Shown piece by piece: positions 1 to 35,532 of a stretch of 35,532 nucleotides of DNA (the first letter of the stretch is position 1; each line of letters starts with the position of its first letter). The notes beneath the pieces are model-generated. The model worked only from the letters and a program-made list of their open reading frames with translations, was not told where the DNA came from and ran no database searches. The position numbers and the translations under genes are program-made. Source of the DNA: Promethearchaeota archaeon (lineage in GTDB: Archaea > Asgardarchaeota > Lokiarchaeia > Sigyniarchaeales > SOKP01); contig JAEOTZ010000022.1 of NCBI GenBank assembly GCA_016839585.1, positions 1 through 35,532 on the forward strand. The letters run 5' to 3'.

Positions 1-92
1 GTTTCTAGCTATTATAATATTTAATTAATAATTTTACCTATTAAATTTATTTGATAATAAGATAATCAAAAATGCTAAGGAGATGATAAAGA

Positions 93-722
93 GTGCCTAA
101 AAAAAATGAAGATGACGACGAGGATGATGAAGAACCCTTTGATTTCTTCAAATTTTTTGAAGATCCAAGTAGATTCATGATTGACCCAAATAAATTGTTT
201 AAGCATAAGGATTTCAAAAATATACTTCGAGATATTTATAATAAAATTTCAAAAAGCTTCCCGCCAGAGTTTCAGAATCTATCTCCAGAAGATATTGTAA
301 AAGAATTTATGAAAAATAAATCAAAATTTGGTTTTCCAATAATGTACGGTTTTAACATAAATCTCGGTCCTGATGGTAAACCAACGATTGATTCTTTTGG
401 AAATCTTGAACCAACTCCCTATTCTGGGAAACCAGTTGTAAAATCAAAAAGAGAACCCTTAGTAGAAGTTAATGAAGAGGAAGATGGTATTATCGTAATA
501 GCTGAAATGCCCGGAGTTGAGCGAGAGGATATAGAACTGAAAGCAACAAGTCATAGTATTACAATTTCTACTAAAGAAAATGCTAGTAGACATTATTATA
601 AAGAAGTTGAATTACCATCAGCAATTAATTCAGATTATGCCAAAGCAAGGTATAGCAATGGTATCCTCGAAATTGAACTCAAAAAAGTTGATGAAAAACA
701 TAAAAAAATTAAGATCGATTAA
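93..722 (+). CDS. hsp20: Archaeal small heat-shock protein Hsp20 (alpha-crystallin domain)
   Basis: YGFNINLGPDGKP..FGN segment typical of archaeal Hsp20, then REPLVEV..IAEMPGV..A.YSNGILEI.L.K alpha-crystallin domain and C-terminal IKI (IxI) motif. GTG start with AAGGAG upstream; acidic N-terminus. Confidence 0.95.
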   Translation: MPKKNEDDDEDDEEPFDFFKFFEDPSRFMIDPNKLFKHKDFKNILRDIYNKISKSFPPEFQNLSPEDIVKEFMKNKSKFGFPIMYGFNINLGPDGKPTIDSFGNLEPTPYSGKPVVKSKREPLVEVNEEEDGIIVIAEMPGVEREDIELKATSHSITISTKENASRHYYKEVELPSAINSDYAKARYSNGILEIELKKVDEKHKKIKID

Positions 723-771
723 TTAGTTAATAATTCATAGAAAAGATACTAAGGAAAGAAATAAATTTCAT

Positions 772-827
772 CCTTATAATTTTAATTTGAACTTTAACCT
801 TATATTTTTAATTTGAACATTAACCTT
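772..827. repeat. Tandem direct repeat, 26-bp unit x about 2.1
   Basis: CCTTATAATTTTAATTTGAACTTTAA (772-797), CCTTATATTTTTAATTTGAACATTAA (798-823), then CCTT. The units are 24/26 identical and lie upstream of the PAP2 gene. Confidence 0.8.
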
Positions 828-888
828 TATTAACTATATTGACATCTTTATCAAATATAATCTATTTTAATTAACATTTGGATTTAAG

Positions 889-1920
889 ATGTCAGAAAAA
901 GAAAAATATTTATCAAGAAATGGATTACTTATCATTGGAGCTATAGCTCTAATTATTCTTATTGTAGGCGTAATACTCTATGCTTTAGGATTTAATGAAG
1001 AATTTTATAGTGAAAGTTCTACTGTCCAGACAATATTCGGAGCTATTACCTATCTTGGTGAAGCTATTACATTTGTAATTATAACTGCAATCATATTTAT
1101 AGGTTATGATAAGAAGTTAGCTAAAAGGACTATCTTACCTATATTATTCTCATATTATCTTAACCATTTGGTAAAAGAAGTATTCAAAGACACTAGACCA
1201 GATACAAATATCGATCCTGATGGAGATCCAGAGGTAGATTACCTTATTGAACCATCCTATGGATTCCCATCTGGTCATGCCCAAAATGCTACATGTTATT
1301 GGGGATATATGGCTAATGAATTTAAAGATAAACCTAAACCTATGGTTATCCCTGTCGTACCAGTTATTCTTTCAGTAATTATCTTTCTTGTAGCCATATC
1401 AAGAATGTTCTACGGTGTACATGATCTTCAAGATGTGATTGGAGGGCTCTTAATAGGTATTGGATTCTTACTCTTATTTATCTATTTAGAACCAATCTTT
1501 ACTGTACAATTTAATAAGTTTAGTTTTCAAATAAAACTAATATTTACAATAGTTATTGCGATTTTACTATTTGTGATTCCAACCTTATTATCCCCGAGTG
1601 CAGGTTTAGGTTTAGTTGATGATCCTCCTTTATACCCAGATTCGGGAGCATTTGCTCAAGTAGGAGGAGTATTATTAGGATTTGGTGTTGGTTATCTGTT
1701 AGAAAATGAATACATTAGATATGAACCAAAAGAGTTGAGTAATAAACAAAAATTGCTTAATTTAATTGTAGGTCTAGTAATTCTTCTTGCTTTATTTATA
1801 CCACTTGAGTATCTACTAGAAATTAATTCGGTTTTTTATAGATTCGGTCGTTACGCTCTACTAGCGTTTATATTAACTTATGTGCTTCCTTTAATCTTTG
1901 TAAGAATTAATAAGAAGTAA
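889..1920 (+). CDS. PAP2-superfamily membrane phosphatase
   Basis: Three PAP2 motifs: KEVFKDTRP, GFPSGHA, SRMFYGVHDLQDVIGG; multiple hydrophobic TM segments. Confidence 0.93.
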   Translation: MSEKEKYLSRNGLLIIGAIALIILIVGVILYALGFNEEFYSESSTVQTIFGAITYLGEAITFVIITAIIFIGYDKKLAKRTILPILFSYYLNHLVKEVFKDTRPDTNIDPDGDPEVDYLIEPSYGFPSGHAQNATCYWGYMANEFKDKPKPMVIPVVPVILSVIIFLVAISRMFYGVHDLQDVIGGLLIGIGFLLLFIYLEPIFTVQFNKFSFQIKLIFTIVIAILLFVIPTLLSPSAGLGLVDDPPLYPDSGAFAQVGGVLLGFGVGYLLENEYIRYEPKELSNKQKLLNLIVGLVILLALFIPLEYLLEINSVFYRFGRYALLAFILTYVLPLIFVRINKK

Positions 1921-1925
1921 TACTC

Positions 1926-1941
1926 TTTTTTTTTTATTTTT
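1926..1941 (+). terminator. Oligo-T archaeal terminator candidate
   Basis: T10-A-T5 run immediately after the PAP2 stop codon. Confidence 0.45.
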
Positions 1942-1974
1942 ATAGGTTTAAAATTAGAAGGAGATTATTTATTA

Positions 1975-2133
1975 TTAAGCAATTACTTTTAACTCCTTTG
2001 TAGCGACTTCTTTCAATAAGATCCTTTTAACCATCATTTTATCGCTATTTTTAACCTCATCATAAGGAGTAATAACTGAGTTTATATAAATATCATCTCT
2101 GAATGGGTGTGGAGGAACTTCCTCTAAAATCAT
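1975..2133 (-). CDS. Small hypothetical protein, 52 aa (not in ORF track)
   Basis: ATG at 2133 to TAA at 1975: MILEEVPPHPFRDDIYINSVITPYDEVKNSDKMMVKRILLKEVATKELKVIA. Fills an otherwise empty 400-bp gap, is divergent from 2319..2600 and has protein-like composition. Confidence 0.6.
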   Translation of the reverse strand: MILEEVPPHPFRDDIYINSVITPYDEVKNSDKMMVKRILLKEVATKELKVIA

Positions 2134-2318
2134 CTTAAGAAAATATGTATTAAAACAACTATTTAAAATTTCCTATAATTCTTCAGACAAGAAGGAATTT
2201 AATAATTAATCAGCTATTAACATGAACATTATTCTCTGTATTATTTCGCAGTTTAACTTTGAAGTAAAACCACAAAACTTTTAAGATTTGTTGATAGAAT
2301 ATATATAAGTGATAAGAA

Positions 2319-2600
2319 GTGGATTGTTTTGATGAGATATTAGATTTTTATAATCATAATGTAAATAGGTCAAAAAGTTTCTCAGAGCTTTGGACAGTAA
2401 CATATATGATTAAAATAATGAATGAGTTCTCAATCAATCATAATAATTTTAAAGCTAAAAATTGTTTGCTTTTTCTATTGAACTTACTTATGATTGATAA
2501 TCCTGATTATTTGCATAAGAAAGGAAAAAAGATTAAGGATTTAACTAAAAAAGAGCTTAAAGTACTTCTTAAATCATTAAAATCTGAGTTTATATCCTAG
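2319..2600 (+). CDS. Hypothetical protein
   Basis: 93-aa ORF, GTG start, purine-rich BRE/TTTTAAG TATA-like element about 35 nt upstream; no recognisable motif. Confidence 0.65.
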   Translation: MDCFDEILDFYNHNVNRSKSFSELWTVTYMIKIMNEFSINHNNFKAKNCLLFLLNLLMIDNPDYLHKKGKKIKDLTKKELKVLLKSLKSEFIS

Positions 2601-2613
2601 AATCATAGATTTT

Positions 2614-3066
2614 TCAAAACAAGTCTAAGTAAGGTTTTACCTTCTCCTTTCCTTTATAATTCTTAATATTCTCTAATATCCTTTTTGATAACTCTTTCTT
2701 CTTTTGAAAGTAAATTCTCATGAATTCTTCTTTAGATTTGTTAGGATATCTTATGCTTAAAGCGACATCACGCCTTGGACAACCTCCACGTCTCATACAA
2801 CAATACGATATTGAACCAAAACACACAATTTCTGAATTCCAATCGTTTTCTTTTGAAAAACCCTGTTTAATTTTTATAAATTCTTTCACTGAAAGATCTA
2901 ATTCATTTAAAACATTATCTCTTCTACATTTAAAACTAAAAGTTAAAGAATATCCTGGTTTACAACAAAAAGTTAAGGAACGATAATCCCCACCCATACA
3001 AATTGGAACAGGAGCGTTTGTTCTCCAACCTGGAATGTCTCGAAGCTTATCTTCCTCTAAAATCAT
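2614..3066 (-). CDS. Methanogenesis marker 9 domain protein (TIGR03277/COG4008-like, 8-Cys)
   Basis: W..AP.PICMGGD.RSL.FCC.P ... C ... IK..F ... CFGS..YCC...CP.RD pattern with eight Cys, including two [FY]CC motifs. Confidence 0.8.
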   Translation of the reverse strand: MILEEDKLRDIPGWRTNAPVPICMGGDYRSLTFCCKPGYSLTFSFKCRRDNVLNELDLSVKEFIKIKQGFSKENDWNSEIVCFGSISYCCMRRGGCPRRDVALSIRYPNKSKEEFMRIYFQKKKELSKRILENIKNYKGKEKVKPYLDLF

Positions 3067-3218
3067 TATTCAATATGACTCAACTTTTGTATTACTTTAA
3101 ATTAGCGATAAATTAAAATGAACGTACTGATTTTAATTTTCCAATTTTTCGCTCCTTAATTGTAAAAATTAATTACAAAAGTGAGACATTAAGTAAAGTC
3201 GTAATAAAAATTAAGGAG

Positions 3219-3321
3219 GGCCGGGTACGGGAATTGAACCCGTCTTTCCCCGGTAATAGAAAAGATCTTAAACCTCTAGGGATTCACAGTCCCCAATCCT
3301 TACCACTAGACGAACCCGGCC
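3219..3321 (-). tRNA. tRNA-His(GUG) with encoded G-1 and 30-nt intron at 45/46
   Basis: Minus strand reads G GCCGGGT TC GTCT AGTGGTAA GGAT T GGGGA CTGTGAA TCCCT AG [intron] AG ACGGG TTCAATT CCCGT ACCCGGC C. All four stems pair, anticodon GTG, discriminator C, CCA not encoded. Confidence 0.95.
3246..3275 (-). other. tRNA intron with relaxed bulge-helix-bulge motif (non-canonical position)
   Basis: CCCT/GGGG 4-bp helix flanked by 3-nt bulges AGA and AAA, closed by GGT/ACC. Cleavage after the second nt of each bulge removes AGGTTTAAGATCTTTTCTATTACCGGGGAA. Confidence 0.85.
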
Positions 3322-3388
3322 AATGTTTAAAGGAGGATAAAAATGTAATAATAATAGTGTTTCTTTCTAAAAAAATTTTATCCGTTTT

Positions 3389-3964
3389 CTACTGTTTATT
3401 GTCTTTAACTATACTTATAACATAATTTAAAAATTGACTGATAGCTTCATCAAGTTCCCCAGAATTATCAACTACAAAATCTGCTTCAGGAAATTTTTGA
3501 TTATTACTTGCTCTTTCTATTCTTTCTTTCAATCTTTGTTCACTTTCTCTTTCCCTATTTTTTAAACGTAGGAGAATAATATCAAAAGGAACGTCTATAA
3601 ATACAACCTTGACATTTTTATATTTTTTTCTTGTGTCATTTATGATTGTTCTGCTAACATTAGCTATTACGGTGTGCCCCTTTTTAAGCCAATTTTCTAT
3701 TTCTATAGGAACACCATAATCTAATCCATAAATATGCCACTGTAAAGCGAATTTTCCTTGTTTATTCCTCTCATTAAATTCTTCAGAACTTATAAAATAA
3801 TTATCTTCAGTTTCAGAGGGAGGTCTTGTAATATATCTTTTAGCAACATAAACTTTCTTTAAATCTAAAGGATATTCTTCTGATGTTCCATTAATTATGG
3901 AATCTTTTCCAGAACCAGAATTTCCAACAACTAAAATTAATGTACCTAGAAAATTTTTTACCAT
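3389..3964 (-). CDS. phnN: Ribose 1,5-bisphosphate phosphokinase (PhnN, guanylate-kinase-like)
   Basis: LILVVGNSGSGKDS P-loop, RYITRP, FALQW..YGLDYG(V)P, V.ANVSR and RL..R.RE are PhnN signatures. Start placed at ATG 3964 (MVKNF) rather than 4042. Confidence 0.85.
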   Translation of the reverse strand: MVKNFLGTLILVVGNSGSGKDSIINGTSEEYPLDLKKVYVAKRYITRPPSETEDNYFISSEEFNERNKQGKFALQWHIYGLDYGVPIEIENWLKKGHTVIANVSRTIINDTRKKYKNVKVVFIDVPFDIILLRLKNRERESEQRLKERIERASNNQKFPEADFVVDNSGELDEAISQFLNYVISIVKDNKQ

Positions 3965-4135
3965 TTTTATGTAAAAATAATTCGTTCTAGTAATATTAAA
4001 ACTAATATATATAATTAAATTTATAAAATTCTTTAGATGCAATATTGAAAAGATTTTTAAGAATATTTTATGTTATCAATCTTGCAAAATAAAAATAATT
4101 ATAATCATTATTATTTAGTATTTTTCTGATATACT

Positions 4136-4555
4136 ATGGCGAATAATAACAAAGAGGATATTATAAATCTCTCAGATATCCCTGAAAGTTATCAAAAATA
4201 TCTGGATGAGATATATACTATATCACATAAAAAAAGAGGTGGCTGGGTTTCTAATAAGGAGCTCGCAGAAAATCTAGATGTAAAACCAGCAAGCGTTACT
4301 GGCATGCTTGAAAAACTTCAACGAGCTGGTCTAATTTTATGGAAACCAAGAAAAGCTATCAGATTAACTGAAAAAGGAAAAAGAATAGCTATCCAGTTGA
4401 ATGAAACTCATGAGCTGTTATATACCTTCTTTGAAAAAGTTTTAAAGATTGATGATATGGATTTAGTTGAAAAAATCTCATGTGAAATTGAACATCATAT
4501 TTCCATAGATGTTAAAAATTCTTTAAAGGAATTTTTATCAAACTATTTGGGATAA
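4136..4555 (+). CDS. DtxR/MntR-family metal-dependent transcriptional regulator
   Basis: YLDEIY..LAENLDVKPASVTGMLEKL wHTH, LTEKG, H.LL..F and CEIEHHIS metal/dimerisation motif; no FeoA domain. Confidence 0.93.
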   Translation: MANNNKEDIINLSDIPESYQKYLDEIYTISHKKRGGWVSNKELAENLDVKPASVTGMLEKLQRAGLILWKPRKAIRLTEKGKRIAIQLNETHELLYTFFEKVLKIDDMDLVEKISCEIEHHISIDVKNSLKEFLSNYLG

Positions 4556-4620
4556 ATTTAATTGCAATTCTTACTTCTTTAAATCATTCAACTTTAAATG
4601 GATTTTTCAATTGAGTAAAT

Positions 4621-5382
4621 ATGAGTGAAGAACTCTTAGATAAAATCAAATTAGTAAATGAGTATTTAAAAGATTTTACAAATTTCATAGAATTAGAAAA
4701 TTTCAGATCTTTTTTGTTATTTACTTTAACAAGCCAAGTACCATCAAATATTTTAGCCCAAATTGGTCTTGGTGGTACTAAGGATATAATTAACTTACCT
4801 TACAATCCAATTTTTAAAATTTATTATCAAAAGATTAATTTAATCTCAGCAGGGGCATTAATAATTTATGTTAAAACTAATCCAATTTCAAATAATTTTA
4901 TTATAGAAAAAGATGATTCAATTATCAAGAATTATTTGAATCCTAATGAGATTAGCCTAGCATTTCGTGGTAAAGAAAAATTTCTCCTTCCTAAGATTAG
5001 TGATTGTAGTGTTTTTAATGATGAGAGAAAAAACAAGATAATTATAAAAATTGATGATTTATTTCACTCATTAGAAAGTTTCCTTGCTGTATCTGAGCCG
5101 AATTTACTTTTCGTTATCGATGCAAAAAACGATTCTGATCCTGACTTAATCTTTACTTTTAATTTGATGCCGGAGATGTCAAGCCGTTTGGATCAAAAAG
5201 TTTTAAAAATCGATGTATTCTTTGATAAGGATCACAAAACTAAAGACAAAACATATTTAAAACGGGAAGAGGATTATACAATAAATTATTTGCAGGATAT
5301 TAAAGAAGTTGGTCATGCAGAGTTGTATAAATCATCATTTTCACTAATCCTACATGTTAAATCGCTAAATGAACCTAAATAA
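4621..5382 (+). CDS. Hypothetical protein
   Basis: 253-aa soluble ORF, ATG start, no motif recognised. Confidence 0.75.
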   Translation: MSEELLDKIKLVNEYLKDFTNFIELENFRSFLLFTLTSQVPSNILAQIGLGGTKDIINLPYNPIFKIYYQKINLISAGALIIYVKTNPISNNFIIEKDDSIIKNYLNPNEISLAFRGKEKFLLPKISDCSVFNDERKNKIIIKIDDLFHSLESFLAVSEPNLLFVIDAKNDSDPDLIFTFNLMPEMSSRLDQKVLKIDVFFDKDHKTKDKTYLKREEDYTINYLQDIKEVGHAELYKSSFSLILHVKSLNEPK

Positions 5383-5406
5383 ATTTTAATTTTCTAATAG
5401 TAATCC

Positions 5407-5430
5407 TTTTTTAACACTAGAGTTAAAAAA
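5407..5430. terminator. AT-rich inverted repeat, possible terminator
   Basis: TTTTTTAAC-ACTAGA-GTTAAAAAA perfect 9-bp inverted repeat about 25 nt after the stop at 5382. Confidence 0.4.
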
Positions 5431-5623
5431 CTTCTAATATTATTACGTTAATAGTTGACACCATTTGTTAAAGGACAGATATAATTATATTCGTTAGCCA
5501 TTAAACAATTAATACATTAAAGGATTAATACTCTTGATTTATAAATAATTCGACAAAATTAATTATTAAATAATTATTTACAATTCTAAATTTTTATTAA
5601 TTTTTTAATAAGGGTTGTTAGAA

Positions 5624-5827
5624 ATGAAGATCATAACTATAAATTTACCTGAAAAATATCTTGATGCTATTCAAACTCTCAATGATCTTGGGATATATCC
5701 TTCAAGGAGTGAAGCGATAAGAATTGCTCTCCATAATTTTTTAGCAAATGAGTTGAAGATGTATAAAGATCTCGATGATGATAGCTTTAAAATGCTAATG
5801 AGAAGTAAATCAAATAAAAGAACATAA
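5624..5827 (+). CDS. Ribbon-helix-helix (CopG/Arc/MetJ) transcriptional regulator
   Basis: MKIITINLPEKYLDAI..L...GIYPSRSEAIR.AL is a classic RHH pattern. ATG 5624 preferred over TTG 5615. Confidence 0.9.
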   Translation: MKIITINLPEKYLDAIQTLNDLGIYPSRSEAIRIALHNFLANELKMYKDLDDDSFKMLMRSKSNKRT

Positions 5828-5980
5828 ATTTCCTTTTTTATTTATTTATAACACCATTGTTTAGTAATTTTCACTATTTTGTTCAAGAATTTAAATTTAT
5901 CAATCTAAATTAATTAAAATATTAAATAGAGAAATCACCTAATTAAAACTATAATTTATTAAATAAACCAGTTTATAAAA

Positions 5981-7246
5981 ATGCCCAAAAATACACAAAT
6001 TTTAATTTTATTAACGCTATTTAGTAGTGCTCTTTTTAGCATTATAACTCCAATGGCAGAAGAAATTTCAATTGCTCTAAATTTCGAGGAAAACCTAGTT
6101 ACTTTTATAAACTCAATGTTTCTAATGGTTGGAGCAATTAGCTCCCTATTTTGGGCTTTATTGGGGGATAAATTTTCACGAAAGAATTTACTTATTATAA
6201 GCACATTAGAATGGTCAATTATTACCTTATTAACTATATTTTCAACTGATTTTCTCTCATTATTAATATTTCAATTAATCACAGCAATAGGATTTGGGGC
6301 AGCAATTCCATTAATTTTCTCATTAACAGTTGATTTGGTTGATCCTAAAAACCGAGGTAAAAAATTTGGAACTCTTTCAGCTGTTTACGTTTTAGGTAAT
6401 GGATTAGGGCAAATCCTTTCGGGATTCCTAATAGATTACTATACATGGCAAATACCGCTTTTAATTATTTCTATAAGTGGATTTGCTTGTACGGGATTGC
6501 TATTTTCAGTAGAAGAGCCTTTAAGAGGAAGTACAGATGAGTTATATAAAACAATTGATGAAGCCCTTGGATTAGAATACAAAATTAAGAGAGATGATCT
6601 TAAGCAAATCTGGAAGATAAAAACAACAATTTGGATATTAATATTCAATTTTGCCATGTTCATATCTATTGGAGCAATTTCTTCCTTCTTTATCTCAATG
6701 CTTAAGAGAGATTATGATCTTAGTTCTACATTAGCAACCTTCTTCCTGATTTTAGTATTTGGAAGTCAAGTTCCTTCCGGTCCATTATTTGGCAAGCTTG
6801 GAGATAAGAAATATGAAATAGATAAAAATGGAAGAATAAAGATTGTTTTATATTGTCTCATAAGTGGGTCTATTTTTTATATAATAGCTTTCTCATTATA
6901 CTTTATATCAAATGAATTCTCGATTGCTATTCTATTTTTAGCTCTTGCTCTTGTAGGTGCATTTCTATTTGGTGGAATTGACCCTCTCACTCAAGCAACA
7001 TTAGGGGAAATCAATCCTCCTCAAATTAGATCAACGATTTATTCTCTGAATTACTTGGCAACAATTACTTTTGGGCGTAGTATAAGTTTACTACTGCTTG
7101 GACAATTCTTTTTAATTTTTAATAATCATTACAGTCCGGGATATTTTATTTTATCTATAATGGCTTTATCATGTACATTGTTTATTTTTCCAATTTTAAA
7201 ATTTCTACCTCGTGATATTGAAGAAATTAAATCTATGAAATCTTAA
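5981..7246 (+). CDS. Major facilitator superfamily transporter
   Basis: About 12 TM segments; motif A in both halves (ALLGDKFSRK; GKLGDKK..GR). Confidence 0.92.
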   Translation: MPKNTQILILLTLFSSALFSIITPMAEEISIALNFEENLVTFINSMFLMVGAISSLFWALLGDKFSRKNLLIISTLEWSIITLLTIFSTDFLSLLIFQLITAIGFGAAIPLIFSLTVDLVDPKNRGKKFGTLSAVYVLGNGLGQILSGFLIDYYTWQIPLLIISISGFACTGLLFSVEEPLRGSTDELYKTIDEALGLEYKIKRDDLKQIWKIKTTIWILIFNFAMFISIGAISSFFISMLKRDYDLSSTLATFFLILVFGSQVPSGPLFGKLGDKKYEIDKNGRIKIVLYCLISGSIFYIIAFSLYFISNEFSIAILFLALALVGAFLFGGIDPLTQATLGEINPPQIRSTIYSLNYLATITFGRSISLLLLGQFFLIFNNHYSPGYFILSIMALSCTLFIFPILKFLPRDIEEIKSMKS

Positions 7247-7273
7247 ATATTTGACTTATTGTATGATACGGTT

Positions 7274-7975
7274 ATGGAGATAAAAGCAGATCTATGTATA
7301 GGTTGTGGACAATGTGTAATTGTTTGTCCTGTTCATGCTATAAAATTAAAAGATAATAAGGCTGAGATAAATCAAGATCAATGCGTTGAATGTGCTGTTT
7401 GTTATCGAGATGCCGAGTGTCCCGTCAAAGCAATAAGATCTAAACGATTAAAATGGCCTCGTATTATACGTAGTCCATTTAGTAATGTAATTACTACACA
7501 TAAAGTAACAGGAATACCAGGGAGAGGGACTGAAGAAATGAAAACTAATGATGTAACTAATCGCTATAGTCTCGGTGAAATTGGAATCACTATAGAAATA
7601 GGACGTCCTGGAGTAGGCACGTACCTTAGAAATATCGAATTATTCACCACAAAATTATCAAAAATTGGAGTAGAATATGAAAAAGAGAGTCCTGTTACAG
7701 CAATTATAATTGATGATAAAGGACATATTAAAGAATATATAAAAAATGAAAAAGTTCTCTCGGCAATAATTGAATTTAAGGTTCCTAATAGCAAAATCAC
7801 TGATGTGTTAAACGTTATAAGAGAAGTTGAAAAGAAAATTGATACTGTATTTTCGGTCGGTATAATTACTAGAATAATGGAAAATGGTGATATACCAATT
7901 ATAAATTTATTATCCGAAGAAGGTTTTAAGGTAAGGAAAAACATTAAAGCCAATATGGGATTAGGTAGAGCTTAA
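7274..7975 (+). CDS. 2x[4Fe-4S] ferredoxin-domain protein with uncharacterised C-terminal domain
   Basis: CIGCGQCVIVCP and CVECAVCYRDAECP cluster motifs followed by GIPGRGTEEMKTNDVT and EIGRPGVG. Start may be TTG 7259 or ATG 7274. Confidence 0.85.
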   Translation: MEIKADLCIGCGQCVIVCPVHAIKLKDNKAEINQDQCVECAVCYRDAECPVKAIRSKRLKWPRIIRSPFSNVITTHKVTGIPGRGTEEMKTNDVTNRYSLGEIGITIEIGRPGVGTYLRNIELFTTKLSKIGVEYEKESPVTAIIIDDKGHIKEYIKNEKVLSAIIEFKVPNSKITDVLNVIREVEKKIDTVFSVGIITRIMENGDIPIINLLSEEGFKVRKNIKANMGLGRA

Positions 7976-7996
7976 GCATGGGAGGTATATAAGTTA

Positions 7997-8590
7997 ATGA
8001 CTCACTCTTTACATCGAAAAGGAAATATAGAAGATCTTAAGAGAGATTATGTTATTTTAGCTATGTTTGCAGCTGGGATAAATGATAAATATCCCGATTC
8101 ACGTAAAAAATTAATAAGGATTGGTGAAATTCTAAATCAACATAACCCTATAAATATAATGCCAGAAGTAGCCTGGAATATCTCTCCTATAATTACAGCA
8201 ACTTTTACTGACATAGAAACTGTGAAAAAAGTTATGAAAACTCTTAAAGAGGAAAATTTAGGAGTTTCTATAGTTATAAGTGGATTGCTTTCTGAAATTC
8301 AAAATATAGCAACCAAAGTAGATTTAAATCTGCATACAGTTCATCTCTCTTTAGGTATATTTGGGAAAAAAGATTTATTACCTTCTGAAAAAATCTTAGA
8401 AATTACAACGATGTGTGGGCATCATTGTATCTCCAGTTACAGCGTTGAATATTACATTAATTTGATTAGAGAAGAAAAAATTTCAGTGGAAGAAGCGGCA
8501 AGGAAATTAGCAAAACCTTGTGTTTGTGGAATTTTTAATCCCTCAAGAGCGGTTCAAATACTTAATACTCTAGTTAAAGGAATCTCTTAA
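7997..8590 (+). CDS. Conserved Cys-containing hypothetical protein, partner of the preceding Fe-S protein
   Basis: MTHSLHRKG...DYVILAM, VHLSLGIFGK, TTMCGHHC, PCVCGIFNPSRA; GGAGGT RBS at 7981-7986. Confidence 0.8.
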   Translation: MTHSLHRKGNIEDLKRDYVILAMFAAGINDKYPDSRKKLIRIGEILNQHNPINIMPEVAWNISPIITATFTDIETVKKVMKTLKEENLGVSIVISGLLSEIQNIATKVDLNLHTVHLSLGIFGKKDLLPSEKILEITTMCGHHCISSYSVEYYINLIREEKISVEEAARKLAKPCVCGIFNPSRAVQILNTLVKGIS

Positions 8591-8711
8591 TTTTTAACAT
8601 ACATGATACATAACTCAAGATATAAATAGTCAACTGATTTATTTTCAATTAGAAAAAAAGCAGTTCAGAAATTATATTCATCTAACAAAAATTTATCCAA
8701 AGGTAAAATTA

Positions 8712-9350
8712 ATGAAAATCGCAATTATCGGTACAGGAAGTTTGGGGAGTACTCTAGGGAAAATGTGGGCAGAAAAGGATCATATGATAATGTTTGGCTC
8801 TCGGGATCCTCAGAAAGCAAAAAAGTTAGCTAATTCAATTGGAAGTGGTGCAAGTGGGGGAACATATGAAGAAGCTGCTAGATTTGGTGATGTTATCGTT
8901 CTTGCCGTGCCATGGTCAGCAGCAAAAGAATCAGTCAAAACAGCAGGAGATTTAAACGGAAAGATTCTTGTAGATTCTACAACTACTGTTGCGCCCCATT
9001 TGGGAGGTACTTTAATAGAACGTACACCATCAGCAGCAGAAAAAGTTGCAAAGTGGGCAGTAGGGGCTAATGTAATAAAAGCAGTTCATACTGTTGGAGT
9101 AGAAAGTCTAAATAAATTACAATTTGGCTCCCAACAAGCAAGTATATTTATTTGTGGAGATCACTTAGGAGCAAAATCAAAAGTGAAGCAATTAGGAATT
9201 GAGCTTGGTTTTGATGTTATAGATGCGGGTCCATTAATAAATGCTAGACTCATAGAACCTCTTGCTATGCTTTGGATTGAATTAGCTTACAATCAAGGGA
9301 TGGGAACAGATATAGCATTTAAACTATTAACGCGAAGGAAAACAAAGTAA
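8712..9350 (+). CDS. npdG: NADPH-dependent F420 reductase family (F420H2:NADP+ oxidoreductase-like)
   Basis: MKIAIIGTGSLG Rossmann motif, GSRDP, VLAVPW, GKILVD, SAAE, ICGD, GF..IDAGPL..AR.IEPL. Confidence 0.8.
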   Translation: MKIAIIGTGSLGSTLGKMWAEKDHMIMFGSRDPQKAKKLANSIGSGASGGTYEEAARFGDVIVLAVPWSAAKESVKTAGDLNGKILVDSTTTVAPHLGGTLIERTPSAAEKVAKWAVGANVIKAVHTVGVESLNKLQFGSQQASIFICGDHLGAKSKVKQLGIELGFDVIDAGPLINARLIEPLAMLWIELAYNQGMGTDIAFKLLTRRKTK

Positions 9351-9483
9351 CTAATCCTACTTTTATTTATTTTTTTTTATTTTAAACACTCAATTTTTTT
9401 TATAAAAAGAATAAAAATTTATCTAAAGATAAATACTCATAAATAAATTCTATTTTAATCACCATTTTTTAGGAAAAAGGTTT

Positions 9484-10422
9484 ATGAGAAATACAAAATA
9501 TAATAGAATCCTTCCAATTGCTCATACTTATTCCATTGTGGCAAGAGATCCTGAAACAGGAGAAATGGGTGTAGGAGTACAAAGTCATTATTTTAATGTA
9601 TCTGTTGTAGCATGGGGAGAATCAGGAGTAGGAGTTGTCGCTACACAATCTTTTTTAAATAAATCTTTTGGACTAAGAGGGCTTGAATTATTAAAGCAGA
9701 GAAGATCTCCTGAAGAAGCATTAAGCATTTTACTTTCTGATGATGAAGGAAAGGAAGTAAGGCAGGTAGCTATTTTAGATGTTCAAGGAATTGTCGCAAC
9801 TCACACAGGTTCAAAGTGTATTAAACATGCAGGTCATATAATAGGAGATAATTTTTCAGTTCAAGCTAACTTAATGTTATCAGATAAAGTTTGGCCTTCA
9901 ATGGCAGAAACTTATGAAAATAACAAGGTTCTCCCTCTACCTGAGCGTATAATCAAGACTTTAGAAGCAGCAGAATCAGTTGGCGGTGACATAAGGGGAA
10001 TGCAATCTGCTGCTCTATTAGTAGTCAGAGGCGAGCCTATAGATGATAAATGGGAAGATCCCCTCATCGATCTTAGAGTAGAAGATCATAAAAAACCATT
10101 AAAGGAGCTTAGTAGATTGTTAAAATTATATAGAGCTTATGAGCATATGGATTACGGAGATCAAGCATTTGAAAAAGGTGATATTAATAAAGCTCTTAAA
10201 GAATATAATACTGCCATGGAAATGTTCCCAGATAATCTTGAAATGAAATATTGGACAGCGGTATCTTTAGCTAATAGTCAAAAACTCGATGATGCTTTAC
10301 AAATACTTAAAGATGTATTTAAAAAAGATAATAATTGGCGATTACTTACAGAAAGATTACCTGAAGTAGAGCTATTAAAGCTAAAAAAAGAAGAATTGAA
10401 TAAGATTTTGTCGTTAAAATAA
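9484..10422 (+). CDS. DUF1028 Ntn-hydrolase family protein with C-terminal TPR-like helices
   Basis: HTYSIVARDPETGEMGVGVQS, GVGVVATQ, RQVA, QAN, GGDIRG.QSAALLVV and DLRVEDH..PL.EL.RL, then GD...AL..Y..A....P TPR pattern. Confidence 0.88.
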   Translation: MRNTKYNRILPIAHTYSIVARDPETGEMGVGVQSHYFNVSVVAWGESGVGVVATQSFLNKSFGLRGLELLKQRRSPEEALSILLSDDEGKEVRQVAILDVQGIVATHTGSKCIKHAGHIIGDNFSVQANLMLSDKVWPSMAETYENNKVLPLPERIIKTLEAAESVGGDIRGMQSAALLVVRGEPIDDKWEDPLIDLRVEDHKKPLKELSRLLKLYRAYEHMDYGDQAFEKGDINKALKEYNTAMEMFPDNLEMKYWTAVSLANSQKLDDALQILKDVFKKDNNWRLLTERLPEVELLKLKKEELNKILSLK

Positions 10423-10506
10423 ATAATTAGTACATCATTATTTTAATGAATAACTACTAAACTCAAGAAAGAAATTAATTTAAATTGGCTTTCTAGTACT
10501 TAAAAA

Positions 10507-11556
10507 ATGAAAATCGCAAGATATTATAGTAATGATGATGTTCGAGTAGATGAAGTGTTAAAACCTATTATTGGATCAGGAGAATTCTTAGTTAAGGTGA
10601 AAAAATCTGGAATTTGTGGTTCTGATATTCTCGAATATTATCGATTTGCTAAAATGAAAAAATTGGGTGTAATTTCTTTAGTATTGGGTCATGAAATTGC
10701 AGGAGATATTGTTGAGATAAGCAATACTATAAAACACCTTAAAGTGGGAGATCGTGTTTTTGTGTCTCATCATGTCCCATGCTTTGAATGTCATTATTGT
10801 AAACAAGGACATCATACTGCCTGTGATTTACTACATAACACAAATTTTGATCCTGGGGGCTTTGCAGAATATGTTCGAGTCCCAAAAGTTAACATAGAAA
10901 AAAAAGGAGTGTACATTTTAGATAAAAACGTATCATATGAAGATGCTGTATTCATTGAGCCTCTTGGATGTGTATGTCGTGCTCAAAGATTAGCTAATGT
11001 TAAAAAAGGTTTAACTGTTCTGATATTGGGAAGTGGTGTATCTGGTATATTACATATTCAATTGGCAAAATTAAGAGGTGTAAAAAAAATAATTGCAACC
11101 GATATTAATGAATTCAGATTAAAGATGGCGAAAAAATTTGGAGCAGATTTTGTATTTCATGCAAAAGAAGATATCGCAACTGAATTAAAAAGAGTTAATG
11201 AAGATAGGTTAGCAGATATAGTAATTGTATGTGCTGGTGCTTTATCGGCGGCAAAACAAGCTTTAGAATGTGCAGCTCCAGGAAGTAAAATCATTTTCTT
11301 TGCAGTTCCAAAACCAGGAATAAACCTTGAAGTTCCAATAAATGAATACTGGAGAAATGAAATAACAATTATGACCTCGTATGGTGCTGCACCTGAAGAC
11401 CTTGATGAAGCATATAATTGGATACTTTCAAAAAGAATTAATGTCGTTGATATTATCACACATCGATTCCCACTAAGTAAAGTCGGAGAGGCATTTAAAG
11501 TAGTATGTGAAGCTGGCGAATCTTTAAAGGTGATTTTAGAACCAGAAAAAGATTAA
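10507..11556 (+). CDS. Zn-dependent medium-chain dehydrogenase (L-iditol/threonine dehydrogenase-like)
   Basis: GICGSD, GHE, structural Zn site CFECHYC..G...C, EPLGC, GSGVSG nucleotide-binding motif. Confidence 0.92.
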   Translation: MKIARYYSNDDVRVDEVLKPIIGSGEFLVKVKKSGICGSDILEYYRFAKMKKLGVISLVLGHEIAGDIVEISNTIKHLKVGDRVFVSHHVPCFECHYCKQGHHTACDLLHNTNFDPGGFAEYVRVPKVNIEKKGVYILDKNVSYEDAVFIEPLGCVCRAQRLANVKKGLTVLILGSGVSGILHIQLAKLRGVKKIIATDINEFRLKMAKKFGADFVFHAKEDIATELKRVNEDRLADIVIVCAGALSAAKQALECAAPGSKIIFFAVPKPGINLEVPINEYWRNEITIMTSYGAAPEDLDEAYNWILSKRINVVDIITHRFPLSKVGEAFKVVCEAGESLKVILEPEKD

Positions 11557-11565
11557 ATAAAATAC

Positions 11566-12534
11566 TTATTTATTTGTAATCTCACTTCTTTCAAGATGTT
11601 TTCTTATTATCCAAGATTCCCATAAGGTATAAATCTTTAATAAAAAACCTTCCATTTTCTTTTTTGGAAAGAAAATATCTAATTCTAATAGCTGTTTGAG
11701 TTTCTCTTCAAAATTCAATTGAAAATTCAAAGATTTTAGCGTTTCATCAACTCTTTTCTGATTATCATTAATCTTTTTTCTCATATATTTAAATGGACTT
11801 CTATCTGGATTCTTAGCAATATAAGAATGGCTAGAAGTTAAAAATTCTACCTTATTAATATATAGTTCTTCCGCATAATTAATATCACTCAGGTATTGTT
11901 CAATAGAGCATTCCTTAAAACCATACCAAGGTCCAAAACCATCTGCATCTGGTTTCGGTTGATCAAATCCTAGGCAACTAATATGTAAAATTTTTTCATA
12001 GGGTAAAAATAAACCTACATGAGCTTTTGAATGACCTGGAAATGAAATTGTCTCAATAATAGAATTTTCAAATTTTAATGAATCACCTGGTTCAAAAGGA
12101 TTTACATTATTACACTTATGAAAGCCATTTAATTCACCAAATTTTTCAATGTCTGAATAATCCATTCCTTCATTAAATCCAAAACCTTCAAAAAAATTAT
12201 GAAGATCTAATAAATATGATGCTTCAGGATTTGGAGCATGCAGAATTGCTCCAAGTTGTTCCCATGCATAAACATGAGAGGTATGATCTATGTGCCCATG
12301 AGTACAAACATAATTTGAAACAGGACCATAAATATTATTTAGTTCGTTTATATATTTAGGTTCAATATTAGCATCGAGAACTATAGTTTTAGAATTTCTA
12401 CCACCCTTTGGTAAAATGATCAAACCATCACAAGTGGAAAAATTGCCTTTTGCTTTTATCTGATGAACTAGTAAAATATCATTGGTTACATTTTTAATTT
12501 CCAGATTATCAATTAACGGGGCACTCATATCCAT
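11566..12534 (-). CDS. Metallo-beta-lactamase-fold hydrolase
   Basis: THGHIDH (HxHxDH), PGHS, SSH motifs. Confidence 0.88.
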   Translation of the reverse strand: MDMSAPLIDNLEIKNVTNDILLVHQIKAKGNFSTCDGLIILPKGGRNSKTIVLDANIEPKYINELNNIYGPVSNYVCTHGHIDHTSHVYAWEQLGAILHAPNPEASYLLDLHNFFEGFGFNEGMDYSDIEKFGELNGFHKCNNVNPFEPGDSLKFENSIIETISFPGHSKAHVGLFLPYEKILHISCLGFDQPKPDADGFGPWYGFKECSIEQYLSDINYAEELYINKVEFLTSSHSYIAKNPDRSPFKYMRKKINDNQKRVDETLKSLNFQLNFEEKLKQLLELDIFFPKKKMEGFLLKIYTLWESWIIRKHLERSEITNK

Positions 12535-12580
12535 AAAGCTTCTTTTCTAATCTTATAAGAATAAAAAAAGAAAATGAAAA

Positions 12581-13375
12581 TTATAATCCAACCGGGCCAT
12601 TTTTGTAGATTTCAAATGCCTCCTCAACAGATGCCTTCTTATGAACAATGGCACGAACAGCTTGGATCATTCCAATAGGTTTATCAGATTGAAAGATATT
12701 CCTTCCCATGTCTACTCCAACGGCTCCAGCGTCAATTGCATTTTTAGCCATTTGCAGAGCGTCTCTTTCTGGTGTTTTTTTACCTCCTGCAATTACTATT
12801 GGCGCAGGGCAAATACTTGTTACTTCTTCAAAATCTTCACAGTAATAAGTTTTTACAAAAGTAGCACCCATTTCTGCAGCCATTCTACTTGCCATTCCAA
12901 GATATCGAGCATCTCTAACCATCTCTCGTCCAACTGCAGTTACTGCTAAAGTTGGGATACCGTATGTATTTCCTTCATTTACAAGCTTAGATAAATTCAT
13001 TAATGTTTGTTTTTCATATTCCCCACCAATAAAAATAGAACATGTAACGGCAGAAACATTTAATCTAATTGCATCTTCAATAGAAACATTGATTTCCTCA
13101 TTAGAAAGTTCTTTTAACATACTAGATCCTGCGGAAACTCTTAAAACTATTGGGATATCCAATTCAGTAGGAACACAATTTCGAAGCATTCCTCTAGTCA
13201 ACATCAAAGCATCAGCATATTCAAATAAAGGAGTCATATCTTCAAAACATTTTAATTGACCTGGGATATTTCCAAAATACCCGTGATCTATTGCCAGCAT
13301 TACACAACGTCCACTCTTGGGCTTAATTATTTTATGTATTCTATTTTGAAATCCCCAGTCTCCTACTACTACCAT
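12581..13375 (-). CDS. lsrF: LsrF-type 3-hydroxy-5-phosphonooxypentane-2,4-dione thiolase (class I aldolase/DhnA fold)
   Basis: DWG.QNRI..SGR.VMLAIDHGYF, LMLTRG, LSNE, TAVG.EMVRDARYL, GA..VKTYY (Schiff-base Lys), IAGGKK, GVDMGRNIFQS. Confidence 0.88.
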   Translation of the reverse strand: MVVVGDWGFQNRIHKIIKPKSGRCVMLAIDHGYFGNIPGQLKCFEDMTPLFEYADALMLTRGMLRNCVPTELDIPIVLRVSAGSSMLKELSNEEINVSIEDAIRLNVSAVTCSIFIGGEYEKQTLMNLSKLVNEGNTYGIPTLAVTAVGREMVRDARYLGMASRMAAEMGATFVKTYYCEDFEEVTSICPAPIVIAGGKKTPERDALQMAKNAIDAGAVGVDMGRNIFQSDKPIGMIQAVRAIVHKKASVEEAFEIYKNGPVGL

Positions 13376-13489
13376 TTATAATTCACTTTTTATACTATTG
13401 GTTATATTTATAGTTAATTTTATTTAATTCATGATCTTTATTTTACTTTTTCGATACAAAAATAAATCTTAGAAAGAGAATTTTAAGAA

Positions 13490-14356
13490 TTAAAGAGAAG
13501 ACAAAAATTCTTCAACTCTGCTCTTCATTTTTGATACCAATTTTTGTGAAAAATGGTGCTTAATAAATTCTTTAATTAAAGTTAAACGATTTTGATTCAT
13601 TCTTGGCATTAAAGCTTCTCTAGAAACTTGTTCAATGAGATCCTCATCATAAATCTCATTAACTTCTTCAAGAATATCTTTAGCCTGTTCAGCTTCTTTT
13701 ATAAATATAGCAATTCTATGTTGTAAAAGACGTAATTGCTCTTCTTCATTTATGATTTCTAACGCTCTTTTTACGATTTCTTCTTCAAATTTTAGTTTTT
13801 CTTTCCATGGTGTCTGTAAGATATTTTGTGTGAGAGAATCTATTAAAAGAGCATTTTTTTCTTTTAGTTTTATTTTACTATAATCACTTTTTTCTAGCAA
13901 ACGAATACTATTGTGTCCTCTGTATTTTTCAGGTACTATTCTATTGCCAATCAAATTCAATAATTCTTCAGTGGGTCCAAAATCCGCATCTTTTATGATA
14001 TAAGATGGGTAATTAAAAATTTTAGCGTGCATCAAACTAAGAACTCCATAAGTTCCAAAAAGCTGGATTAATTTTCGAAGGGTTAATATTCCTGTTATTT
14101 CCTTTTCAGTTTCAACTGGAATCACTGCCATTGCGATATCTATTTTCTCATAACCCCTCACCACACCTTTAGTATCTAAAAATACTATAAATTGATGGTT
14201 TGGACATACAGCATTAACGGGTACTTGTATTTTAATTGTACCAAATTTTTTCTGTGAGAATAATGATTCTGGGATGTTAATACTCTTAGTTTCTCCACAA
14301 GTTGGACAAGTTACTTCAATTTCCTTGAAAGCTTCCAGCATATTAATAATACACAA
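13490..14356 (-). CDS. Hypothetical protein with N-terminal CPxC...C.H zinc-ribbon-like domain
   Basis: VTCPTCG ... VCPNHQFIVFLD..G.VRGYEKID, followed by a helical C-terminus. True start may be the second Met. Confidence 0.75.
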   Translation of the reverse strand: MCIINMLEAFKEIEVTCPTCGETKSINIPESLFSQKKFGTIKIQVPVNAVCPNHQFIVFLDTKGVVRGYEKIDIAMAVIPVETEKEITGILTLRKLIQLFGTYGVLSLMHAKIFNYPSYIIKDADFGPTEELLNLIGNRIVPEKYRGHNSIRLLEKSDYSKIKLKEKNALLIDSLTQNILQTPWKEKLKFEEEIVKRALEIINEEEQLRLLQHRIAIFIKEAEQAKDILEEVNEIYDEDLIEQVSREALMPRMNQNRLTLIKEFIKHHFSQKLVSKMKSRVEEFLSSL

Positions 14357-14440
14357 TTTTTTCTACTAATTATATTACATTACCTCTTATTTTAAATTGT
14401 TTTTCCTCTTTTTATAATTAAATTCCTTAAGTGCCGAATC

Positions 14441-14641
14441 TTGAGAGTAACAGGAATAGATAACGAGAAATGTATTAAATGTGTAGAATGCGTCGAGATA
14501 TGCCCACTCGACTTATTTTATAAGCCCCCTACCAAGGTGGGGGATCATAGACAAGTAATTTTTGACGATCCACATGGAAATTGCAATGAATGTGAACTCT
14601 GTATAGAAATTTGTCCAACAAACGCCATATTAGTAAAATGA
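14441..14641 (+). CDS. 2x[4Fe-4S] ferredoxin
   Basis: CIKCVECVEICP and CNECELCIEICPTNAI; TTG start. Confidence 0.92.
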   Translation: MRVTGIDNEKCIKCVECVEICPLDLFYKPPTKVGDHRQVIFDDPHGNCNECELCIEICPTNAILVK

Positions 14642-14655
14642 TAAACAAAATGACA

Positions 14656-15381
14656 TTATTTTCCTTTTTCTGAATTTAAAAGGTTATCAAATCTCCTTTT
14701 CCAGTCTTTAAAATCTAACACATAATTATAACCACATACTATATTTATTTCATGGTTTCTAAGAAAATTTTTTAGTTTAGTAGCACCTGCTTTAGTAGCT
14801 TTTGAAGGTCCGTAAGGATTATATATTATTTCTTTATTCTTAAGAAAAAAATAATCACAAATAAAAAGAACATCTTCGAATATATAAAAAGTGAACCCTG
14901 GGGTGTGTCCATCTATGTGAAATGCTTTAATTCCAGATAACTCAAAGTTTTGTTCAAATTTTTTGTCAATGGGGTGTTTACTGACAAGTGCGTGCTCTGA
15001 ATCTTTCTTATGAATCCAAATAAATGTTGTAAAATAATCTCTAAAAAGATTTGAGGCACCAAGAAAATGGTGATGTGTAAATAATATTTTATCCATCGAA
15101 TCAAGGTCCTTGCTAAATGTTGAAGGGCAATCAATCCAAATAAACTTTCCATTTATTTCAATACTGTAAGCAGCATGTTCGAGCCCTAAAGGTGGTGAGG
15201 AGTTTAACCGCATCACTTTGTTATTGACTTTAGTGGAAATAATTTTATATCTTTGAGAACATACTTCTCTCGTTATAAAATGATCATTTGAAGCTCCACA
15301 GAATGGACAGAATTCTGGATAGTATCCTATTATGTTGAAACCACATAACTTACATACATATTGTTCTGCCAAGCCAACCAT
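14656..15381 (-). CDS. Rubredoxin-like domain fused to degenerate MBL-fold domain
   Basis: N-terminal YVCKLCG..CPFCGA; MBL-like THHHF, IH..D, GHTPG, CD. Confidence 0.8.
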   Translation of the reverse strand: MVGLAEQYVCKLCGFNIIGYYPEFCPFCGASNDHFITREVCSQRYKIISTKVNNKVMRLNSSPPLGLEHAAYSIEINGKFIWIDCPSTFSKDLDSMDKILFTHHHFLGASNLFRDYFTTFIWIHKKDSEHALVSKHPIDKKFEQNFELSGIKAFHIDGHTPGFTFYIFEDVLFICDYFFLKNKEIIYNPYGPSKATKAGATKLKNFLRNHEINIVCGYNYVLDFKDWKRRFDNLLNSEKGK

Positions 15382-15548
15382 AGCTTTGCACTTAATTACA
15401 TCAATAGTCTGAATCCATATAAGGATTGGTAAATTCTCATTCTTTTTTTAGTGAATAATTTTAATTTAGATTAATCCTTAAGTTTTTCATACAATATCTT
15501 ATTTGTTATTAAATATACTTCTAGAAAAAAAGGATTTAGGGCAGCTCT

Positions 15549-16835
15549 ATGAATATTGATATTATAGAAGAAGATTCAAAATATATGTATGGCTTTGTTC
15601 AGGGGATTATCGAGGAAGTTGGACCGAGAATGCCATGCAGTCCGCAAGAAGCTAAAGCTGCAGAAATAATTAAAAGAGAATTTGAAAAATCTTGCGATAA
15701 GACCGTTATAGAGCCATTTTCATGTCATCCCAAAGCTTTTTTAGGTTGGATTAAACTTGATATGGTTTTAGTGGTTATGTCATTTTTTATTTACTTTTTG
15801 ATTCAATTGTTTACAGAATATATCTGGTTGTTGATATTAACATTATGTTCATTTTTATTAATATTATTACCATTTTTAATTATGTGGGAAGAATTCTTTA
15901 ATTATAAAGAGTTTATTGATCCCATTTTTCGTAAAAAAACTTCTCAAAATGTAATAGGAAGTTTTAAACCAAAAGGAGAACGTAAAAAAATTATCATTTT
16001 TTCAAGTCACATGGATTCTGCGATTGAATTTAAATTATTGAAACTTCTAGGATGGGGTTTTATCCCACTTGCTTTTGGAGCAATACTAATAATGATGATG
16101 TGGCTAGTCCTTTCCTGCTTGAATTTAATATTTATTATGGTTGGATTAATCCAACTTAAATCTCTCTTCTTTTACGTAGCTTTTTGGACACTAATAATAG
16201 GAAGTCCATGTTTTATTGGGCTTTTTTTCTTTGTACCTTTAGGGGATAAGGGAAATGTTGTTCCAGGAGCTGTAGATAACCTAAGTAGTTGTTCGGTTGT
16301 CCAAGGACTGGGGAGATATTTAAAAAATTATAGAGAAATAATACCCGATAATACAGAAATAAGATTAATAAGTTTTGGATGTGAAGAAAGTGGGTTAAGG
16401 GGCGCTTATAGATATGCAGCAACCCATTTGGAAGAATTACAGAAGTATGACGCCTATCTAGTGAATATGGATGGTCTTGAAACCCCAGATGGTTTTCATG
16501 TAATAGAATTCGAACCAACAACAAGAACTTGGCACTCAGAAGAGGTTATTCAGAAACTTTTAAAAGCAGCTGAAAATATGGGTGTGGGAGCTAAAAGATT
16601 TGGCGCAGGAAAATTAGAAAAAACTCTAGGACGATTAAGTGGGGGTTCTGATGCTGCTGCATTTTCAAAAGCAGGCATTAAAGCAGGATTTTTAAATTCA
16701 GCAGATTGGAAAACGCGATCAAGCTATTACCATCAATCAACTGATACTTTAGATAAAATTAGAAAAGGTACATTAGAAATAGCTTTAAAAATTTGTATAG
16801 CTTTTTTAAAAAATGAATTAAAACCTAAGGATTAA
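15549..16835 (+). CDS. M28/M20-family metallopeptidase with inserted TM hairpins (paralog 1)
   Basis: Zn-ligand motifs SSHMDS, GAVDN, GCEESG, NMD, SDA, YYHQ.TDT; two hydrophobic hairpins within the catalytic domain. Confidence 0.88.
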   Translation: MNIDIIEEDSKYMYGFVQGIIEEVGPRMPCSPQEAKAAEIIKREFEKSCDKTVIEPFSCHPKAFLGWIKLDMVLVVMSFFIYFLIQLFTEYIWLLILTLCSFLLILLPFLIMWEEFFNYKEFIDPIFRKKTSQNVIGSFKPKGERKKIIIFSSHMDSAIEFKLLKLLGWGFIPLAFGAILIMMMWLVLSCLNLIFIMVGLIQLKSLFFYVAFWTLIIGSPCFIGLFFFVPLGDKGNVVPGAVDNLSSCSVVQGLGRYLKNYREIIPDNTEIRLISFGCEESGLRGAYRYAATHLEELQKYDAYLVNMDGLETPDGFHVIEFEPTTRTWHSEEVIQKLLKAAENMGVGAKRFGAGKLEKTLGRLSGGSDAAAFSKAGIKAGFLNSADWKTRSSYYHQSTDTLDKIRKGTLEIALKICIAFLKNELKPKD

Positions 16836-16909
16836 CTTTTTAAAATTTTAAAATTTTTGAGACTTAATCTTTAATAATATTAATCGGTGGATTAAAAAAG
16901 GGGATATCT

Positions 16910-18214
16910 TTGAATATCGAAATTTCGAAAGAAGATTCTGATTATATGTATAATTTTATACAGAGAATAATTGATGAATGCGGACCAAGGATGCCTTGCA
17001 GTCATCAAGAAGCAAAAAGTGCTGAACTTATTAAAAAAGCACTTGAGGAAACATGTGATCAAGTAACAATCGAACCATTTACATGTCATCCTAGAGCTGC
17101 TCTTGGATGGATTAGAATTACAATGGTGCTCATTATATTCTCATTCATTTTATTTTTTTTAATTCAGATGGTTTTTAATTCTTATTGGGCTCTACTTCTA
17201 GCTATCATAACTTTTTGTATTAATTTTATTGCTGTTCTTATTCCATGGTATGAATTTTTCAATTATAGAGAATTTATTGATCCTTTGTTTAAAAAGAGAG
17301 AATCTCAAAATGTTATAGGTAAAATTAACTCAAAAAATGAAATAAAAAAAATAATAATCTTCTCAGCACATCACGACAGTGCTCTCCAATTTAATCTTTT
17401 AAGGTATTTAAAATATGGATATATAATAGTAAATTTTTTAGGTTTAGGTATATTGTTTCTTTGGTTCTTAGTTTCAGCAGTATTTCTAATTCTAACATTA
17501 ATTACTTTTATCATAGGATCAGCTATAATTTATGATATTTTTTTTGCCATAGCACTTTGGTTTATAATTATAGCCTGTATTCCATTAATTCTTTTGTTTT
17601 TCTTTGTGTCTTTTGGTGAAAAAGCTAATAAAGTTCCTGGTGCTGTAGATAATTTAAGTGCTGTTGCAGTTATCTTAGGAATTGGAAGATATCTTAAAAG
17701 GCATAATGAAGTTATACCTCCTAATGTAGAAATAAGGCTTATTTCATTTGGTTGCGAAGAAGCATTTTTAAGAGGGGCTTATCGTTATGTAGAGAAACAT
17801 CTTGATGAACTAAAAACATATGATGCTGAATGTATAAATATGGATGCGCTCCAAAAAATAGAGTATTTAACAATTTCTGATAAAGAACCAACAACTAGGA
17901 CTATTCATAGTAAAGAAGTTGTTCAAAAACTCTTAAAAGCAGCTGAATTAGTAAATATTGAGGTAAAGACTGCTGGATTAGGTGGTGGAAGTTTTATTGA
18001 GAAAATAATGGGGCTGTTAGGTGGTGGTACTGACGCAGCGGCTTTTTCAAAGGCAAAGATTAAAGCTAGTACCATTACAGGTTTGAGTTTATTACAGATG
18101 GTAGATTTTTATCATCAAGAGACAGATACTTTGGATAAGATTGAAAAAGGAGTATTAGAATCAGTTGCTAAGATATGTATTGGATACTTAAAGAAGATAC
18201 CTTCAAAAAATTAA
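16910..18214 (+). CDS. M28/M20-family metallopeptidase with inserted TM hairpins (paralog 2)
   Basis: SAHHDS, GAVDN, GCEEA, NMD, TDA, FYHQ.TDT; colinear with paralog 1 (GPRMPCS.QEAK, EPF.CHP, EFFNY.EFIDP). Confidence 0.88.
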   Translation: MNIEISKEDSDYMYNFIQRIIDECGPRMPCSHQEAKSAELIKKALEETCDQVTIEPFTCHPRAALGWIRITMVLIIFSFILFFLIQMVFNSYWALLLAIITFCINFIAVLIPWYEFFNYREFIDPLFKKRESQNVIGKINSKNEIKKIIIFSAHHDSALQFNLLRYLKYGYIIVNFLGLGILFLWFLVSAVFLILTLITFIIGSAIIYDIFFAIALWFIIIACIPLILLFFFVSFGEKANKVPGAVDNLSAVAVILGIGRYLKRHNEVIPPNVEIRLISFGCEEAFLRGAYRYVEKHLDELKTYDAECINMDALQKIEYLTISDKEPTTRTIHSKEVVQKLLKAAELVNIEVKTAGLGGGSFIEKIMGLLGGGTDAAAFSKAKIKASTITGLSLLQMVDFYHQETDTLDKIEKGVLESVAKICIGYLKKIPSKN

Positions 18215-18281
18215 GATTTTAGCTTTTTCATTTTCTTTTTACATATCTTAGGTCATTAAAAAAAATAGAAATAGTCAATAA

Positions 18282-20855
18282 TTAACTAAATGTATTGAAT
18301 TCATTAGTCCTGTTTGGAACTAGTAATTTTACTAAAATCATGATTAGTATCATGGGAATAACTCCAACTCCGAATACAGCAAATAAAACTAAATTTACTG
18401 TATTTTGTATCTCGATTCTTAAGAAAAACTGACCTGCAGAATCGATTAAATAATGAACTAATATACTTGGTAATAAACTATTTGTCTTAATGAACATATA
18501 GGCAAATGAAATACCTAAACAAGAAGCGTATATTACCTGTAAAACAGTTAAAAAGAGATCTTGCCCAAGTAAATTAACAAAATGGAATAATCCAAATAAT
18601 ATGCCGTTAAGAAAAACAACTGTTAATTTACTGTATTTCCGCAGTTGTAAGTTTAAAATTACTCCTCTAAATGCTACTTCTTCCCAAATTCCAGGTATTA
18701 ACATGATTACAAATAAGAACCAATTAAATCCTAAAAATAAAATTTCAGGAATAAAATAATATGTACCTAATAATTCTCCTAAAAGCACTGTTGATAATCC
18801 AAATATTGCTATACTACCTAATCCAATTACCAAATTCCTCCATAATGGTCTCACTCTACTTAAACCGATCGATCGAGAATGTTCTATAAAAGTCATTTCT
18901 CCATTTGGAAGCTTTAACCCGTATGGAACTATAATCTGCCATAATAGAACTAAAAATCCAACAATTATGAAAAATTGAATAAATAGAGCAGATACCGTGG
19001 GTATATCGAGTAAGAATGGTGATAGGGGTAGTATTACAAAACCTGGAAGAAAAAGGAAAATAAAATATAATATCATTAATACAAGAGTTCCAACATTTAC
19101 ATGCTCTCTTAAGAATCCACCTGTTTTGTATTCTGCCATTTTTTCTGCTTTTGGAAACATCCTAGTAAAAATAAATACTAGAATAGATAATCCACTAACG
19201 CCAATAATAAATAGTGTGATGAGTGTGGGAATTATATCAAAACTAATAAATAGAATAGTTCCAGTTGTTAAAATCACAAAATAAATAGCAAATTCAGAAA
19301 GTATCATACTGATCCATTTTGTTATTTTATGCTCTCTTTGTAATTCTTCTAAAATATACTTATATTTCATTCGCCCAAACAGCTTAATCTTCATTTCAAA
19401 TATGAATAACAATAAAATCCAAGCAAAGGGTAATGTAACTAAGAATAAGAGTAATACAAGTATTGAATTAGTTAGTATTGTGAGCATAATAGATATAAAT
19501 ATGAGTGATATACCCTGGATAGAAAACATCAAAATAATTTTAGCCTTTGCTTGATCGCGAGGGATAATTGGTAATGATGATATTGTTGATGTCCCTGATT
19601 CTTCAATATTTAGTAAACCTGCAATTAACAGTGGTGGAATAAAAAGATAAACCATAAGCACAATTGACCATAAGATTAATATACCTTCTATAGTTGCAAT
19701 CTCATTAATAATTGGTCCTTGTAGTGTTAAAACTAATATTAAAGGATAGAAAATAGGGAAAAAGATAAACATAAAAGATTGCATATCACGTGTACTGGAT
19801 ACTAAATCTTTCCGTACATATGCACGAATAGTAGAAGAAGGTTTTACTTCGACTTGAACCTCTTTCTTCTCTACTTTTTCCACTTTGATTTCAGTAGAAA
19901 TTGTGCTCCGTAGAGCTCGTCTTGCAGTTAGAAATAAAGCCCATGTTACTAATATGAATAAAGCAAAACCAATGAGTGTGCTGAAAAATATTCCTAAAGG
20001 AACCTGGTTTGGCTTAATACTTAATGATAAGAAATATCCAGGAGTAAATGGGAACAATATTAAACTTAAAACTATGTTTATTGTTATAGAAGGCTCGTTA
20101 GTGGCGAAAATTTCTAAAAACATATCAATAGAACTGAATCCCCAGCTCATAACTAATCCAGATCCAAAAGCAATGATAAAATAACCAAGCATAGTTATAA
20201 TTCTAACTATATTCACTTTTTTTGATTTATCCTTTGATTCTGAGAAAAGAAAACTTAATTTTTCTCCCAAAATAATAAGGAAGCTAAAGCTAAAAACAAC
20301 ATTTAGAAAAGAGACTAATAGCGATGAAATGAAAATTAAGAAGTTTTGAGTTCCAATTAACATTATTATTGGAAATCCTAAGACTAATATTATAAGTGGA
20401 ACATCAAGATTGCGAAAAAGGGTCATCAATCCTATTTTTTTCAAATCCTTTTTAGAAAAGGGAAGAGTCTGTAACCATTTGAATGAGTTGCCTGACATGA
20501 ATGAGCTTGTTGAAACCATACCGAACAATATCATGTATAGGAATGTCATGGCAAAATATATTCCAAAAATAAAACTGGACATAAATAAAATCGCATTTAT
20601 TGTATATGTACCATCTCCAATATGACCAAAGATCTCTAAATATGTGGCTAATGGCAAAATAGGTATAAATAAAAGAAGAAATGCAAAAATAAATTTAAGA
20701 GCTAAAAATTGATTTTTAATATACTTCTTATTTTTCTTAAATTTCTCAATAAGTCTTGCCTGATGAGCACCTGCACTTGCTAGTTGTCCATCCATTAAAA
20801 TTTCATAAGTGGGATATTTTGCTAAACGATAATATTTCAACTTTTGTTCTTCCAT
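18282..20855 (-). CDS. ABC exporter permease fused to C-terminal CPBP (Abi/Rce1-like) intramembrane glutamic protease
   Basis: About 570-aa two-repeat multi-TM permease (LQTLPF, RKDL, SSLPI), then CPBP motifs EEVAFRG, FGLFH, S..PSILVH..ID; 14 nt downstream of the ABC ATPase. Confidence 0.82.
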   Translation of the reverse strand: MEEQKLKYYRLAKYPTYEILMDGQLASAGAHQARLIEKFKKNKKYIKNQFLALKFIFAFLLLFIPILPLATYLEIFGHIGDGTYTINAILFMSSFIFGIYFAMTFLYMILFGMVSTSSFMSGNSFKWLQTLPFSKKDLKKIGLMTLFRNLDVPLIILVLGFPIIMLIGTQNFLIFISSLLVSFLNVVFSFSFLIILGEKLSFLFSESKDKSKKVNIVRIITMLGYFIIAFGSGLVMSWGFSSIDMFLEIFATNEPSITINIVLSLILFPFTPGYFLSLSIKPNQVPLGIFFSTLIGFALFILVTWALFLTARRALRSTISTEIKVEKVEKKEVQVEVKPSSTIRAYVRKDLVSSTRDMQSFMFIFFPIFYPLILVLTLQGPIINEIATIEGILILWSIVLMVYLFIPPLLIAGLLNIEESGTSTISSLPIIPRDQAKAKIILMFSIQGISLIFISIMLTILTNSILVLLLFLVTLPFAWILLLFIFEMKIKLFGRMKYKYILEELQREHKITKWISMILSEFAIYFVILTTGTILFISFDIIPTLITLFIIGVSGLSILVFIFTRMFPKAEKMAEYKTGGFLREHVNVGTLVLMILYFIFLFLPGFVILPLSPFLLDIPTVSALFIQFFIIVGFLVLLWQIIVPYGLKLPNGEMTFIEHSRSIGLSRVRPLWRNLVIGLGSIAIFGLSTVLLGELLGTYYFIPEILFLGFNWFLFVIMLIPGIWEEVAFRGVILNLQLRKYSKLTVVFLNGILFGLFHFVNLLGQDLFLTVLQVIYASCLGISFAYMFIKTNSLLPSILVHYLIDSAGQFFLRIEIQNTVNLVLFAVFGVGVIPMILIMILVKLLVPNRTNEFNTFS

Positions 20856-20869
20856 CTTTAATTTCTCCG

Positions 20870-21664
20870 CTATTTTTTCTTCTTAAACGATGCTCGTAAT
20901 TTTTTAACAATCTCATTCACTGAAGTATCTTGCTCAGTAAGACGTAAAAACACATCTTCCAAACTCGCTCCAACCTTATTAGCTTGATGACGTAGTTCTT
21001 CAAAAGTTCCAATCCCTACAATTTTACCCTTATTAATAATAGCTATTCGATCACATAGATCCTGAGCGATTTCCATTATATGAGTTGAAAATAGAACCGA
21101 ACCACCATTTTCAACATGTAGATCCAGTACCTCTTTGAATACTCTAACAGATTTAGCGTCAAGACCTGCAATGGGCTCATCTAAAATAAGTAAATCAGGC
21201 TCATGTAATATTGCAGCAACAATTTGTAATTTTTGCTTATTCCCATGTGATAAAGTAGCAATTAATTGATCATAATATTCAATGGCATCTAGACTTTCTA
21301 AGTACTCTCGGGCACGTTCAGTGGTTGCTTCTTCTTCTAATCCACGGATGGATGCTATAAAGTTAAATAGATCTTTTGGTGTGAGTGATTTGAAGATAAG
21401 GGGTTCTTCTGAAACATATCCGATTCTACGTTTAATTTGGACTTCTTCTCTTTCAGGATTTAATCCAAAAATACTCATTTCTCCTCCATTAGGCTCAAGA
21501 AGACCTAGGAGTAGTTTTATAGTAGTAGTCTTGCCAGCACCATTAGGACCAAGTAGACCAAAAACCTCTCCTTGATGAACATTAAAAGAAATTCCATTAA
21601 CTGCTCTTACATCACCAAAAAACTTTTTTAAATCTTTAATAATAATTACTTCATTTTCTGACAT
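20870..21664 (-). CDS. ABC transporter ATP-binding protein (ABC-2/DrrA type)
   Basis: GPNGAGKTT Walker A, LSHGNKQK signature, LLILDEP Walker B, STH switch. Confidence 0.96.
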   Translation of the reverse strand: MSENEVIIIKDLKKFFGDVRAVNGISFNVHQGEVFGLLGPNGAGKTTTIKLLLGLLEPNGGEMSIFGLNPEREEVQIKRRIGYVSEEPLIFKSLTPKDLFNFIASIRGLEEEATTERAREYLESLDAIEYYDQLIATLSHGNKQKLQIVAAILHEPDLLILDEPIAGLDAKSVRVFKEVLDLHVENGGSVLFSTHIMEIAQDLCDRIAIINKGKIVGIGTFEELRHQANKVGASLEDVFLRLTEQDTSVNEIVKKLRASFKKKK

Positions 21665-21752
21665 ATTTATTCATTTAAATGAATATTTTATTCTATATGT
21701 TTTTAAGGAATACATTTTCTTTTTATATAAATTTAAGAATTATCTTAAATAT

Positions 21753-22712
21753 TTACGTTTCTTGACTTCTTTTTTGCATTATAATTATTATAATGGATAT
21801 TATAACAAGTATAGTCCCCAATAATTGGGCTATTGTAAACACTTCTCCTAGAATAATTGTTGCAAATAAAGCAGAAGTAATGGGAGTAGGAGAAAAAACT
21901 ACTGTTGCCTTAGACACATCAAGATACGAGAGTGTTTTATACCACATAACTAATCCCGCACTATATACAGACCCCATGGTGAAAAAGAATAATAGATTAC
22001 CTGGTTCAATGAAAATCCCTAAATCTGGAGTAAAAATGAGCAAGTAGGTTAATAATAAAATACCACCAGAGATAATATTTCTAATAAATACCATCTGTAT
22101 CGGTGTGACTTCTTCTCTACCAAATATTGGTTTTGTCAATGTATGACCAAAAATCCACATCAGCGAAATTGCTAGAATAATTCCTACACCTATTAAAATA
22201 TTGAGATTAATATCGATTAAAGTGAAAAATTGAGTAATACTAATGGCCAATCCAAGAAATAACAAAATTGAAAAAACGATTTGTCGTTTTGTTATTCTTT
22301 CTTTTAGAAGGATGTATCCTAGAAATAAAGAAAAGAAGACTGTGGTTTTCTGTGTTAAAGAACCATTAATAGCACCTGCCATATCATAACCAACGAAAAA
22401 CAAAATCTGATTTAATCCGAAAAGCAAGCCAATAAAAATGAATAACCAAAAATTTTTCCTCCATCCTCTTAAAAGATGAAATTTTTTAACCTCATTTCCC
22501 TCATTATCAAATATTTGATTGTTTGAATTCATTAATTTGAACTCAATTAACATAATTGGAAAAAAGATCATCATTTCAACTATACAAGTCATAGCTCCTG
22601 AGAGATAAGCATCTGCAGCTTTTGGTCTTAATATAGCGATTATTGGTTGTAAACCTACAAAAATAACACCAATTAAACCCGTTATCAGACCTTTCTTTGT
22701 ATTCTTCTCCAA
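21753..22712 (-). CDS. DMT/EamA-family transporter
   Basis: About 10 TM in two repeats, LGYILLKERIT and PITSALFATIILGE EamA motifs. Confidence 0.9.
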   Translation of the reverse strand: MEKNTKKGLITGLIGVIFVGLQPIIAILRPKAADAYLSGAMTCIVEMMIFFPIMLIEFKLMNSNNQIFDNEGNEVKKFHLLRGWRKNFWLFIFIGLLFGLNQILFFVGYDMAGAINGSLTQKTTVFFSLFLGYILLKERITKRQIVFSILLFLGLAISITQFFTLIDINLNILIGVGIILAISLMWIFGHTLTKPIFGREEVTPIQMVFIRNIISGGILLLTYLLIFTPDLGIFIEPGNLLFFFTMGSVYSAGLVMWYKTLSYLDVSKATVVFSPTPITSALFATIILGEVFTIAQLLGTILVIISIIIIIMQKRSQET

Positions 22713-22888
22713 GCTAATTAGGTATAAGGTTTAGTGTTTATAAAACTTTATTTTATAAGGGTTGAGATAAACATAATAGTCATTCCTATTAGATGATAAT
22801 AAGTAAAAGCTTCTCTGAGAAAAATAGAGAAATTGAAATAAAATTTTATCCAAATCCCTCAAATAAGATTTATTTGTAAAAGAAGATT

Positions 22889-23752
22889 TTGAAATATAAA
22901 ATTAATAAATGCATTAAAAAGGCGATATATATTTCAGATGATTATGCAATCACAACTCAAAACCTTACAAAGGATTTTGGGAGTGTAGTTGCTGTAAAAG
23001 ATCTTAATTTGAAAATACCTTATGGTATAACCTATGGCTTATTAGGTCCTAATGGCGCTGGGAAAACTACTACTGTTCGACTGTTAAATTCAATAATTTC
23101 TCCTACTTCAGGGACAGCTAAAGTTGTAAGTTATGATATTATAACTGAAAGCCAACAGGTTAAAATAAATTGTGGATTTTTACCAGAATCTCCTGGTTTA
23201 TATCAGAAATTAACGGCTAAAGAATTCTTAGAATTTGTTGGAGAATTATATTATTTACCTAAGGAAGTCATCTCCTCCCGTATTGAAGAATTTTTAGATC
23301 TCTTTGATTTAGAAGGGCGAGAAAATGATCTTTTGGAAGGTTATTCAAGAGGTATGAAACAAAAAGTATGTTTATGTGCTGCCTTGATTCAAGATCCCAA
23401 AATATTATTTTTGGATGAACCTACTTCGAACTTAGATCCCGCAACAGCTAGAATGGTAAAAGATCTTATATCTGATCTTGCTAAAAAAGCAGATAAGACT
23501 ATTTTCATCTGTACTCATCTTCTTGATGCTGCTGAAGAATTATGTGACCTAATTGGGATTATTGATAAAGGAGTTTTAAAAGTTGAGGGAAGTCCAAAAG
23601 AAATTATTGATTCTGCAAACGCAGAAGATTTAGAAGATGCATATTTAAAAATTATGGGTGCCACTCGTATCGAAGATTTATTAGCTTGGAGGGAGAAAGC
23701 TCCAAATAATAGCGAAAAAGATATAAAAAAGAAAAGGAAGAAAAGAAGATAG
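22889..23752 (+). CDS. ABC transporter ATP-binding protein (ABC-2 type)
   Basis: GPNGAGKTT, YSRGMKQK, LFLDEP, CTH. Start codon uncertain. Confidence 0.95.
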   Translation: MKYKINKCIKKAIYISDDYAITTQNLTKDFGSVVAVKDLNLKIPYGITYGLLGPNGAGKTTTVRLLNSIISPTSGTAKVVSYDIITESQQVKINCGFLPESPGLYQKLTAKEFLEFVGELYYLPKEVISSRIEEFLDLFDLEGRENDLLEGYSRGMKQKVCLCAALIQDPKILFLDEPTSNLDPATARMVKDLISDLAKKADKTIFICTHLLDAAEELCDLIGIIDKGVLKVEGSPKEIIDSANAEDLEDAYLKIMGATRIEDLLAWREKAPNNSEKDIKKKRKKRR

Positions 23753-23761
23753 AAGATAATA

Positions 23762-25360
23762 ATGGTCCTCTGGAAAGCAATAGCTAAAAATGAAATTAGG
23801 CTGAGAACAAGCCTTTTTCGAAAGCATAGAGTGCTATTTTTCATAACATTATACTCTTTGTTAGTAATATGGGCATTCTTTTTATGTCCAGCCATTTTTA
23901 ATCTCTTTATGCCAACTTTAATTGATCAAATTCCTGAAATTCTATTAGCTGTTGCTCTTATTATTGAGTATGGTATGATGGCTTTCTTTCTCTTTATTTT
24001 TATTTATCCATTAAATACTGTTTATAGAAAGACTGAAATTGGCTTTAAAGAGATTTTATTAGCGTCTCCTGCTACATCTGGAGATATATTTTTAGGTGAA
24101 TTTATTGGAAAATTTCCTATCTATTCAGCTATTATTCTATTGATTGGCCCAATAATAATAGGAATGTTAAATCCAATTATAGACCTTACTCCTATTCAAT
24201 ATATTATAATCTACATATGTATTTTTGGAATGGTAATATTTGCTGCTCTTCTGGGTTCAATTGTTTCATCCTGGCTTGAACATAAGATCGCGAAAAGTGA
24301 GCGTGCAAGAGATTTAGGAAAGATTTTAATATTTCTCCTTTCAATAGCAATGGTGGCTATAATCTATTCTTTACAGTTTTTATTTAATTACCTTATTAAT
24401 AACCCACAATTAAGAAATTGGCTAGTTCTTTATCCTTCTTTATGGTTTTCTAATATTATACTATACTTTATAGATTCTAATTTGATAAGTAGATACTTTT
24501 TGAATATATGGTATAGTAGCACTCTTGTTATATTTGTTCCTCTCATTATTTTATACCTATCATATAAGAGGGCTAATAAATTCTTTACTGTAGAGGGTGG
24601 AATAGAAAAAATGACTTCCATAATTGAAAGAGAAAATAAATTTTATTTATTAATCAGGAAATTCACAGGACATAAATGGGAAGGATTAATAATTACTCAG
24701 TTAAAAGAATTTTTAAGAAGAAGAGAAACTATTATGAAAATTGCTTATTTATCTGGACTAGTAGGTGTATTGGGAGTTATTTTTTCTTTTACTATGGGTA
24801 CAGAAGAAATTTTTGGTGAATCAATAATAATAACAATGTTAATCATAACAGGTGGAATGATGTATGGCTTACTTTTTGGTAGTTACATTTTTGTTGGTTC
24901 AAAAGATCTTATTTGGGTGTACAAAAGAAGCCCTCGAAACATTCATTCACTAGTTTATTCTTATATGTTAGCAATGTTAATTTTTAATGTATTTATGACT
25001 ATTGGTCTAACAATTTTTTTCACTATCTTTTTTGAATTTGATGTTTTTACGATTATCTTTTTCTTTTGTTTCTATCTAATTTATAGTCAGGTAGTTATAT
25101 CTCAAGCAATTGGTATTCAGTGTTTTGCTCCTTCATTTGAGGAGAAAGGTCATACAATGACAACTAACAATCTCATTTTAATGGTACTTCAAATGGTTCC
25201 CTTCCAGTTTCTTTTTATGTTTCTAATAATCATGTTTGATCCATCAACATCTCCAGAATTAGTAAAATTTTATTTTCTTAGTCCAATGTTATTAATTTCG
25301 GCTGGAATTGCTGTTCCCTTATTGTTTTTTGGGATTAAAAAAATAGGTAAGATTGAATAA
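23762..25360 (+). CDS. ABC exporter permease
   Basis: About 12 TM; 9 nt downstream of ATPase; KNEIR, LLASP, KEFLR two-repeat pattern. Confidence 0.8.
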   Translation: MVLWKAIAKNEIRLRTSLFRKHRVLFFITLYSLLVIWAFFLCPAIFNLFMPTLIDQIPEILLAVALIIEYGMMAFFLFIFIYPLNTVYRKTEIGFKEILLASPATSGDIFLGEFIGKFPIYSAIILLIGPIIIGMLNPIIDLTPIQYIIIYICIFGMVIFAALLGSIVSSWLEHKIAKSERARDLGKILIFLLSIAMVAIIYSLQFLFNYLINNPQLRNWLVLYPSLWFSNIILYFIDSNLISRYFLNIWYSSTLVIFVPLIILYLSYKRANKFFTVEGGIEKMTSIIERENKFYLLIRKFTGHKWEGLIITQLKEFLRRRETIMKIAYLSGLVGVLGVIFSFTMGTEEIFGESIIITMLIITGGMMYGLLFGSYIFVGSKDLIWVYKRSPRNIHSLVYSYMLAMLIFNVFMTIGLTIFFTIFFEFDVFTIIFFFCFYLIYSQVVISQAIGIQCFAPSFEEKGHTMTTNNLILMVLQMVPFQFLFMFLIIMFDPSTSPELVKFYFLSPMLLISAGIAVPLLFFGIKKIGKIE

Positions 25361-25403
25361 AATATTAGAATTTCCAAATAAGTTTGATTTATCTTAATTT
25401 TAG

Positions 25404-27221
25404 TCATTTAATATACGTTCCAAACCTAGAAAATTCTTTTAATTGTTTTGAATTAAATATTGGGCCGTCATTACAAACAGAAATATCATTATCTGTGCCA
25501 AGACAACATGAACCGCATAAACCAATTCCACATTTCATTCTTCTCTCTAATGATGCCTGAATCTCAACATTATAAGATTCAGCAATTTCAAATACTTGTT
25601 TCATCATAACTTCTGGACCACATGTTACAATTAAATCGATCTTTTCTTTCTTAATGATCTCTTCGATTGTATCAGTGACAAAACATTTTCTTCCTACTGA
25701 GCCATCATCAGTACTACATAAAATATTAGGAATTAGATCAATTAACCTATCAACAAAAATTAAGGAAGGTTCATCTTTCGCTCCAATTGCCACAAAAACA
25801 TTTTTCTTATTTTGTTTTAATGGTTCAATCAATGAAGTAAGAGCAGCAATTCCCATACCTCCACCAACTATAAGTATATTCGAAGCATCTTCATAATTCC
25901 AAGAATTTCCAAAAGGACCTCGAATTCCAATACTATCCCCCACCTTTAACTCAAATAATTTAGCTGTACCTTCACCAATTTTTTGTACGGTTATTTCAAT
26001 TAAGTTGCCATCAACATTAGAGATAGACATTGGCAAAAAGTCAACATCAGGTAACCAGAGAATAACAAAATTTCCTGGTTTATAAGATGTAGCAATTCTA
26101 GAATTTCTAAAATAAAAGCTCTTAATCTCAGAGGAGTGCTCTATAATTGATTCAATAGGTACAATTTCTGTTTTATTCCTAGTTAAATCTATTATCAATT
26201 CTTCGTTACCTTTTTCCAGAGGTTTTACTTCAAGAATTCCGTTGTTAACAGCAAGATCAAAAACTTCTTTTCCCCTTGGGGTTCTAATTATAACGGTTTT
26301 CCATTCACTTTCACTACCTATTTCACCTATAGAAATATCTGCAAATGAGGCAGTATAATCAGAACATGTAAAACAAACATTTCTTATAGCTTTATCATAT
26401 AAATAATTATAAGGAATTTCATAGGTTTTTGAATTTGTCCTAATTTTCAATTTGAAATTATTCCTATCAGTAAAAATCCTTTGGATTTCACTTGAATCTA
26501 TATTAATCTCCTTATAATATTCTAATAATTGTTGATTATGAAATGTTCCAAAACAGAACGTTCCAATTGCTAATGAAACCAAATCATATGCTTCATAATC
26601 AAATCTTGGATGATTTTCTAATTTTCTTAAACCTTGAATCTGACATGGAGTTCCTACAACAGCAATATCTGTAAATTCTTTATTTATCGCTTCGCCTATT
26701 AATGAAAGTATTGGATTCTGGCTTGGTTTATACCCAATTCCCTTAAATAACTCATTTTGATTCGAAGCAATAATAGGAAAAGGGTTAAAATTTTCATCCT
26801 TATCAGTAATAATTGCTGAATCTATTAGTTTATTCTCCATTGCAATCCATAATAATGCTGTTAATGGTCCAGCTTCCATAGGTATTTTCTCGCGTGCTGA
26901 ATCTGCTACTCTTGAAGAAATAATTTCAATATAGTGCCCTAAAATTTTCTCTTGTTCTTTTGCAAATACCCATTTATCTAATAATGACAATGGAATCTGA
27001 TCTACTCCAGTTTTAGGGCATATATTATAACATAGTCCAAAACCATCCCGACATGTACTTACATCTTTACAAGAACCATCTTCAACAGGTATTTCTTTTT
27101 CACTATCAAATTTTATATTACTACAAAATGCTCCACAAGCCCCACAATATAGGCATTTACCTGCTTTTATAATTTCAGAATCTAATTCCTGCCACCCTTT
27201 TTGGAATTTCTCAATGAACAT
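25404..27221 (-). CDS. Fusion: ferredoxin + FrhB/FdhB (F420-binding beta subunit) + PyrK/NfnA-like FAD/NAD(P)-[2Fe-2S] reductase
   Basis: CLYCGACGAFC and C..C....LCYNICP; FrhB motifs GPLTALL, VGTPCQIQGLRK, GTFCFGTF, CFTCSDYTASFADISIG; then PGNFV, PMSIS, GEGT, RGPFG, GGGMGIA, CGPEVMM, SLERRMKCGIGLCGSC, VCNDGPIF. Domain junction near 26170. Confidence 0.88.
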   Translation of the reverse strand: MFIEKFQKGWQELDSEIIKAGKCLYCGACGAFCSNIKFDSEKEIPVEDGSCKDVSTCRDGFGLCYNICPKTGVDQIPLSLLDKWVFAKEQEKILGHYIEIISSRVADSAREKIPMEAGPLTALLWIAMENKLIDSAIITDKDENFNPFPIIASNQNELFKGIGYKPSQNPILSLIGEAINKEFTDIAVVGTPCQIQGLRKLENHPRFDYEAYDLVSLAIGTFCFGTFHNQQLLEYYKEINIDSSEIQRIFTDRNNFKLKIRTNSKTYEIPYNYLYDKAIRNVCFTCSDYTASFADISIGEIGSESEWKTVIIRTPRGKEVFDLAVNNGILEVKPLEKGNEELIIDLTRNKTEIVPIESIIEHSSEIKSFYFRNSRIATSYKPGNFVILWLPDVDFLPMSISNVDGNLIEITVQKIGEGTAKLFELKVGDSIGIRGPFGNSWNYEDASNILIVGGGMGIAALTSLIEPLKQNKKNVFVAIGAKDEPSLIFVDRLIDLIPNILCSTDDGSVGRKCFVTDTIEEIIKKEKIDLIVTCGPEVMMKQVFEIAESYNVEIQASLERRMKCGIGLCGSCCLGTDNDISVCNDGPIFNSKQLKEFSRFGTYIK

Positions 27222-27222
27222 T

Positions 27223-27822
27223 TTAATCTTTACCCTCTTTTAATTGTTTTAAAAATTCTTGAGCTTCTTTTTTCCCCAATTCAAATGCTTCTAAATTTTT
27301 ATCTAATGTAGAACTTGGTACAAAATTTTTAATAGTTTCAATAGCAGATTCTTCAGAAATAAATCCAGAAAGGATAGTAAATGCCCCAAAAAGAATAGAA
27401 TTTCCAAAAACTATATTTCCAAAATTCTCAACCGCTAATATCTGAACTGGAATACTTAATGCTTTTTCGATCCTTCTTACTGCTCTAAATTTTTTGATTG
27501 TAGATGGATCCCATATTAAATATCCCGTATTTTCATCTTTTTTAATATCTTCTGGTTTAATGAGATTAGCTGATTCTTCAGAGAGAATTATTAGAAAATC
27601 ATATGGTTTTAAGGCTTTAGGGTAATTAATTATTTTAATTTCTTTATCTAAATCAACTACAACTTCTGCCCAACATCTTCCTCCTCGAGCTGAAGCAGAA
27701 TAAGCCTCTGTTTGAGTTGCAGCTAGATTTTCATATAATGAACTTGCAGTGATTATCATCTTACTAAGAGTAATAACACCTTGACCTCCAAATCCAGAAA
27801 TTCGTACTTCATATCGAGTCAC
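27223..27822 (-). CDS. korC: 2-oxoacid:ferredoxin oxidoreductase gamma subunit
   Basis: VRISGFGGQGV, Y.ASARGG, N.ILFGA, N.EAFELG. Confidence 0.9.
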   Translation of the reverse strand: MTRYEVRISGFGGQGVITLSKMIITASSLYENLAATQTEAYSASARGGRCWAEVVVDLDKEIKIINYPKALKPYDFLIILSEESANLIKPEDIKKDENTGYLIWDPSTIKKFRAVRRIEKALSIPVQILAVENFGNIVFGNSILFGAFTILSGFISEESAIETIKNFVPSSTLDKNLEAFELGKKEAQEFLKQLKEGKD

Positions 27823-27825
27823 TAT

Positions 27826-28743
27826 TTACTTTTCCTCCATTGCGATTTTTTGAATTTTAGCATATTCTTCAGAATATTCTGGTTTATCAGGCTCATATCT
27901 GAATTCTCCAATAATATAATTATTGAATAATTCTTCATCTGTCATGAATTTTGCTTGATTGATACGTACACTGTTCCTTTTTATCCAATCTAGCATTCTT
28001 CCTGTATTATCCATTTTTTCACCTATTATATCTAGATATTCCACTCCTAAACGATCTAAATTTTTCCTTCCAAAGTAAGTGACACACGGAGTTATTACTT
28101 CAATTACAGAAGTACCTTTATGTTTTAAGGCTTTTCTAAAATATTTCATAAGCGTTCGTGGATGTGCTACCGTTGTTCTTGCAATATATGTTGCACCAGC
28201 AGCTAAAGCTAGATTAACACCATCAATTCTGTTTTCAAACATTTTATATGGTGTAGTTGTGCTTTCTGCACCATACAAGGTTGTTGGAGCAGCTTGACCT
28301 CCAGTCATACCATAAATACTATTATTAAAAATAAATATAACACAATCAAGATTTCTACGACACATATGGATAAAATGGTTTCCACCAATTCCGAAACAAT
28401 CTCCATCACCAGAAAATATAATAGGTTTTAATTTAGGATTTGCCATTTTCATCCCTGTAGCTACTGCTGGTGCTCGACCATGAAGTGCAAAAAATTTTTG
28501 AGAAGTATGATGTACTAATGTTACTAATTGAGTATAACAACCAATTCCAATAATTAATGGGAATAATTTTGGTTCTATTTTTTCATCTTCAAATACACGA
28601 GTAAAAATATGCCCTATAATACCATAACCACATCCTGCACAAAAAAGAGAGTTATAGTTACCAAAAAGGTATCCTCCCGTGGAGAATTGGACATAAGGAT
28701 GATCAGGTTTTTCTTTTGGATATATTGGACCCATACCTGACAT
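27826..28743 (-). CDS. korB: 2-oxoacid:ferredoxin oxidoreductase beta subunit (TPP/[4Fe-4S])
   Basis: FCAGCG, GIGC, HGRA, SGDGD..GIGGNH, NNSIYGMTGGQ.APTT, PCVT. Confidence 0.92.
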   Translation of the reverse strand: MSGMGPIYPKEKPDHPYVQFSTGGYLFGNYNSLFCAGCGYGIIGHIFTRVFEDEKIEPKLFPLIIGIGCYTQLVTLVHHTSQKFFALHGRAPAVATGMKMANPKLKPIIFSGDGDCFGIGGNHFIHMCRRNLDCVIFIFNNSIYGMTGGQAAPTTLYGAESTTTPYKMFENRIDGVNLALAAGATYIARTTVAHPRTLMKYFRKALKHKGTSVIEVITPCVTYFGRKNLDRLGVEYLDIIGEKMDNTGRMLDWIKRNSVRINQAKFMTDEELFNNYIIGEFRYEPDKPEYSEEYAKIQKIAMEEK

Positions 28744-29909
28744 TATTTTGACACCTCTCTTATAACTTTCAATATATCATCTGGATGGTGTAATACACCT
28801 ACTTTGGGAATTTTTATTATTGGAGTTTCAAGTTTAGTTACTCTTTCTACTTGTTCAGCAATGAATCCTGTGTAATTTAACTCTGGCACTATAATTGCTC
28901 TAACATTTTTGACTACCTTCTTTACTTTTTCATCAGGAAATGGCCATACTGTTACTAATCTAAATATTCCAACTTTTATTCCTTCCTTCCGGGCTATATC
29001 AACTGCATGGTAACATGCTCTTACTGGTAGACCATATGCAATGATAACTATATCCACATCGTCTAATTTATATTCATCGGTGATAGAAATCTTATCAATA
29101 TTAGTTTTTATCTTTTCAATGAGTATTTCCATGAAAAGTAATGCACTAACTCCTGGAAGTCCTTCATAATTATGAGGTAGATGAAGAGTCATTAATGGAA
29201 AATAATCTGTGCCAATTATTGGAGGTTTTGGGATAATATAACCCCCAATATTATCATCCTTGTAAGAGAACTTTTTAGTATAATCTTGAGGTAATTCACG
29301 ATTAATAACTCTTGTTATTATTTCTTCTTTTGGTGGAATATAAATAGGTTCATGAAGATGTCCTAAATAGGCATCAGAGAGAATAAAAACAGGACATCGA
29401 TAAGTTTCAGCAAAATTGAAAGCTTCTATTGTTAAATCAAAGAGTTCTTGGCAGTTCATTGGTGCTAACGCAATAACTTGAAATTCCCCATGACCAGCAA
29501 AGCGTATCAATCCTAAATCGTTATGATGTGGGGCAGTTACAGGTCCATGACTACCGGGACCAATGCGCTGAACATCACATAAAACAAATGGAATTTCAAG
29601 ATTTGCTGCCATAGAAATTGTTTCAACCATCAAAGAAAGACCTGGTCCAGAAGTAGCCGTCATTGCTTTTGCTCCAACTAAAGAAGCCCCGATGACAGCG
29701 TTTATTGATCCCAATTCATCTTCCATTTGCATACAACTTCCTCCAACCTCTAACAACCGCTTGGAAAGATGTTCTATGACCTCAGTTGAAGGAGTTATAG
29801 GATAACCTCCAAAAAAACTCAGCCCAGCAGCTAATGCGCCTTCTGCCATTGCAACATTTCCCATCATTACATATTTACCTTCTGGTAAATATCTTTTATT
29901 ATTTTTCAT
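28743..29909 (-). CDS. korA: 2-oxoacid:ferredoxin oxidoreductase alpha subunit
   Basis: GN.A.AEGA, GYPITPSTE, QMEDE, TATSGPG, DVQR.GP, WPFP, PELN. ATG 29909 follows a GAGGTGA RBS (track start is GTG 29924). Confidence 0.92.
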   Translation of the reverse strand: MKNNKRYLPEGKYVMMGNVAMAEGALAAGLSFFGGYPITPSTEVIEHLSKRLLEVGGSCMQMEDELGSINAVIGASLVGAKAMTATSGPGLSLMVETISMAANLEIPFVLCDVQRIGPGSHGPVTAPHHNDLGLIRFAGHGEFQVIALAPMNCQELFDLTIEAFNFAETYRCPVFILSDAYLGHLHEPIYIPPKEEIITRVINRELPQDYTKKFSYKDDNIGGYIIPKPPIIGTDYFPLMTLHLPHNYEGLPGVSALLFMEILIEKIKTNIDKISITDEYKLDDVDIVIIAYGLPVRACYHAVDIARKEGIKVGIFRLVTVWPFPDEKVKKVVKNVRAIIVPELNYTGFIAEQVERVTKLETPIIKIPKVGVLHHPDDILKVIREVSK

Positions 29910-29928
29910 ATTTGTTTTATTCACCTCT

Positions 29929-30201
29929 TTAAGTCTTAGCTCTTTCAGCTTGAATTTCCTCTTCTTCTAAAACATAGATACACCAATCAGGGCAACAATA
30001 TTCACACCTTCTGCATCCTGTACAATACTTTGCTTTGCCTTCTTTAATTTTTGGAACGTAAGCAATCCTGTAGTTCAATTCATCGCTAAGTTCTAAAATG
30101 CCTGTAGGACATATAGCTATGCATGCTCTACAACCACCACATCTATCTTTATTTAAGAAAAGAGTGAACTTTTTCTCCTTATTCTCTATTAATTTTGGCA
30201 T
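29929..30201 (-). CDS. korD: 2-oxoacid:ferredoxin oxidoreductase delta subunit (2x[4Fe-4S])
   Basis: CGGCRACIAICP and CTGCRRCEYCCPDWCI; first gene of the operon. Confidence 0.9.
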   Translation of the reverse strand: MPKLIENKEKKFTLFLNKDRCGGCRACIAICPTGILELSDELNYRIAYVPKIKEGKAKYCTGCRRCEYCCPDWCIYVLEEEEIQAERAKT

Positions 30202-30361
30202 TTTTTCATTTTACCGATTAAATAATTTACATAAACTAATATATTAATAGTTATAAATTTCAATTTAAATTATTTTAAGTGTTTCTAAAATTTTCCAAAT
30301 AAAAAAAAAATAAATTATAGCATTCAGAATGTTTTAATTTATTAAAGGTAAAAATGATATT

Positions 30362-30753
30362 ATGTCTAATAAATCAATGGAACCTTTTGGTTTAGCTCTT
30401 AAAGATTATTTTGAAGGAAAAAGAGATGTAAAAATAATATTCCATCGAGATGATGGATTTAAGCATGATTATTTTTTGTCTCATTGTTTTAGAAGCGAAA
30501 AAGAGTTCTCCCCTCTTGAATGCCATGCATTAAAGTTATGTAATGGTAAAGTATTAGATATCGGTGCATGAGTAGGACCAGATAGCCTTGAACTTCAATC
30601 CTTAGGATTGAAAGTATTGGCAATTGATATATCCTCTCATGCCTGTGAAATTATGAAAAAGAGAGGGGTCAAAAATGTTAGGATACAGGTTGGTCCTGTG
30701 AAATACTCTATAAAGGAGAAAATGGAAAGTATTTAGCTCGAATTTCTAAATAA
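30362..30753 (+). pseudogene. Class I SAM-dependent methyltransferase pseudogene
   Basis: PFGLALKDYF...GKVLDIGA*VG (TGA 30569-30571 at the Gly of motif I). Frame continues with LELQ..GLKVLAIDIS..A.EIMKKRGV, then jumps near 30680 to a C-terminal-like GWSCEILYKGENGKYLARISK* in another frame. Confidence 0.85.
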
Positions 30754-30755
30754 CA

Positions 30756-30787
30756 CTCATCTTTTAAAATTTCCGGTAAAGAATGAG
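30756..30787. terminator. Imperfect hairpin between convergent genes
   Basis: CTCATCTTT...AAAGAATGAG inverted repeat with one bulge. Confidence 0.3.
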
Positions 30788-30797
30788 CGAGATTAGA

Positions 30798-32225
30798 TTA
30801 TTTTAATGCATTATTTACTATTTTATCTAATTCTTTAATAAGGGATTCATCAATAGGTTTTATAGGTACTTTCTTTTCTAATTTAGCAGCTGCTTCTCTT
30901 GCTCTTTTTCTTGCAGATTTAGATCCTAATGCTTTCCACGTATCACGAGTTGTTCTATCAATAATAGGACTTGGTAAGAAGAGTTCTTTTCTAAAATGTT
31001 TTAAAGTTGTTGGATGAGATAATAATTCTTGTGTTTCTTCATAATCTTTTATAATTTCGGCTGCAAAAGGAGAACCATAATCCTCTATACCTTGGATAAA
31101 ACGTTGTACCATTCCTACAATTTCATTATCAATTATTAATTTTTCTATACTTTGCGTAGATTCAAAATCTAACATCCCAGGACCAGAAACCATATTATTT
31201 CCAGCAAGTGCTGCTAAAAGGGCTCCCATTCCTGCTTCAAAACCTGCTTGGCTATCAGGAACTTTTGAATCACTTAAACCCATATATGCATGAGTAGGCA
31301 TATTCAAGAATTTTCCCATTTCAATATCTCCAATGTTTATCATCATCGTCTCAATTGCACCCATTGGAGTTACGCCTTGTTTCATATCAAATACAGCCGG
31401 AGAACCTCCCCATACTAAGGGTGCACCAGACTTTATTAATTGAGCAATTACAACACCAGCAAGACATTCTGTACAATGTTGTGTGATGGATCCTATTAAT
31501 GTTATGGGTGCGTTCGCACCTGCTAATGGCATCGAGACAAATTCAGATGGTATCATACTTTTAGCCGCATCAATTAAAGATTGAGTTGTAAGATCAGACC
31601 ACTTCAAAGGAGGACTTGGGCATGCATCAAAGATAGCTAGTGGTTTTTTTGCCAAATCATCTTCAGATAGTCTGCAGGCTAATAGTAGTTCCCGCATGAT
31701 TGAAAAGCTTTCTTTACGAAATGTTCCGGTTACTACCGGTTTATAACAATTAGATAAAGCTATATATAATCGATGCCAATCCTGAGCTACATTAGGAACA
31801 TCTTTATAAATTAAAGCCGTACTTTGAGCTTCAATAAATTTTAAATGCTCAACCACTTTTGAAAAGCGAACAAAATCTCTCGACAAGGCTTCTCTAATTT
31901 TTCCAGTATTCTCATCAAGAATAAATATCGCAGCAGAACCTGGATCGAAATGAACTTCATCATCCTTTAATTGAATATGCTCATTCCCTTCTCTATCGTA
32001 TAAAGTTATTTCTCTAGGTACAAAGGCTAAACATTTATCTACTAAATCATGTGGAATAAAATATCTTGAATCTTTATTATTAATTTCATGCTGGTTAAAT
32101 AACTCCTTTGCCTCTTGATTTTCAATAAATACTCCTTGAGTCTCTAATATCGATTTAGCTTCAGTAAAAATTGATTTCTTATGTTCAGTATCTAATAAAT
32201 TAATTTTTGGTCTAATAATTGGCAT
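30798..32225 (-). CDS. MttB-superfamily (trimethylamine/quaternary amine):corrinoid methyltransferase, pyrrolysine-free
   Basis: P.EITLYDR, PSPPLKW, MPLAGANAPITL.G, GAP.VWGG, DMK.G..MGAIE, DSKVPD.QAG.E, G.NMVSGPGMLD, EKLIIDNEI; no in-frame TAG. Confidence 0.92.
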   Translation of the reverse strand: MPIIRPKINLLDTEHKKSIFTEAKSILETQGVFIENQEAKELFNQHEINNKDSRYFIPHDLVDKCLAFVPREITLYDREGNEHIQLKDDEVHFDPGSAAIFILDENTGKIREALSRDFVRFSKVVEHLKFIEAQSTALIYKDVPNVAQDWHRLYIALSNCYKPVVTGTFRKESFSIMRELLLACRLSEDDLAKKPLAIFDACPSPPLKWSDLTTQSLIDAAKSMIPSEFVSMPLAGANAPITLIGSITQHCTECLAGVVIAQLIKSGAPLVWGGSPAVFDMKQGVTPMGAIETMMINIGDIEMGKFLNMPTHAYMGLSDSKVPDSQAGFEAGMGALLAALAGNNMVSGPGMLDFESTQSIEKLIIDNEIVGMVQRFIQGIEDYGSPFAAEIIKDYEETQELLSHPTTLKHFRKELFLPSPIIDRTTRDTWKALGSKSARKRAREAAAKLEKKVPIKPIDESLIKELDKIVNNALK

Positions 32226-32255
32226 TATAAAATTTTCTCCTCCTAAGTTTTAATT

Positions 32256-33134
32256 TCAAATCGAATCAATTATTTTTCGAAGTTCTTTAATTGTTTGAGG
32301 AGACGTCCCACAACATCCCCCTACTATTTTAGCACCATTCTGTATCATTTCATAAATATCTTTAGTGAATTCTACAATTGGTTGTTCATAGTATGTTCTT
32401 GCCCCTTCTATTCTTGGTTGTCCAGCATTAGGCTTTACTGAAAACGGCTTATTAGTAAGTTTAACAGCAATTTTAAATAACTCAACCATTTCTTTAGAAC
32501 CAATAGTGCAATTCGCTCCAATCACATCTACTTTTTCATTTTCTAATAATTCAATACATTTTTCCAATGAATCACCCATTATTGTAAAAAAACCTCTTTT
32601 TGTCTTTTGATATGTCATTGAAGCTATTATTGGTTTTTGAGATACACCTCTAATTGCTTTAATCGCCGTTATCATTTCTTCTATATCGGAAATTGTTTCA
32701 ATATGCCAAAGATCAACTCCCTTCTCTAATAATTTTGCTTGAGTAGAAAAACTTGAATGCCACTGTTCAAGAGTAGCACTTCCTACAGGTGGTCTAAATT
32801 CACCAGTAGGTCCAATATCTGCCACAACTAAATGATCTTTAGGGCATACTTTTCTAATATTTTCTAATGCTTTTGTAATAATATCTTCAATTTGATCTTC
32901 TAAATTATATCGCTTTAAATTCATTGGTGTTGAGCCAAAAGAATTCGTTTGGCACATATCAGAGCCTGCCTTATAATATGATTTATGAATATCAATAATC
33001 ATCTCTGGATTTTCGATGTTCATTAAATCTGGGATTTTTCCAGGCGGTAGTCCTCTTTTAATTAATTCAGTGCCCATAGCTCCGTTAAATAGAATAATCT
33101 TAGAATTATCTTCCAACCAATCATTAAATAGCAA
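32256..33134 (-). CDS. Homocysteine S-methyltransferase domain protein (stand-alone MetH Hcy-binding module)
   Basis: F(N)GAMGTEL, H..YY.AG.D...TNSFG, DIGPTG, IET, GANC, PNAG.P, GGCCGT Zn ligands. Confidence 0.92.
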   Translation of the reverse strand: MLFNDWLEDNSKIILFNGAMGTELIKRGLPPGKIPDLMNIENPEMIIDIHKSYYKAGSDMCQTNSFGSTPMNLKRYNLEDQIEDIITKALENIRKVCPKDHLVVADIGPTGEFRPPVGSATLEQWHSSFSTQAKLLEKGVDLWHIETISDIEEMITAIKAIRGVSQKPIIASMTYQKTKRGFFTIMGDSLEKCIELLENEKVDVIGANCTIGSKEMVELFKIAVKLTNKPFSVKPNAGQPRIEGARTYYEQPIVEFTKDIYEMIQNGAKIVGGCCGTSPQTIKELRKIIDSI

Positions 33135-33165
33135 TTTTATCTAACCTCTCTAAAAGCTTTGATTT

Positions 33166-33813
33166 TTATTTATTTAAAAGAGATTTAACCAATTGGATAG
33201 CTTCAATAGCATTGTCAGCAAAACCATCAGCATTACATTCTTCTACCCATGTACTTGTCACAGGAGCACCACCAAAAATTACCTTGAACTTGTCTGCTAA
33301 ATTTTTTTCTTTTAAAAGATCAATAATTTTTTTCTGACCAATCATTGTTGTTGTTAAGAGAGCTGAAACACCTATAATATCTGCATTCTTTTCAATCGCA
33401 ATATCAATAATTTTTTCAGCTGGTACATCTGCCCCTAAATCAAAAACCTCAAAACCATAAGCTCTTAACATTGTAGCAACAATAGTTTTCCCAATTGAGT
33501 GGATATCACCTTCAATCGTTGCGATTACCACAGTTCCAAGACTTATTCTTTCTGAACCTTTCTGGAGATGGGGAATAATGATGTCCATGCAATTTTGCAT
33601 AATCTGCGCTCCTTTCATTAATTCTGGTAAAAAAAATTCTCCTTCTTCCCATAACTCTCCTACTCGTCGAATCCCAGCTGCATATCCATTCTCAATAACT
33701 TCAAGTAAATCTATCTCTTCTTTAACTGCCTTTTTGGCTAGATTTATAGCCTTTTCCTCATCTAAATTAACAATAGCATTGCATATTTCTGTATAGATTT
33801 CCTCTTGGGACAT
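33166..33813 (-). CDS. Cobalamin-binding corrinoid protein (MttC/MtbC family)
   Basis: B12 cap (VGELW..GEFFLPEL), EGDIHSIGK (DxHxxG), DLGADV, SALLTTTM, GGAP. Confidence 0.95.
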   Translation of the reverse strand: MSQEEIYTEICNAIVNLDEEKAINLAKKAVKEEIDLLEVIENGYAAGIRRVGELWEEGEFFLPELMKGAQIMQNCMDIIIPHLQKGSERISLGTVVIATIEGDIHSIGKTIVATMLRAYGFEVFDLGADVPAEKIIDIAIEKNADIIGVSALLTTTMIGQKKIIDLLKEKNLADKFKVIFGGAPVTSTWVEECNADGFADNAIEAIQLVKSLLNK

Positions 33814-33990
33814 TATAATATCTCCTAAAGAGTATTTTATTCATTTATTTTTAAATTTTATTTATAATAATTAAAAGCTTAGTAAATTACATATAAAAAA
33901 TAAGAAAAATATTACTGATAAATCGAAAAAAATATTTGAGAAGGTTCTTTTTTAAATTTAATTCTAAACAATCTTAGTTTAAGTGATTGG

Positions 33991-35340
33991 ATGTCCAAAA
34001 AGTTCAGTACACAGCCAATTCGTGGAATGGAAGACTATTATCCATCTGACTTACGTGAGGTTAATTGGATGATTGAAACAATAAGAGATGTGGCCGAGAG
34101 ATATTGCTATGAAGAATTTGAAACTCCACTATTAGAACCGATTGAAATTTTTGCTGCTAAATCTTCTGATGAATTAGTTAACGAACAATCTTTTTTTGTT
34201 GAAAAGAAAAAAGGAGAGAGACTAATACTGATTCCAGAGCTTACACCATCCTTGGCACGAATGGTAGCGAAAAAAAGTCAAGAGCTAAAAAAACCAATAA
34301 GATGGTTTTCAGTTCCAACTTGTTATCGTTATGAACGACCTCAAAAAGGCAGGAAAAGGTCCTTTAAGCAGCCCAATTTCGACATTCTTGGGGAAGAGAG
34401 CCTTTACGCTGATCTTGAAATATTTAATATAATTGTAGATATATTTACTGAATTTGGAGCCACATCAGATCAATTTCAAATTTACTATAACAATCGACGA
34501 TTCATGGATTCAGTTTGTAAATTTATACTTAAAACAAATGAAGATAAAATACCACTTGTATACAAGGTATTAGATAAATCAGACAAAATGGAAGAGAATG
34601 AGTTTGAGAAATATGTAATTGATACATTTAAGGACGAAGTGATTATACAAGGTATATTCAAACTAAAAGATTCGAAAAGTGTAAACGAATTATTAGAGAA
34701 ATTTGATAATATACCTAAGGACTTTTATGATTCTAGAGGTTATCTTGAATTAATTGATTTTGAAAGATTACTTTCTGAAGTAGGAATTTCAGATTATTGT
34801 ACTTTTTCTTCTGGTACTGTGAGAGGTTTAGATTACTATACAGGAATTATTTATGAAGTATTCGATACAGGAAAAGAGAATATAAGAAGTATTTTCGGAG
34901 GAGGTCGATATGATGATTTATTATCACTATTTTCAGATGAAAAAATCTCTGGTACTGGATTTGGTATGGGTATTTTGATGTTATCTTTATTCTTGAAAAC
35001 ATATAACTTAATTCCAGAAGAAATCCGAGAGAAAGATTATACTGATACGATTTATATTGCATCTATTAATGAAGAAATATTCATATATACAAATAAAATA
35101 GCTGAAATTGTTCGTAATGAAGAGCTTCCATGTTTAATTGATTACCGGTTTAAAAATTTAAAAAATCAATTAAGCAGAGCAAATGAACTTGGAGTATTGA
35201 TCACATTAATCGTAGGACCTCAAGAAATGGAAAAAAATGCAGTTACAATTAGAAATATGAAGACCGAAGATCAAAAAACTATTAAATTAACTTATCTTAT
35301 TGAAGAAATTTATAATATTATAGAACAATTTGGAGAATAA
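33991..35340 (+). CDS. hisS: Histidine--tRNA ligase
   Basis: RGM.D..P, TP.LE, PELT, RYERPQKGR, RGLDYYTG..YE, GGGRYD.L, GFG.G, C-terminal anticodon-binding domain. Confidence 0.97.
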   Translation: MSKKFSTQPIRGMEDYYPSDLREVNWMIETIRDVAERYCYEEFETPLLEPIEIFAAKSSDELVNEQSFFVEKKKGERLILIPELTPSLARMVAKKSQELKKPIRWFSVPTCYRYERPQKGRKRSFKQPNFDILGEESLYADLEIFNIIVDIFTEFGATSDQFQIYYNNRRFMDSVCKFILKTNEDKIPLVYKVLDKSDKMEENEFEKYVIDTFKDEVIIQGIFKLKDSKSVNELLEKFDNIPKDFYDSRGYLELIDFERLLSEVGISDYCTFSSGTVRGLDYYTGIIYEVFDTGKENIRSIFGGGRYDDLLSLFSDEKISGTGFGMGILMLSLFLKTYNLIPEEIREKDYTDTIYIASINEEIFIYTNKIAEIVRNEELPCLIDYRFKNLKNQLSRANELGVLITLIVGPQEMEKNAVTIRNMKTEDQKTIKLTYLIEEIYNIIEQFGE

Positions 35341-35401
35341 AAAGGAATATCTTTTTTTATCTATTTTAGTTATAATACTTAAAAATGTATCTATTCTCAT
35401 T

Positions 35402-35532
35402 ATGCATTTTATTGAACAATTAATTCAATTAATAAAGGAAAAGAGAAGCGTTGTTTCTATGGGACTCGATCCCAGAATGGATAACGAGGGAGAAATACCC
35501 AAATATTTAATTGAAGAATATAAACACCCTGA
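35402..35532 (+). CDS. pyrF: Probable orotidine-5'-phosphate decarboxylase, N-terminal fragment (runs off window)
   Basis: MHFIEQL...IKEKRSVVSMGLDP matches the F...L......S...GLDP start of type-2 PyrF; only 43 codons visible. Confidence 0.65.
   Translation, partial: MHFIEQLIQLIKEKRSVVSMGLDPRMDNEGEIPKYLIEEYKHP

Follow-up and report, generated by a model that had tools for sequence, protein, structure and literature searches.

Five minus-strand genes in a 35,532-nt stretch of DNA from a Promethearchaeota archaeon (the window, i.e. the whole stretch analyzed) raise the question of where a 2-oxoacid:ferredoxin oxidoreductase (OFOR) delivers its electrons when its operon ends in a gene that joins ferredoxin, FrhB and PyrK folds in one chain. 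The genes span positions 25404-30201 and are, in order of transcription:

29929..30201, minus strand: OFOR delta, 90 aa, 2x[4Fe-4S] ferredoxin-like (Pfam Fer4; best NCBIfam model OorD, below cut-off)
28743..29924, minus strand: OFOR alpha, 393 aa, POR_N and PFOR_II, with YPITP, QMEDE and Arg120 intact in the alignment
27826..28743, minus strand: OFOR beta, 305 aa, TPP_enzyme_C
27223..27822, minus strand: OFOR gamma, 199 aa, Pfam POR
25404..27221, minus strand: fusion gene, 605 aa, ferredoxin, FrhB fold and PyrK fold, the fifth and last gene

The reading frames are tightly packed, with the spacing that the earlier note had given: gaps of 4 nt (delta/alpha), -1 nt (alpha/beta), 3 nt (beta/gamma) and 1 nt (gamma/fusion). 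The cluster has no pyrD, nfnB or hydrogenase gene beside it, and the earlier statement that pyrD, nfnB and a hydrogenase large subunit are missing there holds at this locus. A convergent gene ends 43 nt downstream of the fusion gene.

The first four genes encode a four-subunit OFOR. Alpha carries YPITP as well as the catalytic Glu and Arg, beta aligns with an intact TPP motif (GDGD..NN) and proximal-cluster Cys35/38/69/220, gamma is present, and the eight cysteines of the 2x[4Fe-4S] delta subunit were invariant among 24 sequences. The enzyme scored under every Oor/Kor cut-off of NCBIfam, and the closest solved chain to beta was that of a 2-oxoglutarate OFOR (8ys5_C). The beta subunit differs at one site:

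28528..28548, minus strand: beta GIGC-YTQ, family-specific substrate-site change, with Gln where KOR-type betas carry Arg or Lys

Y[STG]Q was found here in 40 of 40 scored operon betas, whereas Arg occupied the site in 59 of the 64 nearest outside betas and solved beta chains carry SGR, SGK or SSR. The basic residue at GIGC+3 (SGR/SSR) that marks 2-oxoglutarate KOR/OGOR is absent from this beta; in those enzymes the Arg presumably binds the distal carboxylate of the substrate. Because beta lacks this conserved Arg, the name 'kor' previously given to the operon is an unsupported label, and the substrate is probably a 2-oxoacid other than 2-oxoglutarate.

The fusion is real, conserved and linked to its OFOR. 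An assembly artefact was rejected as untenable because more than 160 full-length homologues come from independent assemblies. Members were present in 86 of 154 genomes, restricted to one order of Lokiarchaeia and forming a single clade, and the FrhB and PyrK halves were each monophyletic. A synteny survey, as the earlier note had proposed, tied the fusion to the OFOR by gene order as well as co-occurrence: gamma lay directly upstream at 45 of 46 loci (the 46th has no upstream DNA), all four subunits were found at 38 of the 39 loci whose upstream sequence reached 3 kb or more, even though the genes further out varied, and divergent members kept the identical gene order. Across the 154 genomes, fusion and OFOR beta occurred together in 81 and were both missing from 65, with five carrying the fusion only and three beta only; those exceptions that were examined lay at contig ends or N gaps. 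This linkage is genetic, and a physical complex of the fusion with the OFOR is putative. The literature searched contained no paper describing the architecture, which the earlier note had not recognised as characterised either.

Within the fusion protein the following parts were distinguished:

26952..27221, minus strand: ferredoxin domain, 2x[4Fe-4S] (C23, C26, C29, C33, C51, C57, C64, C68)
26172..26951, minus strand: FrhB-fold core, [4Fe-4S] ligands C193, C223, C283 and C286 intact, flavin/F420 site remodelled
26583..26612, minus strand: surface loop H204-P-x-F-D208-x-E210-x-x-D213, fusion-specific and invariant
25404..26171, minus strand: PyrK-type FNR module with FAD motifs GxxT and RGPxG, NAD motifs GGGxG, TDDGS and CGP, and [2Fe-2S] Cys564/569/572/583

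Of the domains expected from the earlier note, Pfam returned FrhB_FdhB_N (118-175), FrhB_FdhB_C (185-337) and DHODB_Fe-S_bind (559-594), while FAD_binding_6 (361-439) and, narrowly, NAD_binding_1 (452-543) stayed under cut-off. The NCBIfam models for frhB (TIGR03289, 156 vs cut-off 331.5), FpoF (NF040616, 94 vs 475) and NfnA-type proteins were likewise under cut-off. The N-terminal Fe-S motifs and the FNR-family [2Fe-2S] module described before were confirmed with their cysteines: those of the ferredoxin domain were present in every fusion (100%) of each of the three lineages (f1, to which the studied gene belongs, f2 and f4), and the core ligands, equivalent to FrhB C104/134/192/195, were also 100% kept. 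The FrhB-fold core was modelled with an AF2 pLDDT of 90.9 and superimposed on 8riu_B with TM 0.89 and Z 45.7; the full-length model had a pTM of 0.54 and its placement of the two halves relative to each other is unreliable.

In the C-terminal half, which was also aligned to 4ylf, 5jca, 9nez_C and 1ep1, 46 of 50 PyrK-conserved columns were not lost and all cofactor motifs were kept in all lineages. PyrK of DHODB and NfnA/NfnS share the FNR and C-terminal [2Fe-2S] arrangement and the cofactor motifs, at ~40% identity to archaeal PyrK. NfnA, however, has an Asp ligand where the fusion has four Cys, and the fusion has no PyrD or NfnB partner and is joined to a three-cluster wire. The module is PyrK-type, with four Cys and TDDGS, and not NfnA-like as once suggested. 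TDDGS matches NAD-specific PyrK and NfnA, unlike the NADPH-using SHI gamma, and together with the four Cys points to NAD rather than NADP.

Databases annotate the protein as an ordinary dihydroorotate dehydrogenase (DHODH) electron-transfer subunit, to which the N-terminal domain would be incidental. PRK00054 (PyrK) does match residues 351-603 above cut-off (PRK00054.1-1, 263 vs 224), this half nests in archaeal PyrK and its nearest stand-alone relatives adjoin pyrD. The genome, however, has a separate pyrD-pyrK pair (G000:C52), and the fusion is therefore hardly conceivable as a DHODH subunit; the PyrK of that pair has orthologues in 131 of 154 genomes with or without the fusion, whereas the fusion follows the OFOR in its distribution. 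Among the neighbour families identified there was no pyrD. PyrD was accordingly rejected as partner (DHODH-B subunit).

A single chain that combines a ferredoxin domain with two potential flavin sites could also be read as a bifurcating or confurcating enzyme, or as serving anabolism by driving reductive carboxylation from NADH or F420H2. We consider this very improbable. Neither NADH nor F420H2 by itself donates electrons strongly enough for carboxylation by an OFOR, and no GltD/NfnB, HdrA, EtfB or NuoF-type module was found in the protein or the operon. The [2Fe-2S] site has four Cys (MKCGIGLCGSC) as opposed to the Asp(Cys)3 of NfnA (MVDGTGMCGAC; PMC8097209), and elsewhere in the genome, on C59, an NfnA-type and an NfnB-type gene stand side by side.

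The N-terminal half resembles ACDS zeta and FwdI of Ca. Ethanoperedens thermophilum (8riu_B, 8rja_E), with which it shares the N-terminal 2x[4Fe-4S] domain and the FrhB fold at 31-33% identity. The latter are encoded in the operon of an oxidative enzyme that normally depends on ferredoxin, for which they take the place of free ferredoxin as acceptor (PMC11493965); here the partner is instead an OFOR and a PyrK module is fused. The N-terminal half of group I Fsr (7np8, 7npa, 9tn7) likewise combines ferredoxin and FrhB fold with a second redox module (PMC10229431), a siroheme reductase in place of PyrK. The ferredoxin domain of the fusion aligns with those of zeta and Fsr, RxGxGxCY in this domain as well as the RxD[FY]E loop are common to Fsr and the fusion, and the H204-D213 loop corresponds in the alignment to the loop near Glu180/181 on which the ferredoxin domains of Fsr are carried (9tn7; PMC10229431). 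In contrast, the FAD motifs of Fsr, an F420H2-oxidising enzyme, are canonical, and zeta keeps QxGG, GxxY, IGxGK and S209, which are altered in the fusion gene studied here:

26859..26879, minus strand: FAD pyrophosphate loop, MEAGPLT replaces QDGGIVT
26721..26735, minus strand: FAD loop 2 (FrhB G73-T-K-Y-T77), GYKPS replaces GTKYT (G and K retained, T and Y replaced); HCAR has GVKP, BciB GNKP
26457..26471, minus strand: F420-channel turn, TDRNN replaces IGKGK
26322..26324, minus strand: E300, equivalent of FrhB S209 (F420 ring pocket), N/E/K/M/V across the family

Roles have been described for FrhB 24QDGG in FAD binding (PMC3930138), 163IGKGK in the F420 channel and S209 in the F420 ring pocket; IGKGK, a small residue at S209 and positive charge are conservation markers, not proven requirements (PMC3591093). 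The FrhB motifs that the earlier note called complete are present as far as GTPCQ, FC.GTF, CxxC.D and ADIS.G are concerned, but these are mainly [4Fe-4S] and fold motifs, while QDGG, GTKY, IGKGK and S209 are non-canonical. When 137 fusions were compared with 30 stand-alone relatives, themselves uncharacterised, [QT]xGG was found in 1/137 vs 30/30, G[TSA]x[YFWL] in 1/137 vs 29/30, a small residue at S209 in 10/137 vs 27/30 and Pro at I28 in 122/137 vs 0/30. Loss affected 6 of 14 conserved columns in the flavin/F420 loops vs 0 of 38 elsewhere (p = 1.5e-4) and was graded across the lineages: retention in f1/f2/f4 was 0.51/0.62/0.31 for the flavin/F420 loops and 0.94/0.89/0.68 for other conserved columns, with all 12 Fe-S cysteines at 1.00 in every lineage.

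These data bear on a shared F420/NAD outlet, in which the FrhB half would bind FAD and F420 and OFOR electrons would be divided between F420 and NAD+, or the protein would act as an F420H2:NAD+ transhydrogenase, much like ACDS zeta/FwdI with an added NAD branch. Among solved structures, the closest relatives belong to proven F420 reductases on oxidative decarboxylating enzymes (8riu_B, E 8.6e-53, Z 45.7; PMC11493965). The RxD[FY]E loop of Fsr type is kept without variation, canonical FAD loops persist in f2 (QAGG..T and AGTKW), and the genome carries cofD, cofE, cofG and mtd, in line with a host that produces and uses F420. All of f1, f2 and f4, however, have an altered IGKGK turn and S209 position, with the mean net charge of the turn flipping from +0.83 in relatives to -0.43 (about -0.4) in fusions, and M115, T251, N254, N255 and E300 belong to the more variable positions of f1 (3rd to 21st percentile). 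Canonical motifs are found in at least seven further FrhB-like domains of the genome, which also has an Fno-like gene that is below cut-off. While cofG was found in 117 of 134 f1-family genomes and, like the fusion, not in f3 (0/14), it is present regardless of the fusion and its co-occurrence is therefore uninformative. Single substitutions are compatible with F420, since FdhB reacts with F420 although its residue at the E136 position is Gly. Overall, with an F420-producing host and a sister lineage keeping canonical FAD motifs, F420 reactivity is possible but rather unlikely, as is the shared outlet, which is most plausible for the ancestor and f2. Of the reading proposed earlier, a plausible re-oxidiser of OFOR-derived electrons thus survives; a two-flavin F420/NAD(P) hub, transhydrogenase or confurcating enzyme is not supported in the form proposed, as the FAD/F420 site of the FrhB half has selectively diverged and no known bifurcating flavin module is present.

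The FrhB half probably has its own FAD in f2. In f1 the flavin may have been retained as a relay; binding of FAD there is quite plausible because the FAD-containing HCAR also has GVKP and QWTG, and f1 keeps G118, T121, G163, K165, S297 and G299. In f4 (four genomes only) FAD loop 2 is wholly lost and FAD probably with it, and since the operon was kept, the shared function seems not to need a flavin in this half. From these patterns we infer that the conserved function of the fusion is not F420 turnover.

The FrhB half could alternatively have been repurposed as in HCAR/BciB, keeping FAD and reducing another small molecule with electrons from the OFOR, or from NADH via the PyrK half. HCAR/BciB (5dqr) have in common with the fusion the FrhB fold, a GxKP sequence at FAD loop 2 and a substitution at the S209 position, and they use FAD without F420. 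The remodelled loops are nearly invariant in f1 (Y164 96%, P166 99%, Q168 and G225 100%), and the OFOR substrate site is unusual. HCAR/BciB nevertheless keep Gln24, lack Pro28 and a PyrK half, have a chlorophyll-binding extension and are 18-21% identical. The three lineages moreover have three different pockets (EAGP/GYKP/CFGT in f1, QAGG/GTKW/C[LM]G[AT]S in f2, GGGA/variable/CFFKP in f4), which relaxed constraint fits better than one new substrate, and no conserved neighbour gene supplies a substrate for the FrhB half. We regard such repurposing as improbable.

We lean slightly towards a dedicated OFOR-to-NAD+ outlet with the FrhB half mainly as an Fe-S wire. In this catabolic 2-oxoacid:NAD+ system the TPP enzyme (alpha/beta/gamma/delta) would oxidise a 2-oxoacid to acyl-CoA and CO2, and electrons would pass from the clusters of delta into the fusion's ferredoxin domain, whether the two proteins dock directly or are bridged by a short ferredoxin hop. 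They would cross the FrhB-fold half, putatively descended from an F420-reductase module of ACDS-zeta/Fsr-N type and now mainly Fe-S scaffold and wire, and reach NAD+ through the PyrK half. Such a step would be exergonic (about -35 kJ/mol at -500 vs -320 mV) and non-bifurcating, and would draw 2-oxoacid oxidation forward. OFORs with a dedicated flavoprotein outlet to pyridine nucleotide are known in PadEFGHI (phenylglyoxylate:NAD+) and the eukaryotic pyruvate:NADP+ oxidoreductase, although their outlets have unrelated folds and no Pad model reached cut-off on the operon.

Functional counterparts to the NAD+ outlet are found in SHI beta-gamma, AsrA-AsrB and FlxABCD, which also pair an FrhB/FdhB-related Fe-S subunit with a PyrK-fold FAD/NAD(P)/[2Fe-2S] subunit, and whose Fe-S subunits are not known to carry flavin. 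SHI beta, the partner of the PyrK-fold gamma, has the same core fold (9nez_B, Z 11.8, background ~5), and 9nez_C matched with E 7e-26; beta-gamma fusions are already known (PMC11237513). By analogy the fusion would function like these modules without being a member. Its origin is independent, with an N-terminal half of zeta/Fsr type and a true archaeal PyrK in the C-terminal half; the FlxA copies of the genome are placed at a great distance, Fer4_22 had no match in the fusion and the AsrB, ShyC and HydG models stayed under cut-off. The partners also differ, being hydrogenase, Asr or Hdr in those systems and an OFOR here, with NAD-type TDDGS present. In a bolder and doubtful extension, the five products would be tightly associated as the first OFOR to carry its own ferredoxin wire, reducing F420 and NAD+ directly from one fused subunit (fully so in f2), and the three lineages would record a stepwise change from F420/NAD branch point to pure NAD outlet in Asgard archaea. 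The nearest look-alikes by features were AsrA-AsrB-type fusions (0.76, a lead only).

The 605-aa gene at 25404-27221 (minus strand) of the window, which joins a ferredoxin domain and an FrhB fold to a PyrK fold, is the real, conserved and mis-annotated fifth gene of an OFOR operon. The five ORFs, re-derived on the minus strand, were spaced by 4, -1, 3 and 1 nt, matching the tight packing described in the earlier note. The proposed domain composition was likewise recovered by Pfam, with Fer4, POR_N/PFOR_II, TPP_enzyme_C and POR in the OFOR genes and FrhB_FdhB_N/C, DHODB_Fe-S_bind and weak FAD_binding_6 and NAD_binding_1 matches in the fusion. A promoter and terminator scan with bacterial models was no better than chance.

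More than 160 full-length homologues (599-626 aa) were found in independent assemblies. A survey of 400 genomes from the phylum placed the fusion in 86/154 genomes of the host's order, in families f1 (the lineage of the window's gene), f2 and f4, and found it neither in the 14 genomes of family f3 nor in the 246 sampled genomes outside the order. In a set of 1.84 billion representatives at 50% identity, sequences spanning both halves amounted to no more than two full-length clusters plus a few fragments. Since the N-terminal halves formed one clade (support 100/100) and the C-terminal halves another (support 100), we conclude that the fusion arose once. No split ancestor turned up in a search for one; the closest FrhB-like genes that stand alone are not next to OFORs. 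At 77 OFOR loci outside the group there was no FrhB-like gene; the only PyrK-like matches, two in number, were ordinary NfnAB with another gene between. A weak search for a longer form with gamma fused on found none.

Linkage to the OFOR was tight. Gamma lay immediately 5' of the fusion in 45/46 loci, and the complete set of four OFOR subunits preceded it in 38 of the 39 loci with enough DNA, with flanks that varied among genera; the delta-alpha-beta-gamma-fusion order was also kept in divergent f2-type members. With beta orthologues defined at about 60% identity or more, 81 genomes contained both beta and fusion, 5 the fusion alone, 3 beta alone and 65 neither, a co-occurrence for which no p-value is given because related genomes are not independent. 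Those single beta-only and fusion-only cases that were examined fell at contig ends or gaps. The OFOR of three f3 genomes (47-50% identical) has no fifth gene, and the host genome encodes four OFORs besides that of the operon. An apparent coordinated loss of beta, gamma and fusion in genome G187 was rejected, the site being an N scaffold gap, and a seemingly stand-alone zeta-like gene behind gamma in G130 was actually a fusion interrupted by an N gap. Assembly error or decay may explain locus L057 (G277:C98), where beta-gamma-fusion lacks delta and alpha upstream, and L043 (G226:C23), where gamma is fragmented across a stretch about 590 nt above the usual length.

The fusion owes its database name, 'dihydroorotate dehydrogenase electron transfer subunit', to the PyrK model, the sole NCBIfam model above cut-off. 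By its sequence the C-terminal half is indeed a true archaeal PyrK derivative: it was nested among archaeal PyrK in the tree, far from the NfnA and FlxA that the host genome encodes, and the stand-alone relatives closest to it adjoin pyrD. The partnership with PyrD that the earlier note had named as an objection was not borne out. A pyrD-pyrK pair is located elsewhere in the host genome, and that PyrK occurs in 131/154 genomes irrespective of the fusion; because the fusion tracks the OFOR and this separate pair exists, a role in dihydroorotate dehydrogenase is very unlikely. Among 50 columns conserved in 105 PyrK, 46 were not lost in the fusions, including GxxT, RGPxG, GGGxG, TDDGS, CGPE and the four [2Fe-2S] cysteines. 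TDDGS is common to the C-terminal half, NAD-specific PyrK and NfnA and is not found in NADPH-using SHI gamma, on the basis of which NAD(H) is the predicted cofactor. The suggestion of an NfnA-like module or confurcating enzyme was not supported, as the Asp ligand of the NfnA [2Fe-2S] cluster (PMC8097209) is absent from the fusion and the operon contains no bifurcating module.

The N-terminal half (model pLDDT 90.9) has the fold of ACDS zeta (TM 0.89; Z 45.7), also seen in FwdI and Fsr-N. Encoded within operons, zeta and FwdI act as F420 reductases in place of ferredoxin on CODH and Fwd (PMC11493965), a precedent that lends appeal to the F420/NAD(P) hub originally proposed for the fusion. The flavin and F420 loops of the fusions were found to be selectively eroded. 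In FrhB, loops 23-30 (QDGG), 71-77 (GTKYT) and 131-138 hold the FAD, and F420 enters at IGKGK and S209/V210 (PMC3930138, PMC3591093). Motif loss was scored on 52 columns that are conserved among 30 stand-alone relatives, themselves uncharacterised, whose motifs agree with those of solved F420 enzymes; a mixed deep alignment was left out, the last third of its stand-alone FrhB rows being misplaced. The fusions retained 12/12 Fe-S cysteines among these columns and had lost six columns (Q24, G26, V29, Y76, L/I132 and I163), amounting to 6/14 inside the FAD/F420 loops versus 0/38 elsewhere (Fisher p = 1.5e-4). [QT]xGG was present in 1/137 fusions versus 30/30 stand-alone relatives, G[TSA]x[YFWL] in 1/137 versus 29/30 and a small residue at S209 in 10/137 versus 27/30, while the phosphate-binding helix began with Pro in 122/137 versus 0/30.

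This erosion was graded. Family f2 retains QAGG..T and AGTKW, f1 has EAGP and GYKP, and f4 additionally lacks T30, G73, K75 and G211; flavin/F420 loop retention was 0.62, 0.51 and 0.31, respectively, versus 1.00 for the Fe-S cysteines. The F420 turn and S209 were changed in all three families. HCAR, which contains FAD, and a BciB-like protein both carry GxKP and QW[ST]G; FdhB, which reacts with F420, has a Gly in the E136 position; and the f1 flavin loops are altered yet conserved within f1. In view of these features FAD may persist, with roughly even chances for the FrhB half of the window's fusion, and the motif losses make use of F420 no more than unlikely. The motif test speaks against carrying the zeta/FwdI role over unchanged, and we regard the F420 hub as improbable. 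The host makes F420 and has Mtd, as judged by gene matches in the genome, and at least seven other FrhB-like domains encoded there have canonical motifs. Fusion-bearing genomes without F420 synthesis were sought and none was found: among five with no cofG match, four passed the cut-offs for both cofD and cofE, and in the fifth all matches were below cut-off. As synthesis genes occur even in these genomes, co-occurrence of fusion and F420 is uninformative.

All lineages combine the OFOR with three [4Fe-4S] clusters and an unbroken PyrK module. In the simplest shared route, electrons would pass from the 2-oxoacid via TPP, the delta clusters, the ferredoxin domain, the Fe-S wire, [2Fe-2S] and FAD to NAD+. 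This path could be linear, running via the core cluster and, in proteins that have it, the FAD of the FrhB half, with PyrK above the old F420 cleft, or branched, splitting at the distal cluster. An invariant fusion-specific loop (fusion residues H204..D208-x-E210..D213) is a candidate docking surface, aligning with the Fsr loop bearing Glu180/181 that supports ferredoxin domains (PMC10229431). A shallow alignment gave a poor AlphaFold model of the whole chain (pLDDT 60.9). SHI beta, an Fe-S subunit related to FrhB that delivers electrons to a partner of PyrK fold, shares its core fold with the N-terminal half (Z 11.8) and provides a precedent; AsrA-AsrB-type fusions are the nearest look-alikes by features, which is a lead only. 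We infer docking, electron path, direction and NAD specificity for OFOR and fusion, and lean towards the fusion being the NAD+ outlet of the operon OFOR.

The OFOR catalytic and cluster motifs were unbroken in alignments, and its beta subunit was at most 42% identical to any sequence retrieved from outside the group. GIGC-Y[STG]Q was present in 40/40 scored operon betas; where the operon betas have Gln, 59/64 outside betas have Arg, and the residue is Arg or Lys in the KOR/OFOR chains of solved structure. The third residue after GIGC is one that we take to be substrate-binding, and its change makes 2-oxoglutarate an unlikely substrate. Neighbouring genes were as follows.

Adjoining the operon in 18/46 loci: LutA-like (CCG) and LutB/LldF-like genes
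Adjoining the operon in 11/46 loci: SAF and UxaA/GarD-like dehydratase pair
Downstream of the operon in 32/46 loci: EamA transporter gene

Flanks of the LutA/LutB, UxaA and EamA types were recorded at loci L048, L049, L052, L056, L058-L061, L066, L067, L070-L072, L076, L077 and L039-L041, and in the host genome (G000) at C47:108620-110652 and on C11. These neighbours, not present at every locus, hint at 2-hydroxyacid or 2-oxoacid catabolism.

Metabolic models of Lokiarchaeia presume that OFORs supply hydrogenases or the Wood-Ljungdahl pathway with reduced ferredoxin. In more than half of the order's genomes (86/154), OFOR electrons apparently reach pyridine nucleotide via a fused, dedicated outlet subunit that databases class under pyrimidine biosynthesis. 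If true, these archaea own a 2-oxoacid dehydrogenase that is anaerobic and built on TPP and Fe-S clusters, and their redox balance has been drawn wrongly. The family would extend to OFORs the principle of an acceptor module bolted onto a ferredoxin-dependent enzyme (ACDS zeta, FwdI). Its canonical, remodelled and degenerate flavin sites form a natural three-step series in which the change from F420 site to wire is open to direct test, and a Pfam FrhB match is unsafe ground for inferring F420 use. The component parts and the principle (zeta/FwdI, SHI beta-gamma, NAD-linked OFORs) are already known; the combination, its confinement to one Asgard order and the graded flavin-site decay are not. 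No description of the fusion turned up in the literature searched, which covered few subscription papers, or in the supplementary material of a survey of fusions in archaea (PMC11237513).

Several other redox genes were observed in the host genome. On G000:C59 (L078:4745-8405, minus strand), an NfnA-type gene (290 aa, Asp-ligated [2Fe-2S]) is followed by that of a 928-aa protein in which ferredoxin and FrhB domains are joined to a GltD/NfnB module, itself complete. The 928-aa protein has canonical FAD/F420 motifs (QDGG, GTKY, CMESF, IDKGK, S209), is full length in about 55 f1-family genomes and is, compared with the 605-aa fusion, a much stronger candidate for a bifurcating hub of F420, NAD(P) and ferredoxin. 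An 823-aa protein on G000:C37 (L087:6409-8880, minus strand) has a GltD-like module inserted within an FrhB-like domain (FrhB_N 75-146, Fer4_20/Pyr_redox 197-604, FrhB_C 668-739) and lies, by eye, in an Hdr/Mvh-like cluster with DsrE/TusA-like genes. The 313-aa FrhB-like protein on G000:C64 (L085:6248-7189, minus strand), which keeps the cluster cysteines and lacks the QDGG loop and the three-stranded lid, is a second, independent degenerate FrhB of this genome. Two FlxABCD-like sets (FdhB-like, AsrA/HydB-like and PyrK-like) next to HdrA genes, on G000:C10 (L084:5542-9636) and G000:C26 (L086), one with an FrhB-like gene behind it, are possible sinks for operon-made NADH.

The window itself contains the following additional features.

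8712-9350, plus strand: Fno/NpdG-like gene (84 bits versus a cut-off of 150)
30362-30571, plus strand: remnant of 69 aa that matches, at 64% identity, the N-terminal end of a protein of 241 aa at the same site in relatives
30798-33813, minus strand: MttB-family methyltransferase, homocysteine S-methyltransferase domain and corrinoid protein, upstream of the operon

The MttB-type genes adjoin the operon only in loci of genus g1 and thus are probably not part of it. The remnant stops just past a VLDIGA motif and so is probably a broken SAM methyltransferase gene.

Follow-up and report, generated by a model that had tools for sequence, protein, structure and literature searches.

The closest described system was reported by Williams et al. 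in 2022 (Environ Microbiol, PMC9324843), who proposed in Electryoneota and other bacteria a cluster of genes encoding an MttB homologue, a homocysteine (Hcy) methyltransferase and a corrinoid protein. Their hypothesis was a corrinoid methionine synthase in which the MttB homologue would bind an as yet unknown methyl donor, and the idea of an MttB-fed split methionine synthase is therefore not new, having been proposed for bacteria. The same three genes are adjacent in the archaeal locus studied here, and the MttB proteins of the bacterial loci examined belong to the same clade as ours, with 47-54% identity and identical pocket residues. However, the bacterial cluster comprises four genes, including a MetH activation (SAM-binding) domain, whereas the locus of this Loki-type Asgard archaeon comprises three, and the Electryoneota MAGs also carry a full MetH, whereas here the operon is the only recognisable methionine synthase.

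A further comparison is offered by the MtgBCDE proteins and split MetH of Ruegeria pomeroyi and Phaeobacter inhibens (PMC12478193; PMC5764234). In these bacteria, the MttB-family methyltransferase (MT1), the corrinoid protein and the Hcy-binding protein are likewise separate polypeptides, one corrinoid protein links donor demethylation with methionine synthesis, as is proposed here, and the RamA-type activase is encoded at another locus. On the other hand, the pterin-binding MtgD is essential for methionine synthesis there, whereas only DHPS is found here; MtgB is a glycine betaine enzyme, and its betaine-binding residues are replaced in the present protein; and the genes are dispersed and belong to aerobic bacteria. 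As for MetH (T. maritima, 1q7m; E. coli), the locus shares with it the Hcy zinc barrel with Cys-Cys-Cys ligands, the His-on DxHxxG cobamide domain and, as a prediction, the transfer from methyl-Co(III) to homocysteine, but its modules are split into separate proteins, an MttB barrel stands instead of the folate barrel, the activation domain is missing, and the corrinoid protein resembles MttC more closely than the Cob domain of MetH. Finally, MesA-D and core-MetE (PMC7857596; PMC7005905) resemble the proposed system in being folate-independent and in using a corrinoid protein as methyl source, but their Hcy-methylating fold is of the MetE type and not, as here, of the MetH type.

The locus lies in a window of 35,532 nucleotides, which is the whole stretch of DNA that was analysed, and its features are the following:

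33814..33990, minus strand: AT-rich intergenic region common to the divergent hisS, read from the sequence
33813..33166, minus strand: corrinoid protein gene, 215 aa, MttC/MtbC/MtgC type
33135..33165, minus strand: spacer between the corrinoid and Hcy genes, 31 nt, with GAGAGGT (33150-33144) 9 nt before the TTG
33134..32256, minus strand: Hcy methyltransferase gene, 292 aa, TTG start, stand-alone MetH-type
32226..32255, minus strand: spacer between the Hcy and MttB genes, 30 nt, in which GGAGGAG (32243-32237) precedes the MttB ATG
32225..30798, minus strand: MttB-family gene, 475 aa, ATG start, pyrrolysine-free

An earlier note on this DNA had described three co-oriented genes 30-31 nt apart with ribosome-binding sites, and this layout was recovered in the open reading frames, the gaps of 31 and 30 nt and the purine-rich Shine-Dalgarno-like motif before each start. 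Sequence inspection assigned GGAG at 33825-33822 as the ribosome-binding site of the corrinoid gene and revealed a TATA-like run ~40-60 nt upstream of its ATG, within 33814..33990, a region that is a probable promoter of the three-gene unit. The 31-nt spacer is too short to hold a promoter and leader of its own, which fits co-transcription of the corrinoid and Hcy genes, and from this arrangement we infer that the three genes are co-transcribed as one operon. Profile searches found no pterin-binding or URO-D/MtbA-type gene in the operon, in agreement with the same note.

The corrinoid protein matched PF02607 and PF02310, which correspond to the B12-binding cap and Rossmann domains, and reached 223.1 bits on TIGR02370, above the cut-off of 215.3. 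The DxHxxG motif that had been claimed for it is present as DIHSIG at residues 103-108, with the codon of His105 at 33499-33501. Among solved structures, MttC (7xcn_M) matched it best, with 172 bits, while the MetH Cob domain gave 100 bits, and by these matches the protein is classed as MttC-type. The Hcy methyltransferase is the sole PF02574 match in the genome (205 bits), and its orthologues align from residue 1-2. It had been read as a stand-alone Hcy domain with GANC/GGCC zinc ligands, a reading upheld by the zinc-ligand cysteines C209, in GANC, and C274/C275, in GGCCG, these motifs aligning with GINC and GGCCGT of T. maritima MetH. The Hcy module of the latter enzyme (1q7m) is also its best solved relative, scoring 182 bits where MmuM-type enzymes reached 63 and BHMT 40; on this ranking, the module is assigned to the MetH type and homocysteine is the predicted acceptor thiol.

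The MttB-family protein, the sole PF06253 match in the genome, scored 239 bits (cut-off 25) over residues 6-470 of 475; its 363.8 bits on TIGR02369 fall short of the 525 bits required by that model. It was aligned to 7xcl (by phmmer) and 9yce, and its closest solved relative is the pyrrolysine (Pyl)-containing MttB of M. barkeri (7xcl, 202 bits), which works with MttC (7xcn; PMC9842639). Met249 and Met368 of that enzyme are kept as Met232 and Met351, whereas Pyl334 aligns with Leu317 (TTA, 31275-31277, in the motif YMG-L-SDSK), Tyr364 and Gly110, which activate pyrrolysine, are replaced by Ser347 and Ser97, and the downstream acceptor, coenzyme M there, is predicted to be homocysteine here. 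The earlier note had put Met351 (GPG-M-LD, 31173-31175) at the pyrrolysine position; this placement was mistaken, since Met351 falls on the conserved Met368. The protein is Pyl-free, as had also been stated, because its reading frame contains no in-frame stop.

The clade of this protein was delimited in a tree that was rooted on co-resident paralogues only and left out the named MtpB/MtcB/MtyB/MthB sequences. Among 85 clade members, S97, D149, R152, W209, H312, Y314, S347, F354 and E355 are invariant or nearly so, and the pocket residues are identical in archaeal and bacterial members, an invariance that argues for one common substrate. All four glycine-betaine residues of MtgB are replaced in the present protein, namely Y97 and F356 (cation-pi) by S97 and E355, and R312 and H348 (carboxylate) by H312 and S347, and glycine betaine, bound in the MtgB manner, is unlikely to be the donor. 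In addition, a BCCT transporter was found in 0 of 201 Asgard genomes, and an OpuAC-type betaine-binding protein gave weak matches in 6 of the 201, none of them in the family of the source genome; glycine betaine, carnitine and choline are therefore not specifically endorsed as the donor. A small non-pterin compound of the cationic N-methyl type would be the most likely donor, its non-pterin nature being indicated by sister families free of MtrH, MTHFR and MetE. Thus, of the route from a quaternary amine through the corrinoid protein to homocysteine that had been proposed for this locus, the split synthase is supported by the modules and their co-conservation, whereas the quaternary-amine donor is conjectural, the MtgB betaine residues being replaced.

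The gene content of the genome, which is 99% complete, bears on whether another enzyme could make methionine. In searches for MetE, MetH and an activator, which the earlier note had proposed, MetE (PF01717) had no match, the MetH activation domain (PF02965) had none in the whole genome at E 0.1, and neither a second Hcy domain nor a MetH-type pterin module was found, while two RACo_C_ter/AcsV/RamA-like activases are encoded away from the operon (C5:81584-83473 and C41:4129-6135). A strong Pterin_bind match (C47) was considered as a MetH/MeTr-type methyltransferase and rejected, being DHPS (TIGR01496, 200 bits vs a cut-off of 162.6). This DHPS is the only strong PF00809 protein of the genome, in which a separate MtgD-type pterin-binding methyltransferase was not found, and DHPS was also the only strong Pterin_bind protein in five good genomes of families f5, f22 and f27. 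Because SAH hydrolase is encoded, homocysteine would be supplied at least from the SAM cycle. The status of sole candidate does not prove that methionine is made by the operon, given that many Asgard genomes (families f7 and f12) carry no recognisable methionine synthase.

Two MtrH/MtgA-like genes (C89:67474-68385 and C17:2742-3629) and MetF-like genes are also present in the genome, which leaves room for a pterin-derived methyl input in trans. It is conceivable, though we consider it rather improbable, that the operon encodes a split MetH charged in trans by an MtrH/MtgA-like protein from methyl-H4MPT or methyl-THF, with MttB as an additional, conditional input; MttB may further pass amine methyls into the Wood-Ljungdahl pathway via the same corrinoid protein, as in the Ruegeria MtgBCDE system. 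One of the two MtrH-family proteins reached 206 bits on the archaeal MtgA model, although below its cut-off, but both genes lie on other contigs, which carry no B12-binding gene. MtrH-family and MetF-like genes occur in 40 of 40 sampled genomes of the source family, yet MtrH is absent from the cluster-bearing families f5, f22 and f27, and MTHFR from f5 and f27: in f5, where 16 of 21 genomes have the cluster, MtrH, MTHFR and MetE were each found in 0/21, and in f27 each in 0/3. That one corrinoid protein can serve both betaine demethylation and methionine synthesis has genetic precedent (PMC12478193), and an MTHFR-coreMetE-MtrH operon in Asgard family f15 indicates that MtrH can partner a methionine synthase; the invariable neighbour of the present genes, however, is MttB and not MtrH. 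Folate-independent methionine synthesis, also claimed in the earlier note, is thus supported indirectly, by the cluster-bearing sister families without MTHFR and MtrH, whereas the MtrH-family and MetF-like genes of the source genome weigh against it.

Synteny was surveyed in 201 Asgard genomes, and the three genes proved to be strongly co-conserved. In five families, the Hcy gene adjoins an MttB orthologue (at least 48% identity) or shares its contig: in ~30 genomes of f1 and f22 the two stand side by side on the same strand, 17-46 nt apart, and in f5, f27 and f14 they share one contig at distances of 0.7-4.4 kb. The corrinoid gene neighbours this pair in the Asgard clusters. In f5, f14 and f27, the MetH activation domain (PF02965) is encoded between the Hcy methyltransferase and MttB, which means that three of the four MetH modules travel with MttB. 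The cluster is single-copy per genome, with 78-92% identity among relatives, and since closely related genomes are not independent, the independent cases of this adjacency are fewer than the counts suggest. In one f7 genome, MetRS stands beside an MttB homologue; it is absent from this position in seven other f7 genomes and was dismissed as a chance neighbour.

Neighbours were also counted around the best 80 loci of the MttB clade, 33 archaeal and 47 bacterial, the latter from Acidobacteriota, Aminicenantes, Zixibacteria, KSB1, Krumholzibacteriota and others. The recurrent neighbours in these 80 loci were the corrinoid protein (55), the Hcy methyltransferase (41), the activation domain (26) and RamA (8), and no others; neither a transporter nor a pterin methyltransferase recurred. 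An ABC ATPase, an EamA transporter and others were rejected as partners, reflecting lineage synteny only. That the genes stay neighbours in five Asgard families and in many phyla of anaerobic bacteria, with changing flanks, makes it scarcely credible that the three genes are functionally unrelated and stand together by chance. The Hcy enzyme may even be exchanged: in genus g32 (f19), whose genomes lack the Hcy domain, the orthologous MttB and corrinoid genes adjoin core-MetE, and in G162 and L055 the pair lies beside a MetE-like 343-aa gene.

This distribution also bears on a catabolic reading. In the Asgard literature, non-Pyl MttB homologues are read as quaternary-amine methylotrophy into the Wood-Ljungdahl pathway (PMC11291895), and other Asgard MttB homologues do sit with MtrH and a corrinoid protein, as in G029 (f15). 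Applied to the present operon, this would mean amine demethylation for energy or carbon, with the zinc enzyme acting as a generic second methyltransferase (MT2) on another thiol or as part of an Hcy/methionine methyl shuttle. We regard such a role as unlikely, because the zinc enzyme is closest to the MetH Hcy module and not to MtaA/MtbA (URO-D), the cluster of other lineages includes the SAM-dependent MetH reactivation domain, the core-MetE swap points to methionine synthesis, and the cluster is kept in the single, very highly conserved copy described above. It is still less likely that the flow runs backwards, the zinc enzyme demethylating methionine or an S-methyl compound onto the corrinoid protein and MttB methylating an amine acceptor. 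Corrinoid methyl transfers are reversible in principle, and two-way working has been proposed for MtgD, but thioethers donate methyl groups poorly to Co(I), every MttB-family enzyme that has been characterised works towards loading the corrinoid, and the distribution suits a biosynthetic role, with the cluster occurring where MetE is missing and, in family f1, MetE-like genes where the cluster is missing.

Co-conservation, the MetH-type Hcy enzyme, the MttC-type corrinoid protein and the lack of any other recognised synthase together make a split synthase, with MttB in the folate position, the best reading. We consider it probable that the operon specifies a methionine synthase of three components that depends on cobamide and receives its methyl group, through MttB, from a donor other than a pterin. 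In this synthase, the MttB-family protein (MT1) would take a methyl group from the small donor and load it onto the Co(I) of the corrinoid protein; from the resulting methyl-Co(III), the MetH-type zinc enzyme (MT2) would hand it on to homocysteine, yielding methionine. MttB would thereby take the place of the folate-binding module of MetH. The re-reduction of oxidised Co(II) would probably fall to either of the two AcsV/RamA-type activases, whose genes lie away from the operon. The source lineage is without the MetH reactivation domain, which other lineages keep in the cluster.

A wider proposal is put forward tentatively, and we think it more doubtful than the split synthase itself: the clade may use a donor unlike any of the known substrates of the MttB family and may constitute, together with the MetH-type Hcy module, the sole essential methionine synthase in large parts of the Asgard archaea. 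If so, the methyl group of methionine and SAM in these organisms would be independent of folate and H4MPT and would depend on an environmental or undiscovered cellular methyl compound. If the split-synthase reading holds, many Asgard archaea would make or recycle methionine by a B12 enzyme without recourse to folate or methanopterin, among them the Loki-, Hod- and Heimdall-type lineages that serve as models for the archaeal ancestor of eukaryotes, and their SAM methyl supply would be tied to the availability of cobamide and of the methyl donor of MttB. The system is small, consisting of three genes and an activase. On the same condition, a large branch of the MttB superfamily, so far uncharacterised, would acquire its first physiological role; this branch is now routinely annotated in metagenomic studies as 'trimethylamine methyltransferase' or as quaternary-amine methylotrophy.

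The three genes follow one another in the same orientation on the minus strand, with spacers of 31 and 30 nt, and a purine-rich Shine-Dalgarno-like motif precedes each start:

33825-33822, minus strand: Shine-Dalgarno-like GGAG, before the corrinoid gene start
33813..33166, minus strand: corrinoid protein gene, first ORF of three, 215 aa
33150-33144, minus strand: Shine-Dalgarno-like GAGAGGT, before the Hcy gene start
33134..32256, minus strand: homocysteine (Hcy) methyltransferase gene, second ORF, 292 aa, TTG start
32243-32237, minus strand: Shine-Dalgarno-like GGAGGAG, before the MttB gene start
32225..30798, minus strand: MttB-family gene, third ORF, 475 aa

This layout agrees with the earlier note, which had described three co-oriented genes with 30-31-nt spacers and ribosome-binding sites, and from the spacing we infer that they may be co-transcribed. 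On its 5′ side, the unit and a divergently oriented histidyl-tRNA synthetase gene have a 177-nt AT-rich region in common, and ~600 nt 3′ of the unit an unrelated 2-oxoacid:ferredoxin oxidoreductase operon starts.

The corrinoid protein contained both B12-binding domains and the DIHSIG sequence at residues 103-108, and scored 223.1 bits on TIGR02370, above the cut-off of 215.3. Its nearest solved relative was MttC of the trimethylamine system (172 bits), whereas the MetH corrinoid (Cob) domain was more distant (100 bits). The second product, a stand-alone PF02574 protein with zinc cysteines C209, C274 and C275, was nearest to the Hcy module of T. maritima MetH among solved structures (182 bits, against 63 for MmuM-type enzymes and 40 for BHMT).

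The third product matched PF06253 over its full length and scored 364 bits on the equivalog model of pyrrolysine (Pyl)-containing MttB, under the 525-bit cut-off. Since its frame has no internal stop, the protein is pyrrolysine-free, as had been claimed. The original observation was real in all but the Pyl position, which had been placed at Met351 (31173-31175); this residue pairs with the conserved Met368 of M. barkeri MttB, whereas Pyl334 of that enzyme (7xcl) aligns to Leu317 (TTA, 31275-31277, motif YMG-L-SDSK). Pyrrolysine is activated by Tyr364 and Gly110 in MttB (PMC9842639), which are replaced by Ser347 and Ser97 in the Asgard protein. Glycine betaine is held in MtgB by Y97, R312, H348 and F356 (PMC13080624), whereas the Asgard protein presents S97, H312, S347 and E355, and binding of glycine betaine as in MtgB is unlikely. 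Pocket residues S97, D149, R152, W209, Y314 and E355 were invariant in all 85 clade members, and H312, S347 and F354 nearly so, while these positions differ in paralogues; such conservation suggests one shared substrate for the clade. Three aromatic and two acidic residues are kept, and we infer that this pocket would suit a small cationic methyl compound. The uptake families classically associated with betaine, choline and carnitine were not found among the 201 Asgard genomes surveyed: BCCT transporters were absent (0/201), and OpuAC-type binding proteins gave six weak matches, none in families f1 or f5. This result fits poorly with the frequent labelling of Asgard MttB homologues as quaternary-amine methyltransferases of the betaine type.

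Each of the three proteins was also used as a query against these 201 genomes (f and g handles denote families and genera; G, C and L denote genomes, their contigs and loci). In ~30 genomes of f1 and f22, related and thus not independent in adjacency counts, the Hcy gene was found upstream of the MttB orthologue, on the same strand and 17-46 nt apart, and the two shared a contig, separated by 0.7-4.4 kb, in f5, f27 and a single f14 genome. As far as the contigs extend, the Hcy gene has the corrinoid gene before it. MttB relatives at 78-92% identity carry the labels Promethearchaeota, Hod-, Hermod-, Thor- and Heimdallarchaeota. In f5, f14 and f27, the Hcy gene is directly followed by one whose 216-248-aa product is homologous to the activation domain of MetH (PF02965); thus three of the four MetH modules travel with MttB, which, by gene content, occupies the place of the fourth.

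One related genus carries a second, distant MttB paralogue (26% identity) immediately before the operon's corrinoid gene (L025:8594-10033, G144:C1). A Loki-type corrinoid/Hcy methyltransferase/MttB operon, 74% identical to that of the window, occurs in L046 (DATKTW010000084.1), titled 'Candidatus Nanopelagicaceae bacterium', a record that is probably Asgard in origin but mislabelled or placed in the wrong bin.

Other Asgard lineages presented different module combinations:

G038:C1:2184828-2187844 (L015:5828-8844), also G028:C60, G047:C187, G064:C83, G070:C44 and G088:C517: g32 corrinoid/MttB/core-MetE locus
L020:3279-5731 (G162:C27) and L055:172-2627: MttB/MetE-like pair
G029:C11:91240-93875, G018:C7:8593-11216, G039:C65:628-3110 and G048:C135:11266-13736: f15 MtrH/core-MetE/MTHFR-like genes

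In g32 (f19), the corrinoid gene is followed by an MttB orthologue (~50% identity) abutting a convergent 301-aa core-MetE (PF01717, 120 bits; PRK00957 methionine synthase model, 244 bits against a cut-off of 258), and profile searches found no MetH-type Hcy domain in the g32 genomes carrying this pair, as if the Hcy-methylating module had been exchanged for a non-orthologous one. In G162 and L055, MttB (65-66% identity) abuts a 343-aa MetE-like gene (89 bits on PRK00957). G162 lacks an Hcy domain throughout its genome, and at its locus a Type ISP restriction-modification gene takes the place expected for the corrinoid and Hcy genes. The MTHFR-coreMetE-MtrH operon of f15 resembles one for a core methionine synthase that depends on a corrinoid and is fed with methyl-pterin. 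Loading modules (MttB or MtrH) and Hcy-methylating modules (MetH- or MetE-type) are thus variously combined in Asgard archaea, which fits MttB as a putative methyl-loading module for methionine synthesis.

Within f1, all genera devoid of the cluster (g2, g6, g7, g8) had a weak MetE-like gene, as had g5, which lacks the Hcy gene and in which G132 retained a 64%-identical MttB orthologue. The cluster was present and the MetE-like gene absent in g3, g4, the host genome and its nearest relative, and most other g1 genomes carried both. Whole families f7 and f12 have no recognisable methionine synthase, and therefore being the sole candidate is no proof of function. In g20 (f12), a conserved same-strand trio (L022:6230-9442, G011:C22; L128-L132) comprises a CysK/CysM-like PLP enzyme (337 bits, just below the cysKM cut-off), a corrinoid protein and an MttB homologue (~42% identity), followed by an Arf-like small GTPase gene; neither Hcy domain nor MetE was found in the genomes carrying it.

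Regarding the methyl donor, because MtrH is missing from the cluster-bearing families f5 (0/21), f27 (0/3) and f22 (0/10), MTHFR and MetE are each missing from f5 (0/21) and f27 (0/3), and dihydropteroate synthase is the only strong Pterin_bind protein in five good f5, f22 and f27 genomes, a methyl-pterin donor for the MttB clade appears unlikely. The host genome (3.45 Mb, 99% complete; the window is its contig C4) has likewise dihydropteroate synthase as its sole strong Pterin_bind protein. As to the RamA-type activator and the MetE/MetH alternatives raised earlier, two AcsV/RamA-type activases and an SAH hydrolase were found, profile searches detected neither a MetE-type nor a MetH activation domain, and the single PF02574 and single PF06253 matches are those of the unit. 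A less likely alternative is that the corrinoid protein and Hcy enzyme are a hub fed with pterin-borne methyl groups in trans by MtrH-type proteins, MttB being an extra input; this genome does hold two MtrH-family proteins, both on contigs other than C4, and two MetF-like genes. It also has seven URO-D-family genes. On contig C88, a URO-D-family methyltransferase gene adjoins that of another corrinoid protein, ~6 kb from a MetF-like gene (G000:C88:68538-70213 and C88:75863-76621), a putative second corrinoid methyl-transfer system.

A pattern scan in which each species was represented by a single genome yielded, among its best 80 loci, 47 bacterial ones, from phyla including Acidobacteriota/Thermoanaerobaculia, Aminicenantes, Zixibacteria, KSB1, Krumholzibacteriota, Chloroflexota and Spirochaetales, with MttB proteins 47-54% identical to that of the window. 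Recurrent neighbours in these 80 loci were the corrinoid protein (55), Hcy methyltransferase (41), activation domain (26) and RamA (8); no transporter, pterin methyltransferase or other family recurred across lineages. In a quick FastTree analysis of 98 sequences, for which co-resident paralogues served as the only root, the members accompanied by MetH-type partners, Asgard and bacterial alike, formed one group (76 rows, SH-like support 97), outside which branched a Chloroflexota group (corrinoid gene only, with or without RamA) and deeper Asgard homologues. Two Spirochaetales MAG genes (L066, L067; 52-54% identity), without MetH-type neighbours, fell inside the Asgard 'Heimdall-type' group, which could reflect horizontal transfer or binning error.

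Asgard MttB homologues of this kind have been assigned to quaternary-amine methylotrophy, homocysteine not being mentioned (PMC11291895), and our literature searches found none linked to methionine synthesis. Mausz et al. (2025) demonstrated genetically in Ruegeria that betaine demethylation and methionine synthesis proceed via one corrinoid protein, a system relying on the pterin-binding MtgD (PMC12478193). In bacteria, Williams et al. (2022) described a cluster in which a non-Pyl MttB/MtgB homologue and an Hcy S-methyltransferase accompany a corrinoid protein and an activation protein, and put forward a new corrinoid route to methionine with unknown methyl donor (PMC9324843); the cluster of the window differs in being archaeal and of three genes. 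The split methionine synthase fed by a quaternary amine, as first proposed, holds as the best available reading once its donor is restated as an 'unknown non-pterin methyl donor'. A split corrinoid methionine synthase with MttB loading would best account for the unit, whose gene content makes it a clean three-gene example, from an archaeon, of a published cluster type with a so far only proposed role.
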